DNA of 64,000 nt from Paraspadella gotoi. Taxonomy: Eukaryota > Animalia > Chaetognatha. The notes under the pieces were generated by a model that did no database searches, was not told the DNA's origin, and saw nothing but the letters and a program-made list of their open reading frames with translations. Made by a program: the position numbers and the translations under genes. Location: assembly GCA_051294375.1 (NCBI GenBank), contig CM119270.1, positions 13,867,316 through 13,931,315 on the forward strand. The letters are read 5' to 3'. Positions 1 through 64,000 of this stretch are shown piece by piece. Each line of letters starts with the position of its first letter. The stretch's first letter is position 1.

Positions 1-59
1 TTTTCTTACTAAAAATTCCAACCTCCGCTATTTGTTTGTCTATCTGTTGTTATCTATAT

Positions 60-110
<51 letters not shown>

Positions 111-157
111 TGTTTGTATAATAACTTTTCCTTCTCTCATTCTCACACTTTTTTTCT

Positions 158-182
158 NNNNNNNNNNNNNNNNNNNNNNNNN
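158..182. other. Assembly gap (N run); further gaps at 23572-23581 and 24981-24990
   Basis: Runs of N in the sequence. Confidence 1.
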
Positions 183-3100
183 TGTAGAAGAAATAAAGAT
201 GATAAACCATTTGGAAAAATTGACGATAAAAAGTTTGTTTAACGCCAAATTGAAAGAAGATTGGAAAATGGACATTAGACCTGGATAAATCGCGTTTGTA
301 AGGCAAATAGATAATTTAATGCTAAATTGAAACTTCGAAAGCGATAAAAATTTAAGAATAGGCTTTGAATCTAAAAAAAAAGATCTTCAAAGCGGTTTTT
401 AAATGATGAAAAAATGCGGTTGAAAAACGATTCTGATGAAACCTCAAAGGCAACCGTGGTGTGAAAGGTCATGAAAACCTTAACCATCATGGGAAGTTGC
501 AGTCCGTTTGGGTCATTTCAAACCTGCCATCTCTCATCTTTTTTGCTCGCGTCCGTGATTAAGGGCTTTTTATTACACATTAAAAAAAAATAATTACAGA
601 AACCAAACTGAATATTCACTTCGACTGTTATAAAGAAATGACAGTCACCTAAAAAAATGTTTACGTGTTCGTTCATTGATTAAATGATGGGAAATTTCTT
701 TACAGTTTTATAACAATTCATGCACGCAATTTTTTGAGATTCCGTCTTAAACCTTCAGTCTTGAGCCACCTCTGGTCCTCAAAATGTTTTCTTCTTTCGG
801 ACTCTCCGATTTAAATCGGGAGTCGCAATTTTTTTTCGTCTCGTTCACTCATAATAGGCTTAAATTCATTATAATTTCCAAAATGGAATCGTCTGCATAA
901 CGAACAAAAAAACGATTATTCATAAAACACGACATGGTTTTTATTCTCCCACCCCGCAATTGACTCCCTCGCTTTTCCCCGTCGGGGGGTTTGCGAACAG
1001 CTAGATCTCACTCACTCGCCCGGGGGTTGCTTAGGATCACGTGTATCGAATCTCTCTCACCACTCTCAGAACTCGCCCCTCCGAATTTCCATCGAGGTTT
1101 TCTTCATTAAAGAGTCGAAAACTTTTTCAAACTGTTTCCCCCCCTTTTTTTTTTTTCACCGAAGAAAACCTTTTTTATTTCTTTCGATTTCGACAAAAAA
1201 ATTTCTATCGTTTGCGATGAAATTGAGTCCGTAAAATTCAAATTAAAGCTCGAATTTGGCCGGTTTTTTTTTTTTTTTTTAATTGGCTAATCTTTTTGTT
1301 TTCCTTAATGCGTTTCGATTATATTTTACTCATCTCATTGTTTTTTTGTATAATACTGATTTATAATACATATATGGAGTTAATAAATAATAAAGACAAA
1401 AGAAAAATCCGCGTCATTCTTTCTTTCTTTTTTTTTCTCTCACTCACTCCATTCACTCACACCTACGACCTCCGCGTCAAGCGCTCCCCAGGTTTCAAAG
1501 GCGGTACAAAAAGCACGAGGAGAGAGAGAGAGGAGAGAGAGCAAACTGCGAGGACGGGGGAGGTTTACGGTACTTGGAGAAGAAAGTGAAGAGAGAGAGA
1601 GAGAAAAGAGAGAGAGAGAGAGAGATACCCAGTTATGGGGCTAAGCGATATTCTTCAACCTCGGAAGTGAAAATGACCGAGTGCGCGTCGAGAGATTGGT
1701 GCACAGCTCGACGGACCTCCGGGGTGTTAAAGGATCGGTGGGTTGGGTCAAGAAGATTCGCGCCCATCGATGCAACCTTCTTCAATCTTCCATCCAATTT
1801 CTCTTCTCTGAACTTACCTTTCCTTCAGCGCTAAAGGACTAGGGCCTTACCCTTTGAATAAACGAACCTCACCCACACCCGACCGACCGATTGTTGCCCG
1901 TGACCTTACCTTTACAGCTCACCTCGACTTCGCCTCACCTTCTGACCACCGACTTAGATGAAGACTCGATTCGGCTTCGGTTGCACTCGGGCGTCGACCG
2001 ACTCGATCCTCTCCTTAAGCCGACAATCGATCTTCATCGGCCCGACACCTACCGTCCTTAGCTGAAATTCTCCCCCTTGGCTTCTAAACGCCTTACTTAA
2101 CTTCAATTGGAAATCCTTTGGCTCCTCTATAGCTTACGCTTAAACTTGTTTTCCGGCTTTCGCGTGCTGACCTCGCCAATTACCAGATTACGTGGTTTTG
2201 GAACCTGAATCAACTTCAACGTGGCTCAAACGAGACCTCATTTTGACTTCACCAGGTCAACTCTGATTCACACTTGTATTAAATTTCATCTCTTAAATGG
2301 AACGAAAAAAAACAAATTGACGCCAATTTATTGATTAACGGAATTCAAGTCGTATAAATTAAAAAAAAAAAAATACAACAAATTGAATTTTGGCCTCACT
2401 TTAGTTAAAACCAGATATTTAATCTACTAAGTTGAATAAATACGTACATTTATGAAAGTTAAGTCCTATCATTATGAGCAAAAGCTATTAAAACTTTTAT
2501 CAGGGGGAATTTATATAAAAGACAACGGACCTTGCGCCTGAAGCGAAAAAAAGAAAACGTCCCTGGAAAGTCTCCCAAAACTTCTTCTCCGCTTATCGCT
2601 CTTCTTCTACTCTCTCTCTCCTCTCTCTCTCTTTTCTCTCTCTCCTTCTCTCTCTCTCCTATCTCTCTCTTCTCTTTATTTGGATAGCCTTATCGGCCAA
2701 AAAAAGTCAATCATCCTCTCAATCGGATAGAATTCCCGTCAAGGAGTCACGGGCCAGTCCGATGTAATAGTATCTCCTCTCTCTCTCTCCTCTCTCTCTC
2801 TCTCTTCTTCTCTCCTTCCTGTCCTTTTATTCTCATCTCGTAAAAGTCACGTGCTAATCCGGAACACGCTCCCATTCCGACAAAAAAACCAAATAAAAAA
2901 CAAAAACAGTATATCACTCCCTCTTCTATATATTAACACTTAATCTTATCTTTTCTTTAACCGATATAGTTAAAAGGTATCTTCTTTAACTGATATATAA
3001 TACGTATCTTCTTACATGTTGATTGAAATATATAAATTTGGTTAAAAAAAGTGAAAACTTTGAAACCCCTATTAAGTTGCTTATCTATCATTCTATTAAG

Positions 3101-3828
3101 TAAAATTATGGTTGTATTTAAAAGTAATAATAACTTAAAAAAGTTTTGGTAATTCAAAACGTAAGGCTTCTGCAAATTAATTAAAAAAAATAAAAAAAGA
3201 AAAAAAAAAAACTTGTTACCAGTGTGTTTAAAAAATGAATTTGTAGTGTTTTATTGAAAGGATAATGCTTTTAAATACAAAGCTAAAGCTACCTAAAATG
3301 TCATAAGGAAAATAAGTATCGAGGTGCTAAAGATTCTTGACTTCATCAATATCATTGAAGAATGTTTGGTTAAAGCATAAAAATATTTAATAGTAATACA
3401 CAATATAAAGTTTGATAAAATTTAAAAAAATTATAAAACATATTTGACAGGAGCTAAAACTGTTTATCTTGTGGACAGGCATTACAACTCTCTCCCTTAT
3501 TGCATGGAAGTAATAACTAAATGTAAATAGTAGTTTGATATATTAATAGCAAAAAGCTTTTATCTTAATTATTAAACTTTTTTTGACCACATGTGTATAA
3601 TATTTCTCAAACACAAATTGATTGGTAACTGATGAGTTTTTCTCTTAAATTGCAAAAAATGTAAATAATATTACTGGCATAAAATTCCATTAACTTTTCG
3701 GAATTCTTTCAAGAATAACAAAGTTGGAGCATATAAAAGTAATTGTATTTTCTCTTTCTTGCGCGCATTTCCTCGATGAAATTACTGAAATAAACTCGTG
3801 TTTCATTTTTTCATTTGATCTCGAATTT

Positions 3829-3915
3829 TTCTCTTACTAAAAATTCCAACCTCCGCTATTTGTTTGTCTATCTGTTGTTATTCTATATTTCATCATGATC
3901 AATCATCATATCATC

Positions 3916-3955
<40 letters not shown>

Positions 3956-4003
3956 TGTTTGTATAATAACTTTTTCCTTCTCTCATTCTCACACTTTTTT
4001 TCT
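3829..4003 (+). repeat. Second copy of window bases 1-157, including the (CAT)n tract
   Basis: cttactaaaaattccaacctccgctatttgtttgtctatctgttgtta...(cat)n...ctgtttgtataataac...tctcattctcacac present at both positions. Confidence 0.93.
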
Positions 4004-4743
4004 CTATCTCTTTAACTTGAGTTGTTTGTGATGCCATCTCCGAAATCCTGGTCGGTTTTGTGAGTCCTCTCTCTCTCTCTCATCGCCCATCTCTCCTCCA
4101 GGTCTGGATCAATCTCTCCTTGGACGCTCTTCTCTCTCTCCATCATCTCTCTTCTCTCTCTCTCTCTCTCTGCGTTTCATCATTTGGCCTTTGAGAAAAA
4201 GGAAGGGAGAGTGAAGGGTAAGGCTAGGAATTGCCGGGGGGGGAGAGAGAGGGGAGTAAGGTAAGTGGGATGATGAGGGGCGTCAGACTTAGAAAAGGGG
4301 CTAACGGAGGTGAACGGAGCAAAAAAAAAAAAAAGTAAGGGGGATATTTTGGAAACCGCGCCGATTGGCGCTTGGAACTTCGACAGGATTCCACGATTTT
4401 CTATTAGACCAACGATGACTTTTTACAAAATAAATAAAATCAGGGGATTTCTTTTTTTTTTCTCTGTTTTTTCCGAAAGTCGGAATATTTTGGCCTCCCC
4501 CCATTTTTTACCTCCATTGCTTCCTCTCCTCCTTACCTTTATTCCTCTAACCCTCTCTAACTCTCCTCACAGGAAATGTACGAGATCGGAATGGAATGTC
4601 GCTTTCCGATTCCTTCCAACGCTTTTCATTTTGTTTGTCCAAAGAATCGAAATGAAATTAAAAATAAGCAGGAAGTGAACGATGATTATCGAAGATGGTC
4701 TGTTTGTTTTATTGAAATCGCAACCGACAATGTCATTTCCATT

Positions 4744-5270
4744 TGCAATCTGATTTCCCTCAACGATCCCAAACAGTTCTTGCCAACTTGCAATCTGTTT
4801 TCCCTCAACAATCAAACCGACCGGGACTTGCCAACAAGCTGCAATCTGTTTTCCCTCACACGATCCCAAACAGTTGCTTGCCTAACCTGCAAATCTGTTT
4901 TCCTCAACAATCAAACGACGGTGCTTGCTAACCTGCAATTGTTTCCCTCAACAATCAACGACGTGCTTGCTAACCTGCAATCTGTTTTCCCTCAACAATC
5001 AACGCGTGGGTGCTTGCTAACTGCAATTGTTTCCCAAACAATCAACGTACGACGGTGCTTGCAACCTGCAATCTGTTTTCCCGTCAACAATCAACGACGG
5101 TGCTTGCAACCTGCATCTGTTTTCCTACAATAATAAGACGACGGTGCTTGCCAACCTGCAATCTGTTTTCCCTCAACAATCAACGACGGTGCTTGCCAAC
5201 CTGCAATCTGTTTTCCCTCAACAATCAACGACGGTGCTTGCTAAATCACTGCAATCTGTTTCCCCTCAAT
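4744..5270. repeat. 45-bp minisatellite, ~11.5 copies
   Basis: Consensus TGCAATCTGTTTTCCCTCAACAATCAACGACGGTGCTTGCCAACC; exact 45-bp period at 5161/5206. Confidence 0.95.
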
Positions 5271-5553
5271 ATTTTTCAATCTCGAGACGGAAATCGAACC
5301 GACTTCGATTTTCCGATGACAAGAAAATCTCCCACGGCCGGCGGGTCCTCCATCGCTCCCTCCCTCTCTTCCGTTCAACATCATCGTCCTCTTCCGGACG
5401 ACCGTTTGGAAGCCCCGTTTCCGGTCCGAGATTCAATGGAAGCGCTTCTCATCGCCGCCACCGTCTTCGTCGTCGTCGTCGTCAATATCGTCTTAGCCTT
5501 GGGTCCCACGACGTTCGGGAGCGTGGGTTCAACTCTCACGCTTGCAAACAAAA

Positions 5554-5612
<59 letters not shown>

Positions 5613-6342
5613 TCTCGCTCTCTCTCATCGATGGGTCGTCGATTTCTTCTGCGCAGACGGTGCCTCGTCCTCTCGTGTGACGTAAGGACAAAAAACCCAA
5701 AAAGAAAAAAAAAAAAGAAAAAAAAACGTGAGAAAAAGGATCGCAATCGGACACGTCTGGTTTGGCACGGAGATAGGTCGGAGAAATTGAAAAAAATTGT
5801 AGTTTTTTTATCAACTATTAATAGATAATAGATAATATCATGATCGTTTAATAATAATTTATTGAATAAATAGTATTTTTAAATAAATATTTGAAGAAAA
5901 TTGCCCCTTTTATAATAATTTAGTCACAACAATTTATACCATACTTTAAAAAAAGTTAATTATCTACTGTTTTGATTTGTTTAATTTCTTTTTTTGTTGC
6001 TAATTTCATTTCAACTTTCAGTGCGTCGCTCCAACGAGCGAGAGAGAGAGAGAAAGTTCCCCGTCCTTCGTAATCGCGATTGCGCGATCGGATTTTCATT
6101 TTTTCTCTCTTTAGTTTTTTTCTCTTTTAGTTTTCGTTTTTATAATTTTCAGCCTTCATTTCTTCTTTATTTTCAGTTCTGTCATCTCTTTTCTCGAAAG
6201 AGTCATTCTCACTTTCATTTTCTTTATGTCATGATCTTGAAGTTTCACCTGCGTAACTAATTCTTCTTAGTCCCTTTGTTACATCTTTCGCCTCTCAAAC
6301 CCCGCTCAATGAGAGGTGAAGTTTCTGAGAAAGTTTTCCTTG

Positions 6343-6374
<32 letters not shown>

Positions 6375-6894
6375 TGCGCAATGGAACCGAAGGAGGGAAT
6401 TCGGAAGCGAAGAAGAAAGAAAAGGAAAAAGAAAATAAGGAAAGAAAAGGATGAAAGAAAAGAATAAAAAAGGAAAAGGAAAGAGGAAAACCCTCAAAAA
6501 ATACGGCGTCGCTTCCGGAAAAAGGAGGATCAATGTGAACAGAGGGCGAGAGGGGACGTGATGGTGGGGGGAGAGAAGGGGGGGAGTGAGGGGTGAGTGG
6601 GTGATAGGGATATAGGGGTGACAGGGGTTGAAACAAATGTAACGGTTGAAGAAAAGATAAGAGCTTGGTTTGGTTGAGGCAATCGAAAAAGGATTTCTCC
6701 GGAACAGTGAACATGAAAAACTTGAAAAATTCTTTAAAAAAATAGGTTCATCCTTGATAAAAACTTTTTATTTATACTTGCACTATTGATACTGAAAAAC
6801 GTATTGAATTCGTATACCAAAACTTCAAAAATAAAAAATAAAAAATAAAACGAAAAAACGAAAAAAAATTGCGCGTCGGCTCGCACTCTCTCTC

Positions 6895-6977
<83 letters not shown>

Positions 6978-7777
6978 CTCTCTTTCTACATTTAGGTTCC
7001 ACGAAAAACTTCCGTCACCTTTTCAAACTCGAACGCACGCTTTTCGCTCGTATTCGTCTCCGTAATTTCGCTTCTTTATTTTTTTCTTTTCCCCTTTAAT
7101 CTTTTCTGTTTCTCTTTCGCCCCCCCCCCAACCTTTCTTTTTTCTTTCTCTTTTTCATTTTCCATCTTTTGTTCTCGCAATTTCTAAACTCAATTTCCAT
7201 TTCCTTCGCGCAGCCGGCGACCGTATAACCTCCTTTCCCTTTCACCTCAGATAAAACACAGGAGAAAAAAAAAGGGGGAAAGGAGCCAGTCTCCTATTTT
7301 CTCATTTGATTTTTTCCTTATCTTCCTTTTTTCTTATCCTTTTTTCCTTTCTTCGTCCTTTCTTACCTCCATTCTCGACATTATCTTTCCCTTACCCTCC
7401 CCGTCCCTTTGTTCGACGTCAGACTTTCTCCATTTTCGGCGACCGAAGAAAATTGGGATTCGCTTTGTCGTCATGGAAACCGGACGCGACTATAAAAAGC
7501 TTTCATAACGAAATCTTTGTTCGATAACTCTGTCTCGTACGGATCTTTGAGGGAGATGGAAAGGTTTTTTTTTTTTTTAGCGAAATGGACCAAATGAGTC
7601 TTGATTTTATCAGGTCAAAAACAAGGATTAACTGTGGTAATTGAGTGAACATTATTAAGTAAACGTTGAAGGAATTTCATCGATTGTATTAAAAATAAAT
7701 CTGTAGAATAAATTAATTTTCTATTAAAGTTTGCGCCTTTAACTAATTAATTTATATCATTTACCTTCAGCTCTTCG

Positions 7778-7821
<44 letters not shown>

Positions 7822-8212
7822 TCTAAATTTGCCAAAACGCTCGTAATTGTGGTCAAGTATTCGCGCCAATCTTTTTGTTTTCCAGTTGAAATTCTCAACT
7901 CACCCAATCGCCTCGAAAAAAAACTCGCCAAGTGCGAACTACGAAATTCTTCGAAAGTTATTTTCAATATTTACTAAATATTTAAAGATTTAAATATACT
8001 AAATATTTACTAAATATATTCTTTCGTTCGTCTCGTCAGCCAGTGTTTTGGATTATTTTTTGTTTTAATTTTTAAACACCCCAAGAAAATTTAAACAAAT
8101 TTTTAAAAGTAAATAAAAGAATATCTTGGACTCTGACAAGCGACGGAAAAAGGTTTAGAAAAACTTTATATTTTTCTCCGATTCATTGTAAACCCGTCGA
8201 AATTCCCGCGAT

Positions 8213-8252
<40 letters not shown>

Positions 8253-8839
8253 GAGTGAGAGAGCGAGAATTTCGACGCGCAAAAATCTTTTCAAAGGCGA
8301 TTGCAAATTTGTTCTCTCCTCTTTTTTTCGCGCATTCCTGACGTAACTGCTTTCGGCGAACGGAGGGGGCGGGGGGGAGCAGCGGGCAAAGTGGAAAAGT
8401 CGGGGAAGGGCGGCCGGTGAGGTGGGGAGAAGGGGGGAGGTGACCAAACAAAAACTCCCAATGATGTCGGCCAAAAAGTAAAATTCCTTTCCCCTCATTC
8501 CCACTAAAACAAAGCAAAAAAAAAAGCAAACAAAACAAAAAACAAAAAACAAAGAACTTAATGACTTTCTTTTTTTTTCTCTCTCTCTCTCCACAGAAAA
8601 ATCTGAATTGACCCGAACTCGGCCAGAGGCATTCTCGATCCGCGATTGCAGTCGATATTCAAAAAAGACGAATTTGGCTCGCGACGCCACCGGGCCATGC
8701 TCTCGTGTCCACCATGCGAGGAAAGAAAAAGAGCAACGCGATGAGAAAATTAAGGAGGAGATAACAATCGCGACGAAGAAAGAAAGAAAGAAAAAAAAAA
8801 GGAAAGAAATTCTCGAAATCGACGAATGACGAATCGAGC

Positions 8840-9320
8840 CAAAGGGTGAAAACGACCTCGACGGCCGGGGCCGCGCCGGGCGAAAAAAAAAACCGCGCGT
8901 AACTCTCGTATCGCGGGCGCGACTTTATTTTTTTACGGACGCTAGCGAGCGCAAGTTTTGAAACGCGTGCGATTTCGTGGACTGGCGGATGAACCGGTCG
9001 ACGTTCGATATCGCCGGTTCAATCTCTCTATCTCTCTCTTTCTCACACACAAAAAAACTCTCACTCGTTCTCTCTCACCAACGAATAACTTTTAACCAAT
9101 GAAAGATATATAATTTTTTTTAAAAATAAGGAAAAAAAAATCGTCCAGTTTCGGTCGTTGTAACTCCTCAATTCGGTCGGTGTAACTCGGATCGACCGAG
9201 ATCGAGAGAGAAGGTGAGAGAGACGAGGGAAATTTAAGACGGATTGGCTTTAACTTCCAACTTGGGCCTTTCTGCTTCGATATACAATCCCCCCCCCCTC
9301 ACACTCAGTATCTCCATCGC
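8840..9320 (+). promoter_or_regulatory. Candidate Delta promoter region
   Basis: CpG-dense block 8840-9010, CCAAT (~9096) and ATTGG (~9243), direct repeat TTCGGTCG(T/G)TGTAACTC x2 (~9149-9188), Inr-like TCAGTA at ~9305, 1.5 kb upstream of the ATG. Position inferred only. Confidence 0.3.
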
Positions 9321-10784
9321 TCTCTCCCTCCTCTCTCTTTTTTATCTCTCTCTCTCTTTGACTCGCGATATATGAGTCGCGCAAGTTCAAAACTTTTTTT
9401 ATCTTCGTCTTTGTTTTCCGTGTTGCAGTTTCCCTTCAACGAACCTCGACAGTCGACACTGCGGCTTGACTGTTTCAGCCAACAAAAATACAAAATAAAA
9501 TAAAGAGCATCGAAGCTCATTTTTATTTCCTCTCGATTTTTACCGCTTCCTCTTTTTTTTTTCTCCGTCCATCATGGCCTCTTTCTCATCGAATTCCGGC
9601 CTCGAATCTTTATTAATAAAAATTGATTTCGTGGGTTTGGAATCGCATCTTTCCACGAAACTCTTTCCTCCTCCTCCTCATCTCCTCACCTCCTGCTCCT
9701 CCTCATCAGCTTCCTCTTCCTCTTCCTCCTCCAGATTCTCGTGTTGTGTACGGCGAGTCTCTCGTTCGTAACGAGGGCGACGTCGTCGCTGTCGTCGTCG
9801 TTTCTCTGTCGATTCATCAAAGTCGTCGTTTTCGTCGCGATCGTCTCTGGTTTTTCGTCGTCGATGTCGTCGTCGCCGTCATTCTCTCTCTTTCTCTCGG
9901 TCTCGGGTTGGTGTTTGTAATTCTAGCGGGCCCCGAATCTCTCTCTCTCTCTCTCTCTCTCAGCTTGTTGGACGATCTTTCTCCCTCTCTCTCTCTCCTC
10001 CTCTCCCTCTCTCTCGCGTGCTCGCTCTCTCTCTCTTTACTTCTCCCTCTCACCTTGCGTGCGTTTGTGTATTTTTATTTTTCGCGAAAAACCAGATTTT
10101 GATTCTTTTCGCGAAGACGATGGAATTATTTACCCCTGCAACCAACGCGCCCCCGAGCTGACATCACGACGAAACTCGGCGGAATTCGAAATCAAATTTT
10201 TTTTTTCCGCGCTATAATTATTCAAAATTTGAAGAAAAAAAAAAGGACAACTCTTCTCCCACGAAAAAAAAAAGTATCGCCGAAAAAACCCGTCTATTTT
10301 TACACGACGTCGGCGCCCGAAATCTGAAGTTCCCAGAACCAAGGATCGAACCCGTGACCTTGATGACCGGAAACGCTTTTGGTGCCATCGAGGGAGAAAT
10401 CACGCGCCGCTGTAAGCGCGCGAACGTCAACAACGCTACGACGCTGCCAAGTTTTAAAAAAAAGTAATCACTCGGCTGTTTTTTGAAATCAGTGGATCTC
10501 TCTCTCTCTTTCTACACATATCCTTCGAATCATATCGTTCAAACGAATAATTGAAAACAAAAAAAAAAAAAAAACTCCACACACAATGCGATCGACGGCG
10601 ACGCAATAATGAAATTGCACCAATTCGGATTTTAATGCGAAAAAAAAAAATATTTCGTGGATGAAAAGTCTCGTTCAACGTTAAACTCGGTCGTTTGCCC
10701 CAACGACGTCTTCCCCCCCTTCTCCCCCCCCGCCCCTTCCCGGTCACTCCCTCTTCCGGAAAATAAAGCGAGCCTTCGACGAAA

Positions 10785-10856
10785 ATGTTGACGTCGTCGT
10801 CATCTTCGCTCGGATTACTCGTCCTCGTCGTCGTCGTCGCGTTTCCCTTCCAGCGG
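10785..10856 (+). CDS. Dl: Delta exon 1 (signal peptide [24 protein letters not shown])
   Basis: aaaATG start, hydrophobic core, CGG|gtaatt donor in phase 0 with exon 2; too short for the ORF track. Confidence 0.85.
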
Positions 10857-11219
10857 GTAATTAATTTAAAAGAGAGAGAAAAAAAGAAGTCAATTTTCTT
10901 TCTTTTTTAATTTTATCTCTCCTTCCAAAGATTTGTTGTTTTGCTTCGTTATCGTGAAATGATTGTTAAGTAGTTTATTAAAGATGATCACTATTAAATC
11001 AAAATGGTGTCGTAATCGCATTCGAATTCGTTTTGGTTCCCACCTTTTTTTTTTTTTAGATAACTCTTCCGAAAAAATCTGTTTTTGTTTGGTCTTTTTT
11101 CTGTCTTCTTTCTGTCATCCCGATCCTTTGCTCCTTTTTCCCTTTTTTCTCACTCTTAGCATTTTTTTTCCCCTTCTTTCACATTCCTTCACCAAAAAAT
11201 CGTTTGTCCCGTTTAGAGA

Positions 11220-11259
<40 letters not shown>

Positions 11260-11334
11260 CACGCTCTCATCGATTTTTAATGTCCTCTTAATTCTCAAAG
11301 ATTTTTTTTCTTCTCTTCTTCAATCTGCTTCTTC

Positions 11335-11367
<33 letters not shown>

Positions 11368-12096
11368 ATTCTCATTCCGGCTCTTCGCCTTCTTCAGGTC
11401 GCGGGGAACGGCGTATTCGAGCTTCGGTTCAAGTCTTTCGTCAACGAGCGCCGCCTCAACGCCAAAGGAAACTGCTGCGGCGGCGATGCTGCGTCTGATT
11501 CGCGCCCCTGCCCCGTCGCTTGCGCCACTTTCTTCCGGGTGTGCCTCAAGCACTTCCAGTCCACCATCAACGTGGAAGACGACTGCACCTTCGGCTCCGC
11601 GGAGACGCGAGTCTTGGGCGCCGATTCCTTCCAAATGTCGCCGGAAACCGGAGTCGTCTCCGTCGACATCTCCTTCGCGTGGCTGGTGAGGAAACTGGCT
11701 CTTGGATGGTTAAGGGGACGGGTTGGGGCTGGAGTGATGACACAGCGAGGATGGTGGTGAGAGAGCGGGCGAGTTCGAAAGGGGATAGCGGGCGTTAGTC
11801 AGATAAACATTTGTTATCGAGATTTTCTTTTGAGATTAGACCGTGTGATTTTTGTCGAAACCAAGTTTTCAAAAGAGAATGAGAAAAAAAAGAAATGTTT
11901 TGTATACATAATCGGGAAGGGATATTTGGATCGAACCGCGAGAACGAGCTCATAAAACATTTTTTTTTTAATTGATTTTTTTTTTAAAGTTCGAAGTCCG
12001 AGACATTTCGTTTCTTCTCCGCCTTAACACACATGATCGACCTGATGGAACCGAAACTCGGAACGATGGGAACATTTTTCTGGTCGCTTATTAGTC

Positions 12097-12144
<48 letters not shown>

Positions 12145-12263
12145 ATGCCGGTTTCGTTGGGGATTCGGCTGTTCCTTTCCCATAGGAAAGGAAATTCTGT
12201 TCGTGCAACAATTTTTTGTGTCCGGCGGGTCCTTAGTTCTTTCCTCCGCCCTTCAGTCAAGCG

Positions 12264-12329
<66 letters not shown>

Positions 12330-13220
12330 TCTCTCCACCCCCCCATCCCTCTCCCCTCTTTTCTGCGGCGTAAGCAAACGACCTTTTCTCTCCCTTTTTA
12401 AGAAAAGCCAATATAAGTTTTCCAGCCTGAACATTCGTTCCGCGTTTACAAGTTATTAATTTCCACTTTTTTTCTTTTTCCGCTTCAGGGCGACTTCACC
12501 CTCATCCTAGAGGCCTGGCACGGATTCCCCGAGCGAGAAGGTAAGAAGAATCCACCAAATCTGGTTCTGGGTTGAAATCCATTCCACCTTCTCTTTTTCC
12601 CAGCGCGCGACCCCGGCTCGATTGAAACCGTTACTAATTTTTTTTTTCCTTTCTTGGGCCGTTTCCAGTCGACAGGGTGAGAGAGAGAGAGAGAGAGACA
12701 GACAGAGACAATCGCCGCTGCTACTTACGCTCGTGGCTCATAATTGCCTGGGAAAAATATTTTCGAGTCCACAAGGTCTAAAAATTTTGAAAAACCAGTC
12801 TCGATAGAGGAGAGACGATTTTTTTTTTTATTAATTTCTTTCTTTTTTTTTTCTTTTTTCTTTTTTTTTTTGGTGGACCAATTATATAAAGGAAGGTTCG
12901 ACGGTCGGAAAGGGAAAGGCGACTTTCCGACGGAAAAATCTTTTTCCCCTCGATTAATAATATTTTTTTCCCTCTCAATGTTTTTTTTCCATGTTTCTTT
13001 TTCCCTTTCTTTGAAATCTTTTTGGAAATATATACGTAGTTGCTTCTCGCTCTTCCTTTATATCTTTCTTATATCTCTCTCTCCCTCTCTCTCTTCGTAT
13101 CTTAACGACTGCAAACGTTTAGCGAGTAATAACTCCGCGAGATAAGGAAATATTAAGAGCGATATATATTTTTTTATTCTACGGTCTCGGAGAGGGGGGG
13201 GAGCAGTCGCTCAGAGATTC

Positions 13221-13270
<50 letters not shown>

Positions 13271-13975
13271 GAAAGCAGATGCTTTCCAGCTGCCCAGGAT
13301 ATGCCTCAATTTCTCGCGAAATATCGATAATACGGAAAAGAAAAACAAAGAAAAATAAAACGTTTTATTTTCGTTCTCCCGTTCGACTTGAATTCGCGCG
13401 CGCGGGAAGTAAGAGAGACGGAAAAGGGGGGGGGTAGTCGGGCGGAAAGAGTTAGAAAATATTAATATTTTGTTTTATCCTTTTATCGGGCATCCGTCGA
13501 CAGCTGACAATTGTTTTAAAATATTGATAGAAAAAAAAACAACTTTTTGAGGATAATTTGTAAAGACGCGAATCAATTTTGGACGAAGAGAGATGAGAGC
13601 CTTTTCCCTCTCATCCCTTTTTCCTCTTTCTTCTTTTTCTCCGTAAATCGATGGTTAGCGATACCCCCCCCCTCTTTTTTCTCTCCCCCCTCCATCCCTT
13701 TAATACGCTCCACCCCCCCTTTCTCCCCTCGTCGGCCTGCCTTTTTCACTCAACCTTCTTCCAAGGCCTCTCCATTGAGGAAAAGGGGGCACGGAAGGCC
13801 GTACTGCTTCTGAATTCCTTTTCTTTTCCGAAGGTAGAGAGAGAGAGCGACCGGGCTACGATGATCCCTACAACCCGGCGGCGGCCGCGCTCAGATTTTT
13901 CTTTGTGTTGTTGCCCGTTTTCTTTGTTCTCGTTATTCGAACTCTCAATCTCCCATTTTTAGATTTTCGTACCTT

Positions 13976-14035
<60 letters not shown>

Positions 14036-15805
14036 CAAGAGTCGCTCTCGAAGTGGATGTGCCCCAATAAAACGAAAGGAATCTTCTTTACGCTGAAAAG
14101 AGTTGTGACTGCACAAACAGTTCTTCCAAAATTTTAATCTCTTTCTCTCATTCTTTCTTTGTCACGGCAGCGTTGTTAAAGCTCGTGAGAAATCGTCAGG
14201 TGCCGTTGCGGTGCTGGTTTTTGTCTCGCGTCTCGTCGTTTCGTCATAAGCATCGGGATTTAAAACGCATTTCTGACTGTTTGGGACTCTGGATTTAGAA
14301 CGAAATTTTCGAATTATTCGGGGTTCGGGATTTAAAAAGAAGCATATTGGATTATTTGCGGTTCAATTTAGAAGAATAAAAAAAAACTTTAAAAACTATT
14401 TTTCGTCACAGGATTTTTTGAAATATATTTTGAACCTCATTTCGTATTTAGATTTAATTTATAAGCCATTTTAATTAATTTAAAGAACAAAATTTTTGAA
14501 GTTAGAAACAAAGGATTTGAAATAGGCTTCAGCATTAAACCGTTTGGGACTCATTTGAATGCGGAGGAAATAAAAAGCCTCTTTTTTTTTCTTGGTCTTG
14601 TAAACTACTTTTTTTTCCAAGCTAAAAGTTGAACAAAGAAAGTTCGATGTCTCCTGTGTTCCCTCCATTTCGCCAATCTCTCTCTCTCTCTCACTCACAC
14701 TTGATTTCAATGCGATAACGAGTCCCGCGGTGCAAAGAAAAAAAGTCTCTCTCTCTCTCTCACCCGTTTGATTTTAAGGCTTTGCCTTTTATTTCTCTTC
14801 GCCTTTTCTTTCCTTTTTAATTTTTCATTCGGTTTTTACGTGGGATTCACTTTAACGCAGAATTCTTGTCACAAATTCCCTCAGTGGGGCTCCGGCGAGA
14901 AAGAGAGAGAGAGAGAGCTTCTCGAACAAAGGAAGTTTAAAAAGAAGATCAAGACGATCTTCTCTCGCTCTCTCGCTCTCCTCTCAACCTGTCAGGTTCA
15001 CACACACACAACTCTTTCTCTCCACCTTTTTTTTCCTCAAAAATCCTTGAGACCAGTCTTTTTTTTTTTTTACCTTCCCCTTTTTCCTTCTTTTAAATTC
15101 AGCCGGAATTCAAATGAACCAACTTTTTTTTTCTTATTGTCGAGAATTCTTTTTTTTTGCCTTCCTCTCACCCCCCCCCCTTCTTCCCTCCCTTACCCTC
15201 CCTCGCCTCACACCTCTCCAAAAAACATTTCGAGCATTCCTTCTATCACCCATCACGGCTCCCACCTTACCTCTGGCTTTAACTATTAGCATTACAAAGG
15301 CCTCACTTAGCCCTTACCCTTTTTTTCCCTCTTCCTCTTCCCCTAATGATGAAATGTCCTCAACTTGTTTATGGTCACTCGACCGGCGTTTGGGGCCAAA
15401 CCTTCTCACGGGAATTTCGCTCTCTCTCTCCTCTCTTCTCTCTCTCTCTTCTCTCTCCGCCCTGACTCGGAGCTGGAGTATATTCTCAATTTATTGCTTC
15501 TTTCGTTTTTTTTTTTTTTGATGATTTTTTGCGCATGAAGACGAAGATGACGTTTCGAGGAAAAACTGAGCGTCTTCATCCATGATGAAAGAAATATTAT
15601 AAGCTCCTTTCCTGACTGCCAATTCCACTCTCTACATCTTCGGAACTACAGCTTTGCTTTCGACTTTTTCGCCCCCAAGTCCGACCTCCCTTCTGCCCTG
15701 ATTATGAGCCCTAATTTTTAATGACGTCAAAAAGCCTTTTGTGTCTAGCGTGAGACCGGCTGAGTCGTCGTAAGGGTGCTACCTGGCCACAAATTTTCTC
15801 CACGC

Positions 15806-15858
<53 letters not shown>

Positions 15859-18800
15859 TCCAGTCGGAATTTTCATTATTTTCTTCTTCCGTGGAAATTC
15901 GATATTATTTGTTCATTCTTGAATATTTCGAGAGAGAAAGAGAGAGAGAGAGAGCTCTTCTCTCCTTCCTCTGAAAGAGTCAATGTCGTAAGATCGTGTT
16001 ATTTCAGTTTTTCCTTAATTTTTTTCCCCCCTTAATTTTTTCCACCGGCGCACAAGGCTGAGAACTGTTGTTGCTGCCGCCGCTGAAATTTCGCTGCGCC
16101 GCCGCGGCGGTTCGGCCGAGCCGGTTTTTTTTTCCGCAGCTTCCTTCGTCCCGATCTTTTTCTCACAAGTTTTGTTAGGAAAATGAACTCCCCTCGGTTT
16201 TCGGGCCGTCCGACTGCCAAATAGACCGGGCAATACACCGGGCAATACACGACATTCTCTCCCGCTTTTCCCTTCTTTTCTGCCCATTCCTTCTTTAACT
16301 TTCGAAACCTTAACTCGCAGAAACTTAATGTGCACAAAATATGACACTTGGTTTTCCGCGCGTAATTCGAGCTTTTTTCTTCTTTTTTTTTTTTGCGCAA
16401 CGGCGTCGAGAATCTTTGCGCATTAAACGTTTTTATTTTTTTTTTTCATTTATATTACACCTCGTGTTTGATCAGCAGAAGAAAGGGAAAAAGCCGTTTC
16501 TCATCTTGAGGGGAGGGCTGCCTATAGTCGGGAGAGACTCGTTGATGTTTCCCTGCGCTAAAAGGGTTTTTCGTTTTTTTTTTTCTGTGTAAATTCGATC
16601 CTTTTGTCAGAAGGAAAAAAGAAAAAAAAAATCTTTTTCTCGAGGGAATAAATCGCTTTCTTTTTTTTTCTTCTTCGTTTCTTTTCAGAATATTGGACGA
16701 CGAATTGCTCTTTTTACAAGGAGGGAAAAAAGATTTTAAACTTTTGACTATATACTTTTTTTAAAAATTTTTGGTGGGATCGTTTAGAGAACTTTTACGT
16801 GTATCGTAACTTTTTTCGTGGGAGTTTGTCTAAGAAAATTAGTTGGTGTACTTGATGAGGTATATTGTACAAAGTACAATATTTTCTGTATAAAATCTTT
16901 GTTCGTAGTGACTTAACGTATATTTACAAGAAAAAAGAGACCACAGTCATCTTAAACTTCCTAAATTTACAAACATCTATCGATCGGCTCGTTACTTTTC
17001 CCGTTATAATTCCTTCCGTGCTAACTTTTTATCGCAACATCTACTTCACGCCCCCCCCTTTTTCACAGGATCCCGCCCCGAGCTGATCACGCGCATGGCG
17101 GCGACGCGAACTCTTCGCAAAGGCGACACCTGGGTCGACGAGACGCATCGCGACGGCGCCATCTCGCTCGACTTCTCCTATCGCTTCGTCTGCCAGCCCA
17201 ACTACTACGGCGAGAAATGCAAGGATTACTGCCGACCGCGTGACGACAACCACGGGCACTACGACTGCAGCGCCAACGGCACCAAAGTCTGCAAGACCGG
17301 CTGGACGGGCGAATTCTGCAACATCGGTGAGTCGACGAATTCGAAAAGAGTTCGGGGGTTTGGAAATGGGAAGGGGGGGGTAGGAAAAGAGTCGTTGCTC
17401 CAAGCCTCGGGTTACAATTTGAAAGTCGGAACAATGGAAGATACAGTCTTCTCGACTGAAGGCTGGCCTCTTCGATCCTTCGCACGCGATGCGTCAGCGA
17501 CGGGGTTCGAGAATCGTGTGACCAGCCAAATTTTTTTTTATGAGCAGATTTGAAAACCCCGAACCGTTTGTCCGCTGCCATTGAAGCGTCTCGTCAGAGA
17601 CGGCGACCAAGAAAGGAAAAACTCAGATCCGATCTCTAATTCGATCGCGTAATTTCGAAACCGTTGCTAGGCGATCAGAGTTTATCGGATTTCGGGGAGG
17701 AAAAATTAATTCTTTCCGTCAAAAAACTTTCGTTTTTTTTTCGGGAGTATTATCTGCGGTCGGATGAGTAAAGCCTTCCCTTGGGGAAGGGGTTGTGGGG
17801 GGGGGAGAGGAAAAATGAAAAATGAGCAGGGGAAAACAATATTACATTCCATCCGAAGATTAAATGTGCCTTTCGACGTTTCAAATCCCATACTTTAACA
17901 CACGCAGGATAATTAGTTTTGAAAAGACAAATCCCTCTTCGAAGCTGAAAAATAAAAGAACTAATCCAAGAAGTTCTTATGGAAACTTGGCATAAAATGG
18001 GGCGAGAGATGACAGAGTAGAGAGAGAAGAAGAAGAAGAAGAAGAAGAATCGCCTTTTTGAAGCTCGTCCTTTGCTTCAGGCAGGATCCCTTGCCCGCTT
18101 ACGTGTTCTCTCCTCTAAAACAGACAAATCTTGAAAGAAAGACGAGAATCTTGAGAAAAAAAAAGAGGAAAATGTTTTTGGCTTTAATGAAAAAAATAAA
18201 TGGGTCAACGACCCGAGAGAGGACAAAACGTTATCGAAATTCAGTTTAATTTAAAAAAAAGAGGAAAAAGGGGGGGGAGCGGGAAAGGAAGTGAAAAAAC
18301 AAATTTCCTTTTTCTCCCTATTTTTTTTGTTTCGTCGGACCTTGTAATAAATCATTCCCCCCCCCGTTTTCCTTTCTCTTTCAGCCATCTGCCTGGAGGA
18401 ATGCTCGACGGAGCACGGTTATTGCGAAGAACCCAATCAGTGCAAGTAAGAATTTTCGTCGATGAAATAACTCGAGGCCGCCCCCTCCCCCCTTATTTTT
18501 TGTCCGGTGGCCTCATTTCTTGTGTTTCGGACTGAATGGAATGCGTTGAAAGGATGTGTGTGTGTGCGCGCTCAACCGATTCCATTCACGAGCCCCGTTC
18601 CTCTTTTATAATATTTTTTTTTATTCGCTTTTGAATTTTGAGCTGTTCTTCTGTTCGAGGGAAACAAAGCATTTTTTTTTTTCGTCTTTTTTGATGCATC
18701 GACGGTTCAACTGCGTCAGTCAAGGTTTTTTTTTCCCTGACTGGCGGCCAAATGTCGCGGAATTCCCGCTTTAGCGAGAGAGAGAGAGAGAGACGCAGAC

Positions 18801-19104
18801 GCTTCGAAAAGATTGGCGCGCTCGTAACTTTATTTCTCTTCTCTTCCGATCGACGAAAGCCCCCCCCCCAATTTCGGGTCCTTTCATTTCTCTTCTTCCG
18901 TTCCAAATCGGGATCTTGATTAAAAATTTCGTCACAATTTCCCGAAACCCGCTGAAAGAGAGAGAAAGAGAGAGAGACAGAGAAACAAAACCCCTTAGGA
19001 ATCCATTTTGCGGGAAACGAAGCTCTTATGCAAGGCTTTTCTCCCTCGTCGTTATTGTCGTAGGTGATTTTCCTTAGTTTTTTTTTTTTTCTTTTTTGTT
19101 TTTC

Positions 19105-19165
<61 letters not shown>

Positions 19166-19698
19166 GCGCTGAGAAATCCTCTTTAAGGGCATTACCTCCT
19201 TACCTCGCCTTACCCGTCTCATGCAAAGGGGTCTTCCCTTCCTCTCGACCGCAGTCGCCGCTTCCACAACCTCCTAACTCCCCCCCCACTCCACCCCATA
19301 TAAGAAAATGTTTGCGTCCGAGTTTTCCAGAATGACGTCTTCACTCCTTGTTTAAATTTCCCCGTTATACGTTTGTAGGGCCAAGTTTACTGATAACTTT
19401 CCTTTCCCTTACAAACTTGACGAAACAAAGTTTCCGTTTGACAAAGTCTCCGATCCGGCGACTGGCGACGGGAAATAAATAACGCGAAGTGGGGATTAGG
19501 GCTCGACGCGAAGGTTCTTAGAGAGGAGAGAGAGTGCGAGAGCGAGAGCGAGAGACGGAGAGACTCTAAATTGGTCCTTCCGTTGTTACCGTTTCCCGCC
19601 CCCGAAGCGCCCTCGAGGCGGCGGTGCCCGAATTCTTGGGCAGTGGATCGGGTTTCTCTTCCGGACGAAAGAAACAGAAGAACAAAGCCTACGGGGCT

Positions 19699-19757
<59 letters not shown>

Positions 19758-21889
19758 CGAAAACTAGCTGAAATAGGCTTACCTCTCTCTCCCCTCTTTG
19801 ATATTTTGGCAACCTTTTCCTCTTCATTATTTTTCTCTGAATAATTTGATACTGTTAGTTTTTTTCGTTTTTGTTTTACTGTTTTGTTTTGGTTTAAATT
19901 TAAATTTCCTTTTTCTCCAGTTTTTTTAATTTTTTTTTGTTTTTTTGATTAACGTGAGAATTTTTTTTCGGACGGGCGGACCGCTCTGTGTGAAAACTCT
20001 TTATTCCGATTAAGAAACATTCATTCCTTGTTTGTTTTGAAATAAACATTTTATACGGCTTAACCTTTGGACTGGTAAAATTGAGAACCGTTTTTAAGAA
20101 TCACGAGCGCGTAACAAGCGCAGCGTAGCGTAGCCTGTCGCCTTTCTTTAGAAAGTCTGTTGTGAAAAAATTCTGGATTATTGGTCATTCGGTGAACGAA
20201 TCTCACAAAATGACGCGTGGCTGTGAAAACGATTAAAGGCAAGCAAGGGGGGAGGTGGGAGTTGAAGAAACGGTCGATCAAAGGATTTCCCCTTAATCGA
20301 TCTTCTTCGGCAAATCGTCACGAATCTCAGGATGAAAGTGAAATCGAGGCGAAAGGATCGAAAAAACAAAAGTGCAACGGCAGAGATGCGAATAAAACTC
20401 AAGGACTAGATATAAAGATAGGCTTTATTTATTCTCAATGAGACCATCAGATTAGGATCAGACCTCGGCATCAGATTTTGCATTCTCATTCCAGAGTCGC
20501 AATTTCTATTTTCCCTTCTATTTTCCCCTGTTACACTTTTCTCTCCCTCGTTTTTCGTGTCACTGTTCTTTCGCTTCCCCGCCGCGCCGCTTCGTTGTCG
20601 TCTTGTCTCGATACTAAGGTCAAGGAAAGGAGACGACCAACGGCGACCCTGCGCGCCTCTGCGTGTCTCAAAACTCCCCTACTTTTCTCCTTACCCCACT
20701 TAACCCGAAATGGAAGAAGGATATCTTCATTGCCGGGCGGACTATTTTTCGGGGGGAAAAAGTGTGCAGCGCACGAGCGCCATGAAAATCTTTTTCATTG
20801 ACGAAAAAACGAAAAAAAACCGTTTTTTTAGAGTTTTACTCTTGTTTCTTTCTCAACTCAATCGGCCGTAAATCATTCGTTCAAATTGTATTCTCTCCAT
20901 TCTTCCGATTCAGTTTTTACTCAGGCCGTATAATTATGTATGAACGATATATATAAACGTCCCACGATTCTTAAGGAATTTTTTTTCCTTCGATTTTTTT
21001 TTACTTAGCCATCCCCCCTCCCCCCTTTTCAAGAGAGAGAAAAAAAGAGAGAGAGAGAGAGAGATTGTCGTTTTTCCCACTCTCTTCGGATTTCAGGCGC
21101 TTTACTACCTTTTTTTTTCTTCTCCCTCTTTTTTGAGGCAGTTATTTAAAAAAAAAAAAATTAATATCCTGTTTCCTAGCCTCGATCCCGATCTCCTTTT
21201 CTACCGTTTAAATCCAGAAGAAGGAAATTCAGTTAGTAGAGAGATAGAGAGAGAGAGAGAGCGATAGTTAGATAAAGCTAAAACTGAATTAATCGCCCTT
21301 CGTGTCGATCTGGCCCCTCGGATTTTTGTCCTTTTTTCGATTTCGATCATAGGATGGGTTTCTCGCGATTTTAGGGTAATAAATCAGGAAGAACCTAAAA
21401 TTCTATTTATATGAGATATATATATAAACTTTGCTAACTTCTTTTTGTTACTCTTTAAATCTTGTCGTTGTTGTTGATTCCAGTCAAGCAAGGTCCTTGT
21501 GATTGTCAAGCACTCTCGTTTGGAACTGGTCCCCGCACGCGTAAGAAAGGCTTGGTACTTTAATTTATTACTTTTAATAATAATAAGAACAAAAGCTATC
21601 GTCTAAGTGTAACGGTTAAGAAATGACGAACGCTATTAATGTTAGTCTAAGACTTTAAAGTTTTATGACAATGAGCCTTTGTTGTGGCGAACGGAAGGCC
21701 AGTCACTGTCGAGTGTCAATTGATTCAGACAAAGCGAGTTTCTAGAGAACAGAATTCTTTATATATCTCACTATATCCGAGTGTCGCCAGTCAATGATTA
21801 CTTCGCCCACTGGATTGATTGAAGAAACGGTTTGAGTCGGCGACCGAAGGCGGTTCCGCTCGGCAGAATGCGTTGCGTGCATCCACGAG

Positions 21890-21939
<50 letters not shown>

Positions 21940-24900
21940 AAGACAGAAACAGCCCTTTTTATTGTCTTCCGAGAACAAAGTACAAAAGAGTAGGGTTGGC
22001 TGCCATCGAATCTCTTATAAATTTTTTTTTATTCTAAGTTCATTCATCATCCAAAAATTGATTTTTTCTCTCTCCGCTTCCCCCCCCTCTTCTCTTGAAA
22101 TGCATTCTCTACGAATGTCGGATGCCAACGGATGCAATCGGTACGGGGGGATGCATTGTTTGCATCTTCGATCCGTTTTCGCCTCCATTCTAGAAATTTC
22201 GATAGAGAGAAAGAAAAAAAAATGAAAACAATAACAAAAAAAAAAACACGAAAACAGAAATGGCAGATGGACTTGGACGAAACAAGGAATCGATATTCGG
22301 TGACATTCGATCCGCTTATTATATTTTCTTTCTCCTTTTCACGATTTTTAAATGCGTAAAACTCGAAATCTCGGCCACGTTCGCCACTAGAGACACAAAG
22401 TATCGATTTTATATAGTTTTTACTCCCATCCTTCGCCTCGCGCCGTCTCCTTCTCTCTCTCGCTCCGTCTCCTTCTCTCTCTCGCTCCGTCTCCTTCTCT
22501 CTCTCGCTCCGTCTCCTTCTCTCTCTCGCTCCGTCTCCTTCTCTCTCTCGCTCCCCTCTCCCTCTCTTCTCGCGCGCGCACGAAAGCAAACAACCTCGTT
22601 TTCTCTGCGCAGGAGCAGTATTTTCTCTTTTTTTTTATACTCTCTCTCTCTCTCTCTATTTTCTCTCTCTCGCTCTCGCTCTCTCTCTCTCTCTCGCTCT
22701 CTCTCCCTCCCTCTCCGGGACGAACGGACAGCGATTCGAGGTTCGATGAAACACGATACAGTGGACGCGGCTTCGTGCGAATCCGAGATACCGAAGTCCC
22801 GAGATGCAGAAATGTTCTCGCTCCGCCGATTCCTCGTTACAACCCGCGTCTCATTTCGCTTTCCCCCCCCACCCCCCCTCAAAATCCTCGCATCCTTTTC
22901 CATCCTCAATTTCCTTCTTCTTTCCATTTTTTCTACTTCTTTTTCTTTTCTTCTTTTATCACTCGTGCGTGGATACGGTTGTTGCGCCAATATAGATATT
23001 ATATATATACATATAGATATAGACGAGCTTTTTGATGTTGCGGTTGATGCGGACGATCGTGACGGATGTTTAAGAGAGAACGTCGATGTTTCCAGTTGCA
23101 ATTCGATCGCTGCGACTTACCCTTTACTTTCTCTTTTTTCCCCCCCAACCAGATGTCGTCCTGGATGGAAGGGACGCTTCTGCACGGAATGCATGCTTTA
23201 TCCTGGATGCGACAAAGGCACCTGCGTTAAGGCCTACGATTGCATCTGCGACCCGGGCTGGGGCGGCATGTTCTGCAACCAAGGTGAGCTCGAATATCAA
23301 TGAGAAGAACGTGGGGAAATTAACTTGCTGCTGAATGATATTAGATTTCCTCCCCTTTTCTTTTATCCGTATTTTCGCCTTTTATTTTCTCATAATATTT
23401 TTAATAAAAAAATAAATTTCCCTCTTCGGAGCCTGCAATGAGAGAGGGGCCCCGACGCAACAACGCGCAAACGAGGCTCCTCAAGGATTTTTCGGGCTTT
23501 GACGACCACCTGGTCTCCGATTTCGAACCCCGTCTCCTTTTTCTCCTTTTCCTTTCTATTTTTCCTTTTCTNNNNNNNNNNATTAGTTTTCGGTGATCAT
23601 CCATCAATTCTACGAGGATGAAACCTCGAACAACTAAAAATACCCACGTCTCAAACCGGGAATCCCATCTTAATGTCGACTCAGTTAATCATCCCGATAA
23701 TTCATCCCTCTTAAGTCTTAACACTTCTTCCCTTCATATATATATATATATCTTTTTTTTTACTCGATCCTTTTTCTCTTTTTCTCCAGATTTGAACTAC
23801 TGCACCCACAACAAGCCATGCCAGAACGGAGGCACCTGCATCAACTCTGGCCAGGGAGGATTCACCTGCCAATGCCCCGACGGGTACAAGGGAGACAGAT
23901 GCGAAGTACTCATTCCCGACGTCACCTGCCGATTGCAGGATTGCTTGAACAACGGGGAATGCAAAGTGAGTGCGTCCTTGCGAATGTGGGGGGGGGGAGA
24001 GGGAGAGAAAGGGAGAGCTAAACCACTCGAACCTTAGTGACTCTAACGTTTATCGTAAATGTGACCATAAATCGGACTCGTGAAACACTGAACGACCTTT
24101 AAGCTCTTTTCGAAGAGATTAAATTATAAACGATCTTGGTTTGACTTATAAAAAAAAAGTTTTGAAACTTTTCTCTCCCTCGCACTGTTTCGATAACATT
24201 ACCTGTACCGAAACTACCCTTCAAATGATAAGTCATCATCATCTTCCCCATCATCGATGATTTTTACGAACGAGCTCTGTATATATTTTTTTTTTCGTAC
24301 TAGCATCCTTTCATTTTTTGACTAATGAAAAAAAAATTTACACGTAACCGGGATTTACAAATCATCCTTTTGGCCAAATTTTTTTCACAAAACTTAATCG
24401 CCTTCGTCGAAATTTCTTCTTTTTTTTTCGTGAATTGTTCTTCTTTTTTTCCTGATTTTTTTTTTCTTTTGACGAGGAAAGGTTTCAGCTCGCGGCCCTC
24501 TAGCGGGAATGAGAGGGAAGTAGTGGAGAGTGGATTTTTGAGTTAGACTTGTATATGTACAATGTCGCTTAGTTCCCATTTCGTTAGTTAAATAAGTTTC
24601 TGAAACCTTTAGCGCCGTTGCGCTCGAGCAAAGAAAGTTCGACTTAAAGCCTGGAGGGTTGCAGATCTAAGGCGATGAGCCAACTGGAGCAGGGATGTTG
24701 AAGGGGGGAAGCGTTTGGAGGGCGAGTGAGATCGGATGCACTAGATCGGTTTTCGAAACTTACGAAATTACGTCGAGCCGAGGATTTTTAGGGGGAAAAA
24801 ATGGAGAAAAAAAAAGGAAAAACGGGGAATTTTGGGCCCCCAATGGGGAAGGGTGGAAAGAGAGCGGGGAAAACCGTAGCGTAGCGATGGAGATTTCTAA

Positions 24901-27900
24901 CTCAGTTACGACTAAAATACTTGTATCGAGGAAATTACGCGGCAGTTTTTTTTGGCCCAGAGAGAGAAAGTGAGAGAGAGNNNNNNNNNNAGATTTTTTT
25001 ACACTGCGAATTGTAGTGGGGAAGGAGAAATGATGAGTGAAATATCGTTTTTCGTTCAGAGAAAAAAAAAGTTGGTTCTTGATTGTTTAACTTTATTGCT
25101 GTTATGCACCGAGCCGTTTAAAAAAAACTTATTTTATCCAGACAAGGAAACCCTTGTCAGAATTACGCATATTTAATCTATTTTGACGATAATGGCATTA
25201 TACAGTACTATAGAATACTAAAGAATTAACGCAACAACTTGATAGATGGTAGAAATGGCCGCTAGTTGTTCATATTTTTTCTAGGAATACTTAAATCCTA
25301 TAATAATAAGTCGCTCAAACTAACGAGAAACATATATTTTTCTTCTCCAGGAAACATCCAGCGGCGTGGAAGAATGCGTGTGCCCGACCGGCTTCTACGG
25401 ACGCTTTTGCGAGTTGGGCGGCCTGACCTGCGAGGATCGACCGTGCCAGAACGGCGCCACTTGTGTCCCAAAACAGAGTGATGACCGTAACTCGCAGCGC
25501 GATTTCGTCTGCATGTGCCCGCCGGGCTACAACGGGTTCACTTGCGGCAACAGCGTTTGCGAAAAGAACAACCCTTGTCTCAACGGTAAGCAACGAATAA
25601 AACTGAAAATAAACATTAGAACAAACCAAAAAAAATAGAGGCTCGTTGTCGGCAAAGCTGACAAGCTTCCCATTTTTTTTTTTTTGCCGGAAACGAGAAG
25701 TCCAAATACACGCTGAAGTCTGAAGCGAAAAAAAAAAGAACAGCTTAACTAAACAAACTGCTAAAATTCCGTGTCGACGTGACCTTACGCCTCGAAAGAG
25801 AACTTTCTCTAGGACTACGTAGTATGCAACATCTACCCTATTAGGGCGGACATGGCCCCTTACCCTGTGCTTCTTTTGCCCTTGCGAAACGATAATAGTT
25901 TTCGTCTCGTGGGAAGAAGCGAGTCCGTTCCCAGCTGACGACCTCGGCTGTTTTTAGGATAGTAGGATTCGGGCTCTCGACTTCATAACAAAAACGATAA
26001 ATTAATTCGAGCGAGAGATAAAAAAAAATTAGACTGTAAATTGTAAAAATCGAGAGATAGGGAATCCGGGACGATCGTTCTTGTCAACGGTTCGTGTCGA
26101 TCGATACCAGAGTGATTTATTAGAGGGGCCCTTCAAAAGGAGGAGTGAGGACTCATTAGCGGGTTAGGGTTGGGCTTGATATATTATAATTATTATGTAA
26201 TTAAATTTATAATATAATAGTTAACGATAAGCATTACATTCAATTCTTCTTCACTTTATTCTTCTAGGCGGCAAATGTTCGACTGATGAATCAGGCGCGC
26301 CTGTCTGCCAGTGCCCGGCCGGATACGCGGGCAGCCGCTGCGGGTCTCGGCAGAGCGCGTGCTCCTCCAGTCCATGCGTCAACGGTGGAACGTGCTTCGA
26401 CCTCACCGGCGGCGGATACAAGTGCCAGTGCCCCGCTACCCATGTGGGCCGCAACTGCGAGGATAACTACCGCGCCTGCAAGATCAGGCCCTGCACCAAC
26501 GGAGGGACCTGTTACGACCTCGACGCGGGCGAATATCGCTGCCAATGCCCATCTGGCTTCACGGGAGACAAGTGCGAGAAGGACGAGGATGAGTGCGCGA
26601 ATGGCAATCCATGCGTGCACGGCACGTGTAACAACGTGCTCGGCACCTACCAGTGCGTGTGCGACGCGGGATTCACTGGCGCCAACTGCGACCAGTCGGC
26701 GGGTGTATCCATCGGGACTCCGTTGGACCAACCGAGGCCGACTTCGGAACGCTCCGTCGACGACGCCCTCACCGTGTCCGAACTCGTGGCCGTCGTCTGC
26801 CTCGGCGTCGGCGTCACTTTCGTCATCCTCGTCGTCGTCGTCTTCATTCTGTGTCGGCAGCGGCGCGCTCGGCTGCGGCAGGCGGAGGAGGTGCGGTCGC
26901 AAAACGAACGAAACGAGCGAATGAAACTCAACAATAAAACGGAAGAACTTAATCGAAACCTCGCGTTGGCGGAAAACGGAGAGGCGGCCTCAATGTTGAC
27001 TGGGGCCGGAGGCGGGTGTTGCGCCAACAACGCCGCCAATCGTCTCACGCCCACTTCCGTCTGCAACAACGTCTTCGACGACGCCAGTTCCGACGCGGCG
27101 GGCAAAGACTACGACAAGCGCGCCTTCTCTCCCAACGGCGCCGCCTTCTATCGGAAGGACGGCGTCAACCAGTCGCGATCCTCGCAGCGAGGGCGCAACT
27201 CTGTCGCGGGAACGTTGCCGCGGCTGGACAAGAACCAGCAGCAGCAACAACAGCAACAGTGCGCCCGGACGCTGGGGTCGACGGCCTCTTGCTCCGCGAC
27301 AAAGGAGCTCAGCGTCGAGCAGCTCGTCAGCAAATATCACCAGCGACCGCAGTCGTCCGTCAATGTGGCCGCGGCCGCGGAGAAAGACTCCTGCGCAGCG
27401 GCGACGACGCAGCAGCCGCGGCGCCAACAGTGCTCCTCTCCCTATGATCTCCATCGCTCCGAACTGACCAAAGTTGACAATCGCGCGGCCGCCGCGTCGG
27501 CGTCGTCCGCATCGGCGGATCACCGCTGCAGCGGCGGCGTCGGCGTCGAAGACGTCGAGGTCGGCGCCAACTTCCAAAACAACGCCCCCTGGTTGACGGG
27601 CCTTGTGGAGGCCGCCCCCGCACCCGCCCCTTTCCCCGGCGCCAACCAAAACTCGAAAAACCTTTCTCACGAAGCGGGCGCCTTTCCCGCCGACCAACCC
27701 TTCCCCGTGTTCACCATCGCGGCGCCAAGTCATCACACCCAACCCTCCTCCCTTCACTTTCCCAATCATCATCAGCACCATCACCTCCATCATCATCATC
27801 ACCACCTCCAGCCGCAGTCCCGGCCCACCTCGCCGCCGGCCAATACCCCCTACAATTCTCAGCAACAACAGCAACAACCGCAATCTCAGTTTGGCAGCGA

Positions 27901-27943
27901 CAGCTGTAACGTTGATAACGCTCAACTATCTACGGCTGTATAA
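10785..27943 (+). CDS. Dl: Delta (Notch ligand, DSL family), complete 9-exon CDS, ~982 aa
   Basis: Exons 10785-10856, 11398-11685, 12489-12540, 17069-17326, 18385-18445, 23153-23283, 23790-23965, 25351-25585, 26268-27943. All introns are GT-AG, all phases match, total 2949 nt. Architecture: signal peptide, MNNL ([12 protein letters not shown]...[11 protein letters not shown]...[15 protein letters not shown]), DSL ([19 protein letters not shown]...GWTGEFC), 9 EGF repeats, TM, ICD ending LSTAV*. No vWF-C domain, so Delta rather than Serrate/Jagged. Confidence 0.96.
11398..11685 (+). CDS. Dl: Delta exon 2 (MNNL/C2 domain)
   Basis: ttcag|GTC ... CTG|gtgagg; [27 protein letters not shown]...[13 protein letters not shown]...CTFG...SFAWL. 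Confidence 0.95.
12489..12540 (+). CDS. Dl: Delta exon 3 ([15 protein letters not shown])
   Basis: ttcag|GGC ... G|gtaag; conserved GxFxLIxEAWH motif. Confidence 0.93.
17069..17326 (+). CDS. Dl: Delta exon 4 (end of MNNL plus DSL domain)
   Basis: acag|GA ... G|gtgagt; [47 protein letters not shown]. Confidence 0.96.
18385..18445 (+). CDS. Dl: Delta exon 5 (EGF1, first half)
   Basis: tttcag|CC ... AA|gtaag; [21 protein letters not shown]. Confidence 0.93.
22443..22554. repeat. 22-bp tandem repeat, ~5 copies, in Delta intron 5
   Basis: CGCTCCGTCTCCTTCTCTCTCT recurring at 22461, 22483, 22505, 22527, 22549. Confidence 0.9.
23153..23283 (+). CDS. Dl: Delta exon 6 (end of EGF1, EGF2)
   Basis: accag|A ... 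G|gtgag; [24 protein letters not shown]...GWGGMFCNQ. Confidence 0.95.
23790..23965 (+). CDS. Dl: Delta exon 7 (EGF3, start of EGF4)
   Basis: ctccag|AT ... AAA|gtgagt; [27 protein letters not shown]. Confidence 0.95.
25351..25585 (+). CDS. Dl: Delta exon 8 (EGF4-EGF6)
   Basis: ctccag|GAA ... G|gtaag; [13 protein letters not shown]...[12 protein letters not shown]...PCLNG. Confidence 0.94.
26268..27943 (+). CDS. Dl: Delta exon 9 (EGF6-EGF9, TM, entire intracellular domain)
   Basis: ttctag|GC; continuous ORF containing [32 protein letters not shown] and C-terminal STAV*. Confidence 0.94.
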
Positions 27944-29230
27944 TAAAAACAGTTTTTCCGTGCTGATCTGCGAAACTGCTGTGAAGGCCGAAAGGCGCGC
28001 TTAAACCAGTTTTTTTTTTTTTTTTACATTTTTACCAGAATCCCATCGCAATCATTTCTCTCTTTCCCCCGACCCTTCATTTGTTTTGTTAAACTGCTCC
28101 AGTTTATTTACTGTTTCTCATTCTAATGTTAACATCAGGTTTTCTTTACCATTGTTAATCTTTTTGGCTATTTTTTATCGATAACGGATAAGGCCCACGA
28201 ATTTTTTTATAAAATCCTTGTTCCTAATGTGTTCAATTATAAATTTTTCGAACTGGCTTAATGAAAACTTTTAGAATTTGATAAAAAAAGATTGTTAGTC
28301 TCCCGGTTCGAATCCAATTTTTTTAAAGTCTAAATAGTACTATTTATACAAAACTAAGTGCCTTTTTGTACATCATCAATAGGACTTTTTGTTAAAATAG
28401 CCATTTATATTAATTTATAATAATTTAGGCCCTATTTAATGCCAGCCTTCATTTTCAACTTACTTTTAAGCTAAAATATGGGGCCTGTAAAACATAGGAC
28501 TTGTAATGTTTCTCTTAGATATAGAACATTAATTATTAAGTATCCATAGCTAGACATAGTAATACGAACAATCTTTATAAATCCTGTTAGTTAAGTTTCA
28601 CTGTAGTTATTTTTTTGTGGCAGATAAACATTATTTATTAATTTAATTGTTCTTCAGTTGGATCTTCAAACTATTACAGGTTTTGACATATTAAACGGAA
28701 CTAAAACTTAATGCCTTAAACTTTCGATGCCTTACAAAATACTAAAACTACTATGTGATGATAATGTTACGAGTTACAAAATTATTTTGCTTTTATGTTT
28801 ATTTAAATTGTCAATAGTTATTGGAGTAATAAAATTATGACAAAGTAAAATATTAAATTCTCGAAAATGCTATCTGCATTTTAAATGTACTTAAAATCGA
28901 ATTTTGCTTAGACGAAAATCATAATGAAAGCTTAATTATATTTGCCTGTGATTTCACTATTTGTAAATAAATTTATTTATAGGACTTTTCTGACAACATT
29001 TTACTGTCGTTGTCCATTGCCGCAGTGTATATAACCATAACTGCCATATTGCATATTGTTAATGGTATTTTTAAAATGTCTATTGAAATCACTTTGGAAG
29101 CAAGGTAATATTGAGCTCTTATAACTCTCAAAAATATTTTTATTAACTTAATAGCATATTCGCTGATTTTTACCGATTTATTTTTATATAATATCTGATT
29201 TCAATGACAATAAAATTCTCTCGAAACATG
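27944..29230 (+). promoter_or_regulatory. Delta 3'UTR with poly(A) signals and miRNA/PUF-type elements
   Basis: AT-rich. AATAAA at 27942, 28828, 28966 and ~29209; GTGCCTT 28358, TGCCTTA 28712 and 28728; TGTGAT 28754, CTGTGAT 28946; TGTAAATA 28962, TGTATATA 29026. True 3' end unknown. Confidence 0.55.
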
Positions 29231-30084
29231 GCAAAACCGTTTTAATTAAAACCTAACTAATTCTTCAGGAAATCAGGTACAAATAGTCTCAGTCAGTAAG
29301 TAGCTCTGTCTCAGTCAGAGGTCGATTTACTTTAATGTTGAAAAATTCCCGGAACGTTAGACAAACTAGATAACCTCTGATAACATCACCTCATTTAAAA
29401 TCAAACCTAACCTTGGTTTTTGCATAAGTCTCACCCGCATGTAAGTCACGTTCACGTTGATCACGTTCTCTTTTAGGCCAGTAATGATTCCATATTCGAG
29501 GTCGAAGATTCTTCTATTTTTCTCGAATCTCACTTGCTCGGTCTATCTGGTCAGGAACCTAACGCTGACAGCTTGAAGCTTCAAAGTTATTTTTCATCTA
29601 TACGATTACTAAACTTTTTCATCCCGAGACCGAAATATTCAGTTGACCAGATAGACTTGAGCTTTTGTCGCCATTACGATGATTGTCCCTTCGCTCCTTT
29701 AAGACAGCGAGAAGGATAAATTATTCGCCACTGTCTCGGTAAAGACAAAATTAAAAAAGGCATAATTTAATAAAAAATATTTTAAAATACATATTCCGGA
29801 TTATAAGCATGAAATTCAGAGGTATGACCCAACCTTTTGTTCATCTCTTGTTCTTCAAACTAATTAAGGAAAAAAATTAAGAACTTATTGCATCTTGCAG
29901 CGGTAAAAAAATCGACATTCAAAAACAAAAGGCTTTCGAATTCATGTCAATCATTAACGCTGAATAACAGCTTTATGGTTAATCGATATAACCCTTAAAG
30001 AAAAACGACACCGTGAAAATACAACAACAGATTAACTGTATAATCATCAAATAAGTATTGGTAATAATAAATTTACGAATCGTG

Positions 30085-31404
30085 TCATCGCCGTACGGAA
30101 TTGTGACTTTCCGAGTCATGATACAAAAGCAAAAATATCGGGACACCGACCAACAGAAAGAGGACGACGAAGACGATAGTGCCGACGGCGACGCAGCAGC
30201 AAGCTCCACGGCAGCGGCGACCGGAAGCGGCGCCGCCATGAACGACGACGTCGCCGTCTTCGGCGTTGGCGTTGTCGACTAGTGGTCGACGGTCGTCAGC
30301 GTCGTCGTTCGATTCAAAATCGCGCCATCTAATTTTTTATACAAATTTAAGCTTATTCATTATGGTTTCACAAATACTTTTGGTTGGATCAATTGAGTTT
30401 TTCGTTGAGCTAAAATAGTAAAAAAGTTACACCACCACGAATATAATTATTAACTGATTTAACCAAGCGAAAACAAACGTCATAATTTATCCGTTTCGTT
30501 CGCAACGTAATTTACGGAATCAAATCATGCCACGATGAAAACGTTCAATAAAAGCCAGCTCTTTCCTAACTTTCTAGATAAAAAAAGGCTAAGAAATAAA
30601 AATCGCGCTTAAATTTTAACCTGTTTCTCCGATTTCGACGTTTATAGTTTTTGTTGTTGTTGTTGTTTTTGTTAAGATTCCATCGCGAAGCCGAGGAAGA
30701 TCGTCGGCGTCGTCGTTCCGGTGTCGTCGTTCGTTCGTGGTCTTCGTCGTCGTCACTCCTCGTCTCCGAATGACCACGATGTCGACGCGGAGGCTGCTGA
30801 CGCTGCGGTTGACAGTTCGCGCCATCTCTTCTCAGTATGGACGGTCCGACGTCGCCCGCAACCATTTCCGCCGGACCCGTCCCTCCGGCGGCAACCACGG
30901 GAATAACCATCTTCGATCGAAGATCCTGGATCTCCTGCTGCTGTTGACGAAGTAAGAGACTCTGGTACTGCAGCTGCTGTCGAAGGAGTGGGTCAACCGC
31001 GCGATTCCCCGCGTCGCCGAAGGCGACCTTAGGCAATGTTTGCTTACGAATCTGCAAGGGGTCTTCGAAAGGGCGTGGCGCAGGCCGAGGATACCCCAAC
31101 GGTTTGTCGACCGGACGCAAAGTTTGAAGCGGAATCCACTGAGTTTGGCGTGAATGTGCTGACGGGAAATCACTGATTGGGAAAACAATTTTGACGAATC
31201 ATTCAATCAATACGATCTCTCCTTAATCGCGACAGGTCCCCAAATGTAAAACATTTCACGATCATCACAGAATGTCGCCAAACGCTGACCCGTGATAGTC
31301 ACGGTCGCCCCTTCTTCCACGTCGGGGATCCAACGGTCCGACTCGATAGTCTCGGTCATAGAAATCGCAGTCGCCGAAAGTTGACCATTTTCTTTCCATA
31401 ACAT
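30085..31404 (-). CDS. Uncharacterised tail-anchored membrane protein (SH3-like N-terminus, coiled coil, Cys-rich juxtamembrane segment plus C-terminal TM), ~328 aa; 5' end uncertain
   Basis: Exons 31404-31214, 31172-30621, 30328-30085 joined by two phase-2 GT-AG introns (41 nt and 292 nt) give one 987-nt open frame. The last exon reads ...RRCRGACCCVAVGTIVFVVLFLLVGVPIFLLLYHDSESHNSVRR*. Exons are GC-rich against AT-rich flanks. Confidence 0.72.
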
Positions 31405-32466
31405 ATTCCGCTGGACGACGGGACCATCGTGTGAGTCACGAGAGGGGCCTGACGTGGATCGAGTTTTCTCAAAAGGTTTTTCGCAAAAAAATGGAATTTT
31501 TGTTTCTTTTCACGTAAGGTTGACGGATACTCCGTAAAGCGTTTCTGTATCTTCCATTTATATGAGGGGAAGAGTGCGACTTGTGTTTTATATGGATAAT
31601 ATATTAATGCGACTTTATACAGCGAAAGATTCGAAACTTCTACCTTGTCAAATTTTAAGAATCGGGCGATGCCTCGAACGAATAATTTTTGTACTCGATC
31701 GATATTGGGAGTAAAATATCTTGAACCTACTACCACTAACTGGTTCTTGCCATGGCTAAATAGGCTGTTTTACGACTACCAAATATCATCTCCCAAGAAC
31801 GAGAGGGATTGTATTCTAAAATGCATTTAATCTATCACTAACCGTACTTAACAGGTTTCCAATTTATGGCATATCAACAGGAATAATTCTGGAAATGGCA
31901 TGCTTAAAATTGGTTTATGTTACACACGAAACACTCGCGAAACGTTAAATCGACACGACACCAAATAATGTTGTAAAGATACAAAGTACATAGTTATGAA
32001 AGAAAAGGGGGGGAAAATTCCGAAGTGTACAATGCGAATAAGATGCAACGAGGAGCGAAAATTATCTTGTTAGCAATTATTTTTGTACACACAAGTTGAG
32101 AAATCCTAAGGGGGTCAAAATGGGCGGGTTTTCTTTTTTTTTATTGCATTGCATTGCATCGCGTCGCAATCCTCATTGCATCGCACGCAAAGAGAGTTAC
32201 AATGAAGATCGTAAATATCATACATTATACTTATACATATGTTTGTATACAAGGTGCACGATTCTATAGTATGTTAAAAAGGATAAGAAAATTTCGTAAA
32301 TATTGATTCGCTAAAAAAAAAATGAAAAGCAAATAAGCGAGTGCACAAAGCCATCGCAATCGCGCGCGCGAAAAAAAAAAAAAAATATCCCACGATTCAT
32401 TCTTCAAAACGAAAACTGGATAGTTAAATAACAAAAAAAAAAATGTGAGAAACTTGTCAAATATTC

Positions 32467-34375
32467 TTATGCCAGTCCGAAACCCTCGGAACATTCGGAG
32501 ATGGCCGTAATGAGCATAGAGCGGAGCTTGTCAAACGTCTCGTAGGCGGGAAGGTCCAGCTGGTTGAAGCAGGTATGCGCCGAAGGGAGACGGTCCGTCG
32601 ATCGGTCGTCGCGATGGATCTGGAATCGCTGGATGCCGTTCATTCCTTCTAGGTTGGCAAAACCCTGGATTGGGGGAACGGGTGGAAGTAGCACGTCAGT
32701 TAATATGCTGACTCTAATAAATATTAAAGACGATTCAGGTCGTCATAAACTCACCTGTAACGGAACTTTCGAAGTTCCAGTGACGAACTGAAGAAATTTG
32801 GCCCGTTGAGCGTGGTCGAAAGAACGAAGGGCGCGCCAGAACCATTGGATCTATTTATACGCACAAGAAAAAAATGAAAAAAATGACGAAAATATGATTA
32901 AAAAGAACTAAAACATAAAAAATACGAGACTTCCTGACCTGCAAGGAGTTAACTTGATACTTGTGGTACTCGGTGTGGGTCTTTAGGTCGTCCACGTCGA
33001 TGGTGGGAAGGCCTGAGATAAGCAGCTCCAACTCTTGCTCGTTGAAGATAGAGATGAGGCGCTTGGGGATGATGTCGTAGAAGCCGTCGAGGAAGGCGTT
33101 AATTTGTTTGCGGATGGCCCCTGGCGAAGAGAGAAAGAGAGAGAACGTGTCTTAAGTCACGACTCACCAACGCGTGCAACGATTTTCAAAGATTTTTTTT
33201 ATCCCCCACAATCACCCGTCATCTTTTCCTGACAGACGAGTTTGACATATTCATGTTTAGTTTCGTCGGTGACCGGAATCTTCCGTCCGTCCGGCTTCAG
33301 ATCTCGAATCTCCGTCACGCCGAACTCTTGGATCTCCGTGGAGAAGGTGAGCTCGTAGCCGAGTTCGTCGACGCTGTGCTCCAGCAGGAAGACCAGACCC
33401 TTAAGTAGGGAAATGTTAAGCAATATGTATGAACATTTTTTCTGTAGCAACTAAACCAATGAAATATGCACCTGATAAAAGGCGTAGTCTTCGCTCTCCA
33501 TGTCCCGATATTTGACGTTGACGCCCAGAATGTGTTTGTAGAAGGAACGCGTGAAATAACATTCGAGCAGCTTATTGTCGTAAACGGCTTTGGCGATTAG
33601 GTGACCCACGAACTGCGACGGGTTTTACAGTAAGTCAATTTCTAAAAATCTAAAACATGGAACGAGCGATCATTTCGAACCTTGAAATAGGACAAGTGGT
33701 TGGAGTTGCAGTAAGACGAGGAGTTGGGCGTGTAGGTAACGCGGTCGCCCGGGGACGTGGACCACAGGGCGTACATGGGATTGAAGATCTCGCGCGAGAT
33801 GATGAGGTACCACTCGCGGAGAAGGCCGCCAGCGTCTTGGCCTTCTTCGCCTGAGAAGGGAGGGAAGGCGCGAGACGGGGAGAAAGAAGAGTATTATTAA
33901 AAATGCTACAGCACTAGAAACCAAATTTAATCGTGCTACTATATTAGCGATTCTAACCCTCGAAGACGATGTAGAATCTGTTCTTCCACTCCTCGGCCGT
34001 GCGTCGATGCAATTCTCTGAAAGAATCTTCGAAGACGTGATCGCGACGAACGTGGACGGCGAGATCGTCGCGTCCTCTCCCGACTCCGTGCTCGGCGTCT
34101 AACCGGTCCAATTCCTGAAATCAGAAAAGGGGAAGGGAAAGGGGATAATAATTCATGACTTAACAGGTCGAGTGGTCGAACCACATCAGGTCGGACGGTC
34201 GGACCTGTCTGAAGTAGCGCCTTTTGACGTCAAAGTCGAGGATCCTGTTGGTGGTGGCCACGTAGGGGGCGTCAACGAGGACGGCGAAGGGTCCTTCGGC
34301 GATCGGCTGCGTGGACTGGCGCAGGATTTGGTTCAGCACCGTGTGGTGGGTCTCGGCGAAACGGATGAATTTCTG
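32467..34375 (-). CDS. HUWE1: HUWE1 HECT domain exons (catalytic Cys codon 32569-32571)
   Basis: [19 protein letters not shown]...[13 protein letters not shown]...[17 protein letters not shown]...[12 protein letters not shown]...[11 protein letters not shown]. Confidence 0.97.
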
Positions 34376-37300
34376 TCGGCGGAGGAGGACAAGGGTGATA
34401 TAAAAATTGAAATAAAACGGAGACAAGGTTCAAGTAAAAATGAAATGATAAGCTAATGAATAAAACCGAGATTATGACAAACGGAAGAACATGAAAAATC
34501 TTTTTGTAAAAAAAATCACAATATTTCGTTTTAAGCGTCGAGGTCTCCTCTCGAATCTCCCCCTTTCCCCAGCTCTTTTCTCAACGCCCTTGAATCCACC
34601 TGAGTATCCGGATGCAGAGAAGCGAATGCTGAAGGAGCGTTGCCGACTCCGGAGACGGATGCGAGCGAGACGTCGCGAGAGAGCAGCGACGTGTTGGAGG
34701 TCGAAGCGGGCGCGTTGGGCGCCGGCGACGCGGGACCCACCAAATCCGACGCGAATACGTGGTCGGGATCCTGAGACGTCTGAAAGGGGAGGAGGGATGG
34801 AAGAGAGGTGATCGTAAAGAAAGTTAAAAGAGAAAATCACGAAAGGAGGTAAGTTTGATGGTTTAATGTACCAACCTGGAGCGACAAAGGTGCGGTCTGG
34901 TTGCGCTGAGCGGCTGTAGCAGGTTGTTGAGAAGCACCCGATGGCTGGCCTTGCCCCAAGGAGGAGCCAGGGGTGTTCTTTGGCTTTTCCGAAGAATGGA
35001 CTTTAAAAAAAAAAATATTAATTTTATATGGGTTGTACCAATTTCATAAAAAAAGTTTACAATTTTAACCATTCATCGAATGGATACAAGACGAACCTAA
35101 AAAGAAGGCTTCGACGGTAGGCTGCAGAACGAGGACGGCCTTTGGGTCGGCCGTGAGTTCCAGCTCCTTGAGACAATCACCCAGCGTCTCCCACAACGCC
35201 TCGAGGTCGAGCTGTTCGCTGAGTCGCGGCAGGATTCCTGCCAGAAACTCGTCGAATGACGTCGCTGTCGTCGGTTCCGTCTCTGGCGGCAGCGTCGGCG
35301 CGTCGACCTCCATCGGCGTCGATGCTTGCAAAGGCGCAGTAGCTGCTGCGGCGGCGGCGTCGGGGGGCGCCGGGGTATCGGCGGAGACGGAAGCCGGGGC
35401 CGCGGCGGCAGCGGTGACCGGAGCAGTGGCTGCGGCGGGAACGGGAGCGGAGGGCGAAGGGAGCGAGAGAAGTTGACCACGAAGATGGTGAGCAAGGCGT
35501 CGGGCAGCGGAGATGTCGTGTCTTTGTGAAGAGAGGGTCAGAAACATTTTAATTTATTTGTCTTTATTCAAAAAAGGAATAAAATCTCGACTTTCTACCA
35601 ACCTGTCGCTCTGATCCATCAACTCAAAGATGGCTTCCACTTCGTTCTGATAGTCCGATAAAAGCGAGTCGTTGGAGAAGATGGGCCTGAGGTTGGCGCG
35701 TTCAGCCACAGAGGAAGCGTTTTCCTGTAACGTCTGAGAGTTCGAGGACGACGTGGCAGCCACAGCCGCAGCAGCGGTAGCTGCATCCATGAATCGCTGC
35801 CGCACCCGCTGCGCCGCTAATCGGGCCGCTTCACGAAGCTGAATAAAAAAAGTTGGGGAAAGCAGGATTTATAGACAGGCACGTTATCTCTATTCCCTAA
35901 TTCCAATTTAACATTCCCCACCTGAATGACCACTTTAAGAATTCTCAAAAAGAAGTGTTGCGATGAGGACTTAGTGGTGAGGTCGTGCATCGCCGAAAGT
36001 TGAAGTTCGCGCCCGGCGCCCTTTACCGTTGCCGGCGCCGTTATGACCACATTCTCTCCCGGGGAGAAACGGTTGACGAGGACTCCACCAGAAACGCTGT
36101 TCGAGCCGGGGGCGGTGGCGGCGCCCGCAGAGGGAACGGGCGCCGGTTTCGTTGGGCCGTTAGGGCGAACGGAGTCCGCGTCAAAATGGGCGTTGATGTC
36201 TTCGGAGCTCGGGGGCGTCGTCTTGGGATCTTCGTCCTCCCTGTTGTGGGAGCGGACTTGGTCGTGAAGCAGACGGATTTGTTTCTCCACAGTCACGCCC
36301 AATTTTTGGGCGCCGTTTAACAAGAGAGTTAGGATTCGCGCTCTGGAAGGAATTGTTTAACGAAGTTGGAATTTCGTCGAAAAGGATTCGTAATTTATGC
36401 AACTATCCGTGGCAACTGACCTGGTAGCAGGGTTGACCCTGGAGAGGTGAAGCAAGAGGTTCGTGCAGTCCTCGAGCCCTTCCTCCGTGCAGGCTTTGGA
36501 GGTGAGCACGTCGACGGCCAGGTTCAGCTGCGACGACAACACAGTTTCCTTCTCTACAGATTTGGTCGCTTTAGATCCCGAAGCCTCATCACTGTTGAAC
36601 GGGTTGATTCGAATTAAAAGGAAGTTATCTTTAAGAAATACAACAATTCTCACGTTTTGTCGCCCGATTCCCCTCCCATCGTTTCAGACAATGCAGCGGT
36701 GCCGGTCGACGCGGCGTTGGATCCGGCTGTAGAGACGGCCACCGGCGCGGCGACGCTGGACAAGGACGCTGGCGAAGAGGAGTCATCACTGTTGACCTCC
36801 ATCGAGGCGACGCCGCGTTGAATAGTCGATGCTACTGTCGTCGGCTGAGAATGAATTAAAATTTAAAACAATGAAGCGTAAAGAGTTTGTAATAAAACAA
36901 TTCAGAAATGTTTTTTTTTAAAACCAAAAAAACATTTCCAACAAGGAAACCTGAATTACGGTAGGCGTCGGCTCAGTGGTGGCGATGGCTTGAGCGGCCG
37001 GAGGATTTACGTTGGCTCCCTCTCGCGCTCTCTGAAATGACAAATTCAACGGAATGATTACTAAATAAATAAATAAATCTTGGTAGATAAAACTTTATCC
37101 CCGAACTTAGTAGTTTCAATAACCTTTCCCCGTAAATTTTTTTGCTAACCGAAGTTCCTGTAGCAGCGGTATGCGCAGAAACTGACTGGTCTTCCGTCAA
37201 AGTAATGCAGATGATGGAAAGCAGCCTCAACAGCCTGTCGGTCAGTTGGGTGGATCTCTTCATCACAGGATGCGCCAGCATTTCCATCAGCGTGCCCAGA

Positions 37301-40300
37301 GGACAGTCGTTAAACCGGTGGGCGACCGATATCGGCGGCGGCGTCGTCGACGAAGACGGCCCCGTAGTTTCGATGCCGCTTCGACCGGCAGGAGCCGCCC
37401 CATGACGGCCCTTTCCGCCACGAGGGGGCGCCATGCCGCAGGTTCTGTCCAGCCGAAGAAGAATGTCCCAAAAGTCCGCCAAGGCAGCTGCAGCGTCGGA
37501 GGCGGTGTCTGCGCGGCCGGCCGATCCCCTGGTGCCACGCGAGGTTGAGGGGGCGCCGGCGATGTCGGCGTCGGTCGAGGAGGCACTTTTGTTGAGGGAA
37601 GATGAAGGATCCTCTTCCTTCTTGGCGCCGGGCAGAAAATGCGTGGGGAAGCTCTTGGCCAGTGAGATCAAGGTGTCTGCGAAAGAACGAGGAAGCGTAA
37701 AAAGAATAAGGGAAGATTATAATTACAGCGGCGCTCGAGTCATAATTTACCAAGCACATGCTTGCAGACGACGGGCGACGCCTGAGGATTGACAGAGATG
37801 GCGTAACAGGAGAGGTCGTTGGCCGGAGTTCCATTCGCCGTTCGCTTCACCGATCGACCGTGAGAAGAAACTGAGAAGAGAGATTTCTTTTAAAAAATTG
37901 TTTTCTTCTCAATTCTTTCCGTTAAGTCATCCTAACCGGCTTCCCCTCCTCCATCCACTTGGAAGACGTTGGCACGACAACCCAGCGCCGCGTCGAGGGA
38001 GATTGTCAGCCACGACGAACCCGCCGTCGTCGTCGTCGCGGGCGGAGTCGGAGGAGGGAATGGTTTCGGACCTCCGGGTTCGACTCCGCCGACGCCTCCG
38101 GAAGGCGGATTGAAGGCGGGCGGGGAAGAGGCGCGGTTATTGCTCTGGTTGGCGGAAGACTTGACGCCCTTCCGCATGAAAGATTTGCTCTTCCCCCTCG
38201 CGTCTTCGGGGTCGTTGTCTTCGTCGCCCATCGGCCCCAGGAGGCGAGTAGGGGCATCGACCTTCCAGAGGAAAACGAAAAAGATCGTAATATTTTCGTT
38301 TTGACTCAACATCGTCGATTGTTATAAAGCATTGCCGATGAAATGGGAACCAAATATAGAATCGGATCGGCAACTCGGGTCAAATCCGCCGGAAGCTGGA
38401 TTCTGCTCTCTCATTGGACGAACCACCAGATGAAAAAGGAAAAAGGAAAAAACCTGCATGAGGGAGAACTGCTGATTTTGATTATCTCGTTCGCGACCCA
38501 ATTGCGTCTCTCTCGTGCGCTGAAGGATGGACAGGAGCGACCTAACGAGCCAAGCGCGAGTCGGCAGGTGGTAGCAGAGATTGCGGAACACGCGGTGAAG
38601 TCGGCTCACGTGAAGTTTAGGCTCATCGACGAATAAGAGAACCTTGTGGAGCAATTGTGAATGAAACAATATGAGTGAATGGAACGGAGAAAAGAAAAAA
38701 TAACAATAAGAACTCACTAATAGGCAAGTTAAAGCCTCGTAATCAAGGATCTGTCGCCCTCGTAGACGTAGCGACGAGACGGCGCTACTAAGGGCGCCAG
38801 AGTGTTGTCCAGCGGCGCTGCTCACACCTCCAGCACTTCGAGATGCGTTGCCCCAAACGCCCCAGGCGCCGCGACCGCCTTGGGGAGCGAAGGAACGGAT
38901 CGCGTAACGGTGGTGAGAACCGTGCCCTACGAGAAGTGTAAACGTTTAGAATTATTTTAATTATTAATTTAACTACATATAAATAAAGAGCAGATGGAGA
39001 AAATACTGAGTCGCACCCGAAGCGCCGCCAGAGTGAAGACCGCGGGGAATTAGACTACCGGAGAAAAGACGCTCCTGGTGAAAAGGAGGTGAGAAAAATT
39101 TAAAACGACAATCATCCTTGACTTAGACCTGACCTAGTGAACACGAACTCTCCCCTCCGTACCTGCATAATCTGCCGGTGGCGCTGCTCCATATCGCGCC
39201 GAAGCGTTCGAGCTTCGTTGGCGAGGTCGGGGGGAAGGATGGCCAGCACCGTATCGTCCATGTCGGAGAGGACTTGCTGCCGGAGGGTCGAAGGCAGAGA
39301 CTGGATGAAAGACGCCGGATCTGGAGAGGCAGATGCCGAGGATTGGAAGAAGAAAGGAAATGAAGGGAGGAAAGAAATGTGAGAAACGAGAAGAAAAAAA
39401 GTGAAAAAGGGAGTGAATACTCGATGTCGGAAAAGCGAAAAGCGGAGGAAGAAATAAACAAATGTCACCTTCTCCGGTCGGAGGAACCGCGACGGGATTT
39501 CCGGGCGCGGCACCAGTGGCGTCTAAGGCGGCCGCAGCGGAACCTATAGAATAGAAAACCAGGCTTATCAAAAATTATGTCATCATAACAAAACAACTGT
39601 ACTCGAAATGAAATAGCCTCGATATGTCACCTTCGCCGGCGTTGGAATCGCCGCTACGCGATGCTACGGCGGCTAGTCGCGCTTGCTCTGCCCTTTGCTG
39701 CGCCAAGACTTCTTCTTGGATGTTCGGAGGCAAAGCGGCTAAAAACTCCGGTGACACCTGGAAGAATCAGTCAGAGTTACTTTGATGAAACGAAAAGATA
39801 TTACAAGGAAAGCGGGTCTATGACTCCGACCTCGGTGGCCTCAGGCCCCAAAGAGGCGGCGGCCTGCGCCTGCTGCTGCGCGCGCTCCTGGATACGCTGG
39901 AGGCGCATCTGCTCTTGAATGACCTCCTGTCGAATGTTCTCGGGCAACGCTGCCAAGAAGGACGGATCGATGCCCTCGGGGATCGAGGGCTCGTCGCTGG
40001 TCACGGTGCCAGCGGAGACTAAAAGGAAGAGAGGAAATTGTAAAAATAAAAAGTCGGTGAAATCTTCCTAAATCCTTCCCTCCGCTCACCGTTGGCATCG
40101 GCGACCGCGGTGGTGGCCTCTCCGCCCATCGCCGCTCCTTCGTCTTCCTCATCGTCGTCTTCATCCTCGTCTTCGTCCTCGTCCTCTTCTTCCGTTGAAT
40201 TCAGTTCCATCTGGACGGCGGAGGCGGCGGGCGTCGGCGCCGCGTCCTGTGCAGATACCGGAACTCCGGACGCCGGCGAGGCCGAATCCCCGACTTCCGG

Positions 40301-43300
40301 TGGCGGAAGCGTCAGGAAATCGATGGAGACGGAAGTCGACAAATCGTCGGCCTGATTCGTTTTGTAGATTTTGATTTAACTTTTCATCGACCATCCCAAA
40401 ACCTATTTCCTTTTCTCTACCTGAGCCACTCCGGAAGAGGACGATGCGGTGGCGACGGTGGGCGGCAGCTGCGGCGTGTGCGTTCCCGAAGTGGGAGGAG
40501 GCGTGGCCGTCGCTGAATTCACAGATGACGTCAACGACGCTGTCATCAATGACAACGACGTCAGAAGATCGTTTCCGCTAAGGACGCCTGAAGGAAGGGT
40601 ATTGATGACGTCGCCATTGGATACAAAAACTCACAAAACAATTAGAATAATGAACAGATTACATTACATACAGAATACAAAGTACAAGAGATAATTCAAT
40701 CTACCACTCGGAATTCTCGGTTCTCACCTGCGACTCCAGCGACTCCTGGAGTCGACGGAAGATCCCCCTCAACAGAGAGAACAGAAGGTTCCTCGTCCGA
40801 GGGAGTTTGCTGCTCGGCGGCGGTCGACGGAGCTGGCGGGACAGCTGCTGATAGTAATGTCGACGGGCCCGTTACCGACGCTGCCGCGGCAGACGCCGAT
40901 GCGGCGGCGGATTCCGCGGTTGACAAGGAAGAAAGAAAACTCTCAGCGGTTTGCGATTCTGTTCGAAATATTTATAAAAACATTTGTTTTAAAATACGAA
41001 ACAAAATTTTTAAATCATTGCATCAAGGGCTCACCATCTGGACGTGTCCGCTGCTGCTGCTGTGGTTGCTGAAGGGGAGCGGACGGCGACGATTGCTGGA
41101 AAAGCATCGCCGGCGGTTCCTGAGACGGTCGAACGCCCAAATCCATGGCTGAGGACAAGGGAGATCGCGACGCGACTATAGTTTTCAAAGTTTAAAAATA
41201 TTGGGTTACGAAATATAAAAATATTGTGAAAAAAAGGGGACGTAAGGCAACCACCTAACGAATCGGCGCCGAAAGAAGAACCGGCGACGGGAGCGACGTC
41301 AGCCGACGAAGCAGCAGCGGGTGCTGCATCCGTCGTCGCCATGGGGAGAGGGTGCGGGTTCAGCCCGAAAAGTGTGGAGGCTGCGGTCCCAAAGCGAGCG
41401 AGCATGGGGTGAGGTGAGATGAGAAAGGAGTGATGGGAGGTGAGAAAGGGAAAACAATTAATTGACATTTTAGAAAAAAAAAAAAATTCATAATAGAGAT
41501 TGAAAAATCTCGCGCAGGGATGCAAAGAATTTCGAACAATACATGAAAATAAAAGGAGGAAAAAATAGGACTGAGAAAAGAGAATAAAACAGTGAGGTGT
41601 CTGTCAAAGGAATTAGATTGGACGACGGTGCGTCATTTCTTTTTATCCGCAAAAAATGTCATTCCCGTTATAAAGGCGTCCTACCAGTGAGGCCGACAGG
41701 CCGTAGCACCGCTTCCACGATGGAATGGGCGAGAAGATCAACTTGAACGGAAATAGGAGTGGGCGGGTTAACCCCCGCGTTGGAGTGATGGTGATGACCG
41801 GGAGAGGCGGTGATCACGGGCAAGATAGCGGCGGCGGAGGCGGTCGCCGCACCGCAGGGTTCGCTCGCGACGTTATGATGTAGCTGGTTATGGTGGTGTT
41901 GAGGGATCGAGAGGGCGGCGAGAGCGGAGCGATCGGAGGCGGCGCGTGAAGAAGGGACGACGACGGCGGAAGATACGGAGGAGGAGTTCAGCGGAGGCGG
42001 TCCGTACCCGTTCTCGCGGTACGGAGGTGGAGGCTCTTTTTTTATTTATTATTATTATCGTGAAACGCAAAGCGCGAAGGCGGCACGAAACGAAAAGAGT
42101 GAAAGGAAAAGCGAAGTGTGAGGAAAAGAAAAAAAGCGTGAGAGCGAGAGACAGTGATCGATGACCAGTCGAAAAGTGAATCGTGAAAAAGCGAAAACGA
42201 TGAGAAGTAGAAAAATGCAGTGAAAACTAAACTGAAGAGATAATTACCGGCAGCATCTTGAGAAACGGACGTAACATCGGATGGTGGCTCGACCGTCCCC
42301 ATCGTTGTTGTGGTCGACGTCGCGGTATCGTCACTAAAAAGCAAAAAGAAGCAACACAATACATTAGTAAAAGCAATTTGTTATTTAGACAAAAGTTAAA
42401 ACTTTGTGACACATCCTTATGGCTTTAAAATGGAATACGGTAAAACCCATGAGTTGTGGTCGCGCAGCTGTGAACTTTTCACTGATACGAAAAAGAGATT
42501 CTCTCTTTGGGACTTAATCTAAAACTTTAATCTCAAATCAATCAATTCTGACCCGATTAAGAACTTAATTCAACTCACCTTCTCGATACACTGAGGTGAA
42601 GCGAGTGATTGCTTTGCGCCGAATTTAGCAATGCCGAATTTTCAGTTCCTGCGTTCAAATTAGGAAAAACAATTTTAGTAACTCGTTTATCATTCTGACA
42701 TCGAGCAGGCCAATTGCTGATACTGACCGGCGACCGTCCTCGGAGTGGCGTCTTCCATTCCACCTTCCACGACGGTCTCAGCTTTCCTCTTCCTCTCTTC
42801 TCTTTCCTCCCTTTCCTCCTTCTCTTTCTTCTTTTTCTCTTCCTCCGACTGCTCCCGTCGTCGTCGCTCCTTTCGCTCCTTCAACTCTGTCTCTCGATGA
42901 CGCTCCAGTTCCTCCAGAATTTCTGGTTTTAGAACTGATGGGAAGAGGGAAGGGTTGGTGAAAGTGTGAGATCGAAAGAGACCATGACCCGAGCGATCCC
43001 TCTCACCTGTGAGGCAGTCGTGCATCGAATCCCCGTCCAACACTCTGGCTTCCTCCGCCCATCGAGAGAGGGCGGACTGGACGCCGGAAAGGATAGGGGC
43101 TGAGCCGGAAGCGGATCCTGGGGCGGCGAAGGATGCTATGCCCCCGGAGGCGCCGGACGCTTCACCCGTCGGATCGAAAACGAAGTCTTCCGGAAGAAGC
43201 TCCTCGTCGAAGACCCTGCTGTCGATCACGGTCACGTTGCTACTGAGGTCCGACGCAGCCGCTGCCGCTGCTTGGAGGAGGCGGAGGTCATTGGCGCTGA

Positions 43301-44434
43301 AGTGAAGTGAAGGGGGGGATGGAGGGGAAAACAATTTAAAAAGATATAAAGGTTTGATATCACAATTGATTGCGTTAGTAAATCACACATTCTTACTTGT
43401 CTCCGTTTCCAGCAAAGAGCAGGCGGGTGGCCCCTGAAAGTCCCTGCAAATCACCCCCTGCCAACTGGTTCGTCAACTGAAGAATCTCTTGTGCTCCTTG
43501 CGCCGCCATCATCCGGTATCCAGCGTTTCTTTGTCGAAAAGAAAAACGAAAATACATTTGAAAAGTACAAATTGAGATTAAATTTCTCAATCTCATTTAC
43601 ATATTGCAGTATTAAATATAAATGTGTCCATTTTCATTTTGGATTTTAATATTAGTTCTGTTTTACGGTTATCCAGTAGATAAATATAGTCTTTAGACTT
43701 TAGCAATGTTAATGATTAACAGGAGTTATAATTATATTTTAACTAATTAATTAATAATAATACTTGGACATTTTAGAGTTAACTTGCTCATGTCATATCA
43801 TACCGTTCTAGTTTTTTAGCCAAAAATCACCTGTGACTAGTAGCTGATCCACCGGCGCTGACGGTCCCGAGAATGTTACCGACGATCCCACCGGTGACGC
43901 GGCCGCCGATTCCACCTCGTCGCGACGACCCGAACATCGACGACGAAGAGGAATGTTGACCTGCGAGGGAAGAGAAAGGAATACATTTGATGTATTTGAT
44001 TATTTGATTAAAAGATAAAAACAAATTTCGTGTACTACTAACACAGCTATTCGAATATAGGGAGTCGTCTTTTCATACAATTGAAACATTCTTTGAAATA
44101 TTTTCCACTTCATTGATAGGGAAGCCAGGTACTCTGGGAGTGAATAAACGAGACTGTGAAAGAGTCTTGATTGAAAACTTGCAGGGACCTGCTATGTCAT
44201 TATCTTGTAAGAGTGATGGAGGCCTTAAACCACCAAAGCCTGTCCAAAGTCAGGGGCAAGATAGCTTATTTATTAAATGAATGGATAATTTTTATATTGG
44301 TTGTACCAATTTCATAGAATTAAATACGAATTTTAAATTCATTTCACAATCTCTATCCCTAAAACTGAAACACTCCTCACCTCTGACTACTATTCTTTCC
44401 CTCAATTCTTTGTTGGCTACTTTCTACTTTTTCT

Positions 44435-44486
<52 letters not shown>

Positions 44487-46372
44487 ATTATTATTATCCA
44501 AATTCAAAAATTGTCAAATCGCGCTGAAGAAGGTTCGAAAACAAGAACCGAAACATGTCAAACGATATAATTAAATAATCGTTGTATTAACTAAATCAAA
44601 ATAACTCTGTTACTTTGTCGCAAGAATTTTAAATAAAATTTTGTCTTGGTTTTAATTTTCCAAAGTATAATATTTTATTCTACGTTGTCTGCCTTATTCA
44701 AAGTAAGAATCGTCTCCCCTTCTACTCTTCTAACCGGCCAAGTGGGAATCGGCCCGACGCATGAGCAAGGGATGGGTGGCCAAGACAGCCTGGGGTGGGA
44801 TAGGGGGAACGGTGGCGGCGGCGGACTCGCCCCCTACGCCTCCATCCTCGCCGCCCGTGTTGTTGATGGTGATGGGCACGGCCTGGTATGTGCGCATGGT
44901 GCCTGAAGGAAAGGGAGGAGGAAAAGAGATGAGATTTGTTTTCATAAGAAAGAAATCTCTGCGTGGAACTGGTCGACAGACTGACCGGTTCCGGTGCCGA
45001 ACATGTCCTCCAAATGAATAAAGAGGTCGTCGTCGACGATGGCGCTTCCGACTTGATGACGAACGAATCCTCCGAGATCGAACTGCATGCCTCCGCTCTC
45101 TGAACAAGTTCAACGGAATGGATGAGTAAGTGAAACTAACTTCTCCCCCCCCCTAAAACCTAAAAACTCACCGTCGTAGTCGTACTCGTAGTCGTATTCG
45201 TAGGATCCGTCGTCTTCGCCGTCGTCGTCTTCGTCCTCGTTTTCTTCCTCTTCCTCGCCCTCTTGAGCGTCGTCCACATTGGCCACTTCCTCGTCAAAGG
45301 CGCCGTGGTCTTCTTCGTCGTCCTCATCGTCGTCTTCGTCATCGTCATCCGACGCGGAGGAACCCGAGTCTCCGTCTCCGTTTTCTGAGGACGAGGAAGG
45401 CCAAAATGATTAGTTCCGTTTTAGCGATTGAATAATTTAATTTAATATATTATTTATGAATTTATAAATAATTTAATCGTCTAAAGGTTTAATTAGTATG
45501 CCTCTCAGCATATAATATAGACCATTCAATTTCAAAAGAACAAAAGACAATTGTTACACAGTATTCTACGAGCTTGACAAAACAAAAAAAAAACCTCGAA
45601 AAATAAGGTAAATTGTAAAACTGTAAAACTTCGTTTCGTCTGAAATAGCTGAAATAAACGAATCACACTAGCTGCGGTCGTATCTTATCACTGAGTCGGG
45701 AGATGAGCGGCTGCGACGTTAGATCCTCTCGATCGAGTTGAGGGGGAAAGGGGCCAGGAGGAAGAGGGAAAGGGAAAAATGGAGACGCCTGGATTTTAAC
45801 GAACTTCAGAGGATACAATGAACGATCGACTCAGACGACCAAGGTCAGTCTCTTTTTCGACGGAGACCGAACCCTTTTGAAATTAAAGTCGAAAGCAGAG
45901 TTTGGCGAACGAGGCAGACTCTTTCAACTCTCATCCTGTTAAATCGAGATTGAGGCAATGTCAGCGCTAAAAAAATGTAAATAATTGATTGAAATGACGA
46001 CATTGAGTATTAAAAGTTAAGTTATGGTTAAAAGTAGGCGAGAAACCCGGTAATCCCAATCGGTGTTTAACGGATAAATGGAAGGGATGGGGTTGGGGTT
46101 CATGGAGACAAGAGATTGAGACAATGTAACAATGAGAGATATAAGCGATTCATTGAGTGGTAACTCTGAAGAAAAAATTGAGCTAAAATCTGGAGACTGA
46201 TTGGTGATGAAGAAACAGGTGATTGGTAAAAAATTAGTGTAGTAGAGATGATAAGTGACAGGTGAGTGGAAGTTGGAGATGGGTTCTCGGTAGGAGCACA
46301 CTGAGGTTATGATTGCAGATAGGGAGACTTATCGTCGAAACTTGGATCGAGAGAAGGGATCGAAGCTGAAGC

Positions 46373-46411
<39 letters not shown>

Positions 46412-49400
46412 TAATCAGCCGGCGTGGAAAAAGAACGTGCGCAACATAGGCCATCCAAAGGGATCGACTAAATCGGACCAAGCACATTCACTTTAAAAAT
46501 ACAAGTATTACATTTTTCGAAATCTCAACAAAATAAATAACAAAGAGCAAACGTAGGCATAATTTTGCTATTTAGGATGTATAAACCAGGTAAGTTTTCA
46601 ATATAATTCTAAGCAACTATATTGAAAATCTGAATGAAATATTACAGAATTTCTTTTCACTTGCAGATATCGACTCGCTGGCTGTTGAGAACGATCGCGA
46701 AGCCTTCGCTCAGACATTCATCGCTGGCGAAATTTAATCGATCCCTCCCGCGGAAAACGCGCAAATGAGGAGAGGTTGGGTTACTGAGAAGATCCTTGGG
46801 GCTTCGAAAGTGCGTATCCGTTTGGAAAAAAAAATCCTTGATCATAGATAACTCATATTTTAGATTTTAATATAATTAGAATAAAATGAACGAAGGATTA
46901 TTCGCGACCATTCCATTTTGTGTTCAGACGTCCGCGAAGAGAAATGATTTGAAACGTTAGTTGATGAACATTTAAGAAAAACAATGTCTCTCCGGCGCGT
47001 CTAAGAAACCACTGTCTTTTCAACTCGTCTCTTTCAAACCTGTTAACGATCTCTTTTCAAAACGATAAGAATAAACACAAACCACATAAAAAATTCAACA
47101 AACAAAACTCGTTAAAAATATTTTTCTCGCCCTCACAATAAGACAATACAAAAGAAATTCAACGGAAACCCGTCCCAAAATGGCGTGCTCCCGTGAAAGT
47201 CAGGAGAAGGACACGAAATTGGAAAGTGAAATCAAGGAAGAATTTTTGTCGTGCAAAATCTGCTACGAACCTTTCACGAGCCCCAAATCGCTCTCTTGTC
47301 TTCACACCTTTTGCGAAAAATGCTTGGAGGCGCATCTGTCAACCATCAGAACATATAAGTATATGCATGGGGTTTGACGTTCATAAGGGGGTGCAAGGAT
47401 TCGAAACCACGAAAAATTTTGCTGAAACTGCTGTTGCTATAAACTAAAAATATAGTCTAGGTTTTAGTTAATGCCGTGTGTGCTTTTCAATTGTTGGGGG
47501 GAAAAAACCATACCGATAAAGCACGGAGTGAATTTTGCCATTTTATTTCTCATCAACAAATTTTAATTAACCTCATCAACCTAGAAATAAAATAAAAACT
47601 TAACGCTGCCAACCCATACCACCTTGTCTGCACCTAGGTACTCGGACCATAGGGAGTTCCCATGCCCCATGTGCAGGAAGCGGACAACGCTTCCCTCAGG
47701 AGGCGTCCGCGCACTGCCCGACAACTTCCTCGTCAGCTCTCTCAACGAGCTAGTTTCTCGCCAACGCGTCACCAAACTTCCTTTCTGCGAAGTCTGCAAA
47801 CTCGTCAACAAAAAAGTCCAAGAGGCAAGTTTTTGTAGCTGAATTATCTGTATAAACCATAAGTTGAGATCATGATTAAACTTTAAATTGTATTTTATAG
47901 ATAACGTGTCTGATATTAAGTTTATATTTAAATTCCAAGGCTAAAGCGAAATGTGTCGAATGCAACAAACTTATGTGCAAGCCTTGCGTGGACAAACATG
48001 CAAAAACAAAAATAACGGCTAGCCACAATATGTTTGATATCGACATTGAAAAGGACATTGGATGCAAAGTACACCCGGAAGAAATGGTGAAGTATTTCTG
48101 CGAAAACTGTGAGACGTGTATATGTGTGCTCTGCACATTCCAAGAGCACGCCGATCACGATTTACTAAGTTTTCAAGAAGGAGTCACAAAGTACAGAGGA
48201 GATATGTACCGTCTCTTGAACAAATGTAAAAGCATGATTCACGGATACACTAAAATATCTGACGTGCTTCAGAAAACTGATGAAGTTATAAAGACGACGG
48301 AGAAGGAGATAAAAGATACATCTCACGCTTTTGTCGCTGCAATTCGTGCCAAAGAAAAACAGATGATAGACGAGTTACATAACGTATATGGGCAAGACGT
48401 TCTCGACTTTATTGCGAAGCGAGCGGACTTTGACATTACCCTTAACAATCTGGCAAGCACAACCCGCTTGGCTGACGTCATTATGAAAGGATCACCGATG
48501 GAGATGCTGCTCTTGAAAAAGGATGTCCAAGACAAATTGGAAGATCTTGCAGACTTATGTCCTCCGAGCTTGCCAGATAAAATCAACAAAAAAGTTATGT
48601 TCATTCAGGGATCAGTTCTGCTTGGATCCCTTGAATCTGGAGATGCATTAAAATCACTCGGTATTAGTGCATTTACAGAAAAGAGGCCACGGAATAGAGA
48701 GGTGCAGACTGACCCAATGTGGATCCACGATCTCACTGATGAAGATGGAGAACCTGTGGCCCCTTCCATAAAGATAGAGTACGTAGAGCGATATCAGGAA
48801 GAATCTCAAACTGATCCAATAGAGACGAGGCATATGTGGTCTCAAACCAAAGACGACTTGGAAATGGACGATGTCTGGTGCCAGACAGGTGAGGATGATT
48901 ATGGATTTTTTGATGATGAGGCATTATGGTATTACAATGAGAAAGCATGGTACCAAAAGGATTTGGAGGATGAAACTGTTCAAACTGACCCAGTTGATAT
49001 AATGAGTGAAATAATACATAAATTGGATTATGATATAGAATTTAGGAAAAATTTATTAAATTCAAAATTGAATTTTTTCAAACCTAAGATGGTGGACACA
49101 GCAACTCAGTTGACTCCAGAAAAAATTAAAACTCATGCAAGAGCTGTACAAGCTACAATTATTGGACAGTCAACAGGAAAAATAGAAACAAAGAAACATC
49201 AGATGATACAAACTCAACTAATTGGAGATGCGTTAGGAACAAAAGGAAAAGAGTTTAACACTCAATCAGCGCAATGCGACAAAACTATTTTGAAAGATTC
49301 AGGAGTTCAAGTTATTGAAGTTGGGGATCCATTAGGAACAAAAAGGGAATTTAAGGACGCGTCAGTTCAAATTGAAGGGGATCCACAAGAAAAAGATTCC

Positions 49401-52400
49401 AAAGAAACTGAAAAAAGGGCAACAGTCGCACCTCAAAAAGGTGAGAAAGCTGCTCCAATCAAAATTAATGAAGAAATAAAAACGCAAACTGTCACGGACA
49501 AACGGCAGGAAACAAAAATCAAACCCAAAAAACAGCCGAATCCTTTATCCAGTGATATTGACAAAAGTGAACGGCAAGAGCTTCAGAGCGTCGCGGGTGA
49601 GAATAAAAAAACAATCAAAGCTATTGAAACAGTTCAAAAAGATAAAAAAACAGATGTAAAAAACACAAACCAGATTTCAAGAAAAACTGAAACTAGTAAA
49701 GATTTGAAAGCCACAAAACAAGAAATGATGCAAGACACTAGCAAAGTATCTAACCAGGCAATCGTGACTGGAGTTACTGATGAGGAAGCCCGAGAAACAC
49801 TTCAAGAAAATAACAGCAAGAAGACAAATTCCGAAAAAAATTTGGAAAAATCAGTAATAGCGAAAAAGAAAGACATGGCACTAAACCCAGAAACGATTTT
49901 AATGGATGAGGCGGAAAAGTTGCCACATTTCGAAAATTCACAATCAACTGACATGGTGGCCCCAAGCATAGGTCACGCAATTAAAGTACCCTCTCAAACG
50001 CCACAAGCTCGTCTTGCAAGCCCTTATGGACAAATCAGTATTCCACCTGGCACCATAATACACAAAGTTCAAAGTCTGCCACCCGGGGCAGTTCCAATCG
50101 ACCCATCTATGGTTCCGCCTGGTATGATTTCCATGCACGCTGCAACAAATTTAAATTTACAAAAGAAACTTCAAAAACCTGAAATTGTGCAACAAGCTCA
50201 GGGCAGGAGTAGAACATTATCAGAGGACTCAGGTGAGAATATACCTAAAAATTCGGTAACAATAAAAGAACATATATTCACTTTGATTTCGTTGATACTA
50301 CTGCGTCAGTCGTTTTACCTACAGATCGAATTCAATGAGAAAATGAAGAGAAAATAATTATCCGATTTAACGAAAAAAAAAAGAAATCAGAAAAATTTGT
50401 TCAAGATTTTAAATTCATTTTCTACATTGCATCGATCTGCATGAAACCAAAAAACTAACAGAGTGAAGAAAGATAACTAACAATGCCATCAAAAAATAGA
50501 AAACACACAAATAACCCTTAATTATAAACCTACTAACAGAATGCTCTTTATTTACTATATATTTTCACTGGTGCCAACCTTTGAAAATGTAAAATAAGCA
50601 TGTAAATCAGCCATTTAACAATTACACTAAATTAAAAAAAAAGTTAAAATCCAAATTTTCTAGTTACTAATTAAAAAGTAAATATAACGAAGCAAGTCGT
50701 AACAGAGAAAAAAAAGTTGAGTAAGATTAAAGTTGACAAAATAATTCAATCATAAGAATTACGACAAAAAAACAAAAACAGGTGGAACATCCTATCAGGG
50801 TAATAAACACTTCGAAAAAAATTCCTAACAACCTTTAACTTATTGTCTATAAAAACTAATTCATCTACATCTGTATATGTTAAAAAAATTCCGCAAAATC
50901 ACAAAACTCTCACGAAGTGTTTTTATTCTGTGTAGGCGGTCTCCAAAGTTTCAATGCTTCAAATGTGGAAACAGAAGATCTGGCTTCCCAAATGGTAAAA
51001 ACGAAATATAAGCCAAGCACTGAAACCTCGTCATTAACAGTTAATCTCTCCGTCCCACAAAGTCAATTACAAAACAGCATACGAATGGAGAGTACAACCT
51101 CGAAATCTACCATTGGTCATCACAGAGCTCGCAAAAGATTACAGCGTTCAAATACAGACCAAATAGTACAGCGATCAAATACAGAGCAAAGATTAATGAC
51201 AGCACCATTAGCCCATTCTGAATTTGAGGATGGCACTAATCTTGTTGAAGCTCTCACACTAACGGAGTTCCCCAGAAAAAAATCTTCCGTTCAACATCCT
51301 CAAACTATGAAAACAAAGCCGCCAAATGCCTCCCAAACAAAAAAGCTCAAAAAGAACTCTCGATCGTCATCTTGCGCCGCCCAATAACAAGTTCTCTAGA
51401 AATAACATTAATTTGAACGTTTTTACATTTTAATCTTTTTTTTAATTTTTGTTAGTTCGACCAATAAGTAGGATTAGTTACCAACTATTTTTAAAAATCT
51501 ATGAAATTATCTGTTAAAAATTAAAAAAGAAAACTAACATGTCTTCCTTTCACTGCGTACGAGTTTAAAAACTATCAAATAAAGTTAAACTTTAATCTCC
51601 ACGATAAATAAACCAGCAGCGAACTAACCACTAATGCTTGGTGAACATTTGCCTTAACTAACTTTTAGTTATCATTCGGCGGCCAGACCTAAATTCTAAA
51701 AAAAAATTTCATAAAATCCACAGGTGACGAAATGTTCGTTCAAAGACTGAGGCCATTTTCAGTTACGTCCGATTCAGACACTGATGAAGATTCCGACTCA
51801 GACGATATTGAGGAACAGTTAACAACGTCGCAAAAACAATTTCACGTATCTACTACTTTGCCATCGAATTCTTTTCAGTCACGAGCCAAAAAATTAACAG
51901 CTAACGTTTTACGTACGAGATCTACAACTCCGGAAAACAAATCAGATGATAAAGGAAAGCCACCAAATTCTCAGGCAAAATCTATGACTAATGACAAGCT
52001 TAAGAAGCCATTGCAAAGGAAAAAGAGCAGTGAAGAAACAGTGAAAATGGAAAAACAAATTCAGGGAGCAACGAAAGGTGATAAAATAGAAATAATGAAA
52101 AGAGCCATGTCATCCGATCTCATACCAATTGAAGACAGCGCAAGTCGAGCAGCAAAGAAAACGGAAGCGAACCAGCCAAATGAAAACAAAAACAATTTTA
52201 GTGTTATGGACGATGGTTGGGGAATTTGAATTCGAATTTAAAATTCATGACCTTATTAATCAACTTTATTTATCAACTAGTCAAATAACAGTGGTAATTA
52301 TACTTTTTGCCATAAAATTTATCGGTAATAAAACAAAGAGAGAGCCAGAGACGGCCTTTTTATCTTACTAGTAATTACACTGGCTGATTTGTTGCTGCTT

Positions 52401-55400
52401 TGATGTCTTATACTAATTAAACTGCTTATATATTGAAACTAACACAAACCATTTATCTAATTATTAACTTTAATAAGTAACGTGTGCATGAATATTACTT
52501 TCATTGGATACAAGATATACGCAAAATAGTTTCTGTTGGCAGCTACAGATCAGTACCAACAAATTCGTTGACCACTTATAATTATCATATTTTCTCTCTG
52601 GCTCCTCTTTTTTCAGCCGGTTTAAAAACCCCAAAAGCACCTGCAAGATCCGATCAAAGAACGGTTTTACCTAAAAAGCAAATCCAAGACAAAAAAAGAC
52701 CGCCTGAAAAATTAAAAGGCGAGACAAAGTTGGATGCCCCTACTCAGACTAGCGCCATAGATGCAGCGACTGGGTCCCCGGCAACAAGCAAACAGTTTTC
52801 AGAAGCAATAAAGACCGAAATAGAATCCACAAGGAGCGAAACTGCGGCACAAGTTCCAAGTCTAAAGCAAGTTCCTCCATCACCAAAAGTGTACATTAGA
52901 AAAATTAAGGGAAAAGGCAAAGTAAAAAATCCTGAGCATTAAAGTTTGAACTTCATTCCAGAAATCCGTCTGATGTGTCCATCTTATTAGGTTTAAAACT
53001 CAAAATTTAACCTGCGATTACTTTGATAAACTTTCATTGAAGCAATTTTAAATAAAACTATGTTTGAAACTGCGATTTCTTATAAAATAAAAATTGTGTA
53101 AAGTTCAGATGAATAATACAGTTTTCATGCTCCGAATCCAAATATTTTTTTTTGTGATGATATAAACAACGGCCAACTAATATTAAACAGCTGCTTATAA
53201 CTGTGAGGAAGAATGTCCCGCAACTGAAACACCTTATGGACCTGGTGTTGATGTCCGACTGAGTTCCAGAGACAAATGTTGTCTTATATTGTAGTGTTTT
53301 TGTATCAGTAAGAAAACAAATTTTGCAACTGCACAGGTAATTTTTTTTTATTTAGCTAACTCACCCTCACAATGTGTCATTAACCACACAGACCGTGTCC
53401 AAAACTCCACTTTCACACTTGAAATTAAGACTAAACATTCTTGGTTTAAAGCAATAATTATGCCAGTGCTCTCTCTTCTGTTACTTACGTTTACACTTTA
53501 TCTTTCAATTTTAAATCAACCATGGGGCAATATTCGCCTTTCATGCGCCATTTTAATTTTAATTGTATGCACATTACGGCGTATAATTTTTTAAAGGAAT
53601 ATATTTTAAGGTTATCGGAAACGGTTTGTGTTTAATGACAACTGGGGGAGAGGGGGTACCAGGAAAAGGAAGCCTTGGCCATGAAGAATCCGATCAAACG
53701 GGGTCAAATTAGGTAAATTTACAAGAACTATGTAGTTGCCTTATCTAACAGCGTTCGTATTTATGGTGCCCCCCCTTTCCCTGCTTGGATACTGAATAGT
53801 GTTGTGTCCCCAAGAAAAAGCTTGCTAGAGGCTTAAGGATAAATATTTTAAGTGCAAAATTGAACAATTAAATGACCAAAATTCAACTCAAACATTTTCA
53901 TAATCCTGATTTATTGGTTTGAAGCTAACGTTTTTTAATAGAAAAACAAGGAAAAAAATAATTATTTAACATGCTACTAAAAAAATTTAAAATTTTCATG
54001 TATGATCACAATTGTAATTTTAAAACTGTCTATGTTCTTTCCCTATGTTTGTATGATTCAGAACAATGCGGAGATTTTTACCCTGCAACTGAAGACGCGC
54101 AAAGAAATAGAAGTTCTTCATACAGTTACATCAGTAATGTTTTTATATCTGTCGATCCTTGATATTTGTTTGCTATAAGTACATGCGCACCACCAATTTT
54201 CTATCAACAATAAAATTTTGTTCTGTGACAAGGATAAGATCTTTCGTTTGGGGCTGTGTAGTATCAATTTTATTTAAAAGTTTGTATCAATTTCGTGTTG
54301 CTCTTTATTATTCATTAAGAAAATACAACTTTTCGGCATCATTAAGAAACTAAAATGAAACTTAAAAATAATATTAAAATAATCGTAGAGAGTCTGCGAA
54401 TCCAAGGTAAAGTTTGTTCAAAGTACCGCAGGATAACAAATTTTAGCCAAATTTTAAATACAAAATACGTTGAGCTGGACGTTTTTCTGATAAACCCGTT
54501 AAAATCTGCTAAAAATTAAGACTTCTTCTGGGGGGAGAGTAAATGGGTCAAGCGGATCGCAGCATTTAAGCTCACCGTTCTGCCGGCGATCGGTGTTGTC
54601 CGTCCGCGCAATGTTTCCGGGCGTCGTGCGTCGCGCCAGGGCGTCTTCCTCTTGGTCGGATGCGTTCTGTGACGCCATCTCCGAATCGTTCCCGTCAATA
54701 GCGTCGTCCAGGTCTGTAAGCGAACGTGTCAGCGAAAGTGAGAATAATAACGAGAAGGGAAAGCGAAAATGAAAAAAAGGAAAAGCTTAATAATCTGGAG
54801 GAAAGAAGGAAACCTTTCAAAACAAGAAACTAGGAGCGAAACTCGTGCGAATCACCGAGGATTTTCGCGGATCCACCAAAAACTCTTTTGAACTCATTAA
54901 AGACTTCTAACAGAGGGATATCTTTGTTGTAAAGATATCTATAAACGTTTCCCCTTCTCATTTTTATTATTATTATGATGTGATGATCATTTGACAGGCC
55001 CTGCCGTCGCTTTGTGTGCCTCTCTCTCGTTACAGATCCACTTATTATTCAGTGGTCGACCCGGCAGCTAGGATAGAACTCCTTTCGTGGCTGGCCCTGT
55101 GGGCAATCACAGATGCGCTGGCGCGCCGTGCAGCCTCACCGCAGAATCCGCCCACTGACAAAACCAAACAACCGACGCGCCATTCCGCACGGCCTCACCT
55201 TCCTCGCGGTCGCTTCTCCTGCGGCGAAGGGGTCTTTGCCGGCCCCTTCTGCCGCCGACGCGTCTTCCTCGATTTCCAAAGAAGGTCGCCATCGATTCGG
55301 GTCCATCCGCCGCCGCGACAGCAACCGCGTCCGCCGCCGCAGCAGCTGCCGCAGCCATCGCCGATAACTCTTCTTCGCCTGGCGGGAAGACGATGCAGGA

Positions 55401-58400
55401 TAATGAAGTGAGGAGAAACGGAGGCAAGTTATTAAATTAATTTAATTCTAAGCTCGTTTTAACTTCCTTCCAGTTTCGAGCGACTCATCACCTAAAGTGA
55501 CAGAAGTGTCCATCTGCTGTTGGTCCTCGTCTTCTTCGTCGTTGTCGTCGTTCCGAGAACCTAGCATGTCCACCGTCGTCGCCTGGCTAGAAGAGGCCGT
55601 GTTTACGGAGCTTTGGGCGCTCTCTTGCGACTGGCCTTGGGTCGCAGAGGCGTCGGCGGCGGATGCAGCATCGGATTCGGCGACTGATGTCAGGGAGGGA
55701 AAAGGAGGGAAAGAGAGAATTAACAAAATATTTTTCATTTAAAATAGTAAAGAATGAACTCACCCTCGGAGTTGGAAGGCGGGTCTCCCGGAGGGCGTGG
55801 GGTTTCGGAAGCGGCCGGCTCTTCGGTCTGTCGACCTCGATGGCCGCGACGAGTACGAGGAGCTTCGCCGTTCAGACAAAACGGAATTCCCGGTTGCATG
55901 GTGATCTGAATCAATAACCGTTTATTTAGTCAAAGGAATGAGGGCATGGAAAATGGAAAAAGAAAAAAGGTAAGGTAAAGAAGGTAAGAAAAAAAAATAA
56001 AAAAATTCCAAGAATAAAAAATAAAGCAGGGACCACCTGTGGCTGATTGACGATTCTCGATAAGGTCTCCAATGGCTTGAGAGTTGCGTTGACAGTCGCC
56101 GAAATGTGCGGAGACGACAGATCTAGAGAGTAACTAACTCTCGCTAAATCGGTGATGACTCCCTGTTGCGAGGGGGTGCGGGACGAAAGATTACAGCGAA
56201 TAGTTATCGCTCAAATATGATCTCCGTACATCGGGGGGAAAATGGAGTCAACGCTCACCTTCCGGAGCATGAGACGCACGATGTTATTGAGGGGCGAAGC
56301 GAGAGAGCTCTTGAAGGGCGTCTGGGACGAATGTTGCGGCGGTGAGGGACACGACTCGATCATCGTCGACATCAGCGCCACCAACGCCTGGACCTTTTGG
56401 TGCTTGGATGATGACTCGGGGAGAGCGAGGGCACGGCCTGGAAATGCAAGTTTAAATTTAATAAAATTACAAAATTACAACACAAAGTTTAAGTTTTTAA
56501 AACTATATAATATATTTGCGAGTGTTTTCCGACTCCCTCACCAAGCGCTTGTTTAGTTTCCACGACGAGTTGCAACTGGCGTCGGGGCATGGACCGAAGC
56601 GGCGATGGCGGCGACGAGTACCCTGGCCAGCGCCGGCGCGTCCTTATCACCCGTCGTCTGACATGGAGGAAGCAATGGTCCAGCACGTAGCCAGGACGGA
56701 GCAGTCCTCGCGGGCACCGAAACCGCTCTGGTTGGGCTGTAGACGGATCGGGGTTGGTGGATGGTTAGAGAAAGAAAAAAACTGAGCCAGGGGTAAACAC
56801 CGCTTTTAATACTGACTTGATATACGTATCCCGCAATGACCGAAGCGACGCCGTGATAAGACCTCACCAATTCCGCCAGAAGGCGAAGGATGAGGATTTA
56901 GGAAGCAAGGGCTTAGTCCTAAATGAGTAAAGATTAGAAGTCTAACGTCGTTCTTAGAAATCGAGGAAGACTTTTTTCAATGGATATTTTCGTTAAAATG
57001 CTGACTTTACCAAATATGGTAACGCCCTGGGAAATATACAAGTAAAAAATAGAAGTAAAAACAACTCGATTGGCCGATCCTGTTTGCATCTGAAGGGCTC
57101 GGCATTTTTTTTTCTCTTGGACAAATAAACCATCTATTTGACATCAAACATCAGATTCAAATGGACGTGGTCCGCTCCGGATAAAATATTTTCGATGGGC
57201 AATTTCTTATATATAAAATAAACAGGGATTCTCTCACTCTCAATACAATGTCAACGGCATGTTAATAGACATATGTTGTGATTTTTAATGAAACTCAATT
57301 CAGGAATCCGGTGCATTGTCTGAAGGGCTCAAATTTTTCTTTACATTTTATTTGGTTATTTTGGCATACGAATACACATCGTTGGAAAAGTGAATAGTTC
57401 CATTTTTGGTGAAATTTTTATTTAAAGTAGTAAAAGTAACGAGGATCTATAGATCGGAATTCTACATGGAGTTTCAACGCGGGAGTCAGATGTCAAGTCT
57501 CAAATAGAATCTTCGTATGGCAAATCTTCCAAAGAAAGGGGTTGGATGTTCCGAAAATTTGGTTAAAAATTATTTTTTTTCCCGCCTATATTTATGGTGG
57601 ATTTTTTGAAACTTAAATATTTAAACAATTATTGGAGCCATCATTCTACACCCGTTGGGCCGGTTTTTAAGAATATTTAAAAAACCGTCTGGCTTGGTTT
57701 GTCAGAGCTTAGTCCTATAAAGAATCATGAGAAATAATTTTGAACCGCTAAAAAGAACATTAATAACAATCAAATCTACCGCTTCTCTGGTTAAAGTTTT
57801 TTCAACTTCATTGGCTAAGACTTCAGAGTTGCTTTCTGGCTTTTCGCCGTTTGTTCTGAAGACCTGCCGAATTCAGAAATACATACAAGAGATTAAGGCG
57901 GAGAATTATGCGTAAGTCACGACGGTTTGTTTTCACTGCACGTCGATACTATCGACCGAAAAATACACACGTACCCGACGAAGACGACGTACCCTCGTCC
58001 ATAGGGAAACTCTCCGGTTCGGAGAGCCAACGCGAAACGCCGACGGACGGAGCGTCATTGGCCGATTTTCGAGATTCGTTTGGGTCGAAGCTGCACCTGG
58101 ATTGGACAATGAACAGTTTTTCAAAAAAATTAAGAGTGGCAAAATTAAGGCTCAAACAAAGATTTATACATTTTAACATACTTTTAATGGACAGAAATTT
58201 CTAATATGGCTCATAACCCTATAATATATTTTTTTTAATTATTTATTTATAGATAGGAAAGGCCAAAAATATTTTTGAAAAATTTTAAAATTTAAGACCC
58301 TATTCAGATAGCTCATAAAAAGTTGTCTACATGAAGTATAAATCTTTTTTAAATATTCTTATGATGAAGTAAGTAAAAAATAAGAAAAACCGTCATCATA

Positions 58401-61400
58401 TTTCGATGCTTTTATCTGTTTTTTAGATTCTTACTAGAGAAACGTAAGAATTTTTAAAAGCTATCAGAATCCATCTAAAAATTTTAAGATTTAAAAAAAC
58501 AAAAAATTTTCCTCGTTACTCCTCATCTGGGGAAACGTTCTTTGCTAAGAAGTTGAGAAGTTCGTGGATGAGACTTTTGGTTGTCGATCCATCGAGAGAG
58601 GACACGCTTGGTTTAGTTCCTGGAAAGATTAGGCAAGTCAAAATTTGAAATGGGTTAAACTAGCAAACGAATGCAGCTCTTTTATTTGGAGTGATGGAGT
58701 CAAGAATTTTTTCAGCTTTTTTAAATAAAAAAAAACTTTTTATTACGTACTTTGTTTAAATAGTGTACATGGTTCAATATCGCTTTTGATTTAGTCCAAG
58801 AAACTCACCCGCGGCGTTGGCGGCCGCACATTTGACGAGCTGCGCAGCGTTGGGACCAGTGAGACGTTGCTCGTCGTCCTCACGCCGCGTGTAAGGCGGA
58901 AGTGCGATTCGGAGGTTTTGACGCGCAACTTCGGCGAATAAGTCGGAACTGGGGAGAAAATAAATAGGTAAGGCAACAGATCTAACGCTCTTACATCGTA
59001 CAAATCGTTGGGCTTCAATTTTTTTCTTACGATCGGCATGAGGCCGGCCCGAGAACTCTTAGCACGTAGTGGAGCTCTCGACTGCCGATAGACCCTTGAG
59101 CGACGCCAGAGGCATTGGAACCGATGCCCGCCGTCGCCGAGCGTACCACCTTTTCCATGGTTTGACGAAGAGTGGGCGGATCCTCCAAAATGTGGCGGAA
59201 AAGCAGTGTCGCGAGGGAGGTGAAGCCACAAAAGCCAGAAACCTGCGAAGATAGATCATAAGGTCACGAATAGGAAAGATTTCGCACAATTTCATGAAAA
59301 TAACTTACTTGGGTGAGTCTGAGCAGATGGAGGTGTCCCCCGATGGATACGAAGGTCTCGGCGTTGCTGTGAATACGCGTAAGGCGAAGGAGAAGGCGCA
59401 GTGCTGCGTGTAGAGTGTCAGGGTCGACGGGGAGCGCGATCATCGTCGTGCAGCACCGGACAAGCGTCTCCGAGTGAGTGAGAGACAAACCGGCAAAGAC
59501 CTGGAAAAAAATTAAGTGAAAAAAATTATCGCGAACGCTTTACAGTTCATATTAAGGTGAAGGCCGATAGATTAAAGTGAGCGAGATTCTCTAACCGGAA
59601 GTGACGGAAACGACGTCTCCTTGGATTCCGGAGGGGATTCTGACTGCGAAGATGGAACCGCGGAATCGCCCGACGACTAAATTAACATTTAGAACAATAC
59701 CGGAATACTATAATATGCATACATAAAAGTAAAAGAACAATAAGGATTTAAAAAAACATTGTCGCACCTTTGAAGCCGTCCCCGAATCTGCAGGCAAATC
59801 AAATGAGGCAGAACGCTGTAGAGAAGGCGAGGGAGTTTCTGTGGAGTCGGCCGCGGTTGGGGGAGGAGGCGGAGCGATCTCGTCGGTCTCCATCTCCGTC
59901 ACAGGAGCTATATGTCATTGTGAAAAAAAATTAGAGAAAAAGATCTACTTTAAAACACAAAAAAACTTAGTTGACCCTTACCCGATGCCGCAGCGGTTTG
60001 CCCTTCATCCGTCGACCCTGTGGAAGGCGCTAAAGGCGCGGCTGGTGTGGCCGAAGCGGCAGAATCGGACGGGGCGACCGGCGGCTCCTGAGATTCGCTC
60101 GGCTTGGCGCCGTCGGACGGGGACGATGTCGTCGGAGACGACTTCTTCTCCATAGGAGGAAGGCTGAGCATCACGGGCCGACGATTTCCCGTCTCCTCGT
60201 TGATCTGCGAAAAGGGAAATGCGAATAAGAAAATTTGTAAGAAAACGAATAGAACTTGCATTAAAGACAGGAAAAAAAGACACATTATCCATGTGAAAAT
60301 AACCTGAGTCATGGTGTTAAAATAAACGGTGTATCTCCGGCGGCCGGCGGTGAACCGGATGGAGGTTTCGCCTTGACGATAGGCGGTGTCGATGGTCGAA
60401 TTGTTCGTCGACGAGTAGGTGCACCATCTTCCGCTCCGGTCGTCGAACCACTTCCACGCGTGATGGCTTCCCTGAGGTGCGAGAATCGAATGTTAATAGA
60501 AACTCAGAGACATGAAATGAGAAACCAAAAACCGCGTTCAAATCTCACCGCCCTCTGATCCACGTCTCTCCTCCGACGCGAAGCGACGGCGACCTTCTCG
60601 AAGAGGTCCAGGAGGAGGAGAAGAGGTCCGAGCCACTTGGGCGTGGTCAGAGACGAGACGCAGGAGCAGCAGAAGCAGGCACCCGGTGGGTGAGCGGGAG
60701 AAGCTGATTGGTTCGCGACGGTGCAAGGAGAAGCAGGCGAGGTGGAGTCGCCGGCGGCCATCTTCAGCCAGGGGTCACAAACTTGGAGCAAATAGCAAAG
60801 GCTCTCGGCCAGCGATGAGTTCTCGACCGTTTGAGCGCAATGAACGCGCATTTCCTATGGGAAGCAGGAAGAAAGAAAAACGGAGTTAAAAAGCGAGAAA
60901 CACCGACGCCGCACGAAATCAAATTGTCCTCTCTCACCTCGAACAGCAGCGTGAGGAGATGAAGCCTCGTGGAGAGTCGCGACGATTCAGACGACGAGAC
61001 GAGCTTCTCCTGGATGCCGCGCATCGCCGCCCGACGACGGGCGTCGAGACCTGAAGTCGCGTCCGGCGACGAGAAACCGTCGCTTCCCCAGACGAGAAGT
61101 GCCCCGACGACGCCGTCGACGCAGACGTCGATCTCTTTGACGAGGTAGGACAGCATCGAATCGCGCCATCTGAAAAAAGAAAAAAAGAAAATAGTTGTTT
61201 ACGATTTTTAAATTGTGCAACGTTCGTTTGTAAAGCGATTCTTATATTTCTCACTTGAACCCGTTCCGCTGTGTCACGACGACCATTAGATCACACATTC
61301 GGTACGCCGTGTCTGGCAGAGTATCGAGCAAACGCAAGCAGCCTGTCCAAAATACAATTGTCATTGAAAATTCTTCCCGCAGAAAAAAAAAATAGCATAA

Positions 61401-63812
61401 AAACACTCGAGTCACCTTCGATCATGCCGTCGGTGAATCGATCGATCGTCTCCGTAGCGATGGGCTCCTCTTTCGCAGCGGCAGCCGCTGCCGCTGCCGC
61501 CGCTGCGGCCTTAGACTTACGATCCGCTTCCTCCTGCTCCTCCTCCGTCTTCTTTTTCTTTTCCGCGTCGGCCTGCTCATCGGGCGAGAGAAGACTCTCG
61601 CCAAGCGACATGGCGATGGCGCGGACCATTGCCTCCTCTTCGCCCATCTCCACGTCTGCCGTCTAAAATTGGCAACAGGAAATTAAAAATAGGGAACAAA
61701 CGGGAAACGCGACGAGACTTGTCGTGTTGACGAACCCTCGTTGTCGGAGGAGGCGGATGACTGAGTATCCACTCAGTGGCTTGCTCAAGGGTATTTGTAT
61801 GTAGCAGCGCCTCCTGGGCGTGGTCACGTCCGAACCCCATGTCCATCAACTGCTGCAGGAACGCGGGATTAACTGGAATTTCGAGCGAGGATGCATCGGC
61901 CGCGACGCCGGAAGCGCTAGCGTCGGGCACAGCATTGGCGTTAGTCGGTGCCGAAGACGAGGCGCTCCCCGGAGCGTCTGATGATGTCGTCGTCGCCGCC
62001 GTCGTCGTCGTCGTCGTCGTCGAGCCGCGCTTTTTCAGTTTCTCCTAAAAAACAGGAGAAAATCAACGAAATTCTCTCCCCTCTCTCTCTCTCTCTCTCT
62101 CTCTTACCTTTATGGTGGGTTCACCCTTCAAAATGTGGCACATAATGGAAAGAATGGACTCTGACATCCTTGGTCCATAGACCGGAAGAGGCTTCTTGTT
62201 CCACAACATCATGACAGCGTTGAAGGCGGATTTGTGGGTGGCGACGAGATAGAGCACCGGGTCGAAGGCGGGCGGGGGCGAACTAGACGAGCCTGGTAAA
62301 GAAGACGAGGGAGGGAGTTGATGATAATGACGGACTTCTGGTCTATCATCGACTAAGTTTATAAACTTACCCGTCTGCTTGGTTGGCAGAACGTGGGGAG
62401 TCTCCAACATATTCTTGACGTTGACCATCTTCTCGAGGAGCATGAGCCACGAGTCGAGAAATTCCCCGGCGCCGTCGGGGAGGTCGGGACTCTCGAGTCC
62501 TTCCTCTGGAGGGACTTGACCCCCGCAGGACAAAGCCCAGTAAAAGATCCTGGTCGAAAAAACAAATTTTAAGATATATTTTTCACAACCTAGTAGATTG
62601 TGACCAAGTTGTAACATAAAAATTCAAAACTCACTCGAAGAAGGCGTCCTGTCCGCCCGACTCGACAAACTTCTGCAGCATTAAGTGAAAGGGATTCTTC
62701 TTGTCGTCGAAGAGCATTGGGGAAGTGAAGCCCAACGCGCAAATGTAGAAGGTGAGTCTGGGTTCAACCGAGAAGTTATTCATATTATCTCATAGATCCC
62801 GAACCGCGAACAATAACTCATACTTACCTAAGCTTGGGCTTGAGACAATAAGGCGGCGGCGTCCACGTGAAGCCTTGACAGATGAGACGCGCGACAGAGG
62901 CGGAGACGGCGCGGGCATAGTCCGAGGGGATGTTGTTTGGATTGGGGAGCATGCCTCGACTGCGTTGGCGGATGGGAGAACCTAAAAAAAAAAATAATAA
63001 CATCATAAAAAAATCAATCAAATCAATCAATCAATCTCCTCTTCGTCTCTTTCTCATTGGAGAATATGATGTGCTGCTTCTTTGCGTTTTTCATTCACAA
63101 CAGATTTCCGAAAAAGTAGTCAATTTAGATATACAGTAATAGTTAATACTTTTAATACATTATCCGTAACGAATCTTACTTCCTTATCTCAATATTTAAC
63201 GTAATATCCACCGTATTATATTTAGATATAGTCATGGCTTCAGCCAATCAATCGAACTTAATTTTAAATATGAGGCTTCGTACTAGTAGAGATTGTAATA
63301 GTAGATATTGTTTTGATTCTTTTTTTCGTTGTTGGAAATTTAATAAAAACGTCGATTTTGTAAACAAAAATATACCTATTTTACCTTTTCTAATATGAGG
63401 CTTATAATTACAACAGTTTATGAAAATATCTGTTCAACAAATAAATACATATGTAATTTGTGAACCGAATTCAATGATTTTCGCATTCATCTCTTTGTAC
63501 GTCGGCTTCTCATGGAAAATATATGTGGTTTACAATTTGCTTCGTCTTTACTCAGCATTTTCATTGACTACAGTAGTATTTCTATTAGTTCTATCTTACC
63601 AACGCTTAATTTAACCAGAAGACCAAAGAGTTCGGCGAGCGAACGGCCAAGCCGAGACGAGACGGTGAGCAGTGGCTTAATCTGGCGGAGGTGCTGTGAA
63701 TGAACAGAGGTCGGGGTGGAGGCGACATCCTTGGAAACTGTATCCGAGTTGGAGGTCAACGATGACGACGATGGCGCCGTCGATGGTTCCGCAAAAGTGA
63801 CCGACGGAGGTC
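32467..63812 (-). CDS. HUWE1: E3 ubiquitin-protein ligase HUWE1 (Mule/ARF-BP1), multi-exon, 5' part lies beyond the window end
   Basis: Roughly 65-70 GT-AG exons with HUWE1 signatures: [48 protein letters not shown] ([15 protein letters not shown]), WWE, three UBM repeats, acidic tracts, and HECT ending [16 protein letters not shown]...ECSEGFGLA*. Confidence 0.97.
39163..40018 (-). CDS. HUWE1: HUWE1 UBM (DUF4414) ubiquitin-binding repeats
   Basis: [66 protein letters not shown]. Confidence 0.92.
45385..54575 (-). other. Large (9191 nt) HUWE1 intron hosting a nested antisense gene
   Basis: Donor AACG|gtgag at 54575 and acceptor cag|AAAACGGA at 45385, both phase 1, joining ...[15 protein letters not shown]...; most other HUWE1 introns are ~60-400 nt. 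Confidence 0.88.
47180..52942 (+). CDS. Tripartite-motif (RING, B-box1, B-box2, coiled coil) protein with TRIM56/TRIM2-3-like N-terminus and long disordered C-terminus; nested antisense in HUWE1
   Basis: Exons 47180-47358, 47638-47824 (GC donor), 47940-50232, then phase-1 exons 50936-51387 / 51724-52229 / 52617-52942. RING: [30 protein letters not shown]...FPCPMCRK, followed by [11 protein letters not shown]-box1: CEVC...[16 protein letters not shown]...H. B-box2: [32 protein letters not shown]. Confidence 0.92.
60304..60473 (-). CDS. HUWE1: HUWE1 WWE domain exon
   Basis: [53 protein letters not shown], followed by [13 protein letters not shown] in the next exon. Confidence 0.93.
61415..62044 (-). 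CDS. HUWE1: HUWE1 UBA and UIM exons
   Basis: [42 protein letters not shown]; [15 protein letters not shown]. Confidence 0.93.
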
Positions 63813-63924
63813 CTGAGATTATACATACAAAACATACGTAATTTTCATCAATTGACACTGTTCCCCAGTGCTCCACTCTAGTATTCACGTATTCTTTCTA
63901 CTTCTGTTCATTGTTTTGAAATAG

Positions 63925-63976
<52 letters not shown>

Positions 63977-64000
63977 CTCTGCCTTCCCCCCTCGGGTTTA

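Follow-up and report, generated by a model that had tools for sequence, protein, structure and literature searches.

A chaetognath TRIM gene with a conserved array of candidate LC8-binding motifs and alternatively spliced C-termini

TRIM ligases are classified by their folded C-terminal domain, which selects the substrate. In class V TRIMs without a known C-terminal domain, such as PML and TRIM56, the RBCC part is followed by nothing recognisable. This is a grouping by absence, whereas the family described here is a clade of its own with a positive signature, a motif array, and with a remnant of an NHL domain in some members. The best PDB matches to our family profile are the class VII TRIM-NHL proteins TRIM3 (8amr, E 3.1e-39) and TRIM2 (8ams, E 3e-29), which are alike in a RING pattern ending in CPxCR and in the aligned end of the coil. 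TRIM2 and TRIM3 have one B-box, a filamin domain and a six-bladed NHL propeller, according to PMC9732051. The Paraspadella gotoi protein, in contrast, has two B-boxes, no filamin domain and no NHL propeller, and it carries a disordered motif array and has isoforms that end in CaaX boxes.

The array resembles the LC8-binding regions of ASCIZ/ATMIN, FAM83D/Chica and RSP3, in which several xQT-type anchors with D, E or P at +2 lie in a disordered region (PMC6607443 Table S4). It differs from these and similar clients in that alternative splicing sets the number of sites, and TRIMs are absent from the 79 binder entries of that table. A further comparison is offered by KANK1, whose disordered L2 linker contains many Q- and N-anchored motifs of mixed quality; according to PMC12803091, LC8 loads cooperatively onto this linker to form a rod, and does so via weak sites such as ASRGVNTE. 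That site is close to EEKGVNTR of the TRIM family. KANK1 is a cortically anchored adaptor that lacks enzymatic activity, has linkers as short as 3-4 residues and is known from measurement to bind LC8, whereas here the array belongs to a putative E3 ligase, its motifs are irregularly spaced, 12-42 aa apart, and binding is predicted.

The gene was found in a window of 64,000 nt, the whole stretch of P. gotoi DNA that was analysed (CM119270.1, 13,867,316-13,931,315, forward strand); coordinates below are window positions, and all exons of the gene are on the plus strand. Splice joints were read from spliced contigs of four sequencing runs labelled "DNA?" or "RNA?", no run listed as containing this sequence being on record as RNA; runs X6 and X7, apparently a single data set, were not treated as independent. 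Coding exon 1 (47180..47358) holds the ATG and the first part of a C3HC4 RING (Pfam zf-RING_UBOX, E 4.7e-10), and is joined to exon 2 by a GT..AG joint (47358>47638) in three of the four runs. Exon 2 (47638..47824) encodes the end of the RING (CPMCR) and the start of B-box 1, and it ends in a GC donor: the joint 47822>47938 has four shiftable letters and is equivalent to GC..AG at 47824|47940. Exon 3 (47940..50232) encodes, by sequence and Pfam, B-boxes 1 and 2, the coiled coil (modelled in relative P0007 as helices 198-326), the motif array and a disordered distal tail. The entire gene sits, on the opposite strand, inside a 9,191-nt intron (45385..54575, minus strand; joint 45384>54576, CT..AC, three of four runs) of a HUWE1-like HECT ligase gene, whose WWE (E 1.6e-13) and UBM (E 5e-13) domains lie one on either side of the intron; the named matches are HUWE1.

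The encoded protein is, from its sequence, a RING/B-box/B-box/coiled-coil (TRIM) protein and a putative E3 ligase. Its N-terminal RING has C25, C28, C40, H42, C45, C48, C69 and C72 as ligands in the spliced protein, and the Arg following the last RING Cys aligns with CPVCR of TRIM2/3. B-box 2 matches Pfam at E 1.9e-10; B-box 1 is weak (E 2.7e-4, below cutoff) and is found at E 4.5e-6 in relative P0004. In the P0007 model a coiled-coil hairpin follows the B-boxes (helices 198-281, 283-305 and 308-326, pLDDT ~80), and Foldseek finds the KAP1 RBCC and TRIM72 as matches.

A preliminary description of this DNA had recognised no known domain after the coiled coil. For the P. gotoi protein this stands, as Pfam finds no family above cutoff C-terminal to the coiled coil and zero matches in the three long terminal exons scanned, but an NHL-like fragment of ~100 aa, roughly two blades, still follows the array in close relatives and in several members of the family. 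Across the family, such a fragment of about 40-110 aa is detected at E<0.01 in 12 of 207 proteins. In this species Pfam reports no NHL in the protein, profiles of outgroup NHL domains and of the relatives' remnant found nothing among 2,423 six-frame segments of the window (best E 1.5 and 0.75), and tblastn for the remnant exon found none in the window (best E 2.9, outside the core). No filamin domain was matched in Pfam scans of this protein and its relatives, some of which gave the best five families per protein. Since relatives keep a two-blade remnant, the family likely descends from a TRIM-NHL. The array would likely have arisen in the linker of that ancestor, with the propeller later shrinking or vanishing.

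All 13 motifs quoted in the preliminary description are present, and 12 of them lie in a single reading frame at 48690-49493, with their Q at positions 378, 412, 424, 437, 470, 512, 526, 546, 567, 579, 599 and 638 of the spliced protein. Motifs 1-4 (48690..48890) are common to all isoforms, and the Q of each is kept in 6/6 close relatives. Motifs 5-11 (48966..49376, EDETVQTD to KDASVQIE) belong to the long isoforms only; their Q is kept in 6/6 relatives in six motifs and in 5/6 in one. Motif 12, EEIKTQTV (49470..49493), has a good anchor but is species-specific (Q in 2/6 close relatives). The remaining motif, DAPTQTS (Q codon at 52745), is indeed in a last exon, although only in one of four alternatives; with Pro at -2, and absent from the matching exon of P0006, it was dropped as a good LC8 site.

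Motifs were scored by an LC8 anchor rule, [TVIS]Q[TVCI] with no Pro at -4 to -2, a regex taken from the classes of the 79 binders (PMC6607443 Table S4). Eight of the 12 array motifs fit, as against 0.98 expected in aa 371-642 (0/20,000 shuffles reached eight), and over the whole tail eight anchors compare with 1.91 expected by chance (p<=2e-4). No anchor-rule motif occurs in the RBCC, in the distal tail or in any of three terminal exons, and control minus-strand ORFs of the window contain 4 [TVIS]QT where 4.4 are expected. The protein thus has the several anchors of a multivalent LC8 client, well above background; the LC8-type label earlier given to the whole set does not extend to the other four array motifs, which fail the rule. 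Regex scoring finds an anchor plus D/E/P at +2 in four of the 12 (0.24 expected) and Trp at -2 in two, RHMWSQTK and DDVWCQTG; Trp at this position is disfavoured in tight LC8 binders (PMC6607443). KDSGVQVI of the window resembles KDTGIQVD of nNOS, and KDASVQIE resembles QSVGVQVE of DLGAP1 (PMC6607443 Table S4). The proximal array is more than the low-complexity region it had been called, being acidic and rich in aromatic residues (31 D/E and 13 F/W/Y in 103 aa). W-x-Q is recurrent in the array as WSQ, WCQ and WYQ, with WVQ in relatives.

Judged from alignments, the array is old: it is kept across distant homologues, although their linkers have diverged. Of 42 distant homologues, the named ones including molluscs and a nemertean, 41 have one or more [TVIS]QT in the tail. 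Their tails contain 76 such motifs (9.6 expected) and their RBCC parts nine (8.3 expected); N/M/G/S-anchored variants number 73 against 15.8. Long paralogues carry 78 motifs (28.3 expected), and NHL-bearing TRIM outgroups, which lack the array, have one (3.1 expected). Of 29 aligned distant rows, 25, 24, 16 and 28 have a residue of the anchor type in the four anchor columns; majority identity reaches 0.78 at the anchors as against 0.32 outside them, and the linkers differ widely in length, as would be expected if Q-anchored motifs outlast their linkers. In 43 of 49 homologues, 55-82 residues separate the first anchor from the LLKK motif of the coil before it. Among close relatives that expectation was borne out only in part: Q is kept in most motifs, motif 12 excepted, but the proximal linkers come close to the motifs in conservation (identity 0.82 and 0.87). 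In aa 476-605 the 8-residue motifs and the linkers have identities of 0.43 and 0.42, the Q alone being held, and motif 11 reads xVQK or xVKK, with a charged +1, in 6/6 close relatives. Because linkers are conserved like motifs, another partner or structure may be involved.

The gene belongs to an old, apparently unstudied invertebrate TRIM subfamily. The family forms its own clade in a quick tree of 74 hand-picked rows of 258, whose open basal forks leave either mollusc paralogue as a candidate orthologue. The literature searched, which most subscription papers fall outside, yielded no description of the family, of a TRIM-LC8 or TRIM-CaaX combination, or of a TRIM subclass with such an architecture, in agreement with the preliminary description.

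In the splice-switched prenylation of ZAP-L/ZAP-S, OAS1 p46 and KRAS4A/4B, the choice of last exon decides whether a CaaX box is present. These proteins are not TRIMs, and at the present locus two Cxxx types are found on tethers of very different length. Spliced contigs reveal four alternative C-termini; alternative splicing, CaaX-ending isoforms and nesting in HUWE1 had all gone unnoted in the preliminary description. The short isoform uses an internal 5' splice donor (48886..48890, exon end 48888), and its joint, 48884>53187 (GT..AG at cut +4), is present in three of four runs from two studies, with a shorter side of only 26 letters. Its terminal exon (53191..53294) completes a 472-aa protein with four motifs and the C-terminus CLIL (CaaX codons 53280-53291). 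P0004 matches this exon by tblastn (E 0.017), and ends of the same type in relatives are KKSRCIIS, KRKNRCIIS, RKSRCVIS and KKSRCTIS. Terminal exon A (50936..51387; joint 50230>50934, three of four runs) gives a 1,036-aa isoform with the full array and the C-terminus CAAQ (Cxxx codons 51373-51384), where relatives end in SRTTSCSQQ or SCSQS. Exon B (51724..52229; joint 50229>51721, one of four runs) gives about 1,054 aa by arithmetic and ends in MDDGWGI-stop, an end shared with P0001, P0002 and P0203. Exon C (52617..52942; joint 50228>52613, one of four runs) gives a 994-aa isoform that holds DAPTQTS and finishes in a basic tail; similar ends are found in P0006, P0202 and P0205. Splicing of exon B to exon C was considered and dropped, as contigs continue without splicing beyond the candidate donor and the proteins of relatives stop at MDDGWGI.

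Both CaaX-type ends have a Cys at -4, kept in relatives, together with an upstream basic patch or a second Cys, as in RDKCCLIL. CaaX ends occur in 24 of 207 family proteins, 21 of them in the close clade and many near-identical. We predict that the CLIL and CAAQ tails are prenylated, and yeast values for the same tetrapeptides are compatible with this. Ydj1 enrichment is 1.53 for CAAQ, 1.49 for CSQQ and 1.95 for CSQS, as compared with 1.61 for CASQ, and Ras scores are 19.6 for CIIS and 14.0 for CLIL; all of these tetrapeptides are above the paper's HM cutoff of 3 (PMC10320760), and the scores discriminate weakly because most CXXX sequences pass that screen.

In the model of a relative, the RBCC is largely at pLDDT 70-85 and the tail falls below 50, so that the motifs lie in a disordered stretch adjoining the coiled coil as dimerising element. 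An earlier model, from a seven-row alignment of exon 3, was not used as fold evidence, its mean pLDDT being 34 even in the RBCC. Complex prediction with four LC8 and two copies of aa 367-477 scored 0.45, against 0.01 for the best control, with runs agreeing on at least 27% of contacts and partner pLDDT of at least 34; the LC8 was a metagenome stand-in from locus L067 and not this organism's own. The score mark is reached by 51 of 78 solved pairs and 2 of 108 mismatched pairs, and passes at <=0.60 comprise 5 of the 78 solved pairs as against all four mismatches that passed. The score supports LC8 binding weakly, and the pass may reflect solved LC8-peptide structures.

Motif enrichment, the match to binder classes, disorder and conservation argue for the LC8-zippered RBCC ligase proposed earlier, and the complex score of 0.45 lends it weak support. 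On balance we consider it somewhat probable that the conserved motifs of the disordered tail bind several LC8 dimers, zipping the two tails of a dimer into a stalk, and that splicing sets the motif number and adds predicted-prenylated tips. Like those of solved TRIMs, the coiled coil would dimerise in antiparallel fashion, placing the RINGs at its far ends, and the two tails would leave together near the two-fold axis. LC8, a two-fold clamp, would load cooperatively there on strong and weak sites alike, and the zipped stalk would serve for spacing and for targeting. A geranylgeranyl group and perhaps palmitate would keep the short form, with four motifs and CCLIL, close to a membrane, and the long CAAQ form would have a much longer tether and a weaker tag made up of farnesyl only. 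Of the earlier suggestion that LC8 occupancy tunes RING activity, one form is unlikely, namely that zipping activates the RINGs by pairing the two of a single TRIM dimer: the antiparallel coil puts RINGs at opposite ends (PMC7752041), so tail zipping likely builds a stalk rather than joining RINGs. RING activation would come from crowding of dimers at a membrane site, and not from LC8 pairing the RINGs. A more far-reaching version must be called doubtful, namely that an LC8-built molecular ruler replaces the substrate-binding propeller in a TRIM subclass of which this would be the first recognised member, with prenyl-anchored ligases on stalks of 4 vs 11-12 LC8 sites, and with LC8 level and exon choice setting the place and membrane distance of ubiquitination.

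The same motif evidence would serve a scheme in which LC8 cross-links the tails of different TRIM dimers into clusters, its occupancy switching RINGs on; this is the earlier activation idea in trans. Irregular motif spacing could permit out-of-register pairing, and full-length TRIMs probably have to assemble into higher-order structures before their RINGs can dimerise (PMC7752041). However, the tails of one dimer are already tethered, which should favour in-register zipping in cis, and we judge clustering in trans rather unlikely. We also think it unlikely that the Q motifs serve mainly for something other than LC8 binding, the conserved acidic, aromatic W-x-Q region instead pairing with itself as beta strands or binding another partner, or the S/T-Q motifs being ATM/ATR-type phosphorylation sites. 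The conserved proximal linkers, the recurring W-x-Q, the weak complex score and the non-motif Q408, Q461 and Q532, also kept in 6/6 close relatives, speak for such a role, but many conserved anchors (VQT, IQT, VNT, TMT, TGT) are not S/T-Q and fall into LC8 client classes, distant members keep the anchors amid acidic, variable linkers without the aromatic pattern, and the tail is modelled as unfolded.

LC8 is in addition a dynein subunit, and PMC6607443 Table S4 gives the dynein intermediate chains as binders; the ligase might be tied to the motor as cargo for retrograde transport. Arrays of 4-12 sites, however, are typical of scaffolds and not of cargo tags. On the established view, LC8 whose grooves are occupied by the TRIM has no room for an intermediate chain, which counts against transport. 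The two grooves of LC8 hold two client strands and promote client dimerisation (PMC12803091), and a cargo role seems very improbable.

If LC8 does zip the tails into a stalk, an old invertebrate TRIM subfamily has replaced a folded substrate domain with an LC8-stiffened disordered tail, and LC8 ladders reach E3 ligases, beyond adaptors and transcription factors. The isoforms share one RBCC and differ in the number of sites (4 or 11-12) and in the CaaX (canonical, shunt-type or none), which makes them a natural series for tests of RING switching by LC8 occupancy or membrane crowding. The mollusc and annelid-type members, which have four clean sites, are convenient test cases. The database names "TRIM2-like", "TRIM45-like" and "TRIM56-like" are misleading for proteins of this family.

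The TRIM gene lies on the plus strand, with coding exons at 47180-47358 (ATG at 47180), 47638-47824 (ending at a GC donor) and 47940-50232. Introns 1 and 2 are both spliced in contigs of three of four public runs and unspliced in the fourth; intron 2 (47825-47939) is of the GC-AG type, as the spliced contigs confirm. The 5′ UTR carries two further introns (46590-46666 and 46810-46927). Contigs of these runs give the protein four alternative C-termini. Exon 3 is joined to 50936 (exon A; 3/4 runs; 1,036 aa, ending in CAAQ), to 51724 (exon B; 1/4 runs; about 1,054 aa, ending in MDDGWGI) or to 52617 (exon C; 1/4 runs; 994 aa, basic at its C-terminus). In three of the four runs, from two studies, a donor within exon 3 (48888) is instead joined to 53191, yielding a 472-aa product that ends in RDKCCLIL; the shorter side of this last joint spans 26 letters in the contigs. 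Close relatives (86-87% identity over the region searched) have an equivalent of every type, so this set of isoforms is conserved. The 3′ UTR has a probable intron (53337-54061, plus strand), which starts 43 nt past the stop of the short isoform.

The twelve-motif array at 48690-49493 is a real feature of this protein, and every tail motif quoted in the preliminary description was found in the sequence. With anchor classes taken from a binder table (Table S4 of PMC6607443), 8 of the 12 motifs fit an LC8 anchor against 0.98 expected, a count reached in none of 20,000 shuffles; the same rule found no anchors in the RING/B-box/coiled-coil (RBCC) part, the distal tail or the three long terminal exons. 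Four array motifs fail, two array motifs have Trp at -2, and DAPTQTS, once listed as LC8-type, has Pro at -2 and is withdrawn. Pfam recognized the RING and B-boxes; past these, no family exceeded its cutoff. The proposed lack of a known C-terminal domain holds for the window protein, but not throughout the family, some members of which carry an NHL fragment. In the predicted structure of a relative, P0007, the RBCC is confident and the tail unfolded.

Across six close relatives, ten motifs retain the Q in 6/6, one in 5/6 and the last in 2/6. Linker conservation at aa 373-475 falls little short of that of the motifs (0.82 versus 0.87), and at aa 476-605 motif and linker identities are equal (0.43 and 0.42) with the Q alone held; both observations count against an LC8 reading. 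The expected retention of Q-anchored motifs amid diverging linkers appears instead among more distant homologues. At 41-49% identity, 41 of 42 homologues have a tail [TVIS]QT, with 76 in the tails against 9.6 expected and 9 against 8.3 in the RBCC parts. Twenty-nine of these were aligned, a sister subclade of homologues rather than demonstrated orthologues; four anchor columns (mostly TQT[DE], [VI]QT, T[GM]TD-type and VNTR) are occupied in 25, 24, 16 and 28 rows, with a majority identity of 0.78 in these columns against 0.32 elsewhere and widely varying linker lengths. At 48828-48962, conserved W-x-Q repeats (WSQ, WCQ, WYQ) belong to a stretch rich in acidic and aromatic residues, where linkers are conserved like the motifs; it may bind a partner besides LC8. 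A Pro/Gly-rich island with three PPG triplets (~50016-50153, aa 815-860) is 59% identical to relatives, compared with mostly 14% in the distal tail ahead of it (aa 606-800).

The window motifs closely resemble listed LC8 binders, and the N-, M- and G-anchored sites in the family are similar to sites in WWC proteins, myosin Va and KANK1. Single KANK1 peptides have no measurable LC8 affinity, yet two strands cooperatively take up seven LC8 dimers (PMC12803091); by analogy, weak sites within an array could count. A complex predicted from four LC8 chains (metagenome locus L067) and two copies of aa 367-477 scored 0.45 against 0.01 for the best control, with contact agreement of at least 27% and partner pLDDT of at least 34. 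This is a weak pass: in calibration, 51/78 solved and 2/108 mismatched pairs reached the mark, yet passes at 0.60 or below comprised just 5 of the 78 solved pairs and all 4 passing mismatches. The present pass may echo solved LC8-peptide structures. Mostly on the conservation pattern, LC8 probably binds at least part of the array.

The tails of the TRIM dimer would leave it close to its centre. TRIM coils run antiparallel, which sets the RINGs at opposite ends, and the RINGs likely pair only in higher-order assemblies (PMC7752041). With this geometry, LC8 zipping of the tails would build a stalk rather than a RING dimer. We modestly favor a reading in which LC8 would zip the two tails of a TRIM dimer into a stalk for spacing and targeting the ligase, splicing would pick stalk length and tip, and RINGs would be activated by crowding at a membrane. 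LC8 might instead cross-link tails in trans, which could also supply higher-order assembly but which we consider unlikely. Slightly less credible is that the Q motifs serve non-LC8 roles, to which the linker conservation in close relatives lends weight and the anchor columns of distant homologues do not. That LC8 ties the ligase to dynein as cargo seems very improbable.

In two of the isoforms the favored stalk would end in a CaaX-type tip. The short isoform ends in CCLIL, where relatives have a basic patch and then CIIS, CVIS or CTIS. At the end of the exon-A isoform a basic patch is followed by CAAQ (CSQQ or CSQS in relatives), and outside this end exon A has only local similarity to relatives (E 0.002). 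Cys at -4 occurs in 24/207 family proteins, namely 21 of the close clade, many near-identical, two Tubulanus isoforms and one long paralogue. Two Tubulanus isoforms of one family member (P0031, P0244) have a Cys-rich tail, SCCSCKCC, at their ends, a possible independent lipid-anchor signal. In a yeast screen (PMC10320760), CAAQ, CSQQ and CSQS behave like farnesyl-only CASQ, CIIS and CLIL are high on the Ras scale, and X = Leu favors geranylgeranylation. The majority of CXXX sequences pass the screen, so more weight rests on conservation. Taken singly, TRIMs, LC8 ladders and splice-switched CaaX boxes are known; literature searches covering few subscription papers found neither a TRIM with an LC8 array or a CaaX box nor any account of this family.

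Homologues with a named source belong to molluscs, a nemertean, a brachiopod and an annelid. Searching 1.84 billion representatives with a profile gave 466 proteins at E<=1e-30, of which the best 150 were examined; the nearest solved structures are TRIM3 and TRIM2. In a quick tree built from 74 selected RBCC rows, 59 family rows separate from 15 outgroup TRIMs picked as NHL-type (SH-aLRT 97). The 59 form four groups, with no fixed order of basal forks: the one holding the window protein, a short mollusc/nemertean one, a long one (mostly 1.5-2.3 kaa, with some shorter rows) and a small one that has NHL remnants. P0034, labelled a protist (Siedleckia), falls among animal sequences and is probably host contamination. 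Anchors number 78 in the long paralogues (28.3 expected) and 1 in 14 outgroup proteins (3.1 expected). An NHL-like fragment (E<0.01) occurs in 12/207 family proteins; the window has no trace of one. Roughly two-blade and C-terminal (~100 aa), it is seen in several lineages (P0201, P0229, P0008, P0057, P0082, P0098, P0092, P0107, P0110), standing after the motifs in all checked (the first five). Speculatively, oligomerization could complete the propeller, or else some records may be truncated. In an Atlas comparison (0.91; 158 shared features), which gives no more than a lead, a fifth terminal exon of relatives resembles NHL; its profile matches outgroup protein P0196 (E 6.9e-14). We infer a TRIM-NHL ancestor in whose linker the array emerged, after which the propeller was reduced or lost.

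A minus-strand joint, 45384>54576, in 3/4 runs places the TRIM gene within a single 9,191-nt intron (45385-54575) of a HUWE1-like gene, one E3 ligase gene nested antisense in another; the neighbouring HUWE1 introns listed are only 72-774 nt. Single extra bases in contigs of three or all four runs at 56577, 56583, 56675, 56690 and 56891, in HUWE1-like exons, indicate probable small deletion errors in the assembly. At ~44050-44320 another HUWE1 intron holds a multicopy repeat, where summed contig depth is very high and loose ends are numerous.
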